From Gemmatimonadota bacterium (GTDB lineage: Bacteria > Gemmatimonadota > Gemmatimonadetes > Palauibacterales > KS3-K002): a stretch of DNA of 64,000 nucleotides. The stretch is taken from the NCBI GenBank assembly GCA_039586795.1, contig JBDHJS010000003.1, positions 146,669 through 210,668 of the forward strand. The letters are read 5' to 3'. Below are positions 1-64,000 of the stretch, piece after piece; positions within the stretch are counted from its first letter, which is position 1, and each line of letters begins with the position of its first letter. A model generated the notes under the pieces. It was not told the DNA's origin. It saw only the letters and a program-made list of their open reading frames with translations, and ran no database searches. Made by a program: the position numbers and the translations under genes.

Positions 1-156
1 TCGGTTTGCTCGTTCCTGACGGAACGGGGAGCTGGATCCTCAAGCCACGCACGAACCTCGACCTGACGATCCGGTAGATTTGCTCATTGGTGAAAGGGGC
101 CTGGCCACGAACCGTGGTCAGGCCCCTCTTCTGTGTCTCAAGTACTACGGTCGTTC

Positions 157-627
157 CTACTTGTAGCTCTTGCGCGCTTCTGCTCGTGCCATCTCGAGAG
201 CCGTTCTTATCTCAGGATACTTGATCGACAGGATGTGAGCAGCCAGGAACGCCGCATTCTTGGTCCCATCGACGGCGACCGTTGCTACGGGGATTCCGGG
301 TGGCATCTGCACTGTCGACAACAGGGCATCCATTCCACCCAGCGACCCTGAGGTGAGCGGCACGCCGATCACCGGCAACAACGTGTGAGCGGCCACCGTG
401 CCGGCCAGGTGATTCGCCATGCCGGCACAGGCAATGAAGACCTCGATGCCAGCTTCCTCGGCCGAGCGAATGTAGTCGACGGTCATCTCGGGCGTTCGGT
501 GAGCCGACAATACTCTTATCTCGCAGGGCACGCCGAGACCCTTCAAAGTGTCCTGCGCCTTCTCGACGACAGGTAGATCGTTGGGACTACCCGTCAGTAT
601 TCCAACCAGCGGCACGTTCTTCGTCAT
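157..627 (-). CDS. purE: N5-carboxyaminoimidazole ribonucleotide mutase
   Basis: 156 aa with the PurE motifs GS-x-[25 protein letters not shown] and [18 protein letters not shown]. Confidence 0.96.
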
Positions 628-913
628 CTCTCTTCCATCGGTAGTTGGTGTTCAGCGAAAACGGATTTGCACGGCCGCAAGATAGGGAAGCCGGGCCTTC
701 AAACCAACCCGGGCCCTCCGGCATCATAACAGTGCAGGATAGAGGCGCGACCTATATACAAAAGATATGGCGAGGAGACCCGTACACGGCCCGCAATGCC
801 CGCCCAGGCTGCCGGCGCGCCGCGCGCATGCGCGGCCTGATAGAGCAGGCCCGCGCGGGGGACCGTTCTGCTATATCGAGAGCACGTGGGTCGCGTCCCC
901 GGGCTGTACGTCC

Positions 914-997
914 GACTCACGGGTGACGCAACGCCAGCGGAAAAACGCCAGTGCTCAGATCGATGCCGCGCTGGAGGCCATGGCAGAGGGAGACTAG
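914..997 (+). pseudogene. possible C-terminal remnant of a tyrosine integrase next to the tRNA-Arg 3' end
   Basis: Frame reads DSRVTQRQRKNASAQIDAALEAMAEGD*, resembling the Y-S-H-V...A...IDAAL tail of phage/ICE integrases. It ends ~150 bp from the tRNA 3' end, and no upstream integrase body is visible. Confidence 0.3.
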
Positions 998-1046
998 CGG
1001 AACTCCGCCACAGGGCGGGTGTTTAGAGGGTACACTTAACGAACTG

Positions 1047-1079
1047 AACGGGCGGTAACTCCAATGATTACCGCCCGTT
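1047..1079. terminator. inverted repeat downstream of tRNA-Arg
   Basis: AACGGGCGGTAA-N9-TTACCGCCCGTT, a perfect 12-bp stem. Confidence 0.55.
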
Positions 1080-1149
1080 GTATGTCCGTGCGGCTGGCGA
1101 TCGTTGACCGTTGGTAGGCCGCCTGCGAAGTTTCTTAGCTTGAACAGAG

Positions 1150-1223
1150 TGGCCCTGGAGGGACTCGAACCCCCGACCTTCGGTTTAGGAAACCGCCGCT
1201 CTATCCGACTGAGCTACAGGGCC
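1150..1223 (-). tRNA. tRNA-Arg(CCT)
   Basis: Reverse complement GGCCCTGTAGCTCAGTCGGATAGAGCGGCGGTTTCCTAAACCGAAGGTCGGGGGTTCGAGTCCCTCCAGGGCCA folds as a cloverleaf with anticodon CCT. CCA is not encoded. Confidence 0.95.
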
Positions 1224-1287
1224 GCGCCCGAAAGGCTATTCAGGCCCGGTAACTCGTGTCAATGGCCCGTTGGAGGAACCGCAAGTA

Positions 1288-3080
1288 ATGAGAAGATATT
1301 TATTCGTTCTGGTAGCGTTGTCACTCGCCGCACCGACGGCTGGAGCCGCTCAAACGACCTTTATTGTCAACACCACAAACGACGTCGATGACTCGACCTG
1401 CGATGCGACCCACTGCAGTTTGCGCGAGGCCATCGATGCCGCAAATCAGACCGCCGGAACCGATACGATCGCGTTCAACATACCGGGAGGCGGCGGCGTT
1501 CAAATCATCAGTCCAGGTAGTGCGCTGCCTGTCATCACGGACCCCGTGGTAATCGACGGTACGTCCCAACCGGGTTTCTCCGACGAGCCCATCATCGGAC
1601 TCGATGGAAGTGGAGCGGGTACGGTGGACGGCCTCCACATCACCGCTGGCTCCAGCGTGGTTCGCGCTCTGGCGATCTACGCCTTCGATAACGGCATACT
1701 ACTCGATGTGAACGGAGGCAACACGGTGGTCGCGAGTGTCGTAGGCTCCACCGGTAAGGCCGTTCAATGCGAGGACCTCGGGAATACTGCTGCCGGCATC
1801 GTGGTTCAGAGCTCGGACAACGTCATCGGCGGCGCGTCACTCACCCTGTCTAACGAGATCGTCTGCAACACCACGGATGGAATCCGCATGACGACCTGGG
1901 CTTGGCAGACCTTGGGAACGGACGCGATGGGGTCCGGATCGAAAGCTCTACGGACAATACGATCGGTGGCACCGGCCTATTTCAAGGGAACTTCATCGTC
2001 CGCAACGTCGGGGACGGAGTCCGAATCGCTGGAGCCGCATCCGCTAACAACCGCATCGCTGGCAACACGATCGCGCAGAATGACGGGTACGGGATCCTTC
2101 TTCCCGACGCCGGAACTGGAAACGAGTTCGAGACCAATCACATCTCGGACAGCGGCCAGATGGGGATAGACCTGGGCGAGGATGGCGTCACTGAGAACGA
2201 CATCGGTGACACGGATACCGGCCCGAATGACTATCAGAACTACCCCGATATCAGCTCCGTCCGGATCGGCGGCGCAGTCTATATCGACGGCGCACTTCGC
2301 AGCACGGCCAGCACGAATTTCAGCATCGAGATATTCGAAAGCGAGTTCTGTGACGCGACTAATCATGGTGAAGGCGAGTCTTTCGTTACCCGAGAGGGCG
2401 TGACAACGGCCGCTAACGGAGAAGTGGACTTCCTCATCGTGGGCGCTGATGTAGAGCCCGGTGCCTACGTAACCGCTACCGCCACGAGCAACACCGGCAA
2501 CACATCCGAATTCTCACGCTGCGTCCAGGCCAGCGGATTCTCCGTGACCATCGTACCGGATACCACCATCGTCAATCGCGGAGGGATTGCGAGGTACGCG
2601 GTGGAAGTCATGCCGGTTGGCGGCTCCTACAATGCAGAAGTGGCCCTGCGCTGCAACGAAAAGCCGGTTCTTACCGCTTGCACTTTCTCTCAGGACACCG
2701 TGATTCCTGGAGCGAATGGAGTGACCTCATTCCTCGAGATTCAGACGAGCGCCTCGGGAACCTCGAGCCTCAGCGTCGCCGAAGGTCAAGGCACCGGCGG
2801 CGGCCCGTTCTGGCCGGGCGCCCTCGTGATAGGGCTGCCCGCAATCGCTCTTTTGGGGCTGATCCTCTCGAGGGAAGACCGCCGGGCACGCCGGTTGGCG
2901 ATTCCGGTCGTAGCGGTGCTCGTTTTGGCTGGCGCGGCGATGCAAGCTGGCTGCAGTGAGGACGGGGTCAATGGGCCTCCCGGAGGCGGCACACCGTTAG
3001 GCGCACACCGGATTGTCGTCCAGTCCAAGTCGGATCCAATCATCCAGCTTTCGACGACAACTCTCGTCGTCACGCCGTAG
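1288..3080 (+). pseudogene. CSLREA-domain / parallel beta-helix surface protein, split by a frameshift near 1890
   Basis: GGAGG at 1272 and ATG at 1288, then a signal peptide and VNTTND...HCSLREAIDAAN. Coherent beta-helix sequence switches from the 1270 frame to the 1902 frame around 1885-1900 (GIRM / DDLGLADLGNGRDGVRI). The second part has GIDLGEDGVTENDIGDTDTGPNDYQNYP, TATATSNTGNTSEFS and C-terminal TM segments. Confidence 0.8.
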
Positions 3081-3102
3081 AGACGTCGGAGCCCGATCCA
3101 AG

Positions 3103-3477
3103 GTGCCTATCCATTTCGACCGGGATGATTTCGAGCGACTCGTCCAGTCGGCCCTGGACGAACTACCTGACGAGTTCGCCGAGCGTCTGGATAATATCGC
3201 GGTTGTCGTGAAGGAAGAGCCGGACCCAGCGGACTTGCGTGAGCTCGGCCTCGACGAGGAATCGGACTCCGACGAGTTGTTCGGTCTCTACGTTGGCGTG
3301 CCTATTATCGATCGCGGCAGCTCGTACACCGGTCTCCCCGACTGCGTCTATATCTACATGGGACCGATCTCGCGGGCCTGCGCCACTTCGGAGGAAGTCG
3401 TTCGCGAGGTCCGTGACACTGTCATCCACGAGCTCGGCCATCACTTCGGCCTGAGCGACGCCGACATGCCGTACTAG
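3103..3477 (+). CDS. zincin-like minimal metallopeptidase family protein
   Basis: FERLVQSALDELP, LFGLYVGVP and VRDTVIHELGHHFG (HExxH). The start is taken at GTG 3103, after the upstream stop. Confidence 0.88.
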   Translation: MPIHFDRDDFERLVQSALDELPDEFAERLDNIAVVVKEEPDPADLRELGLDEESDSDELFGLYVGVPIIDRGSSYTGLPDCVYIYMGPISRACATSEEVVREVRDTVIHELGHHFGLSDADMPY

Positions 3478-3516
3478 AGGGACTCGGGGATTCGGGGATT
3501 ACGAGACTAGGGGTTT

Positions 3517-4581
3517 ATGAGATTGAGGGGGTCGGTAATGCTGAAGATCCCGGTTCTACTCATCACCATCCTACTCCATTCGGCAGGGATCGCATCTGCT
3601 CAGTGGTTACTGCAGAACAGTGGAACCGATGCCGAGTTCCGAGGCATCAGCGCGGCGAGTGACTCCGTCGTTTGGGCTGCCGGCCGCAACGGGACGTTTG
3701 CACGAACCGTAGATGGTGGCGCCACCTGGCGTGCGGACACAGTCCCCGGCGCAACCTCTCTCTTCTTCATCGATGTGCACGCCGTCTCTGACAGCGTGGC
3801 TTATCTTCTGGGCACGAGCTTCGATGGTGGCCTTGCCAGGATCTACAAGACGAGAGACGGCGGCGCCCGCTGGACGGAGGTCTACAGCAACGGCGCCCCC
3901 GGCGTGTTCTTCGACGGTCTGGCCTTTTGGGATTCGGAGCGCGGCATCGCGTTTAGCGATCCTGTCGATGGCGCCTTCCTGATCATCAGCACCGCCAACG
4001 GCGGAGCGACCTGGGAGACGGTTCCGCCGGAGAACGCTCCTCAGCCGCTCTCCGGCGAGGCCGGGTTCGCCGCCAGCGGCACGGCAATCACCGTCGCTCC
4101 GGGCGGTCGCGTCTGGATCGGTACCGGCGGCGCCGGATCGGCCAGGGTGCTGATGTCGAACGACTGGGGTCAGACGTGGACGGCCGCGACGACATCGCTA
4201 CCCGCCAGTGAATCCGCCGGTATCTTCGGGATCGCGTTCCGAGATCCGCAGGTCGGCGTGGCAGTCGGCGGCGATTACCAGGCGCCTAACGACTCCAGCC
4301 TTAACGTTCTTCAGACAATCGATGGCGGCCAGACCTGGACGTTGGTCAGCCGATCTCTCCCGTATGGCGTCCGCTACGGTGTGGCCTACGTCCGCGTAGG
4401 AGAGACCTGGTTTCTGGTGGCCGTGGGTCCGTCCGGTTGGGGTTATTCGACCGACGATGGTGCGACCTGGAGATACATCGACTCCCTCGGCTACAACACG
4501 GCTGGCGCCGCTCCCGGCGGCCCCGTGTGGGCGGCCGGCGTTGACGGAAGAATAGCCAAGTTCCGGCCTCCAGCTCGCTGA
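3517..4581 (+). CDS. secreted BNR/YCF48-like beta-propeller protein
   Basis: Signal peptide followed by repeated S/T-x-DGG-x-TW Asp-box motifs. The start may instead be ATG 3538. Confidence 0.85.
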   Translation: MRLRGSVMLKIPVLLITILLHSAGIASAQWLLQNSGTDAEFRGISAASDSVVWAAGRNGTFARTVDGGATWRADTVPGATSLFFIDVHAVSDSVAYLLGTSFDGGLARIYKTRDGGARWTEVYSNGAPGVFFDGLAFWDSERGIAFSDPVDGAFLIISTANGGATWETVPPENAPQPLSGEAGFAASGTAITVAPGGRVWIGTGGAGSARVLMSNDWGQTWTAATTSLPASESAGIFGIAFRDPQVGVAVGGDYQAPNDSSLNVLQTIDGGQTWTLVSRSLPYGVRYGVAYVRVGETWFLVAVGPSGWGYSTDDGATWRYIDSLGYNTAGAAPGGPVWAAGVDGRIAKFRPPAR

Positions 4582-4751
4582 GGGCACGGGCGAGAACCGG
4601 GCACGTATCTTGACCTTCTAGGCGGGGTCCCACCGGTTCGGGACCCGGAATCCCTTACCCTACATGGGGTTCACCCACTCCCCCGTTTCATAAGAATCTT
4701 GTCGTTTTGCAATCCCGTCGTGCAAAAAACCCGACGGCGCGAGGTATACCA

Positions 4752-5501
4752 ATGTCCGAGGTCAGCCATCAGTCCGAGTCCATCCGAGAGGCCATACAGC
4801 GCCTGACCGAATTTGCCGTTGAGCAAATGGAGAAGGGCGCGAACCGGGAGACGGTCAAAGGGCGCCTCATGGAACGCGGGGTTCAGGAGGATATCGCGGT
4901 CGAGATCGTCGCCAGGGCCTTCGGGTCGGCGGAGCCGGCGGCCACCGCCGTCGAGACCGCGGATACACCTCAGTCTACCGACCCGGCCATTGCGGCCGAC
5001 CTGGCTGAAGTCCCCGCAGAGGTCGCGGAGGAGGAGTTCAGTCTTCAGGCGCTGGCGCCGGCCATCGGCGGGGGTGCCGCCGGAGCGCTGATCGGCGGGA
5101 TCGTCTGGGGCCTGATCGCGAGCGCGACCGGCTACGAGATCGGCTGGGTCGCCTGGGGCGTCGGCTGGCTGGCTGGTTTCGGCGTTGTTCTGGCGGCCCG
5201 CGGCCAACGCGGAAAGCCCCTGCAGCTGGTCGCTGCCGCTGCGGCCGTGTTTGGCATATTCGTCGGCAAGTACCTGACGTTTTTCGCCGCCTTCAAGCAG
5301 TACGTCGGCGAAGAGTATGGCGCGGAGGCCGTGACCCAATTGTCCGTCTTCTCCGTCGGTGTCATGCAGTTGTTCGGATCCAGCCTTGGGCTGATGCTCA
5401 GCGGCTTCGACGCACTATGGGTGATACTCGCCGTTGCCACCGCCTGGGGGATTCCGAAAGCCAAGAGCATCGAGCTGCAACCTGCAGCCGAGACGGCCTA
5501 G
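4752..5501 (+). CDS. hypothetical membrane protein
   Basis: GAGG RBS before ATG 4752, an acidic N-terminal domain, then several Gly/Ala-rich TM helices (GYEIGWVAWGVG). Confidence 0.75.
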   Translation: MSEVSHQSESIREAIQRLTEFAVEQMEKGANRETVKGRLMERGVQEDIAVEIVARAFGSAEPAATAVETADTPQSTDPAIAADLAEVPAEVAEEEFSLQALAPAIGGGAAGALIGGIVWGLIASATGYEIGWVAWGVGWLAGFGVVLAARGQRGKPLQLVAAAAAVFGIFVGKYLTFFAAFKQYVGEEYGAEAVTQLSVFSVGVMQLFGSSLGLMLSGFDALWVILAVATAWGIPKAKSIELQPAAETA

Positions 5502-6000
5502 CAAAGCACACACGAGCCCGCCGCCTGACCCGTAGACGGCGTGGCATGTCAGTTGGGAGGATGGTTTGGGACAGACGGCCAACAGGATCTGGAAGGTAGA
5601 GCGCCGCGACGCAGAGAGGGACTCGACAGCGACAAGGGACGACCGTGCTACCGCACTTGTGACGATAGAAGAAGTACTCCGACCACCGGATACCACCACC
5701 ACCGCAGCTGTAACCTGTCCTGAGCGCGATGCCAGTCGCTCGAATCACCATCTGCCTAGCAGCGTTCCGACACCCGTCACTGTTCGCCGCCCGAATACAA
5801 GGCGTGCCCGGCGTTTCCGCTTGAAGAAGCGATTCGCGATCGTGGCGCTGGCTATTGGATTGGCAATATCGGTTGGCCTGCTGGCCGGCTCGCGGCTCAA
5901 TAGCGCCAATGATCATCCGGCTGTGTCGGGCGCGTACGGCATACCGGAAGTGCCGGGCCATCCCGGCGGCGGGTACTAGCCTCAGGAAACGCCCAGCACC

Positions 6001-6552
6001 TTACGGCTGCCTGAGATCGAAGCCCAAGTAGCCGTCGATCCACAAGTAGTCGCTGTTCTCTCCTCCCCTGAACACCATGTAGAAGCTTGTCCCGACCAGC
6101 ACCGTCAGGTGCTCCGATACCTCCAGCCCCAGACCCCCACCAAGCTGAAGTCCGCCGTCCCAGCGTCGACCGTTCGAGACCTGATCCTTGGTTACAAACG
6201 CGCCGAGTCCAATCAAGGCGAACGGATCGTAGGCTCCCCAGCTACCCACTGCCTTCGCTATCAGCGACAGATCGATAATCCCCTCATTGTCCACGGTGCC
6301 CGGCAGCGGCTCGTGGTCGAACGAGTGAAACGCGAGCTGAGCGCCCACCCTCGTCATTGGACTCAGCGTGTACTCGCCGCGCGCCCCGGCCACGAAGCCC
6401 GGATCGAAGTGCACGTTCATATCCCCTACCGGCCACCCAGCGCCCAGCATGAAGCTCGCGCGGAGGTAGTGATCGGCTGGTTCCTCCTGGCCCGCTGCGG
6501 GTAACGCTTGCAGCATCAGCATTGCGAAGGCTAGGGCATGCCGATTCAGCAC
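6001..6552 (-). CDS. outer-membrane beta-barrel protein (OmpA/W-like)
   Basis: Signal peptide and amphipathic beta-strands (PFALIGLG, GGLQLGGGLGLEV). Confidence 0.7.
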   Translation of the reverse strand: MLNRHALAFAMLMLQALPAAGQEEPADHYLRASFMLGAGWPVGDMNVHFDPGFVAGARGEYTLSPMTRVGAQLAFHSFDHEPLPGTVDNEGIIDLSLIAKAVGSWGAYDPFALIGLGAFVTKDQVSNGRRWDGGLQLGGGLGLEVSEHLTVLVGTSFYMVFRGGENSDYLWIDGYLGFDLRQP

Positions 6553-6752
6553 TGGCTCTCCCGAGGTCTATGGTCGAAGGCGGAGGGGCCGTGGGCGTAG
6601 GGGTGCGTGTCCTAGATACAATGAGGCAGGCGCCTCGTGCAAGATGCAGCCTCCGTCAGACCGATTGACAAGCCCGTTTCGCCTGCCGTCCCGCCGCACT
6701 ACCTTGTGCCGTCAAGCTCCAATCCAGCGAGATATCATTACCGGGAGGAGAG

Positions 6753-9700
6753 ATGATTAGACGACTCGCACTCCTGCTGGCCTTAGTACTTCTCGTACCC
6801 AAGGCGCCGGCAGTGGCGCAGGGCGACAACGGCACGCCGCAGCTGAATTCCGGTCTGCTGAACGCTCTGAGTATGCGCAACATCGGCCCAGCTCTGATGT
6901 CGGGCCGGGTGAGCGACATCGCGGTGGACCCGACGAACCATAGCGTCTGGTATGTCGCGATGGCGTCCGGGAACCTGTGGAAGACAGAGAACGCCGGCAC
7001 AACCTGGCGTCCGATCTTCGATAGGTACGCTTCCTATTCCGTGGGCGCCGTGACGGTAGACCCAAAAGACCCACTGACCATCTGGGTCGGCACCGGCGAG
7101 AACAACAGCCAGCGAAGCGTCGCGTACGGCGACGGAGTGTACAAGTCCACGAACGGGGGTCGGAGCTTTACAAACGTAGGGCTGAAAGACTCCGAGCACA
7201 TCGGGATGATTCGCGTCGACCCACGCAACTCGGACGTCGTCTACGTCGCGGCGCAGGGCCCGCTCTGGGCCCCGGGTGGCGACCGCGGGCTGTACAAGAC
7301 AACTGACGGTGGCGCGACATGGGACCTGGTTCTAGAGATCGACGAAAACACTGGGGTGTCCGAAGTCTACTTCGAGACCGGCAACCCGGATGTCGTGTAC
7401 GCCGTCTCTTACCAGCGTCGGCGCCACGTCTGGACGCTGATCGACGGCGGTCCGGGTAGCGGGATCTGGAAATCGACGGACGCCGGAGCGACCTGGAACA
7501 AGATCAACAGCGGCCTGCCTAGCGGGGACAAAGGCAAGATCGGGATGGCCGTTTCACCCATCCGGCCCAACGTTCTCTACGCGATCGTCGAGGCGACAGG
7601 CAACCGCGGCGGCTTCTACAAGTCAGAGAACGGCGGGCAGAACTGGTCGAGGCAGTCCAGCTACGTCAGCGGCAGCCCGCAGTACTACAATGAGATCTTT
7701 GCCGACCCGCACAAATTCGACCGCCTCTACTCCATGGACACTCGCCTCATGGGCTCGGACGACGGCGGAGAGAATTGGTACCGTGTCGGCGAACGTTGGA
7801 AGCACGTCGACAACCACGCGCTGTGGATCGATCCGAAAGATGCGAACCACTTCGTGGTAGGCTGCGACGGCGGCCTCTACGAGACATTCGACCGCGGCGC
7901 CAACTACAAGTTCTTCCCCAACCTGCCCGCTACCCAGTTCTACAAGGTCGCGGTCAGCAACGACGAGCCGTTCTACTACGTCTACGGCGGAACGCAGGAC
8001 AACAACACGCAGGGCGGTCCGGTGCGTACCGACAACGTACACGGCATTCGCAATAGCGACTGGTTCATCACAGTAGGCGGCGACGGATTCGATCCGGCGG
8101 TCGATCCGGTAGAGCCGAACATCGTCTACTCGCAGTGGCAGTACGGCGGCCTGATCCGGTTCGACCGGGCCACCGGGGAAACGGTGGACATCAAGCCGCG
8201 CGAATCGCGCGAAGGGCCGCCGCTACGCTGGAATTGGGACTCAGCGCTGCTCATCAGCCCGCACTCCAACACGCGAGTCTACTTCGCGGCGCAGATCCTC
8301 TTCCAAAGCGACGATCGCGGGAATACCTGGCGTGCGATCAGCGGCGATCTGACGCGGAACATGGATCGCAACACGCTGCCGGTGATGGGCCGGATCTACG
8401 GCGTTGACGCCGTTGCCAAGAACCGCTCGACGTCGCTGTACGGAACCATCGTAGCGCTGACCGAGTCGCCGTTGGTCGAAGGATTGATCTACGTCGGCAC
8501 CGACGATGGCCTGGTCCAGGTCACCGAAGACGGCGGAGAGAACTGGCGGGAGATCGACGGCATCGGCGACGTCCCCGAGATGACTTACGTGAGCGATCTC
8601 GAGGCCTCGCTCCACAACGAAAACACCGTGTTTGCCGTGTTCAACAACCACAAGAACGGCGACTTTCTGCCTTTCGTGTACAAGAGCACGAACCGCGGCG
8701 GCTCGTGGACAAACATCACCGGCGACCTGCCGGAGCGGGGCTCGGCTCATACGATCGTACAGGATCACGTCAATCCGAACCTGCTCTTCGTCGGTACAGA
8801 ATTCGGCATCTTCGCGACACTCAACGGCGGAACGAACTGGATCCAGCTTAAGGGCGGCATGCCGACGATTGCGGTCCGAGACCTGGAGATTCAGCGGCGC
8901 GAGAACGATCTGGTCGCCGCCTCGTTCGGCCGCAGCTTCTTCGTTCTGGACGACTACACGCCGCTGCGTGATCTAAACACGCAGTTGCTTCAGGCCGATG
9001 CTCACATCTTCCCGATCAAGACCGCTGATCTGTACATCCAGCGGCGATCGCTCGGTGGTGGGGAGAAGGCATCACAGGGCTCGATGTTCTACACGGCGCC
9101 CAACCCGCCTTTCGGCGCGACCTTCACGGTCTACCTGAAGGACTCGCTGAAGACCAACCGAGCGCAACGGCAGGAGCGCGAGCGCGAGGCGGCACGTGAG
9201 GGAGAGGACACGCCGTATCCGAGCTGGGAAGCGCTGAAAGCGGAGGACCGCGAGGAAGGCCCCGTTGTGATCCTGACGATCCGCGACCAGAGCGGCGCTG
9301 TTGTTCGTCGCCTCGATGGACCGACATCGGCAGGAATGCACCGTCTGACATGGGATCTCCGGTACCCGGGCGTTGGACCGATCAGCATGAACAGCCAGGG
9401 CCGTGGCCCACTGGTCGTGCCCGGCACCTACACCGTCGAGATTCATAAGCGGGTTGACGGAGTGATTACCGAGCTGGCGCCGGCCACGCCGTTCCAGGTA
9501 GAAGTGCTCGGGACTCCCACCTTGCCGCCCGCCGATCGCGAGGCACTGCTCGCCTTCCAGATGCAGGTAGGCGATTTGCAGCGCGCCGTGCAGGGAGCCA
9601 GCCGGGCAGCGGCCGACGCCGAAGAACAGATTGGCTTCATCAAGCGGGCAATCGAGATTTCACCTCAGGTCGATGTAGCTTTGAGGAACGAGGCGCGCTC

Positions 9701-10016
9701 TCTAGAGATTAGGCTGATGGACCTTCGGGAAGCGCTGGGCGGCGATCCGACCAAGCGACGTCGTAGCGAATCGGCGATGCCGGGCATCCAGAGCCGCATC
9801 AGTACGGTGGTGTTCGGCAGTATGTCCAGCACATCCGCTCCCACCGCGACGCAGCAGCAGGGCTACGAGATCGCTGCGTCCTTGTTCACGGAGATCTACA
9901 ACGACCTCAGCCAGTTGATCGAAGTGGATCTGCCGGCCTTCCAGCAGCGGCTAGAGGCGGCTGGTGTTCCCTGGACACCGGGTCGCGGGATGCCGGACTG
10001 GAATGGAGGAAACTGA
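6753..10016 (+). CDS. sortilin/VPS10-like BNR-repeat secreted protein (often annotated glycosyl hydrolase)
   Basis: GGAGG RBS, signal peptide, RNIGPALMSGRVSDIAV, many YKS/T-x-DGG-x-TW repeats, GGTQDN and a C-terminal helical bundle. Confidence 0.9.
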   Translation: MIRRLALLLALVLLVPKAPAVAQGDNGTPQLNSGLLNALSMRNIGPALMSGRVSDIAVDPTNHSVWYVAMASGNLWKTENAGTTWRPIFDRYASYSVGAVTVDPKDPLTIWVGTGENNSQRSVAYGDGVYKSTNGGRSFTNVGLKDSEHIGMIRVDPRNSDVVYVAAQGPLWAPGGDRGLYKTTDGGATWDLVLEIDENTGVSEVYFETGNPDVVYAVSYQRRRHVWTLIDGGPGSGIWKSTDAGATWNKINSGLPSGDKGKIGMAVSPIRPNVLYAIVEATGNRGGFYKSENGGQNWSRQSSYVSGSPQYYNEIFADPHKFDRLYSMDTRLMGSDDGGENWYRVGERWKHVDNHALWIDPKDANHFVVGCDGGLYETFDRGANYKFFPNLPATQFYKVAVSNDEPFYYVYGGTQDNNTQGGPVRTDNVHGIRNSDWFITVGGDGFDPAVDPVEPNIVYSQWQYGGLIRFDRATGETVDIKPRESREGPPLRWNWDSALLISPHSNTRVYFAAQILFQSDDRGNTWRAISGDLTRNMDRNTLPVMGRIYGVDAVAKNRSTSLYGTIVALTESPLVEGLIYVGTDDGLVQVTEDGGENWREIDGIGDVPEMTYVSDLEASLHNENTVFAVFNNHKNGDFLPFVYKSTNRGGSWTNITGDLPERGSAHTIVQDHVNPNLLFVGTEFGIFATLNGGTNWIQLKGGMPTIAVRDLEIQRRENDLVAASFGRSFFVLDDYTPLRDLNTQLLQADAHIFPIKTADLYIQRRSLGGGEKASQGSMFYTAPNPPFGATFTVYLKDSLKTNRAQRQEREREAAREGEDTPYPSWEALKAEDREEGPVVILTIRDQSGAVVRRLDGPTSAGMHRLTWDLRYPGVGPISMNSQGRGPLVVPGTYTVEIHKRVDGVITELAPATPFQVEVLGTPTLPPADREALLAFQMQVGDLQRAVQGASRAAADAEEQIGFIKRAIEISPQVDVALRNEARSLEIRLMDLREALGGDPTKRRRSESAMPGIQSRISTVVFGSMSSTSAPTATQQQGYEIAASLFTEIYNDLSQLIEVDLPAFQQRLEAAGVPWTPGRGMPDWNGGN

Positions 10017-10040
10017 AATAAGCGGTGAGCAGTAGGTGGT

Positions 10041-10083
10041 AGGGGGTAGGGAGTGATCGCAACCGATCTACTCCCTACCCCCT
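10041..10083. repeat. GGGGTAG-type palindromic intergenic repeat / bidirectional terminator
   Basis: AGGGGGTAGGGAGT-GATCG...CGATC-T-ACTCCCTACCCCCT hairpin between convergent genes. Confidence 0.7.
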
Positions 10084-10105
10084 TCCTCTATCGCGGCCCG
10101 ATCGT

Positions 10106-10765
10106 TCAGATGCAGGCGCTCTCGTCCTTGTACCGCACCTCTTCTTGCAGTTCTGTGATCACACCCGAAGTCGACACGTGAAGCACATATCGGTTTGTTT
10201 GGACCGGCGCGCAGAACTCGACCGTCTTCAACACCACCAATTCGAACCCGTCCTCGACATCGCGAATCCCACCCTCGGCCTTATCGACGGTGTTCCAGTG
10301 ATACCGGAAACCGTCCACCAGGATGATCGCCTCTTCACGGCTGTCTATCGTTCCGAGAAAGTCGCCAAGCTCTTCCTGCGTGGCCCACATCAAGAATTGA
10401 TTGTCGCTAACGCCCAAGATGTACTTGAAACAGTAGCCGGGCAGGCATTGAATTCCGAATCCGGTCTCCGCCTGCGTGGAATCGAATGAGGCGATAAGGC
10501 CTGAGCCCAGAGAATCTTTGGTTCTCCAACCTCCCGATCCAATCACCGAGTCCGGTGGCGCGGATCCGAAGAAGGCGAACCTGTACTCCCAGTAGTCCAG
10601 TGAATCCGACGGCACTACCCGGGAATAGTCGAGACCCTCCAGCGCGGGAAGCTGCTCGAAATCTGCCAGATCGACTTCAAACGATGAGTCGCACCCCAGG
10701 AGGGTTGCACTTAGCCACGCGATGCACAATCCGTTGAACCGAACGTGGGCATTCATTGGCAGCAC
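10106..10765 (-). CDS. hypothetical lipoprotein
   Basis: Lipobox LLGC after a hydrophobic stretch, with paired cysteines in the mature part. Confidence 0.7.
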   Translation of the reverse strand: MLPMNAHVRFNGLCIAWLSATLLGCDSSFEVDLADFEQLPALEGLDYSRVVPSDSLDYWEYRFAFFGSAPPDSVIGSGGWRTKDSLGSGLIASFDSTQAETGFGIQCLPGYCFKYILGVSDNQFLMWATQEELGDFLGTIDSREEAIILVDGFRYHWNTVDKAEGGIRDVEDGFELVVLKTVEFCAPVQTNRYVLHVSTSGVITELQEEVRYKDESACI

Positions 10766-10848
10766 CCCTCTCTCTTGGCATGAAGGTCTCCCTGTCTGTG
10801 TGACGCGGAGGGGGGTGCGGTCGTTAAGCTATCGTTCCTGTCCCTGGT

Positions 10849-13800
10849 TCAACCCGAGCAGACGGCTCTGACGGCGAGTATCTGGTAGGGATCAAGTTCA
10901 ACCGTCTCGGGCAAAGCATCGAGTTCCGATTCCCGGACATCACTTCTGAAGAAGGAGCAGGTCGCGCCTTCACCGGGCACAAACCTCACTGCGTCGGCGG
11001 ATTCCCCCGGGTTGAACAGACGAATGAAGAGGCCGCTTCCGTCATCAGCGGTCTTCAAGAGAGTGACGACGGCGCGGTCCGCCTCGACACGCACAGGAAA
11101 CTTCAACGGCTCCGAATCCGGTGGGGCGGCGACAACGATCAGCGGCTGGCCGATCTCCATCGCGAATCGCTCGGCCACCGCCTCGTCGAACGAACCGTGC
11201 GGGCGAAGCGAGTAGCGGAATTCGTGAAACCCATCCTGTGCGGCCTTGTAGTTGGTCTCCCAGTAGTTGTTCATAACGTACGAGTATACCGTCGCTGACT
11301 GAGGAATTTGGTGCAGCCAGCCAGTAACGATCGCATCCGTCCGAATGCTGCCAAACTGAATCATTGGGACGTCGATGCTAACGAGCGTCATGCCGGAGAA
11401 GTCGTTGTGAACGTCGACCCAACGTTGCAGGCTCATGTAGTTCTTCGATGCCCCCGGTAGTTGGTCCTCCTCGAGGCGGAACGAGCCCCACGGTACGTCG
11501 ACTCGAACGCGAGGATCTCTAACGTTGAAAGCGAACTCGTAGAGAACAGCTTCCGGATCATGGACCGCGCGTTTGTACAGCCAATTGATCAAGTCAATTC
11601 GGGGAACACGCTCATAGATACGTATCTCGTTTCGTAGTAGCTGGTCGACACCAGCGGCCGGCGCCACGATCTCTACGGCCGACACGAGAGGTCCATACTC
11701 CTTCAACCGCACCGCCGCGCGTCCACTCGTGACCGCAGCAGCTGGATCCCGGCCCGGCACGTAGAAGTACCGGTTGACGCTTCTCCCATCCTGGCCGTCA
11801 TACACCAGATCTCTCTTCGCCCTTTGACTATAGAGAGAAACGATCGCGCCGGTCGTCGTGTCGACCTCGATCCTGAACTCGGAGTTGGCCAGCACATTGT
11901 GCCTGACCCTGGACGCGCTTCGCCGGGCTGCCTCGCCCTCGCTGACCGTGAAGTGCATCGATCCAAACGCCGGGACGTCGCTGGCCAGGAAGACCAGTTC
12001 GCCAGTGCTAAGCCTCTGGGAGAGGACTGGACGTCCCGATTCGTCGAGGACTACATCACCGAAAGCACTCTCTTCGGCCGAAAGCGTTACCACGTCGGTT
12101 CGCGGCCAGCTGCTTGTGTTGACCACCTCGAAACGGCCCGCCGACGGTCTGTTCCAAAGCCGTGCCGTCAACGTACGCAATCGTAGGCGCCGAGCCTGCA
12201 GACTCGCGACTTCTGCAAACTCCTTCTTGTGCTCCCATTGGCTGAGCGTGAACTCAGAACGCGGTTCGCTGATCGAGTTCCACGATCCCCAGGTGTGTTC
12301 GTAGTACAGGATGACGTTCCGCCAGGCCTCGCGCAGCTCGTCATCGGGCAGTTCAACTCCAAAGATCGCGGCGAGCGCTTCGGTTTGCGCGAGGCTCTCG
12401 GCGACGCGTCGCACGGAAGCGGTCTCTCGAGCCGAGGAGGCCGCGCCATCTTCCCAGTGCCCAGTAAGGTCGCCGCGCAATACGGGTAGCTGGTTGCCAT
12501 ATCGAGCCTCGAACTCCGCAAAGACATCGCTCACCGTCGAGATGGCCAACCGTGGTGATACAAACCGCTCGTTCCAGGCGCGTACCGCGTCGGCCAAATT
12601 GGGATCCGGCGGCCCGTTGTCGGATCCGATGTTGTAGCGGAGGTAGACGATATCGAACGGATACTCCTCCCGACCAAGCTGCTCGACGTAGCCGAACACG
12701 TTCTCTTCGTCCAACGCCTTCGTGATCTGGGAATAGCCCAGGCCGCTGTGAAACAGCGCATAACCTGCGCCCGACACCCAGGTGAGCACCCGGTCTTCGC
12801 CAGATGGCGACTCCCAGTAGAACGGCCGATCTCCCAACTCGTCGAGGAAGTAGCCGATGCGATGTCCGAAGTTCGGTCCGATTGATAGATACTTGATTCC
12901 GTTCTGGGCCAGCACCGGAACCAGCCCCCAGGTGAACCCCGGTATGTCACTCAGAATCGCCGACTCGATGGCGACGCCCGTCGCATCGCCAAGTCGGCGT
13001 GACGCTTCCAGGCTGCGCATCAGACCTTCAGAAGTCGCAATGCCCGTCAACAGGTTCGCATACATGCCGTCGAGCTTGATCCAACCACGACGAATCCCTT
13101 CGAGCAGCCGCTCGTTCTCCTGCTCTGTGTGATTCTCGAAGTAGGACTCGACTGCCCAAAGACCTTCAGGATTCCAAACGAAGCGCGCCTCTTCCGGATA
13201 CCCTTCACTCGCCGCACCCAGCCGAAGCGCCTCCTCGAGGTGATCCCACTGCATCTGCTCGACTTCGTCCTGATGATGGGTGTACCCGATGTCGAGGTGG
13301 GTGTGGTGGATCAGGTACATGTCGATCCGGCGCACCGGCTGTACGGCGAACGTCGTCGTCGCGCCCCGGCCGTCGACCTGAAAACTGAGGTCGACCGGCG
13401 TGGTCTCGTCGGCCTCCGGAACAGGTATGAGATACCGACTGTGGCCAAGCGAGACTGTCGTGTCTATGGATCCGATGGGGCTAGTCAGCTGAACGTTGCC
13501 GTCGTCCCCGAGGTACAGGAGGTCGACACGCACGATCTGAGTGTTGCCGCGCTCGCCTCGCAGAAGTGCCGGCGCGTTCTGGACTATGATGTGCGGCGTG
13601 ACCGACTCCTTGAAAATCATGAACCAGGTCGGCACCCCCGCGCTCTCTCCTGCCACTCCTAACCGAACGAAACGACTACCACGCCAGATCTCTCGCGGTA
13701 CGCGAAGGAATATGTATCCCATCGCATCGCCGTACTTGTCGATGAGCGTAACCCGAAATTCCGCTCTTACACCTCGCTCGCCGGTCCACACAATCGTGTC

Positions 13801-14178
13801 ACCAGCGGAAGACTGCCGTGGGTTTACGAATGAAAGCACGTAATCGCCGTTCACAGTCAGGTCGAAACGGCGCGGGTTATCATTCACATCGATGCCCGCC
13901 ATGATCACGAAGATCGCCTCGTCGCCATCAAAGGCGTCGGGGATCGCCGACGTCTCCCACTCGATGGAACGTGCGCTGTCGATCGATCGCACCAGCAACG
14001 ATCGATCCACGTACGGCAGAGGTGAATGATACCTCAGCTCTTCGCCCTTCAGAGTGGTTCCGTAGCCAGGTACGAAATGGGTCGGGATATTGAGCCTCTT
14101 GGTCTGCGCCGCTAAAGGGTTCAGAGCCACGAAGCTCACGGCGGCGAAGAGCAGCAGCGGAATACAACGACAGAACAT
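10849..14178 (-). CDS. glycoside hydrolase family 38 (alpha-mannosidase-like), secreted
   Basis: HHTHLDIGYTH, SDIPGFTWG, GDLTGHWEDG, YYEHTWG and YVMNNYWETNY motifs. Signal peptide begins at ATG 14178. Confidence 0.85.
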   Translation of the reverse strand: MFCRCIPLLLFAAVSFVALNPLAAQTKRLNIPTHFVPGYGTTLKGEELRYHSPLPYVDRSLLVRSIDSARSIEWETSAIPDAFDGDEAIFVIMAGIDVNDNPRRFDLTVNGDYVLSFVNPRQSSAGDTIVWTGERGVRAEFRVTLIDKYGDAMGYIFLRVPREIWRGSRFVRLGVAGESAGVPTWFMIFKESVTPHIIVQNAPALLRGERGNTQIVRVDLLYLGDDGNVQLTSPIGSIDTTVSLGHSRYLIPVPEADETTPVDLSFQVDGRGATTTFAVQPVRRIDMYLIHHTHLDIGYTHHQDEVEQMQWDHLEEALRLGAASEGYPEEARFVWNPEGLWAVESYFENHTEQENERLLEGIRRGWIKLDGMYANLLTGIATSEGLMRSLEASRRLGDATGVAIESAILSDIPGFTWGLVPVLAQNGIKYLSIGPNFGHRIGYFLDELGDRPFYWESPSGEDRVLTWVSGAGYALFHSGLGYSQITKALDEENVFGYVEQLGREEYPFDIVYLRYNIGSDNGPPDPNLADAVRAWNERFVSPRLAISTVSDVFAEFEARYGNQLPVLRGDLTGHWEDGAASSARETASVRRVAESLAQTEALAAIFGVELPDDELREAWRNVILYYEHTWGSWNSISEPRSEFTLSQWEHKKEFAEVASLQARRLRLRTLTARLWNRPSAGRFEVVNTSSWPRTDVVTLSAEESAFGDVVLDESGRPVLSQRLSTGELVFLASDVPAFGSMHFTVSEGEAARRSASRVRHNVLANSEFRIEVDTTTGAIVSLYSQRAKRDLVYDGQDGRSVNRYFYVPGRDPAAAVTSGRAAVRLKEYGPLVSAVEIVAPAAGVDQLLRNEIRIYERVPRIDLINWLYKRAVHDPEAVLYEFAFNVRDPRVRVDVPWGSFRLEEDQLPGASKNYMSLQRWVDVHNDFSGMTLVSIDVPMIQFGSIRTDAIVTGWLHQIPQSATVYSYVMNNYWETNYKAAQDGFHEFRYSLRPHGSFDEAVAERFAMEIGQPLIVVAAPPDSEPLKFPVRVEADRAVVTLLKTADDGSGLFIRLFNPGESADAVRFVPGEGATCSFFRSDVRESELDALPETVELDPYQILAVRAVCSG

Positions 14179-14218
14179 CTGGTATCTCTCTCCTTCGGTC
14201 GCTACCAACAAGGTCAAT

Positions 14219-14947
14219 TCACCAGACTCCAGGGACTAGACGATAACGCACGTTCCGCGCATAGCTAACGTATCCGTCCAGCCCGACACGAAGCGTCCTC
14301 TCCTCGTACAAGATGCGGAGGGCCGTCACCATGGTCAGCAGACCGACCGGCACGAAAGCCCAGATCGATCCAAGTACCAACGCGGTACCTGACCAGAACA
14401 GAATGAACCCGGCGTATCCGGGATGACGAATATAACGATACGGGCCATCCGTGATGACGTGATGTCCGCGCTCCTCCTGAATTCGGACCACGCTCGAGAA
14501 GAACGTGTTACGCCCTAGAGCCCACAGCGTGATCGTATACCCGGTCACTGAGACACCGAGACCCAGGACGCGAAGCGTATTCGACATCGACGGCGGCCAG
14601 CTCAGCCGCACGCCGAGGCCGGCAACGATGAGAGTCGCGGCAGGGATGAGCAGCGCCATCAACGCCGCGTGCAAGCGCTCGATCGGCGGCGCCCCTCTCT
14701 TCGCGTTACGGCGCTCCGCGGCAAGCTCGGGATCCCGCGGTAACATCACCAGGTGAGCGAGACCGGTCAGCACCGCAAACATGCCGATGTAGATCCACGC
14801 CCACAGCCAATCAGCGCCGCCCGCCGCAACGAAGAGCAGCGCCCCCGCAACAACCACCTGCACCGCAACAGTGATCAGGCCCCTGAAGAAGGACCGGACG
14901 GCGCCGGAACCGGAGCGTGAATCATCAAGTCTTGTCATCACCAGCAC
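14219..14947 (-). CDS. isoprenylcysteine carboxyl methyltransferase (ICMT/PEMT) family membrane protein
   Basis: NTFFSSVVRIQEERGHHVITDGPYRYIRHPGY and YEERTL...Y..Y...VRYRLVPGVW. Confidence 0.9.
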   Translation of the reverse strand: MLVMTRLDDSRSGSGAVRSFFRGLITVAVQVVVAGALLFVAAGGADWLWAWIYIGMFAVLTGLAHLVMLPRDPELAAERRNAKRGAPPIERLHAALMALLIPAATLIVAGLGVRLSWPPSMSNTLRVLGLGVSVTGYTITLWALGRNTFFSSVVRIQEERGHHVITDGPYRYIRHPGYAGFILFWSGTALVLGSIWAFVPVGLLTMVTALRILYEERTLRVGLDGYVSYARNVRYRLVPGVW

Positions 14948-15088
14948 TTAAGCTGCCGCGACGGCCAGGCCCGGGCAACCGACGCCTTGATCCCCGGCGC
15001 CTGGACCGGCCTCACAACCGTATAGCGCTTCGCGGTATCTAATCGCGGACACCTTCACTCGTGCGGCAAACCCCAACCGGAGAGACTC

Positions 15089-17536
15089 ATGGGCTCCATC
15101 TGGCAGGATATGCGCTACGGGTTGCGGACCCTACTCAAGCGGCCCGGCTTCACCGCCATCGCCGCCGTGACCATCGCGCTGGGCATCGGCGCCAACACGG
15201 CGATCTTCAGCATCGTCAACGGCGTGCTGCTTCAGCCGCTTCCGCTACATGAGCCGGAGCGCCTGGTTACCCCTGATGTGATCAGTACTCGCGGGTTCTC
15301 GATCTCGCTGTCGATCCCGAATTTCAAAGACTGGCGGGAGCGGAACCGGACGTTCGAGTCGTTTGGGGCCAACAGATCATGGAACACGACGCTCACCGGA
15401 ATCGACCGACCCGAGATCATTCGCGTCCGCCAGGTGCTCGGTGATTTCTTCGAGACGCTGGGCATACCGCCCATGTTGGGCCGCACGATTCGGTCCGACG
15501 AAACGTGGGCGGGAGCCGCACCCATCGCGGTCGTATCCTATGGTTTCTGGGAGCGTCGCCTGGGAGGTGACCCGAACGTGCTCGGCCGGACCATCACTCT
15601 GGACGGCGAGGTGTTCGAGATCGTCGGCGTCATGCCGCCCAGCTTCGTCTTCCCCTCGGCTGACAGCGAAGCTTTCACACCGATGGGCTACTTCTCCGAG
15701 CGGATGTGCTGGGAAGCCCGCGGCTGCTCCCAGGGGACCTGGGCGATCGGCAGGCTGGCGGATGGCGTGACCATGGAGATGGCCCAGGCCGACCTCGATC
15801 GGGTCCACCGGGAGATTGAAGAAGAGGAAGGCCAGGAAGCCGCCCATCCCGAACTCGGGTCGCTGACCGATGCTTACGTCGGCGACATCCGAGCGCCGAT
15901 CATGATCTTGATGGGCGCTGTCGGTTTCGTGCTGCTTATCGCCTGTGCCAATGTGGCCAGTCTTCTGTTGTCGCGCGGCGAGAGCCGCCGCCGCGAGCTG
16001 GCGGTACGCACAGCGCTGGGCGCCGGGCGCCGACGCGTGGTTCGACAGCTTCTTACTGAGAGCATCATCCTGGGCCTTAGCGGGGGCATCCTCGGTATCG
16101 GTCTCGCGTATGTCGGCATCGGTGCTCTCGTTCCGGCGATCTCCGACAGTGTCCCAACCGCGATGGTCGGCCGTATCGGGCTCGACCGCTCCGTACTGGC
16201 GTTCACGTTCCTGGTTTCCGTAGGAGCTGGCCTGCTCTTCGGAATCGCGCCCGCCCTCAGAGCAACGACGCAGGCCCTGGTCGGCGAGTTGAAAGAAGGC
16301 GGCCGCGGCGGGACGTCGGGTCGGGCGCGGCAGAGACTTCGGTCGAGCCTCGTCGTCGCCGAAGTCGCGCTCTCGCTCATCCTGCTCATCGGCGCCGGGC
16401 TGATGATCCAGAGCTTCAACAAGCTGCAGAACGTCGACAAGGGTTTCGTCGCCGACAACATCTTCACCGCCCGCGCCTCGTTACCCCGCGTACGCTACGA
16501 CGGGAAAGAGCCGGCCTGGCAGTTCTTCACCGAGTTCCTGGAGCGCGTCCAGGCGCTCCCCGGCGTAAAGACCGCGTCAATGACACAAATCGTGCCGCTG
16601 CAAGGAAACAGTTGGGAGCAGGGCATCATACCGGAGGGAATCCCGCGTGATCCGGAGAACGTCCAGTCGGTGCTCTACTACATGGTTACGCCGGATCACT
16701 TTGGGACCTTCAGCATCCCTCTCATGCGCGGGCGATTGTTCACCGAGCAGGACCGCGACGGCACGCCGCTGGTTTGCGTCATCGACGAGACGATGGCCGA
16801 GAAGTTCTGGCCCGGCGAAGACCCGATCGGAAAGCGCGTCAACTTCGAGGAAGCCGAGGGCTCAACCCGAGAGAACCCGATTCTGGTCTGGCGGACCGTG
16901 GTCGGCGTAGTGCGCAACGTAAGGCACTACGAAATGGAAAGCCCGTCGCGTATCACGGTCTACGTGCCCATGACACAGAGTCAGCGCTCGTGGTCCACCG
17001 CCATGCACATCGTCGCTAAGACCGAGGGTGACCCCTTAGCGCTTACAGAAATGGTGCGTCGTGAATTGACCTTGATGGATTCTGAGGTGCCGCTTTACCA
17101 AGTCGAGACAATGGAGGGCTACGTGAAGGAGTCGCTCTCCAATACGACCCTGGTCGGTGGCCTGCTCAGTGTGTTCAGCGCCCTGGCCCTGGCCCTCTCC
17201 GCCATCGGCATATTCGGGGTCATGTCGTTTTCGGTGATCCAGCGACTCCGTGAGATCGGCATTCGCATGGCGCTCGGCGCCCACGCCGGCGACGTGGTGA
17301 AGATGGTCGCCCGGCAGGGACTCGCGGTGACCCTGGCTGGCGTGTTCCTAGGATTGCTTGGAGCCTTCGGGCTCACGCGGCTGCTATCCAGCGTGTTGTA
17401 CGAAGTGAACCCGGTTGAACCGGTAACTTACGCCGGCTTCGCCATCTTCCTTGTCGCGGTCTCGCTGTTGGCGGCATACCTACCGGCGCGCCGGGCGACC
17501 CGGGTTGACCCGGCTATCGTACTCCGTGAGGAGTAG
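15089..17536 (+). CDS. duplicated MacB/FtsX-type ABC permease (ADOP family)
   Basis: WQDMRYGLRTLLKRPGF, LGIGANTAIFS, LLIACANVA, RRRELAVRTALGAGR, REIGIRMALGA and PARRATRVDP. Confidence 0.93.
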   Translation: MGSIWQDMRYGLRTLLKRPGFTAIAAVTIALGIGANTAIFSIVNGVLLQPLPLHEPERLVTPDVISTRGFSISLSIPNFKDWRERNRTFESFGANRSWNTTLTGIDRPEIIRVRQVLGDFFETLGIPPMLGRTIRSDETWAGAAPIAVVSYGFWERRLGGDPNVLGRTITLDGEVFEIVGVMPPSFVFPSADSEAFTPMGYFSERMCWEARGCSQGTWAIGRLADGVTMEMAQADLDRVHREIEEEEGQEAAHPELGSLTDAYVGDIRAPIMILMGAVGFVLLIACANVASLLLSRGESRRRELAVRTALGAGRRRVVRQLLTESIILGLSGGILGIGLAYVGIGALVPAISDSVPTAMVGRIGLDRSVLAFTFLVSVGAGLLFGIAPALRATTQALVGELKEGGRGGTSGRARQRLRSSLVVAEVALSLILLIGAGLMIQSFNKLQNVDKGFVADNIFTARASLPRVRYDGKEPAWQFFTEFLERVQALPGVKTASMTQIVPLQGNSWEQGIIPEGIPRDPENVQSVLYYMVTPDHFGTFSIPLMRGRLFTEQDRDGTPLVCVIDETMAEKFWPGEDPIGKRVNFEEAEGSTRENPILVWRTVVGVVRNVRHYEMESPSRITVYVPMTQSQRSWSTAMHIVAKTEGDPLALTEMVRRELTLMDSEVPLYQVETMEGYVKESLSNTTLVGGLLSVFSALALALSAIGIFGVMSFSVIQRLREIGIRMALGAHAGDVVKMVARQGLAVTLAGVFLGLLGAFGLTRLLSSVLYEVNPVEPVTYAGFAIFLVAVSLLAAYLPARRATRVDPAIVLREE

Positions 17537-17584
17537 GGAGTAGCGGGTGGGGGGTAGGGGGTATCAGGCTCTACCCCCTACTCC
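17533..17584. repeat. GGGGTAG-type intergenic repeat with inverted copy
   Basis: gtagggagtagcgggtgggggtagggggta...ctaccccctactcc. Confidence 0.6.
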
Positions 17585-17649
17585 GTCCCAGCCATTAGAT
17601 TCCCGGTACGAGTAGAGATCGGCCAACGCTTCTTGACCCTCTTGCCACT

Positions 17650-18036
17650 ATGAAGACCGAATCGAACGTTCGCGTCGATACGCTGAAGAACCGAATCTAC
17701 CTGACTCTGGAAGGTTTCCACGATCTGGACGAAGCGATTCGCATGCGTGATCTGTACAGGGATGCGATCGCCAATTGCGCGTCGGGCTTCACAGTGCTCG
17801 CCGACATCTCGCGTTACAAGCCGGGCGCCGGCGAGGTCCAGGCGATCCACGCCGAAGCGGTGAGGCTAGCGGAGGAGGCCGGCGTGAGCCGCGTGGCTCG
17901 TTTCATCGGCGATACGCCGCTCGGGGGGATGCAGATCGACCGCATCTCAAAGACCGAGGGCCACTACGAGTCTGCGAATTTCGACTCGCTCGAAGAAGCC
18001 GAAGCCTTCTTGGACGAAGTCAGCCCACAGATCTAG
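17650..18036 (+). CDS. STAS/SEC14 (SpoIIAA-like) small protein
   Basis: NRIYLTLEGF, FTVLADIS and a C-terminal FDSLEEAEAFL typical of this fold. Confidence 0.65.
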   Translation: MKTESNVRVDTLKNRIYLTLEGFHDLDEAIRMRDLYRDAIANCASGFTVLADISRYKPGAGEVQAIHAEAVRLAEEAGVSRVARFIGDTPLGGMQIDRISKTEGHYESANFDSLEEAEAFLDEVSPQI

Positions 18037-18761
18037 AAGAACATCTCCTCACCAAGAAGCTCCCAGAAGCTCTTCTTTTCCGTGTCAATGCCGGCCATAA
18101 TGATGATCATTCCCTTACCGAGAATTTGATCCTGGCTTTCTATTGACGCCAACTCCGCTTCGTAGGTACCGGCAAGCTCCAGGTTGGGCTCGGGCACGTC
18201 GGCTTCCATCGAGTCCGTTCTGGCGCGGTAGGCCTCCAGAAGAGCAGTTCCTACCCAAGCGTATTCTTCGCTGGATACCTGGTGCCGCTCCAGTGACTCT
18301 GCCAACACGACACGCACCCGCATCAACTTGCCGGCGCTGCGCACGCTCTTGGCCAGAAACTTCAATGCGGAGCGATCCTCTGCGGCGCCAGGCTCTTCGA
18401 AGTACTCGTTCATCTCGTTGATCCAAGGTTCAATCTCTGGCCAAACCTCGTCCGTTACGCTGATGAACTTCTGGGCTTGATCGGCACGCACGACCCCGTC
18501 GACAGGCCGCGTGAAAGGATACTCTTCGGCTAGTCGTTCTATCGTTGCCGTCGCCTCCCGCTGTGCCCTGGCGCCGCCCGCCTCGCGCTCAAACGTCCGC
18601 TGCACGTAGAACAACATTGTGCCGATCGCGATCAAGACGAGAAGAACCAGAACGCCGCATCCGATGCCGATCTTCGCGCCAACCGACAGGCCCTCGCGCT
18701 GCGGCGGCTGTTCGAATCTGCCGGGATCGGAGCCGAACCGGGACTCACCAGAAGCATTCAC
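18033..18761 (-). CDS. hypothetical single-pass membrane protein
   Basis: One N-terminal TM helix (IGIGCGVLVLLVLIAIG) followed by a helical extracytoplasmic domain. Confidence 0.7.
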   Translation of the reverse strand: MNASGESRFGSDPGRFEQPPQREGLSVGAKIGIGCGVLVLLVLIAIGTMLFYVQRTFEREAGGARAQREATATIERLAEEYPFTRPVDGVVRADQAQKFISVTDEVWPEIEPWINEMNEYFEEPGAAEDRSALKFLAKSVRSAGKLMRVRVVLAESLERHQVSSEEYAWVGTALLEAYRARTDSMEADVPEPNLELAGTYEAELASIESQDQILGKGMIIIMAGIDTEKKSFWELLGEEMFF

Positions 18762-18867
18762 GGACTTCCTCCAGGTTGGTTGCGGGGCTGCACCATGATA
18801 CCGCTCGGCTCAGGGTGGCGCGACGAGTTGTGAGAATGCGCCTAACCGATGGTCTCTTCTCAGGCGG

Positions 18868-19575
18868 TCAACAGTCCGTCCGGCGACAAACCGGGATCAC
18901 CTCGCCGAGATTCACGGCATTCCGCCGACCTTCATCTTCGCTGACGAACTCGCTGCCTTCGACCCGCTCGACCGCAAACCCCGCCGCTGAGAGCCGGTCG
19001 TAGTAGTCCAGGCCGTATATGCGAACGTGGTCCGACTGGCCGAACACCCGCTCTCGGTCATTCGGGTCCGTCACTGTTGGATCCTCGTACGTTTCCGCGG
19101 CGCCGATCGGGACCTGGAGAATCGCCCAACCATCGTTGGCCAGTACTCTATGTAGCTCGCGCATCGCACGGCGATCATCATCCACGTGCTCCAGCACGTG
19201 ACTGCAATGGATGATGTCAAAGTAGTTGTCAGGGTAAGGGATGTCGGTGATGTCCAAACGAATCAGCGCCGCCGGATCATCGAGGTCAGCGCTCACGTAG
19301 TCCAGGCCCGGAATCTTGCGGAACCGCGACTCCAGGCAGCGCTCGGGCGCAACGTGAAGCATTCGCCGCGGACGGCCATCGAGGAGGTCGGACCGACGTT
19401 GCAGGAACAGCCAAACAAGACGATGGCGCTCGAGCGAACCGCACACCGGACACATCGCATCCGGGCGCGCAGGCTGGCCGAATGTTGAAAAGCGGCGGAC
19501 TGAGGAACGGCACGCTGGGCAGAACCGGCCGAGGCCGAAGTAGTAGACCCTTCTCGCCCAGCGCATCGCCTTCAT
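18868..19575 (-). CDS. class I SAM-dependent methyltransferase with N-terminal Zn-ribbon
   Basis: CPAC...CPVCGSLERHR, LHVAPE and FDIIHCSHVLEHV. Confidence 0.88.
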   Translation of the reverse strand: MKAMRWARRVYYFGLGRFCPACRSSVRRFSTFGQPARPDAMCPVCGSLERHRLVWLFLQRRSDLLDGRPRRMLHVAPERCLESRFRKIPGLDYVSADLDDPAALIRLDITDIPYPDNYFDIIHCSHVLEHVDDDRRAMRELHRVLANDGWAILQVPIGAAETYEDPTVTDPNDRERVFGQSDHVRIYGLDYYDRLSAAGFAVERVEGSEFVSEDEGRRNAVNLGEVIPVCRRTDC

Positions 19576-19591
19576 TTTTGTACGACCTACG

Positions 19592-20764
19592 TTACAGCAT
19601 CAACTGGCACAGCCAGGCGGTGAGGACGCCCAGATAGTTGCCCAGCGCGTAGCCGAGCAACGCCAACATGATGGAGATCGGAACCAGCTCTTCGCGATGA
19701 TACCCCGCAGCGACCGGCGCTGAGGCGGCGCCGCCCACCGCCGCGACGCTGGCCGTCGCCGCCATGCTCACATCGACACGGAACAGCCGCGCGCTCAGAA
19801 AAACGATGAGCAGATGGAACGCGATGCAGATGAAGCCGGCGGCCAGGAACCATTGGGCTCCTCCGATATTCGCCAGATTCGCCTGGGCGCCGATCATCGT
19901 CATATAGATATAGACGAAAGCCATCGCCACTGGTTCGGTGCCGGGAACGTTCTTAAGTGGCGTTGCGGACAACGAGATGCCGAACGTCGTCACCAACAGA
20001 ATCGCCCAGGTCGTTCTGGTCAGCACGGGCGGCAACTCCGGAATGAAGCCGGCCAACACATTCGCCGCCAACATTGCCACGAATGCCCATCCGACCAACG
20101 TAATCAGGTCTTTGAAGTGCACCTCGTGCGTCTTCTTCTCGACTTCCGCCACCGCTTGCGTGATGTGGTCCATCTGCTCCTGCGTGACCCGCGACCATCT
20201 GTTGAACCAGGTATACCAACGCTTCGACATCAGAATGATCGGGAAGTAGACCAGGTAGACGAAGTTGTCTACCAGAACCACCATCCCCACCATCTCGCCC
20301 GGCGTCTCGAGGCTCTCGGCAACAGCGGCCAGGTTGCCCGTGCCACCGATCCAACTGCCGGCGAGCGCTCCGTAGCCGCGCCATGTATCCGGAGGCAGAC
20401 CGTCCTTGAACATGGCGAACGAGATCGCCGCACCTAACACGATCCCCAGGGTACCGAGCACGAGCACGCCCGCTCCGCGCCAGGCCACCTTCATCGACTG
20501 GAGAATGTTGATGTCCAGCAGCATTAGCACGATGAAGAGCGGCACCGCGAACGACTTGAACGTGTCGTAGATCGGGCTCTCCATCGGGATGACCCCGAGA
20601 TTGCTCAAAAAGATGGGCGTCAGGAAGATCCAGATGATCGCCGGTAGGTAGTCAAAAATCTTCCAGCGAGTCTTCTTCTCCAGCCATATGAAGAAGACGG
20701 GGATCATCGTGATGACGGCCATCACGCCGATCAGATCGTTGAAGATGGGTTCCGAGTCCATCAA
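19592..20764 (-). CDS. DUF819 family membrane protein (putative transporter)
   Basis: Multi-TM protein with LAGSWIGGTGN, SVAAVGGAASAP and LLGYALGNY. Confidence 0.85.
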   Translation of the reverse strand: MMDSEPIFNDLIGVMAVITMIPVFFIWLEKKTRWKIFDYLPAIIWIFLTPIFLSNLGVIPMESPIYDTFKSFAVPLFIVLMLLDINILQSMKVAWRGAGVLVLGTLGIVLGAAISFAMFKDGLPPDTWRGYGALAGSWIGGTGNLAAVAESLETPGEMVGMVVLVDNFVYLVYFPIILMSKRWYTWFNRWSRVTQEQMDHITQAVAEVEKKTHEVHFKDLITLVGWAFVAMLAANVLAGFIPELPPVLTRTTWAILLVTTFGISLSATPLKNVPGTEPVAMAFVYIYMTMIGAQANLANIGGAQWFLAAGFICIAFHLLIVFLSARLFRVDVSMAATASVAAVGGAASAPVAAGYHREELVPISIMLALLGYALGNYLGVLTAWLCQLML

Positions 20765-20868
20765 GCCTCCGTTCGCTACCTAATCTACCGGCCCCAACGA
20801 CCGGCTCCGAAGCACCGACGCTAGCACTAGAGGGCCTGTAGCGAAAGTGGTCGTGATCAGACGGAGCC

Positions 20869-23301
20869 TCAGTCGGCGCGCAGCACCTCGGCCGCATCGA
20901 GCCTCGCGATGCGGCGGGCCGGCAGATAAACGGCAAGCGACGAGACGCCAAACAGCAGCCCGGCAGCGGCGGCGTAGGTCAGCAGATCGGTGGCGCCAAC
21001 CTCGAAGAGATAGCGATCCAAAAGCCCTGCGCACGGGAGCGCGACGGCGATTCCGCCCGCGACCCCAGCAAAAATGCCTGGAGCCGCCTGTATCAGAATA
21101 GACGAAGATGCTCGCGCGGCGGTTGAGCCAAGGGCAATTCGGATACCCAACTCTCGGGTTCGCTGACTGACGGTCCGCGCCGCCACGCCCGAGATTCCCA
21201 CCGCCACAAGCACCACGGCGATGACGGCGAACAGCATTACCATCAAGGAGCGGTACCGTTCGTCCGCCAGGGATCGGGAAAGGAGTTCCTCCATCGAGGC
21301 GACTTCAGATATCGGGAGGGCGCTATCGAGCTCCCAAACGGCTCTCATCGCGGGTTCCGCCACCAAGCGCGGTTCGATCCGTGTTCTGACAGCGACGGCC
21401 AGCGCACCCGGCGGCCGTTGCAGGCGGCTATGAAACAGCGCTGGCTCCATGGCGTCCTCTTGACCGGTCTCGGCGAAATCACCGACAACGCCAACTACCG
21501 TCATCAAGCCGTACGGAGTCAGCAGCCCTTTACCGAGCGGCGACTCGCTTGGCCAGAACCGCCGTGCCATAGACTCATTCACAACGATGACCCCTGGCGC
21601 ATCCGCGCGATCGGCTTGCGAAAAGAGTCTGCCGGCCAGGAGCGGGACGCCGAGCGTCTCGAAGTAACCCGGGTCGACTACGCGGTAGCGCGCGATAGGC
21701 GATGACGATGTGAGTCGGCTCTCCAGATCCTCCGAGCTGACCGATATCGATCCGCGGTTGCTGTAGCTAGTGAACGGAAGGGCCGTGCTCGACGTGACAG
21801 CGGCAACACCCGGGAGCGCGGCCAGCCTTGTCTGCAACTCGCCGGCGAACATCTCTCTTTGCTCCGCACTCGTGTACCGATAGCCAGGCAAGCTTAGCCG
21901 AAACGTCAGGAGGCTCTCTGACCGGAAGCCCGGGTCTACAGATCGCTGGCGGACAAGGCTTCGGAACAGCAGCCCGGCGCTGACCATGAGAACCATGGAC
22001 AGCGCCAGCTGACCGATCATGGCTGTGTTCTGCAGTCGACTGCGGTGACGCGAGACGCGGCGCGAGTTGGCGATCGATCCGTAGTTGTCGCTCCGCGCAA
22101 GCGAAAGTGCAGGTGCGAGACCGAAGATGAGCGTCGTCGCGATCGCAACGGCCAGTGCAAACGCCAAGACACGCCAATCGAACCCGACCTGGTCCAATCG
22201 AGAGATGTCCACGGGGGAAAGAACAACGAGTACTCGAGTACCCCAGGCCGCCAGCAGGCAGCCGACGAGAGCACCACAACTCGCCAGCAGTGCACTCTCG
22301 GTGAGCAACTGCCGCACGATTCGAACTCGGCTGGCGCCCAGAGCGGAACGAGTCGCGATCTCACCTTCCCGCCAACCGACTTCACCGAGGAGCAGGGCGC
22401 CGACGTTCCCGCACGCGATGAGCAACAGCAGACACACCGCGCCGAACAACAGAAGCAACGGGACCCGCGCGGCGCCGATCTCGGCCTCCCGGCGAAGCTC
22501 CAGCCGTGCGCCGCGCTTCGTCGGGTCGCCATCCGCCTGGAAGATCCGCTCGGCCTCCAACTGAGCGTCAGCGAGCGGCCTACCCGGCTGCAGACGTCCG
22601 ATCGCCTCGAAGTTCAGGCTCTCCGGGTGCAAACGCCTTCCGTCCGCACCGACCGGGATCCAGACCGCGGGTCTTCCTCCGCTCGTCTGCGAATACCTCA
22701 GCCGCTCGAGCTGGAAACCGGGCGGCAGGACCCCAACTATGGTATAGCGATCGTCATCGAGCGCGAGAGTCCTGCCGATGACGTTTGCGTCCGCACCGAA
22801 TCCACTCTCCCATATCTCGTGCGACAGCACGGCTAGCAGAGGAGCGCCGCCTCCCTCTTCGCCCGGAAGAAACCACCGCCCGACGGACGGAGTGATGCCA
22901 AGCAATGGGAGCAGTGACGCCGTTCCAATGCCGACCGCCACCTCGCGCGGCTCTCCGAGCCCGTTTAGGACGAACGGTCTCACATTGTAGGCCGCAACGT
23001 CGCTGAAGAACGTCTGCTGCTCCCTGAGATCGGCGTAGTCCGGGTAGGAAAGGCCCATCTGGTCCCACGTCGCTTCCATCGTTGGCCGCCCACGCCAGTG
23101 GGGGAACGTCTGCCAGATGGCGACCAGCTGGCCGGGTTCCGTGTACGGGAGTGGACGCATCAGAACGCCATCAACTACGGAGAACATCGCCGTCGTGGCA
23201 CCGATCCCAATCCCAAGCGCGAGGACGGCTACCGCGCTAAACGCCGGACGGCGCCGCATCTGACGGAGGGCGAAACGCAGATCCTGAAGAAGAAAGCCCA
23301 T
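20869..23301 (-). CDS. duplicated MacB/FtsX-type ABC permease (ADOP family)
   Basis: LQDLRFALRQMRRRPAF, GIGATTAMFS, LLIACGNV, RELGIRIALG and PARRIARLD. The start is ATG 23301 or 23316. Confidence 0.9.
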   Translation of the reverse strand: MGFLLQDLRFALRQMRRRPAFSAVAVLALGIGIGATTAMFSVVDGVLMRPLPYTEPGQLVAIWQTFPHWRGRPTMEATWDQMGLSYPDYADLREQQTFFSDVAAYNVRPFVLNGLGEPREVAVGIGTASLLPLLGITPSVGRWFLPGEEGGGAPLLAVLSHEIWESGFGADANVIGRTLALDDDRYTIVGVLPPGFQLERLRYSQTSGGRPAVWIPVGADGRRLHPESLNFEAIGRLQPGRPLADAQLEAERIFQADGDPTKRGARLELRREAEIGAARVPLLLLFGAVCLLLLIACGNVGALLLGEVGWREGEIATRSALGASRVRIVRQLLTESALLASCGALVGCLLAAWGTRVLVVLSPVDISRLDQVGFDWRVLAFALAVAIATTLIFGLAPALSLARSDNYGSIANSRRVSRHRSRLQNTAMIGQLALSMVLMVSAGLLFRSLVRQRSVDPGFRSESLLTFRLSLPGYRYTSAEQREMFAGELQTRLAALPGVAAVTSSTALPFTSYSNRGSISVSSEDLESRLTSSSPIARYRVVDPGYFETLGVPLLAGRLFSQADRADAPGVIVVNESMARRFWPSESPLGKGLLTPYGLMTVVGVVGDFAETGQEDAMEPALFHSRLQRPPGALAVAVRTRIEPRLVAEPAMRAVWELDSALPISEVASMEELLSRSLADERYRSLMVMLFAVIAVVLVAVGISGVAARTVSQRTRELGIRIALGSTAARASSSILIQAAPGIFAGVAGGIAVALPCAGLLDRYLFEVGATDLLTYAAAAGLLFGVSSLAVYLPARRIARLDAAEVLRAD

Positions 23302-23373
23302 CGGAAATCCTGTCATGTCGGGCGGCTGGGGCGATTGCCGTTACAGCCGGATTAGATCATGACAGAAGGAGAA

Positions 23374-23408
23374 GGGTTGGCATGCCCGGAACACAGCCAT
23401 GCCAACCC
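23374..23408 (-). terminator. putative intrinsic terminator
   Basis: GGGTTGGCATG...CATGCCAACCC stem followed by TTCTCCTTCT on the minus strand, just after the 23433 stop. Confidence 0.6.
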
Positions 23409-23432
23409 GACAAGCAGTAGAACGGTGAACGA

Positions 23433-24011
23433 CTATCCACCGCAGTTCATCACGCTCGATCCGCTTGGGTGCATGTAGTAGCTGCAGTTTCCGTCGCCCC
23501 CGATTGAGCCAAACGGCGTCCGCCGCGTGTATCCGCTACCGCCCGTAGCCGCCATCGCGGCCGCCAGGTTGAACAGCGCCGGACCGCCCTCGTAACCGCC
23601 GATCCCTTCCCAGTTGAGCCAGTAGCGACCCGGGTTCACGTACCCGAAGATCCCTCTCAGGAATTCCACTTCCTGCATGTGGATCTCGCGCCCATTGATG
23701 AACACGTTCGTGCCGCCACCTGACGCATCCGGTTGAAGTTGACCGCCGAGCTGTAGGTAGGGGAGGATTTGGCCTTGCGTCGGACCGCCCTCCATCCCCC
23801 AGAGCCCGGACACCGGGTCGTACCAGTATCGGCCCGGAGGGATTTCAACCTGGGCGTTCTCCGGAATTCCCAGGCCCGTCTGCAGATCCTTGATCTGCTG
23901 GGCAGTCACCTTCTGACCGTTGATGATCACTTCCGGCTCTTGTGACTGAGAAACGCCGCACGCCAGAAGACATGTGCCCACCACCGCCGCCGCCAGTCCG
24001 TTCGCTCGCAT
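23433..24011 (-). CDS. lipoprotein with a domain resembling plant XLG/EDR4 N-terminal domains
   Basis: GGAGG RBS, lipobox LLAC and PGRYWYDPVSGLWGMEG...DASGGGTNVFINGREI. Confidence 0.8.
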   Translation of the reverse strand: MRANGLAAAVVGTCLLACGVSQSQEPEVIINGQKVTAQQIKDLQTGLGIPENAQVEIPPGRYWYDPVSGLWGMEGGPTQGQILPYLQLGGQLQPDASGGGTNVFINGREIHMQEVEFLRGIFGYVNPGRYWLNWEGIGGYEGGPALFNLAAAMAATGGSGYTRRTPFGSIGGDGNCSYYMHPSGSSVMNCGG

Positions 24012-24251
24012 AGCCACCTCCAGCTAATGACTGAGCTTCGTGGATATATGCTTGGGCCAAGACCCGGGCCGGTGCTTTTCAGCTGTTTAGCATAGCGTTC
24101 CGCGAATCGGCGCGCCACGTAGTCACCGCCTGCTTCGGTGTCGATTTCGGTATGAAGCGCTTCGGAGATGGACAGCACGCCGTAGGCGGGAACGACCCCG
24201 TCACTTTCGCCGCGATCGGCGTCCTGCTTGAGTAGGTAGAGATAAGAAAAG

Positions 24252-24285
24252 AGGGTCGCGGGGGTAAACCTCCACCCGCGACCCT
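24252..24285 (-). terminator. intrinsic terminator of the tRNA operon
   Basis: AGGGTCGCGGG...CCCGCGACCCT stem followed by CTTTTCTT on the minus strand, 20 nt after tRNA-Gly. Confidence 0.8.
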
Positions 24286-24305
24286 AAGATGCCTACAACT
24301 TGAAG

Positions 24306-24379
24306 AGCGGGAGACGGGACTCGAACCCGCGACCCTCAGCTTGGAAGGCTGATGCTCTGGCCAACTGAGCTACTCCCGC
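24306..24379 (-). tRNA. tRNA-Gly(TCC)
   Basis: GCGGGAGTAGCTCAGTTGGCCAGAGCATCAGCCTTCCAAGCTGAGGGTCGCGGGTTCGAGTCCCGTCTCCCGCT, anticodon TCC. Confidence 0.96.
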
Positions 24380-24411
24380 AACACGTATCTACTCGACCAT
24401 CACCTACGACA

Positions 24412-24485
24412 TGGGGCGGGAGGGACTCGAACCCCCGACCTCTGCGATGTGAGCGCAGCGCTCTAGCCAGCTGAGCTACCGCCCC
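24412..24485 (-). tRNA. tRNA-Val(CAC)
   Basis: GGGGCGGTAGCTCAGCTGGCTAGAGCGCTGCGCTCACATCGCAGAGGTCGGGGGTTCGAGTCCCTCCCGCCCCA, anticodon CAC. Confidence 0.96.
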
Positions 24486-24529
24486 TACTGTGTTGACTAC
24501 GGCTTACTGCTTACCGTTTAACGACTTAG

Positions 24530-24602
24530 AGCGGGAGACGGGTCTCGAACCCGCGACCTCGAGCTTGGGAAGCTCGCGCTCTACCAACTGAGCTACTCCC
24601 GC
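24530..24602 (-). tRNA. tRNA-Gly(CCC)
   Basis: GCGGGAGTAGCTCAGTTGGTAGAGCGCGAGCTTCCCAAGCTCGAGGTCGCGGGTTCGAGACCCGTCTCCCGCT, anticodon CCC. Confidence 0.96.
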
Positions 24603-24753
24603 GTAGAACCGCCGGCGGCGCCGACCGGGGCATGGAAATTTGCCGAGAGCGGCCTGAAATACAAGTCCTCCGAACCTGTGGTTGCAGGGATCCAACACCA
24701 AAGCTAACCTGACATCGTCCCTAACCACGCTGACCTCGTGCAAGGATGGCCCC

Positions 24754-25743
24754 ATGAACACGCTCGCCAGAGCGGCGGCCGCCGTTCCACTGCTGGCAGC
24801 AATGGCCGTGCCAGCGACCGCCCAAAAAGTCGATATCGTCGAGTGGAAAGTGCCGTGGGAGAATACGCGGCCTCGTGATCCCTACGTCCATAGCGCGAGC
24901 CAGGTTTGGTTCGTCGGTCAACGAGGGGATTACGTCGCCTACCTCGAGCCCGCGACGGGCGAGTTCAAGCGCTACGAGCTGGAAGCGGGCGCCGGTCCTC
25001 ACAACCTGATCGTCGAAGAGAGCGGTACCGTTTGGTACGCCGGAAATCGCGCCTCTCACATCGGCAAACTCGACCCGATGACCGGGGACATCGTGAAGTA
25101 CCCGATGCCGAATCCGGCCGCTCGCGACCCACACACACTCATATTCAACAGCGAAGGCGACATCTGGTTCACCGTGCAAGGCGGCAACTTCGTCGGCCTG
25201 CTCGATACAGGGAGTGGCGAAGTGCAACTCGTCGCCGTGCCGACGGAGCGCGCACGTCCGTACGGCATCCTCGTCGACTCGAACGACCGCCCGTGGATCG
25301 TCGAGTTCGGCACCCACAAGATCTCCACCGTCGACCCGAACACAATGGAGCTCGAAGAGATCGCACTTCCACGCGCAGAGGCGCGTCCGCGTCGATTGGC
25401 TATAACCTCTGACGGTTCCGTCTGGTATGTGGACTATGCCCAGGGATTCTTGGGCCGCCTGGACCCGAAAACGCATGAGGTTGAAGAGTGGGCAACGCCC
25501 AGCGGCGCCTCCTCGCGCCCCTACGCCATGGCCTCCGACGACAAGGACCGGGTGTGGTTCGTGGAAAGCGGCGTACAGCCAAACCTTCTCGTCGGCTTCG
25601 ACCCGAGGACGCAGGAGTTCTTCAGCATCACCGAGATCGAGAGCGGCGGCGGCACGGTGCGGCACATGGTGTTCTACGAGCCGACGCGCGAGATCTGGTT
25701 CGGGACGGATACAAACACGATCGGTAGAGCTCGGGTACCCTAG
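24754..25743 (+). CDS. secreted Vgb (virginiamycin B lyase)-like beta-propeller
   Basis: Signal peptide, then repeats of P-x-x-(L/I)...G-x-(V/I)W(F/Y)...(I/L)G-x-LDP. Confidence 0.85.
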   Translation: MNTLARAAAAVPLLAAMAVPATAQKVDIVEWKVPWENTRPRDPYVHSASQVWFVGQRGDYVAYLEPATGEFKRYELEAGAGPHNLIVEESGTVWYAGNRASHIGKLDPMTGDIVKYPMPNPAARDPHTLIFNSEGDIWFTVQGGNFVGLLDTGSGEVQLVAVPTERARPYGILVDSNDRPWIVEFGTHKISTVDPNTMELEEIALPRAEARPRRLAITSDGSVWYVDYAQGFLGRLDPKTHEVEEWATPSGASSRPYAMASDDKDRVWFVESGVQPNLLVGFDPRTQEFFSITEIESGGGTVRHMVFYEPTREIWFGTDTNTIGRARVP

Positions 25744-25745
25744 TG

Positions 25746-26318
25746 ATGTTTCAGTATTCGATGGTCGCGGTTGTGTTGGGCATCGCGGGTCTCACTGGCG
25801 CGTTGCGATCCGGCTACACAGACGGCCCCTTGCCCGGACACACCGGTGGATTCGGTGAGCCCACATGTCATGCGTGCCATTTTGAAGAGGCGATCAACGA
25901 CCCGGCGGGCTCGCTCAATCTGAGGGGGATCGAAGACGGCCGGTTCGTTCCCGGCCGCCGTTACCGTCTGACCGTCGAACTCGAACGACCTGAGATGCGG
26001 CTAGCTGGATTCCAGCTCGCGGTTCGCTTCGCCAGCGAACCGCGAGCCGCCGAACAGGCAGGCTCGCTGACGGCGATCGATTCGCTGGCCTCCGTGATCG
26101 TATGGGGAGATCCGCCGGTTCAGTACGCCCGGCATACCGCCTCGGGCTCCGACAACGTGAAGATGGGAAAGGCCATGTGGGCGGTCGATTGGATCGCGCC
26201 AGTGGAGGCCGCCGACCTGGTCATCCACGTCGCCGCGAACGCGGCCAACGACGATGCCTCCGAGTTCGGTGACTACATCTACGTGGACAGCCTCGTTCTA
26301 GCCCCAGCGGACCGATAG
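25746..26318 (+). CDS. Reeler-like / choice-of-anchor V domain protein with CxxCH
   Basis: GHTGGFGEPTCHACH, AGFQL, WAVDWIAP and AANAANDDASEFGDYIY. It abuts the Vgb-like gene. Confidence 0.75.
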   Translation: MFQYSMVAVVLGIAGLTGALRSGYTDGPLPGHTGGFGEPTCHACHFEEAINDPAGSLNLRGIEDGRFVPGRRYRLTVELERPEMRLAGFQLAVRFASEPRAAEQAGSLTAIDSLASVIVWGDPPVQYARHTASGSDNVKMGKAMWAVDWIAPVEAADLVIHVAANAANDDASEFGDYIYVDSLVLAPADR

Positions 26319-26350
26319 CACCGTCTACCGTCCACCGTCTACCTAATACC

Positions 26351-27136
26351 CTACTCCCTACGGCCAACCGGTATCTCGTGCCTCCCGAAATTGTACGTCC
26401 CCACTTCCCCGACAATCACTTCCACCGTCAGGTCCCCACGAGCGGAGGCCGGTACTTCAATCGTCCCCTCGAACACGCTCGGGTCGCCGGCATATTCGAG
26501 CTCAGCCGTGGCGATGACTCGCCCGTTCGCTTTGAGCCTTGCCAGGAAACTCTTCACGTCCGCGTCCCACATGCCTTCCGGCGTAATCGTACAACCGCAC
26601 ATCATGCGGACACGGGCCTTCACTTCGAGTTCTTCACCCACGGGATCGAGAGGCTCCGGCGTGAGGATCTCGACGATGAAGCCGTGGAGCTCCAGCGTCA
26701 CGCCCTCACCGACCATGTCCTGCCCCGGCACAAGAAGTATCTGCTTGGACGCCGATCGCATCGCCTGCGGGTATTCCAGGGGACCGACAGCTGAAATATT
26801 GACAACCGTCGGTGCGGACAGCTGCAGCTCCGCCAGGAATCCCGCCGCCCCTTCTGTGTCGTAGAGGGTCATCCCGCGCTCGCGAGGCGTCGACATGATG
26901 AGATCCGTGCGTCCGGTACCGCCTTTCTGAACTCCCTCGGCCAACACCGCACCCGTAGCGGCGTTTACGATCGTCACCTTCGCGCCGCCAACACCGCTAC
27001 CGATGATCTTCGCGTCGCGAGCGGTCACCCGAACCATCACCCTCGTCGTTACCGCATCCTGTGCCATGGCGCTCGAAGCGGTGAGTCCAATGACGGCCGC
27101 CAATACGGACAACCGGCGAGTGGCACGTGTTCGCAT
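26351..27136 (-). CDS. secreted hypothetical protein
   Basis: GGAGG RBS, signal peptide (MRTRATRRLSVLAAVIGLTASSAMAQ), VRVTARDAKIIGSGVGGA and MMCGC motif. Confidence 0.8.
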   Translation of the reverse strand: MRTRATRRLSVLAAVIGLTASSAMAQDAVTTRVMVRVTARDAKIIGSGVGGAKVTIVNAATGAVLAEGVQKGGTGRTDLIMSTPRERGMTLYDTEGAAGFLAELQLSAPTVVNISAVGPLEYPQAMRSASKQILLVPGQDMVGEGVTLELHGFIVEILTPEPLDPVGEELEVKARVRMMCGCTITPEGMWDADVKSFLARLKANGRVIATAELEYAGDPSVFEGTIEVPASARGDLTVEVIVGEVGTYNFGRHEIPVGRRE

Positions 27137-27176
27137 CACTGCCTCCAGGATGAATCCCTCTGTCTGAACGAGAGGC

Positions 27177-28172
27177 CTACCAGCGGATGAGCGCGGCGCC
27201 CCAGGTGAATCCACTTCCGAATGCGGTCAGGCACACCAGGTCGCCCTGCTTGATCCGACCTTCCTCCACGGCCTCGTGGAGTGCGATGGGAATGCTGGCG
27301 GCCGTGGTGTTTCCGTACTTGTGAATGTTGCTCATCACCTTGTCGTCGGGGAGGCCCAGCTGCTTCTGCACGGCCTGCGTGATCCGGTAGTTCGCCTGGT
27401 GCGGTATCACGAGGTCGATGTCCTCCAGCGACAGGCCCGTGGCCTCCAGCGCCTCTTTCACCGCCTGTGGCATCCGTACCGATGCATGCTTGAAGACCTC
27501 CCTCCCCTCCATGATCGGCTTGGTGAGACCCTCCTCGATCATGCCCGGCACCAGCCACGGGTTGTACCGCGAGCCAGGGGCTTCCATCCACAGCTTCTCC
27601 GCGTACTTGCCGTCTGCATGGATGTTCACGGCCAGCACGCCCCGATCCCCGTCTTCCACCGGGCCCAGTACCACCGCGCCAGCACCGTCACCAAACAGCA
27701 CCGCCGTGTCACGCCCCTCCGTGGTCTTCACCAATCCGGTGGAGTGCACCTCGCTCCCGACCAGCAAAATCCGCTTGTAGACGCCGGTCCGGATCCAGGC
27801 ATCCGCAATCGAAAGCCCGTAAATGAAGCCAGAGCATTGGTTTCGGACGTCCAGGCAGGGAATGCCTGAAATGCCCAACTTTCTCTGCAGAAACACGCCC
27901 GCGCCCGGGAAATACACGTCCGGGCTCAGCGTGGCGACGATCAGGCAATCGAGCTCGGAGGCCTCCAGCTCGGCCGCCTCCAGAGCCCGTCGCGCCGCCT
28001 CCACCCCCAGATCCGAGCTTCCGACTCCGCCCTCGACCCACCGACGCTCCTCGATCCCCGAGCGCTGGCGAATCCACTCGTCGCTGGTATCCATCATCTG
28101 CTCGAGATCATGGTTGGTTACGACACGATCGGGTACATAAAAACCGGTTGATAGGATCTGCGTATGTGGCAT
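27177..28172 (-). CDS. fabH: beta-ketoacyl-ACP synthase III
   Basis: DTSDEWIRQRSGIEERR, catalytic C (NQCSGF), LFGDGAGA, PHQAN and YGNTTAASIP. Confidence 0.95.
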   Translation of the reverse strand: MPHTQILSTGFYVPDRVVTNHDLEQMMDTSDEWIRQRSGIEERRWVEGGVGSSDLGVEAARRALEAAELEASELDCLIVATLSPDVYFPGAGVFLQRKLGISGIPCLDVRNQCSGFIYGLSIADAWIRTGVYKRILLVGSEVHSTGLVKTTEGRDTAVLFGDGAGAVVLGPVEDGDRGVLAVNIHADGKYAEKLWMEAPGSRYNPWLVPGMIEEGLTKPIMEGREVFKHASVRMPQAVKEALEATGLSLEDIDLVIPHQANYRITQAVQKQLGLPDDKVMSNIHKYGNTTAASIPIALHEAVEEGRIKQGDLVCLTAFGSGFTWGAALIRW

Positions 28173-28279
28173 GGATCACATTGTCGTGGTTTGGTGAGTC
28201 ATGGATGACTCGCGTGGAATCGATTGATGTGATAATCTACCGCGTTCCAGACGTCTTGACGACACTGAGGGAGGAACGG

Positions 28280-29242
28280 TTGGCGAAGCAGAAGGTGGCT
28301 GCCGCGAAAGGCCGCAGCCCGTCAAAGAAAGCCCAGACACAAATCACAGTCAGGCAGGTCCAGGACGCGGCGGAACAAGGCCGGGAGTGGCTGAGTCAGC
28401 GCCGGGATTACTTCGGTTTCCTTGCCCGACGTGACGTGTCCCGGGGGGCTCCCGAGCTGGCCAGGCACCTGCAGGGCGATTTGCGGGCAAAGCAAGGCCG
28501 GGACGGAGGGTTCTACGAGGGCGATCTGGAGGAGACGGCGGAGTCGATCTGGCGTCTGCTGGATCTCGGACTACCGGCCGGGGCCCAGGCGATAGCCGCG
28601 GGGCTGGATTGGCTGTACGCCCAGCGGGACCAGGAAGGCGCCTACGGCGCGGGGTGTACTCCGGCGCGCCATGAGCAGCGGATCTGCGAGCACTTCTTGA
28701 GTGGCTTCTTCAGCCCGGGCTATGCGGACGAAGCGATTGAGGCTGTCCTGGAGAACGGGCAGACCGTGACATCGGACAGTGGCGCTCGGCTGCTCATTTC
28801 CGAGCGTGCCCTGCGCGCGGCGCTGCGGGCAAGTCCAGGCGACCCGCGGGCGACGTCCTCCGTGGCAGGTCTGCGCAACCTCCCGTTGTATCTGGAGTAC
28901 GGCGGCACCTACACGCCGGCGGTGTTGGTGGGCGCGCTGCAAGCGCTGGCCTGGGCACCGAGCCCTCGACCCAGCGAGTTGGAGGCCGGCCTGGAATCGC
29001 TGGCAGCTGCCCAGGCGAAGGACGGTACGTGGCCGAAAGTCGAGTTCTTCTTCGTGCTCGAGATGCTGCTCGAGATGCGGCATCCGTTTGCACAGACGCT
29101 GCTCAGGAAGGCGACTCCCCGGCTGCTGGAAACGCAACACAAGAGCGGAGATTGGGGCCGACACCACCAGGCGGCTCAGACCTGGATCGGCGTCCAGGTA
29201 TTGGAGCGGGTGGCGCAGGCCATGAGAGGCGGCGCCAGGTAG
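28280..29242 (+). CDS. prenyltransferase/squalene-cyclase-repeat (alpha/alpha barrel) protein
   Basis: GGAGG RBS before TTG 28280 and QW-like repeats QGRDGGF, QRDQEGAY, QAKDGTW and QHKSGDW. Confidence 0.6.
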   Translation: MAKQKVAAAKGRSPSKKAQTQITVRQVQDAAEQGREWLSQRRDYFGFLARRDVSRGAPELARHLQGDLRAKQGRDGGFYEGDLEETAESIWRLLDLGLPAGAQAIAAGLDWLYAQRDQEGAYGAGCTPARHEQRICEHFLSGFFSPGYADEAIEAVLENGQTVTSDSGARLLISERALRAALRASPGDPRATSSVAGLRNLPLYLEYGGTYTPAVLVGALQALAWAPSPRPSELEAGLESLAAAQAKDGTWPKVEFFFVLEMLLEMRHPFAQTLLRKATPRLLETQHKSGDWGRHHQAAQTWIGVQVLERVAQAMRGGAR

Positions 29243-29338
29243 CTGGAAGAGGGGAAAATCCCCTTGACGCCTACCAAGCCGAATCTTATGTCTCACGCCG
29301 AAACTTATCATCGCAAGCTGCGGACATCCGTCGGGAGG

Positions 29339-30049
29339 ATGATGCGCACTCGTACGTCGTTCACGGTTAGCCTGATTCTGATTGCCAGCTTCACGCTGGT
29401 AGCATTTGTCTTTCGGGCTCAGGCTCCCCGCTCCGGCACGCCAGCCCTTGCCGCCGCAGCGGTCGTTCAGGCCGGCGATTTCTCGCTCGACCCCGACACG
29501 CTGGTCGGTTGGTACGACGGCCCAGCACAGCCGATCTTCTTCAGCCATCGCCGACACGCCGGCGAGTACGCAATCGAGTGCCTCTACTGTCATAGCAACG
29601 CCGACAAGTCGCCTATCGCGCAAATGCCGTCCGTCGAAGCGTGCTTAGGATGCCATCGCGTGGTCCGAGCCACGAGCTCGGAGATTCAAAAACTGCGTGG
29701 CTACGAGACGAACGAGGAACCGATTCCATGGGAACGGATCTACAAGCTCTCCGACTTCGTGCAGTTCAATCACGGCCGCCACATCCTGGCTGAAGTTGAG
29801 TGTCAGGAGTGTCATGGCCAAGTCGAGGAGTACGACGTGCTCTGGCAATGGGCGCCGTTGACGATGGGCTGGTGCCTGGAATGTCATCGGCAGCCGGGCG
29901 AGGACGAAGAGAAGTTGGCAGCAGCGGCGGCCAACGCGGCGCGGTTCACCGAGGAAGGACGCGAATCACACGGGCTGTATCCGAAGTCGATCGATTCCGA
30001 CTACGGGGTGACGAAGGGTCCGATCGACTGCGCGGCTTGCCACTACTAG
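29339..30049 (+). CDS. actA: alternative complex III pentaheme cytochrome c subunit
   Basis: N-terminal TM anchor, PAQPIFFSHRRHAG, five CxxCH motifs (CLYCH, CLGCH, CQECH, CLECH, CAACH) and LTMGWC. Confidence 0.9.
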   Translation: MMRTRTSFTVSLILIASFTLVAFVFRAQAPRSGTPALAAAAVVQAGDFSLDPDTLVGWYDGPAQPIFFSHRRHAGEYAIECLYCHSNADKSPIAQMPSVEACLGCHRVVRATSSEIQKLRGYETNEEPIPWERIYKLSDFVQFNHGRHILAEVECQECHGQVEEYDVLWQWAPLTMGWCLECHRQPGEDEEKLAAAAANAARFTEEGRESHGLYPKSIDSDYGVTKGPIDCAACHY

Positions 30050-30087
30050 TGCGGCGCGCGCGATAGAGGAGCTCAGGTACAAACGAT

Positions 30088-33000
30088 ATGTCCGACATTA
30101 AACGTCGCGATTTTCTCAAGATCCTCGGCATCAGCGGCGCCGGCACCGGGCTCGTGGGTTGTTCCCAAGAGCCCGCTCAAAAGCTCATACCCTATCTCGT
30201 TCGGCCGGAAGAGATCATCCCGGGAATTCCCAACTGGTACGCCACCGTTTGCCGAGAGTGCCCGGCCGGCTGTGGAGTTCACGCGAAGGTTCGCGAAGGC
30301 CGCCCGATCAAGGTCGAAGGAAACCCCGACCATCCGGTGAACGCCGGGCGTCTCTGCGCCCGCGGCCAGGCCTCGCTGCAGGGGCTCTACAACCCCGACC
30401 GCATCCAATCGCCGTTGAGGCGAACGGAGAGCGGTGAGTTCGAGGCGATCTCCTGGGACGACGCAGAGAGCCTCGTCGCGGAGCGGTTGGCCACGCTCAG
30501 CGCCTCGGGGCAGGCCGACCGGGTTTACCTGATCAGCGATGGTGCCGTCGGCACACTCGACCGTCTGTTCGATGAATGGATGAGCGCCATCGGCTCGCCA
30601 AACCGGTTGATCCACGAGAGCTTCGACGTGGAACCACTGCGCGAAGCCAATCGGGTCACGTTCGGACTGGCGGATATCCCGCGCTACGATCTTGACGCCG
30701 CCGAGCTGGTCGTCTCGTTCGGGGCGGAGTTCCTGGAAACCTGGGTTTCGCCGGTCCAATACACGCGGCTGTTTGCGGAGTCCCATCGCTTCCGGAACGG
30801 GCAGAAGGGTCACTTCATCCACATCGGACCGCGTCTCTCACTGACCGGCGCCAACGCCGACGAGTGGGTCGCGGCGAGCCCGACGGGCGCCATGCTCGTC
30901 GCCCTCGCGATGACGCGCGTTCTAGTGACCGAGGGTCGGGCCGGCGCACGCGGCGCCGCGATCCGCCCGCTCGTCGAGGCGTTCACGGCCGAGCGGGTCG
31001 CAGAAGCGGCCGGTGTCGAAGCCGAAACCATTGAACGCCTGGCGCAGGCTTTCGCGGAGGCGCCGTCGAGCATCGCCTTGCCGCCGGGCATCGCGACCTC
31101 ACACCGGAATGCCACCGCGGCTAACGTCGCCGTCAACCTGCTCAACTATGCCGCTGGCAATCTCGGCCGCACGGTGCGTTTCGGTCCCAACGTGGTTCGG
31201 CGCCAACCGACGAATTTGGCGCGTTGGACAGAGGCTGCCGAGTCGATGCGCAGCGGAGCGGTACAGGTTGCGTTCGTGCACGGGACCGACCCGGTGCAGA
31301 CGTTGCCCGCCGCCCTCGGCATTTCGGAAGCGTTGGATAACGTCGACCTCGTCGTCAGCTTCTCGAGCTTTATGGACGAGACGACCGCTCGTGCCGACCT
31401 GATCCTCCCCGATCACACGCCGCTGGAGAGTTGGGGCGATCACGAGCCAGAGGTCGGTGTTCGCGGGCTGATGCAGCCGACTCTGAATCCAGTGTTCGAC
31501 ACAAGAGCGACGGGCGACGTCATGCTGTCCCTCGCCTCGCGCCTCGGCGGAGCGGCGGCGTCCGCGTTCTCGCACACGGACTTCGCGTCTTATCTACGCG
31601 ATACCTGGCGCGCCATCCACCGCGATCATGCTCCGCAGCAGGCGTTCGACGACTTTTGGCGAACGTCGGTTCAGAGCGGTGGCGCCTGGCGCTCTGCGGG
31701 GACGCAGGCCGTGACGCTCAATCCGGCGGTCGCCGGAGTGAACTTCGACGAACCGGCCATCGATGGTGACGCTAGCACGCCTTATACGTTGGTCGTCTAC
31801 CCGTCACCGAACCTATACGACGGGCGCGGTGCGAATCGGCCGTGGCTCCAAGAACTGCCCGACCCGGTCACAAAGGTCGTCTGGAATTCTTGGGTCGAGA
31901 TGCACCCCGCGGTTGCTGAACGGCTGGGTGTATCGAACGGAGATGTCGTCGAGATTAGCTCGCCGCACGGCTCCGTGGAAGCTCCGGTCTTCGTCTATCA
32001 CGGCATTCGCGAAGACACCATCGCTATCCCGATCGGTCAGGGTCACGAGCACTTCGGACGCTGGGCGCAGGGGCGCGGCGTCAATCCGCTGGCGCTGCTA
32101 CCGGCCGCTGCCGACGAGAGCTCCGGCAGCATCGCCTGGCTCTCCACCCACGCCGCGGTTACAGCCACCGGCCGCCGGATCCAGCTCGTTGAGACCCAGG
32201 GCTCCTACGACGACCGGGGACGCGAGATTGCGGAGGTCATCAGCCTCGCAGCTGCGACTGAGGCGGAGGCGCACGCCGCTGAGGAGATCGAGGCCAATCC
32301 CGAGGAACTGGTCGAAACATCGCAGGACGCGGACCCCAAGAGCCCGTACCGCTGGGGGATGGCGATCGATCTCTCAAGCTGCATTGGCTGCTCCGCCTGT
32401 GTCACCGCCTGCTACGCAGAGAACAACATCCCGATCGTCGGTGAGGAGTTGGCGGCACAGGGTCGGGAGATGGCCTGGATCCGCGTCGAGAATTACTACG
32501 AGCACTTGCTCGAGGAAGCCGGTCATGGTGAAAGCAGCGGCGGGACGCACGGTGAAGACGCCGGCGACCCGACGCACGTCGTTCACTTGCCGATGATGTG
32601 CCAGCAGTGCGGAAACGCACCGTGCGAGCCTGTTTGTCCGGTCTACGCGACCTATCACAACCCCGAAGGACTCAACGTACAGGTCTACAACCGCTGCGTC
32701 GGCACTCGCTACTGTGCGAACAACTGCCCGTACAAGGCACGCCGCTTCGAGTGGTTCGACTACGATTTCCCGTACCCGCTGAACCTGCAGCTGAATCCTG
32801 ACGTCACGGTGCGCGAGAAGGGTGTGATGGAGAAGTGCACGTTCTGCGTGCAGCGCATCATGTCCGCGCGCGACGCCGCCGCCCACGAAGGTCGAGACGT
32901 AGCCGATGGCGAAGTGACTACGGCTTGCGCGCAGACCTGTCCCGCCGAGGCGATCGTCTTCGGTAACCTGCGCGATCCGCACAGCCGAGTTTCCAGGCTC

Positions 33001-33099
33001 ACGCGAAGCGGCCGAAGCTATCACGTGCTGGGAGAGCTGAACACACGACCCGCGATCACCTACCTGAAGGATGTCTCGCGGGGCACGGAGGAGGCATAG
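30088..33099 (+). CDS. actB: alternative complex III ActB (molybdopterin-oxidoreductase-like domain fused to Fe-S domain)
   Basis: Tat signal RRDFLK with lipobox-like LVGC, REGRPIKVEGNPDHP, NRPWLQELPDP, CIGCSACVTAC, CQQCGNAPCEPVCP, RCVGTRYCANNCPY and KCTFC. Confidence 0.93.
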   Translation: MSDIKRRDFLKILGISGAGTGLVGCSQEPAQKLIPYLVRPEEIIPGIPNWYATVCRECPAGCGVHAKVREGRPIKVEGNPDHPVNAGRLCARGQASLQGLYNPDRIQSPLRRTESGEFEAISWDDAESLVAERLATLSASGQADRVYLISDGAVGTLDRLFDEWMSAIGSPNRLIHESFDVEPLREANRVTFGLADIPRYDLDAAELVVSFGAEFLETWVSPVQYTRLFAESHRFRNGQKGHFIHIGPRLSLTGANADEWVAASPTGAMLVALAMTRVLVTEGRAGARGAAIRPLVEAFTAERVAEAAGVEAETIERLAQAFAEAPSSIALPPGIATSHRNATAANVAVNLLNYAAGNLGRTVRFGPNVVRRQPTNLARWTEAAESMRSGAVQVAFVHGTDPVQTLPAALGISEALDNVDLVVSFSSFMDETTARADLILPDHTPLESWGDHEPEVGVRGLMQPTLNPVFDTRATGDVMLSLASRLGGAAASAFSHTDFASYLRDTWRAIHRDHAPQQAFDDFWRTSVQSGGAWRSAGTQAVTLNPAVAGVNFDEPAIDGDASTPYTLVVYPSPNLYDGRGANRPWLQELPDPVTKVVWNSWVEMHPAVAERLGVSNGDVVEISSPHGSVEAPVFVYHGIREDTIAIPIGQGHEHFGRWAQGRGVNPLALLPAAADESSGSIAWLSTHAAVTATGRRIQLVETQGSYDDRGREIAEVISLAAATEAEAHAAEEIEANPEELVETSQDADPKSPYRWGMAIDLSSCIGCSACVTACYAENNIPIVGEELAAQGREMAWIRVENYYEHLLEEAGHGESSGGTHGEDAGDPTHVVHLPMMCQQCGNAPCEPVCPVYATYHNPEGLNVQVYNRCVGTRYCANNCPYKARRFEWFDYDFPYPLNLQLNPDVTVREKGVMEKCTFCVQRIMSARDAAAHEGRDVADGEVTTACAQTCPAEAIVFGNLRDPHSRVSRLTRSGRSYHVLGELNTRPAITYLKDVSRGTEEA

Positions 33100-34476
33100 A
33101 TGGCATCGGTCGCACCGCCGGCAGGTTCCACGTTCGGGAGAGTAAGCCGCGATATCATCGGGGCGCTCTGGGGGGCCGATTGGCGCTACAAGACCCTGAT
33201 GGCCGTACTGATCCTCATCCTGAGCTGGGCCGGCTTCGCCTGGGTCTATCAGATCAAATACGGGATGGGGACCGCAGGGATCACCCACCCGGTGATGTGG
33301 GGCGTCTACATCACAAATTTCGTCTTCTGGGTCGGCATCGCCCACTCCGGCACGCTGATCTCCGCGATCCTATATCTGCTACGCTCCGGCTGGCGCACCA
33401 CGATCAATCGCGCCGCCGAAGCGATGACGATCTTCGCGGTAATGACCGCCGGGCTCTTCCCGCTGATTCATCTGGGACGGATCTGGTACTTCTATTTCTT
33501 GGCGCCATATCCCAACCAGCGATTCCTCTGGCCGAACTTCCGTTCGCCGCTGGTCTGGGACTTCTTCGCTATCAGTACCTATTTCACGATCAGTCTGTTG
33601 TTCTGGTACTCGGGGCTGATCCCCGACATGGCGACGATAAGGGACAAGTTCCGCGGCGCCACGAGCCGTATGGCCCGGCTGAAGGAAAAGATCTACGGCA
33701 CCCTGGCCCTCGGCTGGCAGGGCAGCGATGACCAGTGGAAGAACTACCGCCGCATGTATCTGTACATGGCGGCCATTGCAACGCCGCTGGTCCTGTCGGT
33801 GCACAGTGTCGTGTCGTGGGACTTCGCGATGGCGATCACCCCCGGCTGGCACTCGACGATCTTCGCACCCTACTTCGTCGCCGGCGCCATCTTCTCCGGG
33901 ATCGCCATGGTGATCACTCTATCGATCCCGTTCCGCTGGGCGTTGGGCCTCGAGGACTACATCAACGAGTACCACTACGACAACATGGGCAAGCTCATGT
34001 TGCTCACGTCCCTGATCGTCGGCTACGCGTACGGGGCCGAGTATTTCATGACGTGGTACTCCGGCGACCCCATAGAGATGGACAGTTTCACCTGGCGAGC
34101 GATAGGAGCCTACAGGGGCCCGTTCGCTATCATGGTGACCTGCAACGTCCTGATTCCGTTGTTGCTCTTTTCACGGCGGATCCGCCGGAACATCAAAGTG
34201 ATGTTCGTCATCTCGGTGTTCGTGAACATCGGAATGTGGTACGAGCGATTCGTGATCATCGTCACCTCGCTGGCACACGAGTACTTGCCCGGGGCCTGGG
34301 GGCTTTACACTCCGTCCTGGGTAGAGTTGTCGATCACGGTTGGCAGCTTCGCGTGGTTCCTCTTCTGGTTCATGATCTTCGCGAAGACGCTGCCCGCCAT
34401 CTCGATCACCGAGGTGAAGGAATCGATCGCCGAAGGCGTTTGGAGCCCCGGCGACAAGAAGGAAGATGCGAGCTGA
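33100..34476 (+). CDS. actC: alternative complex III ActC (NrfD/PsrC family quinol-binding membrane subunit)
   Basis: WGVYITNFVFWVGIAHSGTLISAIL, INRAAEAMT, LSVHSVVSWDFA and GWHSTIFAPYFVAGAIFSG. Confidence 0.95.
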   Translation: MASVAPPAGSTFGRVSRDIIGALWGADWRYKTLMAVLILILSWAGFAWVYQIKYGMGTAGITHPVMWGVYITNFVFWVGIAHSGTLISAILYLLRSGWRTTINRAAEAMTIFAVMTAGLFPLIHLGRIWYFYFLAPYPNQRFLWPNFRSPLVWDFFAISTYFTISLLFWYSGLIPDMATIRDKFRGATSRMARLKEKIYGTLALGWQGSDDQWKNYRRMYLYMAAIATPLVLSVHSVVSWDFAMAITPGWHSTIFAPYFVAGAIFSGIAMVITLSIPFRWALGLEDYINEYHYDNMGKLMLLTSLIVGYAYGAEYFMTWYSGDPIEMDSFTWRAIGAYRGPFAIMVTCNVLIPLLLFSRRIRRNIKVMFVISVFVNIGMWYERFVIIVTSLAHEYLPGAWGLYTPSWVELSITVGSFAWFLFWFMIFAKTLPAISITEVKESIAEGVWSPGDKKEDAS

Positions 34477-34987
34477 CATGCAGGCGCTAGTTGCGGTAAC
34501 CGCCACGTTCGACGATATCCACACCGTCGTCGGGTCTGTCCGCTCGATACGCGCGGAGGGCTGTCAGGAGATACAGGTCTATGGGCCGATCATGGAACAG
34601 GAGCTCGAGGACGCGATCGGCAAGCCACCTAGCCCGGTGCGTCGTTACGCTCTAATCGGCGGAATCACCGGCTGTATTTGCGGGTTCGCCCTGACGATCT
34701 GGTCCTCGTTCTACTACCCCCTCGTCGTCGGCGGCAAGAACCTTGAATCGATCCCGGCCTATGTGGTCATCGGTTTCGAAATGACCATCCTGTTCGCCGG
34801 TATATCGGCGCTCATCGGCATGCTGATCCACAACCGCATGCCGGCGCGCAAGCTCTCGCACGCTCACAAGACCGGCTACAGCGACGATATGTTCGGCGTT
34901 CGCGTCATCTGCGACCCGGGCCGCGCGTCCAAGGTCGAGGAGATGCTGCGCAGTTACGGGCCCAACGAGGTGTATGTTGAGAAGTAG
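34466..34987 (+). CDS. actD: alternative complex III ActD (DUF3341)
   Basis: Two TM helices, YPLVVGGK and FEMTILF, located between actC and actE. Confidence 0.88.
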   Translation: MRADMQALVAVTATFDDIHTVVGSVRSIRAEGCQEIQVYGPIMEQELEDAIGKPPSPVRRYALIGGITGCICGFALTIWSSFYYPLVVGGKNLESIPAYVVIGFEMTILFAGISALIGMLIHNRMPARKLSHAHKTGYSDDMFGVRVICDPGRASKVEEMLRSYGPNEVYVEK

Positions 34988-35516
34988 TCGATCGTATCTG
35001 GGAACGCTCCCGATAGCGGCCGCTCTCCTGGTATTGGCCGGTTGTCGCGGCACGGAGATCGAGGACGCCATCGACAAAGTCGATTGGTTCAGCAACATGC
35101 GCGACCAGGTGGCGCTGGAGCCTTTCGAAGAACCGGCCCGCATGCCGCCTGATGGGACGATCTCCGTGGACGCCGGCGTGCCTCTCGGCAGTACCGCGGA
35201 TGATTACGACGACATCGTTAATCCCATTCCGGCGAGCGCCGAAGGTCTCGAGCGCGGTCAAGAGCTCTACGACATCTATTGCTCGGTTTGCCATGGGCCG
35301 GAAGGTTCCGGCGGCGGCAGCATCGAGGGACCGTTCCCTCGCGGATTGATCAACATGCTGACCACGCAGCGGGCGCAGGATCTTACCGACGGTTACATCT
35401 TCGGCATGATGGCCGTCGGTCGTGGACTGATGCCTAATTACCGCAGAATCACCCAGGAAGAACGCTGGATGATCGTCAACTACGTCCGGCAGCTACAGGA
35501 GCTGTACGGTGAGTAG
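34974..35516 (+). CDS. actE: alternative complex III ActE monoheme cytochrome c lipoprotein
   Basis: Lipobox LAGC, RGQELYDIYCSVCHG, GRGLMP and RWMIVNYVRQLQ. Confidence 0.9.
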   Translation: MLRSSRSYLGTLPIAAALLVLAGCRGTEIEDAIDKVDWFSNMRDQVALEPFEEPARMPPDGTISVDAGVPLGSTADDYDDIVNPIPASAEGLERGQELYDIYCSVCHGPEGSGGGSIEGPFPRGLINMLTTQRAQDLTDGYIFGMMAVGRGLMPNYRRITQEERWMIVNYVRQLQELYGE

Positions 35517-35524
35517 CTCTACAA

Positions 35525-35598
35525 CTCCTGCTCGTGCTTCTGCTCGTGCTCCTGCTCCAATAAGCGAGCACGAGCACGAGCAGGAGCAGGAGCACGAG
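35525..35598. repeat. palindromic hexamer (CTCGTG/CTCCTG vs GAGCAC/GAGCAG) repeat inside the act operon
   Basis: ctcctgctcgtgcttctgctcgtgctcctgctc-caataagc-gagcacgagcacgagcaggagcaggagcacgag. A short copy also occurs near 37329-37344. Confidence 0.8.
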
Positions 35599-35610
35599 TG
35601 AAGGTGAAGG

Positions 35611-36900
35611 ATGGCCGAAACGCACACTGAAGCGAAGGCGTACACCGACGCCGACATACTGAGCCGGGTACCCGGGCGCATCAACGGCCGGTTGTTCATG
35701 GCCCTGGCCGCCCTGGTTGCCCTGGGACTCGTCGGATTTGTTGCCGGCCTGTTCGCCGCTCCGCAGCGCGCCTGGCAGGTGTACCTGGTTAACTTCCTCT
35801 TTTTCTCGGGGCTCGCGGCGGCCGGCGTGATCTTCGGCGCGGCGATGCAGCTGGCCAAGGGACATTGGGGGAAGTCGATGCATCGCTTCGCCCAGGGGTT
35901 CGGCGCCTTCTTGCCGGTCTCCTTTGTACTGTTCCTTGTACTCTATATGGGTAGCGATCTGATCTTCCCCTGGATCGGGCATCCTGTGAATCATGAAGGG
36001 CATCCGTTGCCCGCCATCTGGTTCAGTGTCGGCAATCTGTTCTTGCGGGGAGCGGTCTTTCTTGCCCTGTTCTACGCTCTCTGCTTCGCCTTCATGTATT
36101 TCACGCTGCGACCGGACATGCCTCTTGTTGCAGGGCAGCTGAGCGGTTGGCGCCGCCGGCTGGTCGACTGGATTGGCCGCAACCACCAGGGCGGCGATGA
36201 CGAGGCTTCTCGCTCGCGCCGAGTGTTGGTGCGCCTTGCGCCGATCGTTGCTCTGGCCTATGTGGTCGTGCTAAGCGGGATGGCCATCGATCTCATCATG
36301 TCGCTCGCGCCCGGCTGGCTATCGGTACTCTACCCGGCCTACTTCTTCATCGGTGCCTGGCTCTCGGCACTGGCCGGCACGGCGCTGATGGCGGCTCTCT
36401 TTCGCAAGTACAACAGCTTCGACGTATTCGAGTCGAACCAGTGGCATGATCTCGGCAAGCTGATCTTCGCGTTCTGTGTCTTCTGGGCCTACCTCTGGTT
36501 CTCTCAGTTCCTGCCCATCTGGTACGGTAACCTCCCGAGAGAGACGTTCTTCCTGGAGGTTCGCACAGAGCCGCCCTGGCTTGTTGTCTCGATCGCGTTC
36601 TTCGTTCTCGTCTTTTTGATTCCGTTCGTTTTGCTGCTATGGCAGAAGGTGAAGACGGTCCCCGGCTACCTGGCATCGGTGGCAGTGGTCGTAATGGCGG
36701 GGCTGTGGCTACAGCGTTTCAATGAGGTGATCGCGTCGATCTGGGCGGAAGGAGTTCCGTTTGGCTGGATCGAGTTGCTAATCACGCTTGGGTTTGTCGG
36801 CGCCTTCGGCCTCTGCTACGCGCTTTACGCTTCGACGTTCCCGATGGTGCCGCTGCGGGAGAGCCTGATCATCGGCTCAGCTCGCAAAGGGCCGTACTAG
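35611..36900 (+). CDS. actF: alternative complex III ActF membrane subunit
   Basis: About 10 TM helices, IDLIMSLAPGWLS and HDLGKLIFAFCVFWAYLWFSQFLPIWYGNLPRE. Confidence 0.9.
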   Translation: MAETHTEAKAYTDADILSRVPGRINGRLFMALAALVALGLVGFVAGLFAAPQRAWQVYLVNFLFFSGLAAAGVIFGAAMQLAKGHWGKSMHRFAQGFGAFLPVSFVLFLVLYMGSDLIFPWIGHPVNHEGHPLPAIWFSVGNLFLRGAVFLALFYALCFAFMYFTLRPDMPLVAGQLSGWRRRLVDWIGRNHQGGDDEASRSRRVLVRLAPIVALAYVVVLSGMAIDLIMSLAPGWLSVLYPAYFFIGAWLSALAGTALMAALFRKYNSFDVFESNQWHDLGKLIFAFCVFWAYLWFSQFLPIWYGNLPRETFFLEVRTEPPWLVVSIAFFVLVFLIPFVLLLWQKVKTVPGYLASVAVVVMAGLWLQRFNEVIASIWAEGVPFGWIELLITLGFVGAFGLCYALYASTFPMVPLRESLIIGSARKGPY

Positions 36901-36918
36901 AAGAGGGATTGTTTCTTG

Positions 36919-37293
36919 ATGAGGCAGTCAAATCCGCTGGTCGAGATCCACTTCGCGCTCTGGGGTGTCCTTTCCGTGCCCCTCGGATTCGCAGGCATGT
37001 TCTTCTTGATCCCCGGGTTGCTGCTCGTCGAGGGATTCACCCTCCAGGCGATCGCCGGAACCATTCTCGTGTACGTCGCGCAGTTGACGCGATGGAAGCG
37101 CATGGCCTGGATGTTCGGTTTACTTCTGCACGCCGGCCTGCTGGTGGCGGCGATCTTCTACGTCCCACGGTGGCCGTTGTTGCTCGGCATACCATTGGCC
37201 GTCCTGAATCTGTACTCGCTTATCGTTCTGCTTGTCTATCGGCGGATGTGGAGCGGCGAGGAGAGCGCACGACTCGAGGCTCTGCTGGCGTAG
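36919..37293 (+). CDS. small hypothetical membrane protein
   Basis: Four hydrophobic segments with an RBS-like AGAGGG upstream, directly after actF. Confidence 0.7.
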   Translation: MRQSNPLVEIHFALWGVLSVPLGFAGMFFLIPGLLLVEGFTLQAIAGTILVYVAQLTRWKRMAWMFGLLLHAGLLVAAIFYVPRWPLLLGIPLAVLNLYSLIVLLVYRRMWSGEESARLEALLA

Positions 37294-37347
37294 GTTCGAC
37301 CACCATTACCAAAAAGCCATCCTCCAGCCTCCTGCTCGTGCTCGCCG

Positions 37348-40300
37348 CTATACCGAGAAGTACTTGGCCTCAGGGTGGTGAACCACTAGCGCCGCCGTCG
37401 CCAATTCCGGTATCAACGCCCCCGCCTCGGTAAGATCCATCCCCAGCTTCTCCCGCGCTGCTAGTAGCTCGAAGACGATGCTATGCTGACGGTGGTCGGG
37501 ACAGGCGCCGTAGCCCCACGAGTAGCGCAGCCCGCGTTCAGGGTCGATCCCCAACTCCTTCCGAATCACACGGTGAACGTACTCTGCTCCTGCCTCCGCG
37601 AGGCGTACACCGAAACCGTGCAGGTAGTAGCCTTCAGAATAGTCACCTGACTTCATCAACTTCTCGGATTTCTCCAGCAACTCATCGCCCACGGTAACGA
37701 TCTGAAAGGCGACGACGTCCCTAGCGTCGTTCTCAGCCGGGGCAAAGTAGTCCGCCAGGCTCAGCTTGTCGTATTCCTTTTGCCGCGGGAATGGGAAGCG
37801 GGCGATCTCCCGCTCGAAATCGCTGGGATCGTAGACGACCAGGTCGTCACGGTCGGAGGCCGCTGGGAAGAATCCATAAGCGGCTTGAGGCCGAAGCCAC
37901 CCCCCCGCCAGCGCCTCCTGCTTGTAACGCTCCAAGCGGGGCTCGAATTCCTCACCGAGCAGACGCTGCCATTCCTCGCCCTTGGCATTCTTCGCACCCC
38001 AGTGGAGGCGGTACAGAGTGTTCAAGTCGATGAGCGGGAACAGGTCGGCAAGCGGCAGCCGTTCAAGCTGCTTGACCCCCCAGAACGCTGGTAGGGGGAT
38101 CGTGACTTCCCGCGTTAGACCCGTTGAGCCTGCGAGGCCGGCTCGACGGGCCTTCGCCACTTCCTGAAGAGCCTCGCGTCGCGCGACGCCTTCCCTGATC
38201 TCCGTCTCACGGGCGCTGATGAATTCGTCACGCCCCGCTTCGTCGGTCAGAGCATCCACCGCGGACAACCCGGCAAACGCGTCCTTGCAGTAGAAGAGCC
38301 CCGACGGATAGACTGTTTCCTTCGCCTCATCGACGAACGCGGCATTGCGGACGAATGACGGGTTGATCGCCGCACCGCCTACCAGCACCGGATAGTCCAA
38401 CCCACGCGAATGCAGCTCCTGCACGCACAAGGGCATCTGCTTCGAAGTGGAGACCAGAAGTGCTGAAAGGCCGATGGCGTCCGCACCCACCTCTTGGGCT
38501 TTCTCGATGATGTTGTTGACCGGAACCTGTTTGCCCAGGTCGTACACCGAGTATCCGTTATTCGTCAGAATCGTGCCGACCAGGTTCTTGCCGATGTCGT
38601 GCACGTCTCCGTACACGGTGGCGAGCACGACCTTCCCTTTTGTCGTACCCTCGAGTTGATCGAGGTAAGTCTCCAGCCGAGCGACCGCCTTCTTCATCAC
38701 TTCGGCAGACTGTAAGACAAACGGGAGAATCAGTTCCCCAGCGCCGAACTTGTCCCCGACCTCTTTCATCGCCGGAAGCAGGACGTTGTTCAGCACCCAT
38801 ACCGCCGCTTCGTTGTCGCCGCCGCGTTGTTCGATCGACGTGTCGACGAGCTGCTCGATCCCCTCTTTCTTCCGGTGCAGGATCATCCAGTGGATCGCCT
38901 CGTCCGCCGACATGTCGGACGTCGGGTCCACCTTCTCGACCTCCTCCGCTTCATGCTCCTCGTAGTAGGCGATGAAGCGCGCCAGGGCATCCTCCCGACG
39001 ATCGAAGATCAGGTCGTCAGCCAGGGCTCTCTGTTTCTCATCGATCTCCGCGTACGGCGTGATGTGAGCCGCGTTGACGATCGCCATATCGAGGCCCGCC
39101 TCCACGCAGTGATGCATGAACACGGAATTTAGGACCGCGCGTGCATGGGGCCTGAGCCCGAACGACACGTTCGAGACGCCAAGGCTGGTGAGAACGCCGG
39201 GAAGCTCGCGCTTGATCTTGCGGATCCCCTCGATCGTCTCGATCGCGGACTTTCTGAACTCCTCGTCACCGGTGGCGAGCGTGAACGTGAGATCATCAAA
39301 GATCAGATCGGCCGAGCGTATGCCGTACTCGTCGACGCAGATGTCGTGGATGCGCCGAGCGATCTCCAGTTTGCGCTCAGCCGTCTTCGCCATTCCCGTC
39401 TCGTCTATCGTCAGCGCAATCAATGCCGCGCCGTGCTCTACCGCGTGCGGCAGCACAGCGTCGATCCGGTCGCGGCCGCTCTCGAGGTTGATCGAGTTGA
39501 TGACCGCTCGCCCCGGGTTCTGCTTGAGCGCCGCTTCGACTACGTCAACCTCCGTCGTATCTATAACGAGCGGCGCCGCGACTCCCTGCGCCAGCAGCTT
39601 GACCAGGGTTCGCATCTGCTCCGCCTCGTCCTGCCGCTCGGTGAGGGCCGTGCAAACGTCCAGCAGGTGGGCGCCGCCTTCGACCTGATCTCTCGCGACG
39701 CCGAGGATGTCGTCGTATCGGTCTTCGAGTAGCAGCTGTTTCACCGCTCTCGAGCCCTGACTGTTCACTCGTTCACCGATGATCGTCGGCGCCGGGTTCT
39801 GCGCCATGTCGAACGCCTCCATGGCACTCGACACGCGTGGGACATCGGCCACTTCCCGCCCACCGGGCTCCGATCCCCACACGCGATCGACCACAGCCTT
39901 CAGGTGATCCGGAGTCGTCCCGCAGCATCCGCCCACGATGTTGACGCCGATACGGCTCACGAATTCGTCGTGCGCCGCCGCAAGTTCCTCAGGCGTCAGG
40001 CCGTAGACCGCTACGCCGTCCACATTGTGAGGGATCCCCGCGTTGGGGATTACGCTCACCGGCAGATTCGTGTTGCCGCACAGGAAGCGGATCGGCTGCC
40101 TCATGTGCTCCGGGCCCGTCGAACAGTTGAGCCCGATGGCGTCGACGCCCACGGCCTCGAGAGTGACCAGCGCAGCCTCGACGTTCGTCCCCAACAGCAT
40201 GCGGCCCGACGTATCGAGCGTCGGTTGGACCTGGATTGGCAACCAACTTCCCGTGTCCTTCATCGCTCGCCGGCACCCGGTCACGGCAGCCCTGAGCTCG

Positions 40301-40821
40301 AGGATATCCTGGCCGGTTTCGACGATCAGCACGTCGGCGCCGCCTTCGATAAGTCCAGTGGCCTGTTCGCAGAACACGTCGACGAGCTGATCGTACGTGA
40401 TGTTCCCGAGTGTCGGATCGGACGTGCTGGGGAGAAAGCCGGATGGACCGATGCTCCCGGCCACAAATCGCGGACGTTCGGGGGTCGAGTAATCGTCGGC
40501 TGCTTCTCGCGCGACGCGTGCTGCGGCTCGATTGATGTCGAGCGTCTTCGCCTCGAGCCCATACTCTAACAGCGTCAGGCGGTTGGCGCGGAAGCTATCC
40601 GTTTCAAGCACATCGCAACCGACTTCAAGAAACGATGCGTGGATCTCTCGGATGGCATCGGGCTTCGAGAGCACGAGATGGTCGTTACACCCTTCGAGCT
40701 CGGGGCCGCCAAAGTCGTCTGCGGAGAGGTTCATCGCCTGCACGCTCGTACCCATCGCCCCGTCGTACACGAGGATCCTCTCCTTCAGCGTCTCGAGGTA
40801 CTTGCTCTCCCTCAAACTCAA
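37348..40821 (-). CDS. metH: cobalamin-dependent methionine synthase
   Basis: YDGAMGT, GLNCSTGP, GGCCGTTP, IGERVN pterin domain, GDVHDIGKNLV B12 motif and RYSWGYGACP activation domain. AAGGAG RBS precedes the TTG start. Confidence 0.97.
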   Translation of the reverse strand: MSLRESKYLETLKERILVYDGAMGTSVQAMNLSADDFGGPELEGCNDHLVLSKPDAIREIHASFLEVGCDVLETDSFRANRLTLLEYGLEAKTLDINRAAARVAREAADDYSTPERPRFVAGSIGPSGFLPSTSDPTLGNITYDQLVDVFCEQATGLIEGGADVLIVETGQDILELRAAVTGCRRAMKDTGSWLPIQVQPTLDTSGRMLLGTNVEAALVTLEAVGVDAIGLNCSTGPEHMRQPIRFLCGNTNLPVSVIPNAGIPHNVDGVAVYGLTPEELAAAHDEFVSRIGVNIVGGCCGTTPDHLKAVVDRVWGSEPGGREVADVPRVSSAMEAFDMAQNPAPTIIGERVNSQGSRAVKQLLLEDRYDDILGVARDQVEGGAHLLDVCTALTERQDEAEQMRTLVKLLAQGVAAPLVIDTTEVDVVEAALKQNPGRAVINSINLESGRDRIDAVLPHAVEHGAALIALTIDETGMAKTAERKLEIARRIHDICVDEYGIRSADLIFDDLTFTLATGDEEFRKSAIETIEGIRKIKRELPGVLTSLGVSNVSFGLRPHARAVLNSVFMHHCVEAGLDMAIVNAAHITPYAEIDEKQRALADDLIFDRREDALARFIAYYEEHEAEEVEKVDPTSDMSADEAIHWMILHRKKEGIEQLVDTSIEQRGGDNEAAVWVLNNVLLPAMKEVGDKFGAGELILPFVLQSAEVMKKAVARLETYLDQLEGTTKGKVVLATVYGDVHDIGKNLVGTILTNNGYSVYDLGKQVPVNNIIEKAQEVGADAIGLSALLVSTSKQMPLCVQELHSRGLDYPVLVGGAAINPSFVRNAAFVDEAKETVYPSGLFYCKDAFAGLSAVDALTDEAGRDEFISARETEIREGVARREALQEVAKARRAGLAGSTGLTREVTIPLPAFWGVKQLERLPLADLFPLIDLNTLYRLHWGAKNAKGEEWQRLLGEEFEPRLERYKQEALAGGWLRPQAAYGFFPAASDRDDLVVYDPSDFEREIARFPFPRQKEYDKLSLADYFAPAENDARDVVAFQIVTVGDELLEKSEKLMKSGDYSEGYYLHGFGVRLAEAGAEYVHRVIRKELGIDPERGLRYSWGYGACPDHRQHSIVFELLAAREKLGMDLTEAGALIPELATAALVVHHPEAKYFSV

Positions 40822-40830
40822 CTCTCCTTA

Positions 40831-40874
40831 AACGAAAAGCCCCGCAGCCGGTGTCGGTCATCCGCGCGCGGGGC
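40831..40874 (-). terminator. intrinsic terminator in the metH leader (riboswitch expression platform)
   Basis: GCCCCGC...GCGGGGC stem followed by TTTTCGTTT, immediately before the metH RBS. Confidence 0.7.
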
Positions 40875-40904
40875 GTCGATCGTACGATTTCACGTACAGC
40901 TGTC

Positions 40905-40980
40905 CCGGCACTTTAGACCTTTGTTTCGACAGGCGCTTCACCTGCCAGGCGGTGGCAAGCGTCCACAAATCCGTCCGCCC
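40905..40980 (-). promoter_or_regulatory. SAM-II-like riboswitch aptamer (long-loop variant)
   Basis: GGCGG-AC-GGATTTG...GCTTGC-CA-CCGCC-[hairpin]-AAACAAAGGTCTAAAG carries the SAM-II hallmarks GATTTG, GCTTGC and AAACAA..CTAAAG, upstream of metH. Confidence 0.7.
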
Positions 40981-41002
40981 GGTGTACGTCTCTCTACATG
41001 GC

Positions 41003-41031
41003 AGTATCGCCCGGCGCAGCGGGCCGGTCAA
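41003..41031 (-). promoter_or_regulatory. putative sigma70 promoter for the metH leader
   Basis: TTGACC-N17-GATACT on the minus strand, ~20 nt before the aptamer. Confidence 0.5.
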
Positions 41032-41198
41032 GCCCAGAGCGCCCGGGCCTTTCCAGAAGGGCCCGACACGAAAGTCTGGCGCGATCCCGGCTCCCACGTA
41101 ATTTTGTGGCGACAATAGCACCGCCTTCCCCCGAATCTGGACAATTCGTCTGCCGGTGCGACGCTGGATTTGACTGGTGGAAAACGAGGAGGATGATG

Positions 41199-41810
41199 AT
41201 GAAATCCGTTCGCTTGGCATGTGTACTTCTCACCCTTATGCTCGTCCCCGCTGCCGCCCTCGGCCAGACAGGGACGACACCTTTCCTGACGTTGCCCGTC
41301 CCTCTGGACAAAGGCGCGTCAGATTTTGGCGGCTACGTATCGATCGAGGAGGAGATCGACCTGTTCGCCATCTACCGACGCGGGCTCGCTCCTAACTTCG
41401 ACGGTGGATTGCGCGCGGGCTTCACATCGGCGGGCGGCGGTGGCGTCAACGTCGGGGCGGACTTCCGTCTGCTCATTGTCGGAGCCTCAGAGGACCTGCC
41501 CCTAAGCTTCGCTTTTGTCACGAACGCGCAGTTCTCGTTCATGAGCGACGTCTTCCTGTTCGCGGTGCCGTTTGGTGTTTCTCTCGGCGCCGAGATCCAG
41601 GCCGGCGAAGGGCGACCGCTTTGGCTGTACGGGCTTCCATACGGGATCTTCGCCTATGCAAATCCGGATGGTCCTATCGAATCGGACACAGACTGGGATA
41701 TCGGCGCCGAGCTTGGTGGGCAGCTGTGGTTGAGTGGCGGGCTCTGGCTCACCGCGGCATTAACGGTTCAGAATGACGTGGCATTCGCCATCGGTCTCAA
41801 CTACCGCTGA
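41199..41810 (+). CDS. secreted / outer-membrane beta-barrel hypothetical protein
   Basis: GAGGAGG RBS, signal peptide, amphipathic strands and a C-terminal AIGLNYR. Confidence 0.7.
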   Translation: MKSVRLACVLLTLMLVPAAALGQTGTTPFLTLPVPLDKGASDFGGYVSIEEEIDLFAIYRRGLAPNFDGGLRAGFTSAGGGGVNVGADFRLLIVGASEDLPLSFAFVTNAQFSFMSDVFLFAVPFGVSLGAEIQAGEGRPLWLYGLPYGIFAYANPDGPIESDTDWDIGAELGGQLWLSGGLWLTAALTVQNDVAFAIGLNYR

Positions 41811-41837
41811 GTCGGCGAGTAAGTACACCGTGCGATG

Positions 41838-41867
41838 AAGAAGGGCCGCCATCCGGCGGCCCTTCTT
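41838..41867. terminator. bidirectional intrinsic terminator
   Basis: AAGAAGGGCCGCC-ATCC-GGCGGCCCTTCTT perfect palindrome between convergent genes. Confidence 0.85.
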
Positions 41868-41891
41868 GTCGTCAAATAAGGAGGTTGTTGT

Positions 41892-44099
41892 CTAAAACGC
41901 CTCGCGCAGCGCCGTCCTGACGATGTTCCCGACATGCGGCGTTCCCGGGGGTAGCTTCCCTGGATCTCGGAAGTCCGTGTCGAACGACCAATCGCGCCGC
42001 GGTGGGAAGTAATAAGAGAGGTTCCAAGTTCCCGTAGTTTTCTGGCTGGTGAACAGACTCACCAACGAGCCTCTGTAGCGAAACACGACCGAGCTGTTCC
42101 CGGCCCGCCAGCGCTCCAGGAATCTCGGGAAGTTCTCGATCCCCCCGCCGTAGAAATTCTCATTGCCACCTGGACAGCCCGCGCTCTCGTGGTCGCACGG
42201 CGTCGGCCAGTGGCCGGCAAGCACCGCCGCGTTGATCGTGGTTTCGCCGGCGACTCTCTCCTGCCAGTTTCCCGCCCAATTCAGGTAACTGGCGCACGGA
42301 CTACCGTTCGACGTATTGCCCTCACAGCCGGCGATATCGGGCAGGTTCTGGATGTCCTGCCAGGCCGTCGATTGGATCGTGATCCCATCCCCGATGAGCG
42401 CCGCGGGCCGCTTGACGACGGAGTTGTAGTTGCCGATCACGTAGACCGGCCATTCGGTCGCCATCGTCATCGGGTTGGGCAGACTGGTACCGTTGCGCAT
42501 CCGAACTGCCGGGTCGATCGAGGCGTCCGGGATTTGATCGAAGAGCAACTGCGTGCCGCCTGTGAGATCCGCTGGCATGCGGAACTCCACGTAGATGATT
42601 CGAGCCTCACGCTCCGACGCGCCGCCAACCCAGCCGGTCAACTGGGACACATCGATCTCCAGTATGTCTTTCAGTTCATTCTCGCGAGCGTCGTAGAATG
42701 CCGACCAGTTCCACTGGAAGATGTTGCAGGCGTCTTCTTGGGACGGCACTTCCTTTCCACCGGTCCGTTCGATCGTGACGATTGGCCACGGAGTTAGATC
42801 TAGGTTGATCAGCGAGTTAGCATCAAACAACCACTTGGACTTTCCAACAATGTCATTAACAAGCTGTGCATAGCCATCAGCCTCGATGGTGATCTCGATC
42901 TCCAGCTCTTCTACGTCATCACCCAGAAACGCCTGAAACGTGCAGCCATTCACGCCGCCGTTGAAGGTCCACTCGCCGCTATTGATCGCCAGCGTTGCGC
43001 GGTTGTCGAATTCATCGCAGGTCAGCGACGGGTGAGATGCCCTGAACGTGACCCACCCGGCGCCAGGGTACACCGGCTCCAATGCCGAGATGACGATCTC
43101 GCCTTCCACTTCGCCCGGTGGCGTGCCCGCACCACCGCACACCGCGTCCTTCGTCTGAAGATCGGTCAGGTCTACCGTGACGTACGTATCCGCCAGCCAC
43201 GCCAACTTCGCTTCCCGCTCGGAATCGCCATCCGCGTCCTCTTTCACGCGGATTAGCTCGTAGGCCGCCATCCCCTGGGGAAGCGGCAGGCGCAAAGAGT
43301 CCACGCCGAACGCATCAGTCATCACGCGACAGCTGAACTGCGTGCAGCTGCGCGCCTTGAACGCCTCGGCGCCCGGGATGGTTCGGCTGTCGAAGTCGAG
43401 AGGATTCTCTATCCCGAACGCATCGTTGATGAAGACCCCGTTGTTGACGGCGTGGAAGTCCTTCCTGTCGTGAAAGATCTTGTTCGGAGTAGTGATCGGC
43501 TCTCTATACCAGGCGTTGCCCGAACTGAGATAGATGTTCCCATTCGAATGCACGCGACCGACGAATTCCAGGGGTGGTCCGTTGGTCGCTTCAAGGTCCT
43601 CTTCGAAAAAGACACCGAACTGGAATATCGGGATCGCCTGCGCCTTCGAGCGAAGCACTACGCCCGCTACCGTCCCGTTAGCGTCCTCGACGAGCGAGTA
43701 GATGTCGAGCTTCTGGGTCAACGCGTACAGACCATTGTACGGCCCGTCGGTAATGGTCTCGACCAGAACGTCACCCTTCCTTTCAACCGCGAAGCTGTCG
43801 TAACTGAACCCTTCCAGGTTTGGAGGACTGATGGCGAGCAGTTCATCATCGTCGAGGTGACCGTCACCCAGCGCTACGAGTAGCTGCGAAAGAGCCAGCT
43901 CGCCGCCCGCTTCCGCCGCGTAGAAGGCTCGCGCGTCATGGTAATCGAGGCCCGATGAGCGAAGCGAACTCAGCGCCGACCTGACAGCACCAGCGATCAC
44001 CAGGCCCATGACCGCCAGCACGATTAGTGTCGCAACTAACGCCAGGCCGCGTGTATCATCGACCGTGCGAGTTAGGGCTTCTCTATCCTTCCATCGCAT
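41892..44099 (-). CDS. large PilX/GspK-like minor pilin
   Basis: Prepilin-like RG|LALVATLIVL without E5, AFYAAEAG motif, GRVHSNGNIY, GGIENFPRFLERW and a C-terminal PPRRDWSFDTDF...LPPGTP. Confidence 0.8.
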   Translation of the reverse strand: MRWKDREALTRTVDDTRGLALVATLIVLAVMGLVIAGAVRSALSSLRSSGLDYHDARAFYAAEAGGELALSQLLVALGDGHLDDDELLAISPPNLEGFSYDSFAVERKGDVLVETITDGPYNGLYALTQKLDIYSLVEDANGTVAGVVLRSKAQAIPIFQFGVFFEEDLEATNGPPLEFVGRVHSNGNIYLSSGNAWYREPITTPNKIFHDRKDFHAVNNGVFINDAFGIENPLDFDSRTIPGAEAFKARSCTQFSCRVMTDAFGVDSLRLPLPQGMAAYELIRVKEDADGDSEREAKLAWLADTYVTVDLTDLQTKDAVCGGAGTPPGEVEGEIVISALEPVYPGAGWVTFRASHPSLTCDEFDNRATLAINSGEWTFNGGVNGCTFQAFLGDDVEELEIEITIEADGYAQLVNDIVGKSKWLFDANSLINLDLTPWPIVTIERTGGKEVPSQEDACNIFQWNWSAFYDARENELKDILEIDVSQLTGWVGGASEREARIIYVEFRMPADLTGGTQLLFDQIPDASIDPAVRMRNGTSLPNPMTMATEWPVYVIGNYNSVVKRPAALIGDGITIQSTAWQDIQNLPDIAGCEGNTSNGSPCASYLNWAGNWQERVAGETTINAAVLAGHWPTPCDHESAGCPGGNENFYGGGIENFPRFLERWRAGNSSVVFRYRGSLVSLFTSQKTTGTWNLSYYFPPRRDWSFDTDFRDPGKLPPGTPHVGNIVRTALREAF

Positions 44100-44152
44100 C
44101 GCTCATCATCTCCGGATGGGGCCGTTCCAGCGCTCGCTCGAATACCACGGCC

Positions 44153-45121
44153 TCAGGTCCGCGCCTTTTCGTATCTCAGATTGCGCGGAGAGACCGTCCA
44201 CTGGTAGTTGCGCCTCAGAAGCTCGCCACTGTTCAGGCGCGGGTCGGCACGATCCGCGCGAAGTGTGACTCTCACCGTCACTGCCACGATGTCGTCAAAG
44301 TCGTTGCTGTCATCCGCATCAAAAGGGTCCGCCCGATCGGACTCGTCGCCGTCGGCAAATACGAAGCTGACCTGAAACTCCTCCACGCCGTAGGCCAGCA
44401 CGTGCCCCACTGGCGAACCGTCGAAGTTGAGTCTCGCCGCCCGCATCAGCTGTTCTTCATCGTCCAGATAGTACATGATCGGCTTCACGGCCTGCACGAA
44501 TGTGCTGAAGCGATCCAGCTGCAGACCACCACTCATGCTGGCCGGCTGTCGTAGAACGGTATCGATCGGCGTGAAGGTCAGCTGAAACGACGAATCGCCC
44601 GTCACGTTGATTTGCTCGACCAGTATCAGGTGCCTCTGACCCGGGATCTGCAATCGCGCCAGGTTGCCGGGCTGTAGCTCGAGCGGCGTGACGTCGGGCG
44701 GAAGCTTGGCCAGGTCCAAGCACCTGGAGCCGCACGTACCACCCGGCGGAAGCGGATTGTCGTCGCCGGCCGGCGGTATCAACGAGTGAGGCGGCGCAAC
44801 ATCCGGTTTGTATGGCACGTGTAAGATGACCAGAGTATCGCCGGTCGCACCGGGCCATACGGCAAGGCTGCCGAACGACATCGTACTGGAGATCTCGATG
44901 CCCGCTCTCTGGAGGTCATGTCGGACCGAGACGCCTATATAACGACCGTTCCGACTGAGGCTCTCTCTGATCTCACGACCGGCGAGGCTCCGCATCTCTT
45001 GGATGACGAAGGCCATGGCGGCACCCAAGACCATGACACCCAGGATCAGCGCGATCACCAACTCGATGAAGGTGAAACCATCCGACGCATAGCATCGCTT
45101 CCGCAATCGCCCGCCTGCCAC
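44153..45121 (-). CDS. PilW-like minor pilin
   Basis: G|FTFIELVIAL N-terminal methylation motif and C-terminal VTVRVTLR...VSPRNL. Confidence 0.82.
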   Translation of the reverse strand: MAGGRLRKRCYASDGFTFIELVIALILGVMVLGAAMAFVIQEMRSLAGREIRESLSRNGRYIGVSVRHDLQRAGIEISSTMSFGSLAVWPGATGDTLVILHVPYKPDVAPPHSLIPPAGDDNPLPPGGTCGSRCLDLAKLPPDVTPLELQPGNLARLQIPGQRHLILVEQINVTGDSSFQLTFTPIDTVLRQPASMSGGLQLDRFSTFVQAVKPIMYYLDDEEQLMRAARLNFDGSPVGHVLAYGVEEFQVSFVFADGDESDRADPFDADDSNDFDDIVAVTVRVTLRADRADPRLNSGELLRRNYQWTVSPRNLRYEKART

Positions 45122-45534
45122 TAGGCACCCCCCGTAAAGATGACCGTCACTAGCTCGAGGGTCCGGGTGCGCCCGAAGCCTGACGGATACACGACCTCGA
45201 CAGTCGCTCGCACAACGTCCGGCGTGCTCACCTCGGGTGTCACTACCAAGCTCTTGATGAACGCACCGTTCTCGTTCGGCTCGCCCGTTTCATCGACACG
45301 CACGGGGCTCTCGGTGGCAAGCTCGGTCGCGGGCCGCGTCTTCACCTCTTCCATGTAGGCCACGGCTATCGCAGAGGCCCGGGAACGCTCGGCCGCGTCG
45401 GTTTGCATCGAGACGATGAACGCGCTGGAACTCGACAGCGCGACGATCCCGACCGCAAGCAGAACCACAGCGACCAGCACCGACACGATGCCGAAGCCGT
45501 GTTTCAAAAGCATGAAGCTTCTCAACCGAGTCAT
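45121..45534 (-). CDS. PilV-like minor pilin
   Basis: G|FGIVSVLVAVVLLAVGIVAL. The ATG overlaps the upstream stop (ATGA). Confidence 0.78.
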   Translation of the reverse strand: MTRLRSFMLLKHGFGIVSVLVAVVLLAVGIVALSSSSAFIVSMQTDAAERSRASAIAVAYMEEVKTRPATELATESPVRVDETGEPNENGAFIKSLVVTPEVSTPDVVRATVEVVYPSGFGRTRTLELVTVIFTGGA

Positions 45535-46127
45535 TTGACCCATGTGTCTCCACTGAATCGCCATGTACGAAACGCGCTGGCACCCGAGATCGTAACGGCT
45601 GCAACGGCGTTCGGATCGTCTTCGTGCATCAGGAAAACCACACCGCCGGCGCCCTCGGGAACCACCAGCCCCCTGGCGTCGAACTCCACGAAAGCGTTCT
45701 CGATATCAATGGCTTCGGCGGTCGGGCCTCCCAGCGGGCTGGATGCGGCGGCGCCCGCACCAAACTTCACACCCTTCGGAAGTACGACACCAGGGATGCC
45801 GCTACTCGATCCCCTCCTGATCAAGCCCGATTGTCGGACCTCATCTGGAACTTCGGAGATCGATCCACTGCGGTCAGGCGAGACGTCCATGAATGCGGTG
45901 TAGAAGTCCTGAGCCTCGTAGAAGCGCACTCGCACCAAGCGTTTCGATGCGATAGCTCGCATTCGGACCTGCTCGAGATCGCGCATCAGCGATCGGGCCG
46001 CTCGGTCGACTTGCTGCATCGGGCTGAGTTTGATCGCTCGGGGCACAGCTATCGAGGTCACGACCGCAATCAGGATGATAACGACGACCATCTCGATCAG
46101 AGTGAAACCGAGCTCTCTTAGCCGCAT
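45531..46127 (-). CDS. FimT/FimU (GspH)-like minor pilin
   Basis: G|FTLIEMVVVIILI, DLEQVRMRAI and VEFDARG. Confidence 0.85.
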   Translation of the reverse strand: MRLRELGFTLIEMVVVIILIAVVTSIAVPRAIKLSPMQQVDRAARSLMRDLEQVRMRAIASKRLVRVRFYEAQDFYTAFMDVSPDRSGSISEVPDEVRQSGLIRRGSSSGIPGVVLPKGVKFGAGAAASSPLGGPTAEAIDIENAFVEFDARGLVVPEGAGGVVFLMHEDDPNAVAAVTISGASAFRTWRFSGDTWVK

Positions 46128-46243
46128 CGTGCCTCTCACTATTGGCCCGAAGGCATGACTTCGAGGGAAGACAATCGCACCGACGAAATGACGACGCCGG
46201 TCGGTCGAACCCTACCTCCGGTCGATTCTGACCGCTTGGCGGG

Positions 46244-46309
46244 TAAGTCCCAGCCGGCTAACGGTTTGGCCCTCCGCCCGCCTGTTGAGCGGGAGGACTC
46301 AGCTGGGGG
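46244..46309 (-). ncRNA. candidate structured cis-regulatory RNA in the pilin operon leader
   Basis: CCCAGC/GCTGGG closing stem, internal GTCCTCC/GGAGGGC stem, CAAA linker, small CCG/CGG hairpin and TGAGT/ACTTA pseudoknot potential. Confidence 0.5.
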
Positions 46310-46319
46310 AGTGATACCT

Positions 46320-46348
46320 AAGATGCCTGTCGCGGCTCGGAGGGTCAA
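46320..46348 (-). promoter_or_regulatory. putative sigma70 promoter of the pilin operon
   Basis: TTGACC-N17-CATCTT on the minus strand. Confidence 0.5.
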
Positions 46349-46599
46349 TGCGCAGTGTAAGCCTGGACACGCGGCGCTCCGACACTGCAATCAGAACTTG
46401 CAATCCGCCAGACCGCGCCGGGCGAAGCCTGCACGGCATACTCACCGAACTTACCCTTGTGCAATGGCTTAGGCCGACGGCCACCGATCGGCCCCGCACT
46501 TGCATGTCATTTTCGCGTCGCCCGGTAGTGTCGACTTGTGGGCACGCGGCGATTGAGACCCCTTGTCTGTTCCTCCCATCGAGCCTTGCCGGATTGTGA

Positions 46600-47478
46600 G
46601 TGCCTGTGCCTTTCATAGAATACGAAGCGCGACTATTCCGCTTGAAGGAAGGGACCAACGTCCTGGGATCGGGGGACGCGGCTACTATTTGCCTCCCGTT
46701 TAGTAGCGATTGTAGGCTGGAGATCAACGTTGACGACTTCGGGGTGTTTGCCTGGTCGCCGACCGAGGCCGAGGGCGCTGTAATCAACGGCCGCCCCCTG
46801 GAGAGCGAGCCCGTTCCGCTTTTCCACGGCGATCGCCTGCTGCTCAACGGATCGGCTCTTGTTTATATTGACGACGGTGGGGACGCCACGGCGAAGATGG
46901 ATCGCGTAGCGCCGACCGCCGCCGATTCTGCGATAGCGGAAGGGAAAGGGAAGGAAGAGATGGTCGACCCTGATAAGCTGATGCGTGTCACGCCGCCGGA
47001 GCCCGAACGCAAGCCGCTAGGGGTGCTCCGTAGGCATGACAACAACAAATCCTACTTGATTGGCAGCTCCGCTTTCCGCATCGGACGTGAGAAGCACTGC
47101 GAGATCATTCTTGCCGATCCTTCGATCTCCCGACTGCACGCAGAGATTTCCGTCCACCAGGATGAGTACACGCTACGGGTGATGGGTCGAACTGATACTC
47201 TGGTGAACGGAAAGAAGCTGACCGGGTCTCACAAGCTACGGCCAGGTGACACTATCAAGATAGGAAAGTTCGAGTTCAGTTTTGTCCGCAAACACGCCGA
47301 CGCCGCCGACGCTGAGAACCTCGTTAGACCGGACGAACTAACTCCGGTCCGCAGCGCGGCACGAGACGCGGCGACCGTTGAGTTCAAGAGGAAAAAAGCC
47401 GGTGGCAGTCGTCTACTTACCTGGCTGATTGTCGTAGTAGCAGCAGCTCTTGCCGCGGCGGTCTTCTTCGCCTCCTAA
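46600..47478 (+). CDS. tandem FHA-domain membrane-anchored protein
   Basis: Two FHA-like domains, the second with IGR...ISRLHA...TLVNG...LRPGDTIKIG, and a C-terminal TM helix. Confidence 0.85.
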   Translation: MPVPFIEYEARLFRLKEGTNVLGSGDAATICLPFSSDCRLEINVDDFGVFAWSPTEAEGAVINGRPLESEPVPLFHGDRLLLNGSALVYIDDGGDATAKMDRVAPTAADSAIAEGKGKEEMVDPDKLMRVTPPEPERKPLGVLRRHDNNKSYLIGSSAFRIGREKHCEIILADPSISRLHAEISVHQDEYTLRVMGRTDTLVNGKKLTGSHKLRPGDTIKIGKFEFSFVRKHADAADAENLVRPDELTPVRSAARDAATVEFKRKKAGGSRLLTWLIVVVAAALAAAVFFAS

Positions 47479-47748
47479 TCAAGACTGTCCAGTATCCTCC
47501 AGGGCTTCTCTAGCGCGCTGCAGTTCATCTGCGGCGCGCCGCGTCCTTTCAACGGCTTCTTGTCCAGTTTCTTTGAGCTGCTCCAGTTCCTCACGCGTCT
47601 GCTCGTACGTCTCCTGCACCTGCTCATAGCGTTTCTGCAGTTCGTCGTAGTGCCGGTCACGCACGTAGAAGCCAGCCGCGAATCCAACCGCCAGAAAGAA
47701 CAGGCGCACGACAACCCAGCGATAGGCTCTTCGCCTTCTTTCGGCCAT
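47479..47748 (-). CDS. small membrane-anchored coiled-coil protein
   Basis: AGGAGG RBS, one TM helix, then a Glu/Gln-rich coiled coil. Confidence 0.7.
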   Translation of the reverse strand: MAERRRRAYRWVVVRLFFLAVGFAAGFYVRDRHYDELQKRYEQVQETYEQTREELEQLKETGQEAVERTRRAADELQRAREALEDTGQS

Positions 47749-47808
47749 CATCTACCTCCTTGGCTACTCCGCCTAAATATCATATCACACACCTACCGCC
47801 CGGAAGGC

Positions 47809-49404
47809 TCACGATTCTTCAGGCTCCTCCGGAATCTCGACGTGTTCTTCCTGCCACAGCTGTTCCCAGCCCGCCTCTTCGCCTTCGACCAGGCGAGCGT
47901 CTACATCGCGCTTCAGCTCGCGCCAAACATCCTCACTCAACAAACCACGCCGTAGCGCTTCATCTAACGCGGCGCGCTCGGCGCTGAACAACCTCGTCGT
48001 CACGCGACCCAACTGTCGACGTCGCACAGCGCTGTGGTCCTCCGTCATTCGACCTAGTTTCTCGGCGCTGCTGGACCGCTTTCGCTCGAAGTACCGTTCC
48101 AACTCGTTTCGCAGCTGCTCGGAGAGCTCGCCGCGACGGTATAGCTCCTCCAACTCGACCAGCGCCGCTCCAGACGCCATGGCCCGTCCCTGCGCCAGTT
48201 CGAACTCCTCTTGCTCGGCTGAGCGCTGCAACAGCCCGAGTCGGCGCAGCAGAGGCTTGACCGTTACGCCCTGCACCAAGAGGGAGAGAAATACGGCGCC
48301 CAACGTGATCGCTCTCAACCTGGCAACATCAGGAACGTCGGCGGACAAGCTAAGCGCGAGAGCCACCGGGATACTTCCGCGCAGCCCCGCCCAGTTTGCC
48401 GCGTGAATCCAACTCGAAGGAAAGTGGCGGTTGGCCGTCAGCTTGTAGACCCCCAGCAACCCGTAGACCGCGAAGGAACGAATGGCGATCATCGCAGCAA
48501 ATACGATGGCGATCTCGGCAACGTAACTAAGCAGATGACCGCGCTCGACACTCAACCCGATGAGAAGAAACAGCACACCGTTTACGAGGAATGCGCCGAT
48601 CTCCCAGAAATGTTTGAGGCTCAGCCGCGTGCTGGGGCTCATGGAGAAAATGCGTCCGTAGTTGCCGATGATGAGCCCAGCTACCACCACAGCTATAACG
48701 CCAGACACTTCGAGTCGCTCGGCCACCAGGTACGATCCGTAGGCGAGCACGACCGAGAGGCCGACTTCGATGAGATGATCATCGATCACGCTGTACAGCC
48801 GATGCGTCAGATAGCCCAACACCATGCCGACCAGCGCGCCCCCAGCGACCACCTTCACGAACTCGATAGTGCCGCCCAAGAATGAAATCGAAACGCCGTG
48901 AAGGATGACTTCCAAAACGATGAGGTAGAGAACGACGGCGATTCCGTCGTTGAATACGGACTCGCCTTCGACGATCGTCTGAAGTCCCCTGGCGACGCCG
49001 TGCTCTTTGAAAAGCGAAAGAACCGAAACCGGATCTGTGGGACTCAGCATCACGCCAAGCAGAGTGGCGAGCGCCGGCGGCATGCCCAGGCCATAGTGGA
49101 ACACGGCTGTCAACAACATCACCTGGACCAGAGTACCGAGCAGAGCCAGCAGCCCGACCGGTGTGGCGTACCGCCTCAACACCTCGAGGTCCATGTTTAT
49201 GGTGCCCTCGAATAGCAGAGGTGGCAGAAAGACCAGCAGCCACAGGTGAGGATCGACTGGAAGAGCGGGCACGTCCGGCAGCAGCCCTACCGCCACACCG
49301 GCAAGCACCAACGCTATCGTGTAGGGCAACCGAACGTACTGCACGACGATCGCGACGATCGACGCGACCAGCAGCAGCTCCACAATCAAGGTCGTCTGAC
49401 TCAT
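47809..49404 (-). CDS. CPA1-family Na+/H+ antiporter
   Basis: VFLPPLLFE, SPTDPVSV, EGESVFNDG and WAGLRGSIPVALAL. Confidence 0.92.
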   Translation of the reverse strand: MSQTTLIVELLLVASIVAIVVQYVRLPYTIALVLAGVAVGLLPDVPALPVDPHLWLLVFLPPLLFEGTINMDLEVLRRYATPVGLLALLGTLVQVMLLTAVFHYGLGMPPALATLLGVMLSPTDPVSVLSLFKEHGVARGLQTIVEGESVFNDGIAVVLYLIVLEVILHGVSISFLGGTIEFVKVVAGGALVGMVLGYLTHRLYSVIDDHLIEVGLSVVLAYGSYLVAERLEVSGVIAVVVAGLIIGNYGRIFSMSPSTRLSLKHFWEIGAFLVNGVLFLLIGLSVERGHLLSYVAEIAIVFAAMIAIRSFAVYGLLGVYKLTANRHFPSSWIHAANWAGLRGSIPVALALSLSADVPDVARLRAITLGAVFLSLLVQGVTVKPLLRRLGLLQRSAEQEEFELAQGRAMASGAALVELEELYRRGELSEQLRNELERYFERKRSSSAEKLGRMTEDHSAVRRRQLGRVTTRLFSAERAALDEALRRGLLSEDVWRELKRDVDARLVEGEEAGWEQLWQEEHVEIPEEPEES

Positions 49405-49509
49405 CGGCCACAAAGATGGGCCCGAAGACCGGCTTCGGGTAGGTCGAGATGGCTCACGCCTGACACGCCCCTTGCTATGGACGACACCACCGCCTTAGCA
49501 TCGCTTCCC

Positions 49510-50430
49510 ATGAACTCCCGCAACGGGCTCGCTGTACAGCTACAGGGCATCAACAAGCGCTACGGCTCTAAGCTCGCTGTAGACTCGCTGGATCTAGAGG
49601 TGCCCCGCGCCACCATCTGTGGTCTTCTGGGGCCGAACGGTGCCGGCAAAACGACGACGATCCGCATCATTCTCGACATCATCGGCGCCGACAGTGGCAG
49701 AGTAACGGTCCTGGGCGGTCACCTGACCCCAAAACTGCGAGATCTCATCGGCTATCTGCCGGAAGAGCGCGGTCTCTACCCAAAGATGAAGGTCCTGGAG
49801 CACCTGGTCTTCCTAGGGCAAATCAAGGGCACACAACGACAGATTGCCGCGAAGCGGGCAAAGAGCTGGCTGGATCGGCTAGAGCTAGGCGACTGGGTCG
49901 ACAAACGCGTACAGGATCTATCCCGCGGGATGCAGCAAAAGGTGCAGTTCATTGGCACCGTACTCCACGAGCCCGAACTACTCATCCTCGACGAGCCGTT
50001 TTCCGGTCTCGACCCGCTGAATGTGGACCTGCTCAAGGAGATCGTGGTCGAGCAACGGTCGCGGGGCGCCACGGTCTTGTTTTCGACCCACAACATGGAT
50101 CAGGCCGAACGACTGTGCGAACGCGTGGTGATGATAAAGGACGCTCACAAGGTGCTGGATGGGACGTTGACGACGATCAAGCACGAAGCGTGGTTGGCGG
50201 GCCAAAGACAGGTCCTTATCGCGTTCGATGGCGATGAATCGTTCTTGAGACAATCGCACCTCGTGGTCAATGTCGAGGACAGGGGAACCCACCAAGCAGT
50301 CTCGTTGGCGGACAATGTTCAACCCCAGGCACTTCTCGAGGAGTCGATCCGAGCTGGTGCCATCGTGAGCCGCTTCGAGGTGGCTGAGCCGTCCCTACAC
50401 GAGATCTTCGTGGCGAGGGCCCGTGAATAA
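49510..50430 (+). CDS. ABC-2 type transporter ATP-binding protein (NatA/YhaQ-like)
   Basis: GPNGAGKTT, IGYLPEERGLY, LSRGMQQK, LILDEPFSGLDP and EPSLHEIF. Confidence 0.93.
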   Translation: MNSRNGLAVQLQGINKRYGSKLAVDSLDLEVPRATICGLLGPNGAGKTTTIRIILDIIGADSGRVTVLGGHLTPKLRDLIGYLPEERGLYPKMKVLEHLVFLGQIKGTQRQIAAKRAKSWLDRLELGDWVDKRVQDLSRGMQQKVQFIGTVLHEPELLILDEPFSGLDPLNVDLLKEIVVEQRSRGATVLFSTHNMDQAERLCERVVMIKDAHKVLDGTLTTIKHEAWLAGQRQVLIAFDGDESFLRQSHLVVNVEDRGTHQAVSLADNVQPQALLEESIRAGAIVSRFEVAEPSLHEIFVARARE

Positions 50431-51670
50431 GCTGCTAGCCGTTGTCCGCCGCGAGTACGTCGCCCGCGTGCGCAGCAGGTGGTTCATCATCAGCACGATA
50501 CTCGTGCCTGTGCTGCTGGTCGGCGCCATGGCCCTCCCCGTTCTGCTCGCGACCCAACAAGCGCAGCGGGCTGTGACCGTGAGCGTCATCGACGACTCGG
50601 ATCGCGTATTGCCCGAGTTGCTCGAGACCGATGCGTTCAGCGGCGGCCGCTTCCGCTACATGCCGGCGCCGCGCTCCGATACCTCAAGTGCGCACCAGGT
50701 GCTGCGCGATCGTGTGCTGAACGGACGGCTCGACGGCTACGTCTACCTTCCCAGCGACGTGCTCGAGGGCGCGACCGCCGAATACTGGATAAGAGAAGGC
50801 ATCAGCCCCTCCGAAGGACTATCCGCCGCCGTGACGGCCGCCGTACAAAGAGTCAGAGCCCGAGAGCTGGGCCTCGAGCCGGAAGCGGCAACACGGCTCA
50901 CACGACAGGTCGAGCTGCATACGTACCGGGTGACGGAGGAAGGTGCGGCCCGCGACCAGGGCCAATCGGTCATCGCCGCTCACGTTCTGGGATTGATCAT
51001 CTACACTGTCGTCTTGCTCTACGGTTCGATGATGTTACGCGCGGCCGTGGCCGAGAAGGCCAGCAAGACAGTGGAGATCATCCTCTCCAGCGTTCGACCC
51101 TGGCAGCTGATGCTCGGCAAGACCCTTGGCGTCGGAGGCGTGGGGCTCACTCAGATCGGCATCTGGATGTCGATAGTTGCAATCTTCTTGATCTATGCGG
51201 CGGCCGGACAGGCTTTTGCTGACATCGAATCCATGCAGAACATGCCGATCGGCGTCGACACGCTCGTACTGTTCATGGCATTGTTCATCACCGGTTTCTT
51301 CCTGTTCGGTGGCATGTACGCGTCCACCGGCGCCATCGCCAGCAGTGAACAGGAAGCTTCGCAGTTGCAGGTGCCCGTCACCGTACTCGCGATCCTGCCA
51401 CTCATGGTGATCATCTTCATACTCGATTCGCCGAGCAGCACTTTGTCCGTTGCCCTTTCGTGGATTCCGTTCTTCACGCCCGTTTTATTCCTTGCCCGTT
51501 ACATCCTGGGGGCGGTTCAGCCCTGGGAGTTCCCAATCGTGTTCCTGCTGCAGTTCGTCTCGATCTTCGTGGTCGCCTGGCTGGGTGGTCGCATATATCG
51601 ATTGGGACTGTTGATGACCGGCAAGCGGCCGACGCTGCCAGAGTTGGTGCGGTGGGTGCGCCATGGGTGA
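50423..51670 (+). CDS. ABC-2 type transporter permease (NatB/YhaP-like)
   Basis: RREYVARVRS, EKASKTVEIILSS, LMLGKTLG and IYRLGLLMTGK. Confidence 0.9.
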   Translation: MNKLLAVVRREYVARVRSRWFIISTILVPVLLVGAMALPVLLATQQAQRAVTVSVIDDSDRVLPELLETDAFSGGRFRYMPAPRSDTSSAHQVLRDRVLNGRLDGYVYLPSDVLEGATAEYWIREGISPSEGLSAAVTAAVQRVRARELGLEPEAATRLTRQVELHTYRVTEEGAARDQGQSVIAAHVLGLIIYTVVLLYGSMMLRAAVAEKASKTVEIILSSVRPWQLMLGKTLGVGGVGLTQIGIWMSIVAIFLIYAAAGQAFADIESMQNMPIGVDTLVLFMALFITGFFLFGGMYASTGAIASSEQEASQLQVPVTVLAILPLMVIIFILDSPSSTLSVALSWIPFFTPVLFLARYILGAVQPWEFPIVFLLQFVSIFVVAWLGGRIYRLGLLMTGKRPTLPELVRWVRHG

Positions 51671-53081
51671 CTCCACGAGCCGACAGTCAAAACGAACGCC
51701 GACCACGCTGGAGGCGATCCTTCCGTTCGTCACCATGGCCCTGCTGCTTGGCGTCGGCTATGGCGTCTACAAGCTCCGCATCGAAGTACTCTTGCTGGTA
51801 GCAGCGGCAGTAGCCGGGCTGGTAGCCAGCAGACTTGGCTATAGTTGGGCCGACCTTCAAGAGGGAATAATCGAGGGAATCGCCAAGGCGCTACCAGCAG
51901 CGCTGATCCTGGTCTGCGTCGGCGCTCTGATCAGCACGTGGATCGCCGCCGGAACAATCCCGGTGCTGCTTCAGTTCGGATTGCGCACTATTTCACCGCG
52001 CTTCTTCCTGGCCACCGCCTGTATTCTTTGTTCGCTGGTCTCGCTCTTCACCGGTACCTCATGGGGTACTGTCGGGACGATGGGAATTGCCCTTATGGGC
52101 GTCGCCGCAGGACTCGGTATTCCCCTCGGCGCGGCGGCAGGGGCCGTCGTCGCCGGAGCTTACTTTGGCGACAAGATCTCTCCTTTCTCCGATACGACGA
52201 ATCTTGCGCCCGTCGCCGCCCAATCGAATCTCTTCGATCACATCCGGCACATGTTCTGGACGACGATTCCCGCGTTCGTTCTGGGTTTGATCGTCTACCT
52301 GGTGGTTGGCGCGCGTAGCAGCACAGCCGGCTCACCCGAACGTGTGCAGGCCATCCTCGAAACCCTGGGCACAGCTTTTGTGATGAGCCCGTGGACGCTA
52401 TTGCCGCTGCCTATTGTCCTCTACTTCGCCATCCGTAAGAAACCGACCATACCCGGGATCCTTCTGGCCTCGGGGGTCGCGGGAGTCATTGCGGTGGCCG
52501 TACAAGGCGAAGCGATCAATGACGTGGCGGAAGCGATGGTCGCCGGCTACGTGGCACATACCGGCGATCCGGCCGTAGACAACCTGCTGTCCCGCGGCGG
52601 CATGGGTCCGATGATGGAAGTGACGCTCATCGTCTTCGCCGCCTTCTCCTTCGCGGGCATCGTCAACCGCGCCGGCTTTCTGGACGTCGTCCTGGCGATG
52701 CTCCTCCGAACGGCACGGACAACCGGTCAGCTCATAGCAACGACCGTCGGTTCCACCATCTTCACGGCGCTGATCACCGGGTCGAGTTACCTTACGATCC
52801 TCTTGCCTGGAGAGCTCTTCGCACCAGCCTACCGCCAGCGCGACTTGGCAGCCAAGAACCTCTCCCGCACGCTCGAGGACAGCGGCACCGTAATAGTGCC
52901 CTTGATCCCGTGGTCTGCCGCCGGCGTGTTCATGGCCGCGACCCTCGACGTGCCGACCCTCAGTTACCTCCCGTGGGCCGTGCTCAACTACACGGGCTTC
53001 ATCTTCGCCATCATTTACGGATTCACTGGAATCGGCATCGCTCGGCGGGTAAGGGAAGACGAGACGCTCCCGGGTAGCTAG
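51663..53081 (+). CDS. nhaC: NhaC-family antiporter
   Basis: TGTSWGTVGTMG, GAYFGDKISPFSDTTNLA and NLSRTLEDSGT...LIPW. Confidence 0.9.
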   Translation: MGDSTSRQSKRTPTTLEAILPFVTMALLLGVGYGVYKLRIEVLLLVAAAVAGLVASRLGYSWADLQEGIIEGIAKALPAALILVCVGALISTWIAAGTIPVLLQFGLRTISPRFFLATACILCSLVSLFTGTSWGTVGTMGIALMGVAAGLGIPLGAAAGAVVAGAYFGDKISPFSDTTNLAPVAAQSNLFDHIRHMFWTTIPAFVLGLIVYLVVGARSSTAGSPERVQAILETLGTAFVMSPWTLLPLPIVLYFAIRKKPTIPGILLASGVAGVIAVAVQGEAINDVAEAMVAGYVAHTGDPAVDNLLSRGGMGPMMEVTLIVFAAFSFAGIVNRAGFLDVVLAMLLRTARTTGQLIATTVGSTIFTALITGSSYLTILLPGELFAPAYRQRDLAAKNLSRTLEDSGTVIVPLIPWSAAGVFMAATLDVPTLSYLPWAVLNYTGFIFAIIYGFTGIGIARRVREDETLPGS

Positions 53082-53100
53082 TCGAGACAGCCGCGCAGAT

Positions 53101-54060
53101 CTACCCGTGCTCGATCTCGGCCGCCTCGACTGGCGGCCTGGGTCGGCTCAAGATCGTCAACACGGCCGCCGTTATGACGGCGGTCGCGGCCAACGTTCGC
53201 GTATTCAACGCCTCGTCGGCCAGCGCCCAGCCAAGGAACACCGCAACCACAGGATTGACATAGGCGTGAGTGACGACGCGAGATGGCGTCGTAACCCGCA
53301 GCAGCCAGAGGTAAGCTCCCAAAGCGATGATCGAACCAAAGACGGCTAAGTAGGCGACGGACGCGACCGATAGGAACGAAACCTGACTATCGCCCAAGCT
53401 CCCCCACTCGCCTACGACGCTCCCCAACAAGAAGAGCACCACCCCACCCGCAAACATCTCCATCCCCGTCGCCAATACCGGTGACGATGGCAAATGCGAG
53501 CCTCGCGAATAGAGCGATCCAAACGACCAGGTGACCGTGCCCACAAGTATGATGCTAACGCCAACCGCATCGATCCTCCCGGCACCCGCCAACTGCTCCG
53601 GTCCGATCAGTAAGGCGACGCCTACGAAACCCAGGGCGATCCCCATCCACACCCGCAGGCTCGGACGCTCCCCGCGGAAGAACAACCAGTCCACCAGCAC
53701 CATCGACAGTGGACCGACGGCAACGATCAACGCCGCCGCACCTGAAGGAATGCGCTGCTCCGCCCACGAGACGCCGCCGACACCAAACACAAGCATCAGC
53801 ACGCCAACAAGCGTCGCGGCCCACCAGTGCTTTCGTGTCGGCCGCTCCGCGCCGCGCATGCGCGCCCAAGCATACATGAGGCCGCCAGCGATCACGAATC
53901 GGACCGCGGTCATCAAGAATGGAGGAAGAGTCTCGACCGCGAAGCGGATAGCAAGGTAGGTGGAGCCCCAAATCAGATAGATCGCGGCGAAGGCCGCGAT
54001 CAATCCCAGCCTGTGCCGCTGCGCGTCATGAGGCGTCGACGATTCAAATGTGGAACTCAC
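53101..54060 (-). CDS. EamA/DMT family transporter (YedA-like)
   Basis: IYLIWGSTYLAIR, RFVIAGG and HAYVNPVVAVFLG. Confidence 0.92.
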   Translation of the reverse strand: MSSTFESSTPHDAQRHRLGLIAAFAAIYLIWGSTYLAIRFAVETLPPFLMTAVRFVIAGGLMYAWARMRGAERPTRKHWWAATLVGVLMLVFGVGGVSWAEQRIPSGAAALIVAVGPLSMVLVDWLFFRGERPSLRVWMGIALGFVGVALLIGPEQLAGAGRIDAVGVSIILVGTVTWSFGSLYSRGSHLPSSPVLATGMEMFAGGVVLFLLGSVVGEWGSLGDSQVSFLSVASVAYLAVFGSIIALGAYLWLLRVTTPSRVVTHAYVNPVVAVFLGWALADEALNTRTLAATAVITAAVLTILSRPRPPVEAAEIEHG

Positions 54061-54178
54061 GGCGCAGAAATCTCCTCCCCTTCTACCGCGTGCCGCCCGC
54101 TGTCACCATATTGGCACAGCCATGAGCAACTCGCTGATACAAACCTCAATACAGAGAGCGCAAGAGGAGGCGTCGCAA

Positions 54179-55087
54179 GTGCCTGATGTGCTCAACCGCA
54201 TCTGGGAGTCGGTCACCCAGGGCGGCGTCCTCGAGAAGCTCGCCATCCTCTTCATCATCGCCATCGCGCTCTGGGCTCTGTCACGCCTGGTCCGCCGTGG
54301 GATAGACTCACACATCGAAGATGTCAACCAGCGTCATCAGCTACGCAAGGTTGTCACCTATGTGTTCTGGATCGCGCTCGTTGCCACAGGCGTCATCCTC
54401 TTTGCCGAGCGACTGGCTCTCGCCGACATCGGCACAATCGTCGGCCTCATCGCCGCCGCCGTCACCATCGCCCTCGCCGATGTCGTGCGCAGTCTCGCCG
54501 GGTGGATCTACGTAAACTCACGCCGCGGTGTCGAAATCGGGAGCCGCGTCGTGGTTGATGGCATCACAGGTGACGTCATCGACATCGGACTTCTGAAGAC
54601 GACACTGCTGGAAGTCGGTGAGCCGCTGGTCCACGCCATGCAGTCCACCGGACGGATCGTCACGGTGCCCAACAGCGCTTTCCTGAACAAGAACGTGATC
54701 TCGTCGGCCACCGTGAACCCGCTGGTCTGGCACGAAATTCGAATCCTCGTCACCTTCGAGAGCGACTGGAAGAAAGCTCGCGACATCATGAAGGATGTGG
54801 CGATGAAGCTCTACGACGAGATCATCCCCGACCTCCGTGAGGGCTTCAGGAGCCTGGAGCGCGAATATGCTTTCCGCCTCGGCAGCACGGCACCGTACAT
54901 CTACACCGAGATCGCCGACTCAGGCGTGCTTCTGACGTTGCGAAACCTGTGCCCGGTCCGCCGGCGCCGCTCCACCACCGACCGCATATCCGAAGAGATT
55001 CTCGACCGCTTCAACGAAGATGAGACGATCGAGTTCGCCTACCCGACGTATCGGATCTTCAAGCTCGGCGAGGAGGGCGGGGAGTAG
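54179..55087 (+). CDS. MscS-family mechanosensitive channel
   Basis: Three TM helices, GDVIDIGLLKTTLLE, TGRIVTVPNS and IEFAYPT. GAGGAGG lies before GTG 54179, with an alternative ATG at 54122. Confidence 0.88.
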   Translation: MPDVLNRIWESVTQGGVLEKLAILFIIAIALWALSRLVRRGIDSHIEDVNQRHQLRKVVTYVFWIALVATGVILFAERLALADIGTIVGLIAAAVTIALADVVRSLAGWIYVNSRRGVEIGSRVVVDGITGDVIDIGLLKTTLLEVGEPLVHAMQSTGRIVTVPNSAFLNKNVISSATVNPLVWHEIRILVTFESDWKKARDIMKDVAMKLYDEIIPDLREGFRSLEREYAFRLGSTAPYIYTEIADSGVLLTLRNLCPVRRRRSTTDRISEEILDRFNEDETIEFAYPTYRIFKLGEEGGE

Positions 55088-55115
55088 GGGGCAAGGGGTA
55101 AGGGGTAGGGGGTAG
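55082..55115. repeat. tandem GGGGTA(A/G) heptamer repeat
   Basis: gagtagggggcaaggggtaaggggtagggggtag. Confidence 0.65.
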
Positions 55116-55128
55116 TCAGTTTCCACCC

Positions 55129-55171
55129 AAAGAACCGGCCGCAGATGGAAACCTCCCCACCCGCGGCCGGT
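55129..55171 (-). terminator. intrinsic terminator of the minus-strand small RNA/ORF
   Basis: ACCGGCCGC...GCGGCCGGT stem followed by TCTTT. Confidence 0.75.
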
Positions 55172-55241
55172 CGTGTCTGGCTCAACCGGCTCGACGCCTC
55201 GTGGCGTCGCCGGTAACAGCCCGACAGAGGCTGTAGCTAGC

Positions 55242-55301
55242 CTACACCACCTCGAGGCAGCCGATTGCCCGTGCCGGTTGGCCAGATAATTCAACGGACA
55301 T
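55242..55301 (-). CDS. putative 19-aa small peptide MSVELSGQPARAIGCLEVV
   Basis: AAAGGAGGT Shine-Dalgarno with its GGAGG core 6 nt before ATG 55301, and TAG at 55244-55242. Confidence 0.45.
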   Translation of the reverse strand: MSVELSGQPARAIGCLEVV

Positions 55302-55462
55302 GGACCACCTCCTTTCGTTCGGGTTAACGCCAAGGGCACGAAGTCACTGTGACGCCTAGCGTTACACGCCTGGCGTCCCCACAACCTACGGCCTGAACAC
55401 GCCTTGGGGCAAGCTTTTTGATCCACCTTCGTCCCGCCCTGCCCCCGTCTGCCTGAGCAGCC

Positions 55463-55492
55463 TTGACGGCGCTTGGCCCCGTCGGGTATTGT
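55463..55492 (+). promoter_or_regulatory. putative sigma70 promoter of gcvH
   Basis: TTGACG-N18-TATTGT. Confidence 0.5.
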
Positions 55493-55543
55493 GACGCGCC
55501 AAGCGGTCCCCAACCTGTGAATGGATCCCATTGCGGAGGAACA

Positions 55544-55939
55544 ATGGCTGAAGCGAAAGTCCCCGATAATCTGCTCTATACAGAAGAGCACGAGTGGGTA
55601 GAGAAGCTGGGCGACGACGAGATCTCCGTCGGTATCACCGACTTCGCCCAGGGAGAGCTAAGCGACATCGTCTTCGTTGAACTCCCAGACGTCGGGAGCT
55701 CGTACACCAAGATGGAGCCGTTCGGAGCCATCGAGGCGGTCAAGGCGGTGTCTGACCTTTACACGCCGGTTGGTGGCGAGGTGACTGCGGTGAACGACGG
55801 CCTGGCTGACGAGCCCGGCGTCGTGAATCGTGACCCTTACGGCGAGGGCTGGATGGTCAAGCTCCGAGTCAACGATCCATCTGAGCTGGACGCCCTGCTC
55901 TCAGCAGACGCATACAAGGCCTTGATCGCCGACAGCTAG
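55544..55939 (+). CDS. gcvH: glycine cleavage system H protein
   Basis: YTEEHEW, VGITDFAQGELSDIVFVELP, lipoyl-Lys motif IEAVKAVSD and DPYGEGW. Confidence 0.97.
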   Translation: MAEAKVPDNLLYTEEHEWVEKLGDDEISVGITDFAQGELSDIVFVELPDVGSSYTKMEPFGAIEAVKAVSDLYTPVGGEVTAVNDGLADEPGVVNRDPYGEGWMVKLRVNDPSELDALLSADAYKALIADS

Positions 55940-55993
55940 GCTCGCAAAGGCCTAGCCAGTCGACGTGGCACCTGGAGAAAGATTGATATAACC

Positions 55994-57334
55994 ATGAGTT
56001 ACGTTCCGCATTCGGAGGCGGACCGTCAGGAGATGCTCCGCACGGTAGGCGCCTCCTCCGAAGAGGATCTTTTTACCGATATCCCGGAGAACCTTCGCCT
56101 GAACCGGCCGCTGGATCTGCCGCCCGCCTTGTCGGAATGGGAGGCGGTGAAGGCGCTCCAAGAACTTGCCGGGGAGAGCAAGAACCTACTCTGCTTCGCT
56201 GGCGCCGGTTATTACGATCACTACGTACCTGCGGCGGTCGACCATCTCATCAGGCGCAGCGAGCTGTATACGGCCTACACTCCGTACCAGGCGGAGGTCA
56301 GCCAGGGTACGCTGCAATCGATCTACGAGTTCCAGAGCATGGTCTGCGAGCTCATGGGCCTCGATGTGGCCAACGCCTCGATGTACGACGGCGCGTCCGC
56401 CATGGCCGAGGCCGCAATCATGGCCAACGCGATCCAGCGTAAGCGAAGCAAGATCGTTCTCTCGATCACCGCCAACCCTCACTACCGCCAGGTTCTCGAC
56501 ACCTACAACCTTGGCCTTCAGATACCGGTGGAAATCGCGCCCCGATCGTCCAACGGCGTCACGGACCTCGATGCGCTTAAAGGGATATTGGATGAGGACA
56601 CTGCAGCGGTGATCGTCCAGACTCCCAACTTCTATGGAATCATCGAGGACCTTTCTGCGTTGGCCGCGTTGGCCCACGACGTGGGGGCGCTTCTCATCGC
56701 GGTCGTGGACCCCGTCTCGCTGGCTGTCCTGAAGAGCCCTGGCGAGTGTGGCGCGGACATCGCCGTCGCGGAAGGGCAGCCGTTCGGCATACCCCTGAGC
56801 TTCGGCGGGCCCGTCCTTGGGCTGTTCGCCGCACGCCAGAACCATATCCGAAACATGCCGGGTCGAATCGTCGGTGCCACGGAGGACGTCGACGGAAGAC
56901 GCGGCTTCGTGCTCACATTGCAGACCCGAGAGCAGCACATTCGCCGTGAGAAAGCGACGAGCAACATCTGCACGAACCAGGGCCTGATGGCCCTGGCGGC
57001 AACGATCTACCTGTCTACTGTAGGAAAGGAAGGACTGCGCCAGGTCGCCGACACCTCCGCGCAAATCGCCCACTACGCCTACGACCGGATCGTCGCAGAG
57101 ACGTCGCTGGAGCCCATGTTTCCCGACTCGCCTTTCTTCAGGGAATTCGCCCTGAAGACGCCCCGACCCGCTCGCGAGATCATCGGGATGGGGTCGGAGA
57201 GGGGCGTGTTGCCAGGCGTGGCGCTAACGCGCTTCCCCCACATCGATGTGGAGGACGGCTTGCTGGTCGCGTTTACGGAGAAGCGCTCTCAGGCTGACGT
57301 GGAGCTCCTGCTGGAGGTATTGAAGGAGGCGTAA
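55994..57334 (+). CDS. gcvPA: glycine dehydrogenase (decarboxylating) subunit 1
   Basis: YTAYTPYQAEVSQG, NASMYDGA and LQTREQHIRREKATSNICTNQ. Confidence 0.96.
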   Translation: MSYVPHSEADRQEMLRTVGASSEEDLFTDIPENLRLNRPLDLPPALSEWEAVKALQELAGESKNLLCFAGAGYYDHYVPAAVDHLIRRSELYTAYTPYQAEVSQGTLQSIYEFQSMVCELMGLDVANASMYDGASAMAEAAIMANAIQRKRSKIVLSITANPHYRQVLDTYNLGLQIPVEIAPRSSNGVTDLDALKGILDEDTAAVIVQTPNFYGIIEDLSALAALAHDVGALLIAVVDPVSLAVLKSPGECGADIAVAEGQPFGIPLSFGGPVLGLFAARQNHIRNMPGRIVGATEDVDGRRGFVLTLQTREQHIRREKATSNICTNQGLMALAATIYLSTVGKEGLRQVADTSAQIAHYAYDRIVAETSLEPMFPDSPFFREFALKTPRPAREIIGMGSERGVLPGVALTRFPHIDVEDGLLVAFTEKRSQADVELLLEVLKEA

Positions 57335-57335
57335 G

Positions 57336-58025
57336 ATGCCAAAGCTCACGTTTCACGGCCATTCGTGCTTCACTGTTGCCACCGATGACGGCACGGTGCT
57401 CCTGATCGATCCATTTCTGACCGGCAATCCGGTGGCCGATGTCGGCCCGGACGCCATGGAAAAGGTCGATTACGTCCTGTTCACTCACGGCCACGGCGAC
57501 CACATCGGCGATGGCTTCGATATCGCACGCCGCACCGGAGCGAAGGTCGTTTCGACTTTCGAGATCGTCAGCTACGCCCAGCAGGTAGAGGGTATCGAGA
57601 ACGCTCACCCGTTGCATATAGGCGGCGGCTACAATTTCCCCGTCGGTTATATCAAGATGACGCCCGCCCTTCACGGCGGCGCCCTCGACTGCGACGAGTC
57701 CGGGCGATTCACGACGGTCCCCGGTGGCTTCCTCATGACGATAGACGGCAAGAACATATACCACGCAGGCGACACGGCTTTGCTCAAGGACATGGAGTTG
57801 CTCGAAGGCCAGGTCGACGTCGCCTGCCTGCCAATCGGCGACAACTTCACTATGGGACCCGATGACGCTGCGCGGGCGGTGCAGATGATCAAGCCCAAGG
57901 CCGTCATCCCGATGCACTACAATACGTTCGACATGATCAACCAGGACCCGGTGGCTTTTGCGGACAAAGTAGGAAGCACAGCTGCCGTAGTGATACTCGA
58001 GCCGGGGCAGAGTCATGCCTTCTAG
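57336..58025 (+). CDS. UPF0173 metal-dependent hydrolase (metallo-beta-lactamase fold)
   Basis: GHSCF, IDPFLTGNP, THGHGDH, YHAGDT, LPIGDNFTMG and PMHYNTF. Confidence 0.93.
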   Translation: MPKLTFHGHSCFTVATDDGTVLLIDPFLTGNPVADVGPDAMEKVDYVLFTHGHGDHIGDGFDIARRTGAKVVSTFEIVSYAQQVEGIENAHPLHIGGGYNFPVGYIKMTPALHGGALDCDESGRFTTVPGGFLMTIDGKNIYHAGDTALLKDMELLEGQVDVACLPIGDNFTMGPDDAARAVQMIKPKAVIPMHYNTFDMINQDPVAFADKVGSTAAVVILEPGQSHAF

Positions 58026-58100
58026 AAGACCCCGAGCGTAGGCAGCCGAACGGTATTCGCTGCTCGATAGAAACGGCAACCGAAAGAACGACGTGACTCA

Positions 58101-59576
58101 ATGTCTGACAAAGATCCAAAACCTACCGATACAAGATTAATCTTCGACCGGTCGCGGACGGGCCGACGCGGCACGGCGGTGCCAAAGCCAGACGTTCCGA
58201 CGCGACCCTTGAACGAGCTGATGCCGGATTCGGCGCTGCGCGCTGAGCCTCCTGCCTTGCCCGAGGTTCCCGAGAACGAGGTGGTCCGGCACTTCACTGA
58301 GATCTCTCTCAAGAATCACCACGATGACAAGGGCTTCTACCCCCTCGGCTCGTGCACCATGAAGTACAACCCGAAGGTGAACGAGCAGACCGCGCGTCTG
58401 CCGGGCCTTGTCGATCTGCATCCGTTCCAGCCGACTTCTGCCGTGCAGGGCGCGCTTCGGCTCATGTGGGAGCTCGGCGAGTGGCTGAAGGAAATCACCG
58501 GAATGGACGCGATTACACTACAGCCGGCAGCCGGCGCCCAAGGCGAGCTGGTCGGCGCCCTTCTATTCCGAGCCTACCATACCGCCAACGGTGATCCGCG
58601 AAAGAAGATCATCATTCCGGACAGCGCACACGGAACGAACCCGGCCACCGTAATCATGGCAGGCTATGAAGTCGTTACGCTGAAGTCCGACGAAGAGGGA
58701 CGCATGGACCCGGCGATGCTCGAAGCAGCGCTGGGTGACGACGTGGCGGGCGTGATGCTCACGAACCCGAACACGCTCGGAAAATTCGAATCTGACATTG
58801 AGACTATCGCCAAGCTAGTCCACGACGCCGGTGGGCTCCTCTATATGGACGGCGCCAACCTCAACGCGCTGATTGGTATCGCTCGACCGGGGGACCTCGG
58901 CTATGACATCGTACACCTGAACCTCCACAAGACGTTCTCGACGCCGCACGGCGGCGGCGGACCAGGAGCCGGACCTGTAGCGGTCAAGGAGCACCTGGCC
59001 CCGTATCTGCCGCTCCCGATTCTGATGCAGAAAGACGACGCGAGTTACGCCCTGGACTGGGAGCGCCCGACCAGCATCGGTAAGGTTCACGGTTTCTGGG
59101 GCAACTTCGGCGTGCTGGTGCGTGCCTACACCTACATTCTCATGCTCGGCCAGGAGGGAATGAAGGATACGGGCTACGCCGCGGTGCTCAACAACGCCTA
59201 CGTGTCGGCACGGCTGGACAAGATATACGACCTCCCCTACGGCCGGGGTCTCCACGAGTCGGTCTTCTCCGGATCGTTCCTCAAGCAGCATGGAGTTCGC
59301 ACTCTAGATGTGGCGAAACGCCTTCTCGACTTCGGCATCCACGCACCCACCGTCTATTTCCCGTTGATCGTCCCCGAGGCGATCATGGCAGAGCCGACGG
59401 AAACCGAGACCAAGCAAGAGCTCGATCGCTTCTGCGAGGCGATGTTGCAGATCGCTCAAGAGGCTGAGAAGGATCCGGAGTTCTTGAAGAACGCACCGTA
59501 CACGACACCGGTGCGGAGGCTGGACGAAGCGCGGGCCAGCCGACAGCCGGATGTTCGATTCAAACTCGATGAGTAG
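58101..59576 (+). CDS. gcvPB: glycine dehydrogenase (decarboxylating) subunit 2
   Basis: YPLGSCTMKYNP, SAHGTNPAT and the PLP motif LNLHKTFSTPHGGGGPG. Confidence 0.96.
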   Translation: MSDKDPKPTDTRLIFDRSRTGRRGTAVPKPDVPTRPLNELMPDSALRAEPPALPEVPENEVVRHFTEISLKNHHDDKGFYPLGSCTMKYNPKVNEQTARLPGLVDLHPFQPTSAVQGALRLMWELGEWLKEITGMDAITLQPAAGAQGELVGALLFRAYHTANGDPRKKIIIPDSAHGTNPATVIMAGYEVVTLKSDEEGRMDPAMLEAALGDDVAGVMLTNPNTLGKFESDIETIAKLVHDAGGLLYMDGANLNALIGIARPGDLGYDIVHLNLHKTFSTPHGGGGPGAGPVAVKEHLAPYLPLPILMQKDDASYALDWERPTSIGKVHGFWGNFGVLVRAYTYILMLGQEGMKDTGYAAVLNNAYVSARLDKIYDLPYGRGLHESVFSGSFLKQHGVRTLDVAKRLLDFGIHAPTVYFPLIVPEAIMAEPTETETKQELDRFCEAMLQIAQEAEKDPEFLKNAPYTTPVRRLDEARASRQPDVRFKLDE

Positions 59577-59580
59577 CAAA

Positions 59581-59637
59581 GAGCGTCGAATGTCGGACGC
59601 GGAAGTGTTAAGTTAACGTGTCCGACACTCGACGTTC
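59581..59637. repeat. long imperfect inverted repeat after gcvPB
   Basis: gagcgtcga-a-tgtcggacgcg...cgtgtccgaca-c-tcgacgttc, a stem of about 20 bp. Confidence 0.65.
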
Positions 59638-59703
59638 TGATCTCAAGTACTCCCCCTGCCGACACCCAGCGCAACCCGCCCTATATGGGAGCGCACCCGA
59701 ACT

Positions 59704-60531
59704 GTGAGTACGGCGAAACCACCGGCGCGCGATGAGCGCTCAGGCCAATCCGCCCCGACCAGTTGGCGCCTGGTAGAGAGTCCAGCCGACACAGGCGTTA
59801 AGAACATGTCGATCGACATGGCGCTGGCGGACTCGGTCCGCTGGTGTGGCACGCCAGTTCTGCGGTTCTATCGCTGGTGGCCCGCATGCGTATCGTTGGG
59901 TCGCAATCAGCCGGCTAAGGGCCGCTACGATGAAGAGGCGGCGGCACGCCGCGGCATTGACTTCGTGCGCCGGCCAACCGGCGGCCGCGCCGTGTTCCAC
60001 CACCGTGAGATCACTTACTCGGTTGCGGTCGGCGATCGCCAGCTGGGTGGGCCCAGGCGCACTTACGAAGCTATCCACAAGGCCTTGCTCGCCGGCCTCC
60101 AATCGCTCGGAGCCGCCACGGAGATCGTTGAACACGCCTACGCTATGGCGCCCTCGACAATTCCGTGCTTCCAGGAAACGGACGGCGGCGCAATCGTTTC
60201 CGGAACGCGCAAGCTGGTTGGAAGCGCGCAGCTGCGTGATCGCGGTGTGCTGCTCCAGCATGGATCGATTCTGTTGGCCGGGGACCAGTCCCCAACCACC
60301 GAGCTGCTCAAGATCTCCTGGCGGGAGGGTAAGCCCGAGCGGCCAGCAGCGCTTGACGAGCTGTTGCGGCACCTTCCCACATGGAGCGAATTGGTAGAGG
60401 GTCTGCTGAGTGGTTTCGAGCAGACGCTGGGAATCGAGCTGGTTCAATCACAGCTGGCCGAGGAAGAGCGAGACTTGGCAGAGCATTACAGCTATCACTT
60501 CTCCGATCCCGAGTGGACATGGCGTCGGTAA
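59704..60531 (+). CDS. lipoate-protein ligase / octanoyltransferase (LipM/LplA family)
   Basis: NMSIDMAL, LRFYRW, VRRPTGGRAVFH, KLVGSAQ and LLQHGSI. There is no C-terminal LplB domain. Confidence 0.9.
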   Translation: MSTAKPPARDERSGQSAPTSWRLVESPADTGVKNMSIDMALADSVRWCGTPVLRFYRWWPACVSLGRNQPAKGRYDEEAAARRGIDFVRRPTGGRAVFHHREITYSVAVGDRQLGGPRRTYEAIHKALLAGLQSLGAATEIVEHAYAMAPSTIPCFQETDGGAIVSGTRKLVGSAQLRDRGVLLQHGSILLAGDQSPTTELLKISWREGKPERPAALDELLRHLPTWSELVEGLLSGFEQTLGIELVQSQLAEEERDLAEHYSYHFSDPEWTWRR

Positions 60532-62129
60532 AGACTCAGGCATCCCTCACCGCGCGCTGTTTTGCCATCGCGCTTGCCGTCGCGTGCGGTGGTGAGCGAA
60601 CCGAGGACCGTGCCCGGGCAGGCACCGTCATCGTAGCCTTCAGCGCCGAAACGCAAGCGTTCAATCCTATAGTCAACACCGACCAGAACACCAATGAGGT
60701 GAACTATTTCATGCTGTTCACCCCATTGATCCAATATGATGAGTCCTTTGAGCCCGTGCCCTACCTGGCAAGAGAGTGGGAGCTGGAGCCGGACGGCGTA
60801 ACGTTCCACCTCAACCGCGATGTCCGATGGCACGATGGCCGACTGGTGACGGCGCACGATGTGGCGTTCACGTTCGAGCGCGCGAAGGAACCGACTACCG
60901 CCTCCGTTCTCTCCTCCGCTTACCTTGATCGAGTGCGATCCGTGGAGGTCATCGATTCCTTCACGATCCGGTTCGAGTTCACTGCGCCACATGCAAGACC
61001 GCTGGACGGATTCTGGTGGCCGCCGGCCCCCAAACACCTGCTGGAGGACATACCACCCAGCGAGCTGATCCGGGCCGACTTCAACCGCCACCCGGTAGGC
61101 AGCGGACCGTTTCGATTCGTGTCCTGGGAGTCCGGCGTCAGCGTGACTCTGGAGCGAAACCCGCAGTTCGCACGGTCACTCGGCGGACCGCCCGTGCTCA
61201 AGCGCGTGGTGATCCGCTTCGTCGGAGATGCGTCCACCCTCTTGTCCGAGACGCTCACCGGCGGCGTCGACATCAACGGCTCTATCTTCCCCCAACAGGC
61301 GCACCGTGTAACCGAGGCTTCTGGAGTCCACCTGCTGAGTTGGCCGTCGCGAGAATACTACTACATCGGCTGGAACACCCGTGAACCGCCGCTCGACGAC
61401 CCGCGCGTGCGCCGCGCCCTAACGATGGCCATCGATCGCCAAGAACTCATCGATGTCCTGCTGTACGGCTACGGCGAGGCGGCGACAGGCACGATCGCTC
61501 CGTGGCACCCTATGTACCCCGACATCGATCCGCTCCCCAACGACCCAGCCGCGGCGGCGGCGTTGCTCGACGAGTTGGGATGGCGCGACCGTGATGGTGA
61601 TGGTACTCGCGAAAGCCTCGACGGGCGGCTCTTTCGATTCACGCTGATGACCAACAGCGAGAACCCGGTGAGGACGGACATCGCCCAGATCGTGCAGGCC
61701 AGCCTCACGGATCTCGGCCTGCAAGTCGATGTCAGGACCATGGAGTGGCAAACTCTGCTCGCCCGGCACCGTGCTCGTGATTTCGAGGCCGTCGTCCAGA
61801 GCTGGGTGTTGGACAATTTCCGCGTCGACCCTTTCTCACTCTTCCACTCATCGCAAGCGGACCGAGCGGGCAGCTATAATCGAAGCGGCCTCAAGGATGA
61901 GCGCGTAGACGCGCTGATGGAGCGGGCGATGGCGGTCGCCGAAGCGGGTGCCGGCGGTGCAGCGTGGTCAGAGTTCTCCCTAGCGCTACAAGAAGCTCAA
62001 CCGTTTACTTTCCTCATGTGGCTCGATGAGCTGGCGTCTGTCTCAGACCGCCTGAGCGGCGTACGGATGGACGCTCGAGGTACTCTCGTCAACATCGCAC
62101 AATGGTCCATTTCTGAGGGCCAAGACTGA
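60519..62129 (+). CDS. ABC transporter family-5 (peptide/nickel) solute-binding lipoprotein
   Basis: Lipobox AVAC, VRWHDG...TAHDVAFT, PVGSGPF and RVRRALTMAIDR. Confidence 0.92.
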   Translation: MASVKTQASLTARCFAIALAVACGGERTEDRARAGTVIVAFSAETQAFNPIVNTDQNTNEVNYFMLFTPLIQYDESFEPVPYLAREWELEPDGVTFHLNRDVRWHDGRLVTAHDVAFTFERAKEPTTASVLSSAYLDRVRSVEVIDSFTIRFEFTAPHARPLDGFWWPPAPKHLLEDIPPSELIRADFNRHPVGSGPFRFVSWESGVSVTLERNPQFARSLGGPPVLKRVVIRFVGDASTLLSETLTGGVDINGSIFPQQAHRVTEASGVHLLSWPSREYYYIGWNTREPPLDDPRVRRALTMAIDRQELIDVLLYGYGEAATGTIAPWHPMYPDIDPLPNDPAAAAALLDELGWRDRDGDGTRESLDGRLFRFTLMTNSENPVRTDIAQIVQASLTDLGLQVDVRTMEWQTLLARHRARDFEAVVQSWVLDNFRVDPFSLFHSSQADRAGSYNRSGLKDERVDALMERAMAVAEAGAGGAAWSEFSLALQEAQPFTFLMWLDELASVSDRLSGVRMDARGTLVNIAQWSISEGQD

Positions 62130-62148
62130 TCCCGGAAGGATTGATCTC

Positions 62149-63777
62149 ATGCGGCTGAAAGTGGCAGGAGGGCTGCTCGCGCTTCTCACGCTAGCTGGCT
62201 GCGCGGGCGATGGAGGAGGCCGTGACGAGGGTGCTATCGCCGACTCGCTGCGCTACGGAGGTACCGTGGTCACGGCCTACCTGGCCGAGCCCAGTACCAT
62301 GAACCATTTCGCCAGCGTCGACGAAAACGCGCACGAGCTACAGAGGTCCGTGCTGTTCACGGCTCTGGCCCGTTACGACGAAAGCCTGACTCCCGAACCC
62401 TTTCTTGCTGAGCGCTGGGAAGTCGAAGATTCGCAGAGCGGGTCCGCGATCACGTTCTACCTGCGAAACGACGTCCGTTGGCACGATGGCGAGCCGACCA
62501 CGGCCCGGGACGTCAAGTTCACATTCGACCGGATCAAGGACCCGGCAACCGGCTATCCCGATCAATCGCTTCTCGCTCCGTACGACAGCGCAACCGTCGT
62601 CGATGATTACACGATCACGTTCTACTTCCAAAGACACCCCGGCTACCTCGACCCGTGGGCGGTCGTCGTGCCCATGCCTGAACACATCCTGGGCAACGTG
62701 CCACCGGCCGAACTGGCGTTCCATCCGTTCGGAACGGAGACGCCGATCGGCAATGGCCCGTTCCGGTTCGTCGAGCACCGGCAGGGTGACCGCTGGATAT
62801 TCGAAGCCAATCCCGATTTCCCGGAAGCGCTCGGCGGTCGGCCATACATAGACCGGCTCGTCTACAGGGTGATCGAGGACCAAACGACCCGGTTGACCGA
62901 GTTCCTGGCTGGAGAGGTCGATGTTTACTTCTCTGTAGCTCCGCAACAGGTAGCGGCGATCGAGGAAGACCCTGACCGCCGGACCCTCGTTTTCCCGAGT
63001 CGTAGCTATGCGTTCATCAATTGGAACGGGAGACTGCCTCTATTCAGCGATGCCCGGGTGCGGAGAGCGATGACGCTCGGGATCAACCGCGAACAGATCA
63101 TACAGATCGCCCGCAATGGATTCGGCGAAACGGCTAAAGGCTCCGTGCCGCCCTTTCACTGGGCGTTCGACCGCGATCTCCCGCAACTCACTTACAACCC
63201 CGACGCGGCGCGCAGCCTTCTCGACTCAGCAGGCTGGATCGATAGCGACGGAGACGGCGTCCGCGAGCGAGACGGCATTCGCGCTTCCTTCGAGCTCAGG
63301 ACCAATCCGAATCCCACTCGGGAAGACATCATGGCCCTTGTCCAGGCCGACCTGGCGCAGATTGGCATCGAGGTCAGGACAGATGTTCAAGAGGCCCAAA
63401 GTCTCGCCGAGGATATAACAAGCCCCGAGCGACGCTTCGACGCATTCGTACTCGGATGGACGGCCGAGTTCCGACTGGATGACAGAAACCTCTTCGCGTG
63501 CTCGCGAATCGATGGCCCGTTCCAGTGGGCGTCCTACTGCAACCCGCGGGTAGACGAACTCCTCGATCGGGTCATGCTCCTGGAGGATCGCTCACAAGCT
63601 CTACCACTCTGGCACGAATATCAGGAAATCATTCAGCGCGATCAGCCCTACACATTCATCTACTATGACGTACGGCCCAACGGCATACGGCAACGGGTCA
63701 GAAATGTCGAGATGGATATTCGTGGGAACTTCATTAACGTCCAGGAATGGTGGATTGCTCCGAGTGACCGCTCATGA
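62149..63777 (+). CDS. ABC transporter family-5 solute-binding lipoprotein
   Basis: Lipobox LAGC, VRWHDGEPTTARDVKFT, PIGNGPF and RVRRAMTLGINR. Confidence 0.92.
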   Translation: MRLKVAGGLLALLTLAGCAGDGGGRDEGAIADSLRYGGTVVTAYLAEPSTMNHFASVDENAHELQRSVLFTALARYDESLTPEPFLAERWEVEDSQSGSAITFYLRNDVRWHDGEPTTARDVKFTFDRIKDPATGYPDQSLLAPYDSATVVDDYTITFYFQRHPGYLDPWAVVVPMPEHILGNVPPAELAFHPFGTETPIGNGPFRFVEHRQGDRWIFEANPDFPEALGGRPYIDRLVYRVIEDQTTRLTEFLAGEVDVYFSVAPQQVAAIEEDPDRRTLVFPSRSYAFINWNGRLPLFSDARVRRAMTLGINREQIIQIARNGFGETAKGSVPPFHWAFDRDLPQLTYNPDAARSLLDSAGWIDSDGDGVRERDGIRASFELRTNPNPTREDIMALVQADLAQIGIEVRTDVQEAQSLAEDITSPERRFDAFVLGWTAEFRLDDRNLFACSRIDGPFQWASYCNPRVDELLDRVMLLEDRSQALPLWHEYQEIIQRDQPYTFIYYDVRPNGIRQRVRNVEMDIRGNFINVQEWWIAPSDRS

Positions 63778-64000
63778 ACGTGCAAATACGTCCCCTGCTC
63801 ACTCTCGTCACCGCATTCGCTGTCGTACAAGCGACCGCGGCCTGTGAAGACTCGCCCCTCCAGAATACTATCGTCATAGGCGTTTCCTCGGAGCCGGGCG
63901 AACTACTACCCGCGCTCGAGACAGGGCCTTCCTCCATCAACGGTCTTCTCTACCTCGGCCTAAATGCGCCTAGCTGGAACGACGGCATGCCCGATTATTC
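63774..64000 (+). CDS. third family-5 solute-binding lipoprotein (truncated by the window end)
   Basis: ATGA overlap with the previous stop. MNVQIRPLLTLVTAFAVVQATAAC-EDSPLQNTIVIGVSSEPGELLP...LLYLGL is open to the end of the window. Confidence 0.7.
   Translation, partial: MNVQIRPLLTLVTAFAVVQATAACEDSPLQNTIVIGVSSEPGELLPALETGPSSINGLLYLGLNAPSWNDGMPDY

Follow-up and report, generated by a model that had tools for sequence, protein, structure and literature searches.

Pilus-gene expression is controlled in the 5' leader by described RNA elements, among which the c-di-GMP riboswitches of class I (GEMM, RF01051) and class II resemble the element studied here in their position in the leader of pilus genes (PMC1950547; PMC6366702; PMC6200980). 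As outlined in PMC1950547, the class I element is built from a GNRA-capped hairpin, an AAA linker and a second hairpin, often with an overlapping terminator. A second type of leader control is the Rho attenuator under alternative pairing, sRNA or protein control, represented by rpoS with DsrA, ArcZ and RprA, by SraL, by pgaA with CsrA, and by ribB (PMC12360218). The described system closest to the small RNA reported below is Pxr/PxrK/PxrR of Myxococcus, in which a sigma-54 promoter with upstream enhancer sites drives the RNA and a kinase and an NtrC-like regulator lie alongside (PMC5684412). Pxr also has long stem-loops and a terminator and is restricted to one lineage (PMC5684412; PMC5568312; PMC11928866).

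We examined the leader of a minor-pilin operon in a 64,000-nt window (the whole stretch of DNA that was analysed) from a Gemmatimonadota bacterium, and an RNA from contig C84 of the same genome, here called the C84 RNA. The leader differs from c-di-GMP-I in that its outer helix P1 encloses the hairpin P2; it has no GNRA hairpin, AAA linker or overlapping terminator, and it occurs at one locus. It resembles the Rho attenuators in being a long leader without an intrinsic terminator whose pairing could mask or expose a C-rich Rho site, and it differs from them in having no sequence relation to them and in coming from a genome where Hfq and CsrA were not found. The C84 RNA shares the Pxr features listed above. 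It differs from Pxr, described as ~111 nt with three stem-loops, in its length (269-302 nt across genomes) and its two long conserved hairpins; it is transcribed divergently from the kinase gene, whereas Pxr lies downstream of its regulator. The direct targets of Pxr are described as unconfirmed in these sources, while the C84 RNA has a conserved candidate target. The C84 RNA had no Rfam match at the gathering level, and it is by description that we set it apart from Pxr. Neither the leader nor the sRNA was described in the literature searched, which consisted mostly of non-subscription papers; the supplement of a 224-motif survey (PMC5737381), possibly bearing on novelty, was outside its scope.

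Promoter and fold of the minor-pilin leader

A preliminary description of this DNA had placed a riboswitch-like pseudoknot on the - strand, 3' of a sigma-70-type promoter. The strand and the promoter were both borne out, with -35 TTGACC at 46348-46343, a 17-nt spacer and -10 CATCTT at 46325-46320. TTGACC/CATCTT sites in this genome were most frequent at spacer 17 (62 sites, versus 7-30 at each other spacer from 12 to 22), so the consensus is credible as a promoter of this genome; it was exact in 26 of 28 orthologous leaders. From this spacing the transcription start is predicted at ~46313-46312. An RNA-seq-assembled contig of depth ~3 covers 46156-46394 across the promoter and is uninformative on start, strand and level. 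Between the end of the motif and the start codon (ATG, 46127) of an N-methyl pilin gene, the first of four genes in the - strand operon, lie ~117 nt of leader (about 115 nt had been claimed). The features of the region are as follows.

46600..47478, + strand: FHA-domain membrane protein gene, divergent from the pilin operon
46489..46503, + strand: sigma-54-type promoter GG-N10-GC facing the FHA-domain gene, found within 450 nt in 18 of 28 orthologous regions
46386..46402, no strand: conserved palindrome YGCAA-N6/7-TTGCA, resembling an enhancer-binding-protein site
46320..46348, - strand: sigma-70-type promoter of the minor-pilin operon, from spacer statistics and orthologous leaders
46300..46311, - strand: segment A, the C-rich 5' end; 46307-46300 is the 5' arm of P1 and 46311-46305 is complementary to loop 1 of the sRNA
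46273..46297, - strand: inner hairpin P2, shortened in this genome
46257..46272, - strand: variable linker containing the CAAA and CCG of the preliminary description; between-genera identity 0.30 over the last 10 nt
46249..46256, - strand: segment B, the 3' arm of P1, with segment C as alternative partner
46235..46243, - strand: segment C, pairing in cis with B and complementary to loop 2 of the sRNA
46219..46234, no strand: degenerate operator copy RGTCA-N3-TGACY, which can also form a short hairpin
45531..46127, - strand: first minor pilin, with an N-methylation motif, FimU/GspH-like
41892..45564, - strand: PilV-like, PilW-like and PilX-N genes, the rest of the operon

Four tRNA genes (- strand) also lie in the window, within 1150-1223 and 24306-24602.

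Folding with RNAfold gave the proposed helix P1 as a real helix of 8 bp rather than 6 (46307-46300 with 46256-46249), beginning ~5 nt from the predicted 5' end, and returned the inner hairpin P2 at 46297-46273. In orthologs P2 has a 5-6 bp stem and a C/U-rich loop. The small CCG/CGG hairpin suggested earlier is lost, its letters being taken up by the 8-bp P1. A small third hairpin was also considered and set aside; its registers differ between genera.

The leader is not the proposed pseudoknot. The second helix starts directly 3' of the P1 5' arm and ends directly 3' of the P1 3' arm, and would need zero-length loops across P1. A helix without a crossing loop can only replace P1 and cannot coexist with it. 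Its energy was -1.5 kcal/mol, compared to -13.6 kcal/mol for P1, and in 14 orthologs only 58.6% of its cells can pair, with two of the five pairs broken in 11 of the 14. The helix is thus neither conserved nor sterically compatible. The sequence fragments singled out in the preliminary description were likewise unconserved (GCTGAGTCC in 1 of 14 rows, GGCCAAA in 2 and ACTTA in 2), and the search pattern composed from such fragments matched this genome's locus only among all loci examined.

Taken alone, the fold of this leader was only mildly better than chance (z score -2.0 for a 70-nt and -0.9 for a 91-nt stretch), and in a shuffle test the mean z was ~-1.4 in the 14 core leaders defined below and -0.37 over all 34 leaders. 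The functional case rests on conservation.

Conservation, riboswitch tests and alternative pairing

The pilin is present in 29 of the 30 other genomes of this Gemmatimonadota family, and 28 orthologous leaders were obtained from 30 + 40 loci. A metagenome scan by promoter, blind to leader sequence, gave 71 stretches, 15 of them upstream of the pilin (three further pilin-pattern matches were false); after removal of seven duplicates or near-duplicates, eight of these leaders were kept. The total was 34 leaders, 15 with both P1 arms; since the leaders are kin, counts across them are not independent. The core alignment holds 14 of the 15 two-armed leaders, one with a long insertion being excluded. 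P1 and P2 together were paired in 98.9% of cells, and P1 had no two-sided changes in the 14 sequences. A model-fitted alignment that included diverged leaders gave four two-sided P1 changes; each is confined to one cell, three genomes supply all four, and the fitting biases them. A P1-like helix is rebuilt with different letters in two diverged genomes, and one diverged genome forms a 13-bp helix from an altered 5' arm (p ~0.03).

Over 43 between-genera pairs drawn from 12 genomes, in rows chosen for having both arms, identity was 0.99 in segment A and 0.97 in segment B; four-fold sites reached only 0.44 and the linker 0.30. The junction strand reached 0.83, and this genome's copy departs from its consensus. 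Segments A and B were retained together in four separately supported lineages of a 33-row pilin tree that excludes two genomes and two short proteins. The distance between the arms varies continuously from 43 to 84 nt with no helical phasing, which suits RNA pairing. We concluded from these sequence comparisons that A and B are under purifying selection and that the leader is a real, selected RNA. Segment B is absent from 19 of the 34 leaders. In two genomes of one genus (loci L072 and L077) a clean ~75-nt deletion has removed B, C and the operator and kept A and P2; the genus otherwise retains B.

Covariance models found the element as a single copy in each genome that has it; of the 31 genomes of the family, 12 carry it complete, or 16 with a wider model. 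In samples of the order and class outside the family the models gave only weak coding-sequence matches: three with the first model, all in one coding sequence, and two extra with the second. Thirty-five stretches matched a pattern scanned across species genomes; the nine from Gemmatimonadota were all upstream of the orthologous pilin, and the other 26 were inside long open frames with no downstream pilin. A viral collection had no match. A loose P1 pattern was also run on 301 genomes of the phylum and set aside, its matches other than the window's own appearing chance-like by eye.

The Rfam search proposed in the preliminary description was performed on the window and 20 orthologous leaders and gave no family at the gathering level. 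For c-di-GMP-I (cut-off 35 bits) there was no match in the leaders and none anywhere in this genome; such switches occur elsewhere in the family in 4 of 31 genomes. The c-di-GMP-II and c-di-AMP (ydaO) models had no match up to E 10 in the window and the 20 leaders. The best weak match, and the sole riboswitch match, was to preQ1-III (RF02680), at 15.7 bits and E 1.7 versus a gathering score of 63, and was rejected. It occurs in this genome alone among the 20 leaders and takes in the -10 box and the DNA operator. When compared with the preQ1-III riboswitch (PMC11602147; PMC11625349), the 5' strand of the pocket falls on the -10 box and thus precedes the predicted transcript, and the CAAA strand of this leader is unconserved among orthologs.

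Segment A at the 5' end of the leader and segment C, ~70 nt further on, are both C-rich, and the G-rich segment B can pair with either. The B:C helix can pair in 82.5% of cells, which is not above shuffles. Folded as the short leader, nine of 15 sequences preferred A:B and six B:C, the gap being at most 5 kcal/mol in 11 of 15; folded as the full leader, 12 of 15 preferred B:C. This apparent near-balance is read from raw energies. Predicted access to the ribosome site differed by at most 0.10 between the A:B and B:C folds in 15 of 15 leaders, and no intrinsic U-tract terminator was found in the leader. With neither a terminator nor a ribosome-site switch, the output is probably transcript survival. 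C outnumbers G over the first 50 nt of all but one of the 34 leaders, and two Rho-like genes are present in the genome (C53:69139 and C91:103086, open frames of 430 and 412 aa); Rho masking is therefore a candidate output, with rpoS, pgaA and ribB as precedents (PMC12360218).

The ligand-binding part of the earlier proposal is unsupported, given a single orthologous locus among the genomes searched and the lack of a terminator or ribosome-site switch, and the leader is probably not a riboswitch. Complementarity to a trans-encoded RNA offers a different explanation for its conserved single strands. What stands of that proposal is an undescribed cis-regulatory RNA of pilus genes, conserved, syntenic, 3' of the promoter and without an Rfam match; the pseudoknot does not.

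A candidate small RNA complementary to the leader

With at most one mismatch allowed, the operator RGTCA-N3-TGACY recurs in three groups of pilin regions. Of 23 third-paralog regions, 22 carry it ~100 bp 5' of the -24 box of their sigma-54 promoters; all 11 tandem-paralog leaders have it 3' of the promoter; and it is present in 7 of the 28 orthologous leaders. We read it as the probable site of a sigma-54 activator, marking a probable regulon. Further copies are present on contigs C23, C50, C84 and others of this genome. The intergenic region also houses a second activator system, made up of the YGCAA palindrome and the sigma-54 promoter listed above, whose probable target is the divergent FHA gene. 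In relatives, a tandem second pilin module (loci L013, L020-L023, L025, L029, L075, L078 and L081) has its own sigma-54 promoter and carries a C-like motif in the bulge or loop of a leader hairpin.

By following the operator shared with the pilin promoters, we located an unannotated non-coding RNA of ~295 nt on the + strand of contig C84 (~4505-4802; 4355-4802 with its operators). The locus has two tandem operators, a sigma-54 promoter, ~300 nt without a long open frame and a U-tract terminator. The RNA is full-length in 28 of 31 family genomes (27 of the 30 others); one more has a lone hairpin, and a search of two assemblies of 86-87% completeness did not find the RNA. Of 399 genomes outside the family, one matched the loop pattern, with one mismatch. 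The folding z of the RNA was -3.0, and it has two covarying hairpins; 14 of 66 consensus pairs showed two-sided changes (24 of 30 copies aligned). A PAS histidine kinase gene is divergent from the sRNA and adjacent to it in 28 of 30 loci, followed in this genome by a gene for an NtrC-like regulator (REC-sigma54-HTH). The two G-rich loop cores are invariant (loop 1 in 29 of 30 copies, loop 2 in 30 of 30) and predicted to be unpaired with probabilities of 0.68 and 0.96, respectively. Searches of this genome, which is 97.8% complete, found no Hfq and no CsrA. A second full copy of the sRNA is present in genome G012, and partial copies in a few genomes; in G013 (C116, L291) the loop-2 hairpin stands by itself, with other flanks and no kinase.

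In this genome, loop 1 and segment A form 7 Watson-Crick pairs (-16.6 kcal/mol), and loop 2 and segment C form 9 (-18.2 kcal/mol). With the predicted start, the segment A site would be the first ten bases of the mRNA. At least 6 pairs to loop 1 were found in the first 20 nt of 25 of 34 leaders, versus 2.4% of random windows, and at least 7 pairs to loop 2 in 15 of 34, versus 7.4%; both matches occurred in 0.13% of random windows. Nine of the 34 leaders were scored against this genome's sRNA instead of their own, matches between G-runs and C-runs are of low complexity, and the one between loop 1 and segment A was a post hoc observation. Both exact matches were present in 2 of 1700 upstream regions, this leader being one; by duplex energy it ranked only 57 of 1700. 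No sense-strand enrichment of seed matches was found genome-wide.

A C-like motif of the CCCGCC type was enriched on the sense strand of 13 of 28, 7 of 11 and 9 of 23 leaders of the three pilin paralog groups (orthologous, tandem and third; background 7-10%), and was found in 0 of 9 leaders of more distant pilins, eight of them from a sister family; this enrichment was found before the sRNA was examined. The loop-2 match itself was present in 6 of 11 tandem-paralog leaders, in 2 of 23 third-paralog leaders (no excess) and in 0 of 9 distant pilins.

Because the seeds are invariant, the leader-sRNA pairing allows no covariation test; invariant sRNA partners would explain why A and B are invariant without covarying. 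In silico, the sRNA has its own promoter, a terminator and a conserved unpaired seed, all marks of a trans-acting base-pairing sRNA (PMC5568312), and the leader carries a conserved seed complement of at least 6-8 nt.

Preferred reading and alternatives

We put at about an even chance that the leader is a target of the C84 sRNA gated by the choice between A:B and B:C pairing, a reading drawn from complementarity and conservation. In the proposed mechanism, the kinase and regulator pair would use the common operator to activate both the sRNA and the sigma-54 promoters of pilin genes. The sRNA would dock on A or C, whichever B leaves free, and could then displace B from the other. The output would probably be transcript survival, through masking or unmasking of a C-rich Rho-loading leader or through 5'-end stability; the direction of control is probably activation, by a slight preference. 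Such a feed-forward loop would align the sigma-70 operon with its sigma-54 paralogs. The full version, in which an Hfq-independent sRNA reads two sites of a bistable leader with two invariant G-rich loops, the toggle choosing the site offered, and couples a housekeeping-promoter operon to a sigma-54 two-component regulon, is tentative and somewhat doubtful. No comparable circuit in Gemmatimonadota was found in the literature searched.

If true, this reading would give, for an uncultured Gemmatimonadota family, a complete pilus circuit running from the kinase and sigma-54 activator through operator and sRNA to the target leader, and add an RNA family that Rfam lacks. It would also mean that an sRNA target can look like a riboswitch, with arms that are invariant and do not covary. 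The leader opens no new riboswitch class.

It is unlikely, on balance, that the leader works by itself, its 5'-terminal P1 stabilising the mRNA or tuning Rho loading via folding kinetics and the sRNA match arising as a by-product. The closeness of P1 to the predicted 5' end, the C-rich then G-rich order expected of hairpin arms, and the lack of a genome-wide strand bias in seed matches are in agreement with this explanation. However, a static stem should covary and beat its shuffles, and the mean z was only ~-1.4 in the 14 core leaders and -0.37 over all 34; retention of A where B is lost and the C motif in leaders of unrelated paralogs would also stay unexplained.

A ligand riboswitch without the pseudoknot, in which a second messenger would act through Rho by stabilising A:B at the junction, is improbable. 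The two alternative folds and the conserved junction strand are compatible with it, as are 13 GGDEF matches above the cut-off in this genome and the standing of pilin genes as known riboswitch targets (PMC1950547). Against these points, the element is confined to a single locus in a single family and has no terminator, the fold hardly alters ribosome-site access, this genome's own junction strand is off consensus, and ordinary c-di-GMP-I switches are used elsewhere in the family.

There is a slim chance that the repeated C-rich segments (A, the junction and C) are recognition sites of an RNA-binding protein, with B controlling access, as the repeated, strand-specific motif in several pilin leaders might suggest; but with CsrA and Hfq not found in the genome there is no candidate protein, and the exact complementarity to the sRNA loops would be left unaccounted for. 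We give a similarly small chance to the conserved blocks working as DNA, either as repressor half-sites or as initial transcribed sequence. The region does contain genuine DNA sites (promoter, palindromes and operator), and the P1 arms do not covary, yet the arm spacing has no helical phase, the motif is strand-specific and the two diverged genomes rebuild a P1-like helix from altered letters. Leader-peptide attenuation from a GTG/ATG codon atop P1 is very improbable: the codon occurs in 17 of 23 leaders and has switched between GTG and ATG three times, but it is absent in this genome, has no upstream Shine-Dalgarno sequence and opens frames of 6 to >130 codons whose changes are not synonymous.

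The C84 sRNA merits separate study regardless of its target, and the two-genome deletion that keeps A and P2 is a natural mutant for comparison.

Follow-up and report, generated by a model that had tools for sequence, protein, structure and literature searches.

We found that the minus strand of the window (the whole stretch of DNA that was analysed, 64,000 nucleotides from a Gemmatimonadota bacterium) contains a genuine gene in its own right, whose product is a small folded RNA, and that this RNA very probably belongs to the rre-type class. As judged from sequence, what is new here is a Gemmatimonadota variant of the rreB/rreR small mRNAs of Alphaproteobacteria, where such genes have already been published. 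In our preferred reading of the whole, to which we give a probability of roughly 0.55, the gene would specify a free-standing rre-type mini-mRNA that engages the 30S subunit at the RNA level and is gated by a two-state fold.

The transcription unit and its complement to the 16S tail

The unit and its neighbours comprise the following elements.

55407..55412 (-): -35 box TTGCCC; CTTG invariant in 19/19 family copies
55383..55388 (-): -10 box TAGGTT; the family form TAG[C/G/T]TT is present in 19/19 family copies
55129..55376 (-): predicted RNA, about 248 nt, single copy
55351..55377 (-): 5' hairpin, variable in sequence
55301..55316 (-): extended Shine-Dalgarno sequence (SD), complementary to the 16S tail over 16 contiguous pairs, one of them G-U
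55242..55301 (-): 19-codon ORF, MSVELSGQPARAIGCLEVV, ATG at 55301, TAG at 55242
55129..55172 (-): terminator hairpin and short U tail; the hairpin itself is 55172-55133
54050..55087 (+): gene for an MscS-family channel (PF00924), convergent neighbour, outside the unit
55544..55939 (+): gcvH (PF01597), first gene of the glycine cleavage operon, divergent neighbour, outside the unit

The initial annotation had proposed a promoter, a 5' hairpin, an anti-16S site, a 19-codon ORF and a terminator on this strand, and all of them were recovered where it had placed them. Upstream of all 19 family copies, CTTG of the -35 box and TAG-TT of the -10 box are invariant columns; in the source copy, TTGCCC and TAGGTT are separated by a spacer of 18 nt, and transcription is predicted to start at about 55376. 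A generic promoter/terminator scan listed neither the promoter nor the terminator of the unit. A leader hairpin is predicted in 19/19 family copies (-5.8 to -21.4 kcal/mol, values without a shuffle control), and the terminator hairpin shows compensatory changes in 8 of its pairs. Folding of the minus-strand unit gave z = -4.69, which was equalled by 0/200 shuffles, and the duplex of the extended SD with the 16S tail (-30.1 kcal/mol) is the strongest among 31,425 GGAGG/AGGAG/GAGGT sites of the source genome (G000), the runner-up reaching -28.5. Both results agree with the earlier proposal of a structured, stand-alone RNA that would pair with the 3' tail of 16S rRNA; the tiny frame for translation that was proposed with it is supported as well.

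The 14-mer of the extended SD occurs once in the source genome. This genome has no assembled 16S 3' end, and the tail was taken from relatives: the 3' end is present in 15/41 of them (one in the family, 14 in the order's other family), and all 15 are identical at the matched standard 18-mer, with no mismatch. The idea that the 16S tail of the lineage had been altered to match the G was ruled out by these 15/15 standard tails. Within the family, the 15-mer AAAGGAGGTGGTCCA and TGTC are invariant in 19/19 copies and the 16S complementarity spans 16-18 nt; in the order it spans 16-19 nt, so that the UUUC end and the 3' strand of helix 45 are both covered. Elsewhere in the phylum, most families have a complement of only about 14 nt, and the helix-45 part (CCAG) is missing in many members. 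The long complement of the order, extending into helix 45 and the UUUC end, would suit a guide or checkpoint for maturation of the 16S 3' end, with a pairing that extends over the tail and the helix-45 base. However, the loss of CCAG in many phylum members, the retention of a start codon and frame, and the lack of linkage to rRNA or processing genes in the family leave this explanation with hardly any weight.

Five sequencing runs contain part of the region, four of which are on record as RNA. Each of the 4/4 RNA runs (4 studies, seawater/sediment) holds one contig that is 97-100% alike and lies within 55152-55361, and the same four runs hold zero contigs on the flanks; the comparison covered the RNA runs only, and missing RNA cover over mscS/gcvH was not counted as silence. 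Since the RNA contigs have neither strand nor ends and were found using this query, they are a hint of expression, not proof.

The mscS-family gene adjoins the RNA convergently in 17/18 family loci, and gcvH adjoins it in 18/18. Outside the family, gcvH was found beside the RNA in 3/6 and 3/20 of the 3-kb loci of other families and in 0/29 of those in family f3. Because gcvH is divergent and mscS convergent, no gene lies downstream on the same strand, which weighs against a cis-acting element (leader, attenuator or riboswitch) and against an sRNA that acts in trans and is linked to mscS or glycine cleavage. Such a function could make use of the mutually exclusive folds described below, the leader-like ORF and the terminator, and the position beside gcvH is stable in the family and in some other families; nevertheless, the terminator belongs to neither of the alternative folds, the neighbourhood changes across the phylum, and Rfam returned no riboswitch match for the locus and the relatives scanned, so that we hold this explanation to be very improbable. 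On the plus strand, a G-quadruplex-like stretch with at least five G4-5 runs (55075-55115) lies over and after the mscS stop codon, before the RNA's terminator, and in L002 and L005 there are comparable C-rich tracts beyond the terminator. A sigma-70-like promoter directed toward gcvH (55463-55492, plus strand) stands back to back with the promoter of the RNA, 50 nt apart.

Alternative pairings within the RNA

On the strength of covariation and folding models, the RNA probably has two mutually exclusive, conserved folds, one of which (OFF) would hide the SD and the other (ON) would expose it. The elements concerned are as follows.

55334..55338 (-): UGCCC 'key', located 20-25 nt before the SD and able to pair with GGGCA (pseudoknot with P1)
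55273..55286 (-): 5' strand of helix P1, codons 6-10
55266..55270 (-): GGGCA; in OFF it locks the start codon (UGUCY), in ON it is the partner of the upstream GCCC
55254..55262 (-): internal anti-SD (16S-tail mimic), family form GACUGCCUC, phylum form GAUCGCC
55203..55213 (-): alternative partner of the 3' strand, GACGCC/GGCGTC hairpin (OFF)
55176..55200 (-): 3' strand of P2 (55200-55191) and of P1 (55190-55176)

The structure set consisted of 88 long-form members (the 104 with GGGC, dereplicated), which were aligned by sequence only and had been selected for SD and TGTC. As the set is defined by this motif, the invariance of SD and TGTC in it is partly circular, and GGGC is invariant in 88/88 by selection of that set.

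The ON fold is carried by covariation. The top pair by mutual information and several of the next ones fall in P1, which joins codons 6-10 with the strand before the terminator. P1 is 90.7% paired in the 88 sequences, 11/11 of its pairs have changed on both sides, and 58 parsimony changes between Watson-Crick types were counted on a tree built without the paired columns; P2, which extends P1 after an 8-nt loop, contributes 9 parsimony changes. The ON fold as a whole is 90.5% paired with 182 double changes (0/500 shuffles), compared with 30-42% for slid controls.

The OFF fold depends on the internal anti-SD, which can pair with the SD (OFF) or with the 3' strand (ON, helix P2). The SD:anti-SD helix is 91.7% paired in the phylum and in 153/153 cells in the family, and 7 core pairs are kept in 98-100% of the 88 sequences, with one compensated pair: where the family's SD has changed from A to G, the mimic has changed from U to C, as one independent event. 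The pairing energy of the anti-SD is -14.7 versus -12.6 in shuffles, a modest gain, and no shuffle was as good in 24/135. The upstream GCCC:GGGCA pairing is present in 97% of the 88 sequences with zero compensatory changes; among 136 members, in which kin are not independent, both GCCC and GGGC occur in 104, neither in 22 and one only in 10. Since they show one and zero compensatory events, the OFF helix and the GCCC:GGGC pairing may be conserved for other reasons, such as contact with protein or rRNA. The GACGCC/GGCGTC hairpin is 100% paired in the family core and 75% in the phylum set.

At the median, the two folds cost 2.15 and 2.6 kcal/mol, and ON is the cheaper one in 38/74. Truncation folding, which treats equilibrium rather than kinetics and ignores pseudoknots, gave P(OFF) > 0.5 in 62/88 nascent versus 18/88 full-length molecules and P(P1) > 0.5 in 57/78; the source copy swings between the folds near full length. 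The SD unpaired probabilities from single-sequence ensembles were mostly 0.2-0.6 and thus uninformative. With consensus folding, the same two folds were obtained in an 11-codon Gemmatimonadota class (14 sequences) and in the rreB class (15), while the 14-codon class was weak and the CC2171 (27) and rreR (40) classes gave no usable fold.

The helices drawn in the initial annotation are all formally possible, but several are not the conserved ones. In particular, the outer stem CGTGCCC-TTGGC/GCCAA-GGCACG, which was thought to display the SD, is weakly conserved (paired to 78-87% among 17 sequences of the family and to 60% among 88 of the phylum), and it was rejected as a conserved fold when its double-change pairs proved no better than shuffles (439/500). 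The conserved partner of the SD is instead the internal anti-SD, which hides it; the outer stem may form briefly before the anti-SD is transcribed. The other helices are paired in the family to 100% (GACGCC/GGCGTC), 90% (AACG/CGTT), 67% (ACAGCC/GGCTGT) and 62% (GTGT/ACAC).

Reading frame, kinship and distribution

The start codon is ATG in the source genome and its one genus relative found and GTG in the 17 other family copies, and the interconversion is a one-base deletion by which a start codon is kept. Family ORFs are 19-22 codons long and frameshifted in 3/19 copies. For the wider comparison, 165 loci were reduced to 136 distinct pattern-fitting members by dropping duplicates, non-matching loci and 16S-free chance matches such as L221, L261 and L273; about 90 of the 131 phylum matches entered sequence analysis, picked for spread over families. 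The 136 members start with TTG (86), GTG (48) or ATG (2), and CTG, allowed by the pattern, was found in 0. Using a window chosen after the data had been seen, the first stop falls at codon 10-27 in 133/133 in frame versus 48/133 and 18/133 in the other frames; for the 115 genome-scan members, the numbers are 115 versus 39 and 24. GGGC stands in one frame in 100/104 members.

These kept starts, frames and stops, set against a codon profile that is not protein-like, suggest that initiation and frame are selected and that the peptide is weakly constrained at most. For example, the variable sites at codon positions 1/2/3 number 2/10/8 in 15 frame-intact family ORFs versus 70/50/125 in gcvH, and these ORFs contain 14 non-synonymous versus 8 synonymous variants (114 versus 42 possible). 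Most long-form members contain the motif [RW]A[SN][DG]R, the codons of which are fixed at third positions and overlap GGGC and the anti-SD. Frameshifted and truncated versions of the ORF persist. The peptides are polar and have no hydrophobic stretch, whereas type I toxins are recognised by a small hydrophobic conserved peptide. When the peptide and the RNA structure are compared for conservation, P1 covaries and the peptide lacks protein-like variation; the encoded peptide is probably incidental, and the type I toxin-like or peptide-driven role that had been considered for the locus loses ground because of the non-hydrophobic product, the non-protein-like variation and the tolerated frameshifts.

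A small functional peptide gene, the synthesis of which is kept low or conditional by structure, would follow the logic of type I toxin and small-protein mRNAs with metastable hairpins such as hok and aapA. In these mRNAs, metastable hairpins hide the SD co-transcriptionally and refold once the transcript is complete; at full length the RNA is inert, and it encodes a hydrophobic toxin that is counteracted by an antisense RNA. Our RNA resembles them in the predicted hiding of the SD while nascent, the long-range 5'-3' pairing and the refolding at completion. In contrast to hok and aapA, it is predicted to be open at full length and encodes a polar peptide under little constraint, and no antitoxin was seen: a consensus promoter scan of the opposite strand inside the unit found no site, although the scan misses the unit's own promoter too. 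A peptide gene would explain the conserved start codon, frame and stop position and the recurring [RW]A[SN][DG]R; according to PMC5711450, each of the RreB and RreR peptides is conserved in its own clade. It would not explain the codon-position profile, the third-position fixation of motif codons that coincide with GGGC and the anti-SD, the surviving frameshifted and truncated versions, the lack of a hydrophobic stretch, or the absence of relationship among the peptides of the classes (11, 14, 18 and 19-25 aa), and we therefore think it unlikely.

The rre-type mini-mRNA that we prefer has a published precedent. In Hahn et al. (RNA Biol 14:1353, PMC5711450), rreB is described as an orphan mRNA of 165 nt that has a 14-codon frame and is complementary to the 16S tail over 17 nt ending in a GTG start; it is found on the 30S subunit in gradients, is weakly translated, and is destabilised by its start codon (half-life 10 versus 37 min). 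Its 20-fold overexpression left growth unaffected, and ribosomes far outnumber rreB. Analogues including rreR (18 codons) are given there for four alphaproteobacterial orders only, rreB being found in Bradyrhizobiaceae and rreR in Rhodobacterales, with GTG as the start codon and ATG in Azospirillum; the RreB and RreR peptides are unrelated between clades. In the sources available, rre genes have been known since 2016 and are reported from Alphaproteobacteria only.

Compared with rreB and rreR as they are described there, our RNA has several common features. It is likewise an orphan small transcript with its own predicted promoter and terminator; the complementarity to the 16S tail is 16-17 nt (here 16, with one G-U) and runs into the start codon of a short ORF (here ATG; GTG in 17/19 of the family); the SD is predicted, here computationally, to be paired with a downstream strand; and the peptides are unrelated between classes, with a context conserved within the family only. 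It differs from rreB in its length (about 250 versus 165 nt), an additional 5' hairpin and GCCC/GGGC pairing, its phylum, its start codon (ATG here, GTG in the order and TTG in most of the phylum) and the one G-U in the duplex. In addition, PMC5711450, in its available portion, describes one fold for rre RNAs, whereas an open competing fold is proposed here. With the alphaproteobacterial rre genes, a 21-nt 5' motif and the topology are shared and the bodies are not alignable, and a motif dictated by 16S rRNA could arise independently.

The initial annotation recognised no named family, which has to be revised in view of the fit to the rreB/rreR definition published in PMC5711450, as far as it is accessible. 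In Rfam, no family reaches its gathering cut-off at the locus; the best match of the source copy is CC2171 (RF01867), with 22.2 bits against a gathering score of 75. The CC2171 model places the locus as its best match in 6/7 genomes of family f1 that hold the RNA (G000 included), and it is the best Rfam match for most relatives scanned, always below 75 bits: 0/13 genomes were above the cut-off, phylum relatives reached at most 39.8, and rreB- and rreR-type loci also remained below it with 37-49 bits. Like our RNA, the CC2171 consensus opens with the same extended SD, start codon and UC and has a long-range helix between the ORF and the 3' end, followed by a terminator; unlike it, CC2171 has a body sequence that is not alignable and is listed by Rfam as non-coding. 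CC2171 is a Caulobacter sRNA that was validated by Northern blotting in Methylorubrum, according to the available part of a preprint (bioRxiv 10.1101/2022.01.24.477521). Membership in Ms_IGR-5 (RF02471) was rejected, with nothing at the locus at E <= 1 and 0/5 genomes over the cut-off of 45; the locus of relative G007 scores 18.1 bits with this model. Our literature search, in which subscription journals were sparsely covered, returned nothing on such RNAs in Gemmatimonadota, on follow-up of rreB or on a second fold.

The precedent of rreB also bears on the possibility that the RNA is a decoy which sequesters or stores 30S subunits, as a translation brake or in a hibernation-like manner, and which would be on at full length. 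The strongest 16S-tail complement in the genome, the presence of rreB on the 30S in gradients (PMC5711450, accessible text) and the recovery of the RNA, and not of its neighbours, from metatranscriptomes are all compatible with it. However, in the same text, 20-fold overexpression of rreB had no effect on growth and ribosomes are far more numerous; moreover, most other families of the phylum have a complement of just about 14 nt, and a decoy would not need a conserved start and stop. Thus, of the earlier suggestion of a sequestering RNA, the pairing with the 16S tail stands and pure sequestration is weakened by the unslowed growth, and we judge the decoy to be quite improbable.

As for distribution, a DNA search found a single syntenic copy in 18/24 genomes of the family. 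A BLAST-type DNA search found it in 0/16 genomes of the order's other family, the copies of which were recovered by pattern and model searches. The pattern AGGAGGTGRTCC-N(1,2)-TGTC matched 127/401 genomes of the phylum (131 matches, nearly always once per genome, in a tally that takes in the unpublished G094 and G130), and the reversed pattern gave 7 matches as a control; the 17 genomes of families f10-f12 had none. The extended anti-16S motif is kept in 19/19 family copies, and the pattern built on it is present in these 127/401 phylum genomes. The covariance model (88 members) gave exactly one match in 44/121 genomes, G130 included, and 18 of these had been missed by the pattern; in the latter, the complementarity is 11-18 nt and the start-codon lock is broken in 2. 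A phylum scan with the bare 14-mer (235/401) was confounded by 16S genes at 22/29 inspected loci, and its counts were not used. Loci L184 and L242, from unpublished genomes, were excluded from every sequence analysis. A second class of mini-gene with the extended SD was seen in one Gemmatimonadota genus (L194-L196, L250-L252); it has 25 codons and no GGGC, and its stop codon adjoins the terminator.

Beyond the phylum, an all-species scan with the GTG form yielded at least 120 stretches, and nearly all of the 80 titled ones come from Alphaproteobacteria or unclassified Proteobacteria; by length and taxon, the scan's 14- and 18-codon classes fit rreB/rreR. In the phylum of the Planctomycetaceae record L065, 11/151 genomes matched the pattern with 12 matches, 7/12 being 10-19-codon units with a terminator and 5/12 looking like chance. 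In this phylum, two more rre-like classes were observed (L345-L351), with 10-11 and 18-19 codons, each with a terminator. Viral stretches (18 + 14) yielded alphaproteobacterial-type units and ordinary phage genes sharing the ribosome-binding site (RBS), and the long Gemmatimonadota form was absent among those read. The phage genes, of 38-82 codons, use the 14-nt extended SD, a GTG/TTG start and Ser as the second codon (viral contigs L022, L024, L029-L032, L034, L036, L037, L355-L359, L362-L367). In the viral contigs L354 and L361, the extended SD and TTG open a 13-codon frame, behind which lies a long structured region that may contain an internal anti-SD (GTCACCTC); this unit may be a phage-borne rre-like RNA. 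In Streptomyces (L120:351-369), the same RBS precedes a 51-codon Cys/Ser-rich ORF and then a similar second ORF, a pair that we take to resemble RiPP precursor genes rather than an rre RNA. A record titled Cytophagales (L064:351-387) has an rreR-type start that is identical to Sulfitobacter copies and lies at a contig end, and this contig is probably misbinned.

Proposed mode of action

Under the two-state reading that we prefer, the RNA would be transcribed as a unit of its own, between the promoter and the terminator described above, a reading to which the RNA contigs lend slight support. While nascent, it would be OFF, with the anti-SD and the GGGCA in the ORF shutting the SD and the start codon, as conservation and folding suggest. 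The finished 3' end would then make P1 and P2 and capture the anti-SD, by which the SD would be freed (ON), and the upstream GCCC could capture GGGC; P1 is backed by covariation, and the order of these events is proposed. A 30S subunit would dock through 12-18 pairs and initiate weakly, as is the case for rreB in the available part of PMC5711450. A translating ribosome would have to unwind P1, the GGGC pairing and P2, after which the 3' strand could fold locally and the RNA would return to OFF or be degraded. Degradation after translation would be in line with the destabilisation of rreB by its start codon.

As to purpose, we tentatively suggest, at somewhat less than even odds, that the state and lifetime of the RNA report on free, translation-competent ribosomes. 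A broader and more doubtful idea is that rre-type RNAs form a cross-phylum class (Alphaproteobacteria, Gemmatimonadota and some Planctomycetota) of ribosome-operated, one-shot switches with the RNA state as the signal, which would be made in the shut state and opened by their own 3' end, and which a single round of translation would close again or destroy. If this is true, each molecule would register a single meeting with a free 30S subunit whose tail is accessible, and such a stand-alone RNA would be a regulatory device that has the ribosome itself as its ligand. The two-fold model singles out particular base pairs, and mutants in these should be locked in the open or the shut state. The spread of a single-copy gene in a distant phylum, with the frame kept and the peptide drifting, speaks for a task at the ribosome that is carried out at the RNA level and would be common to many bacteria.
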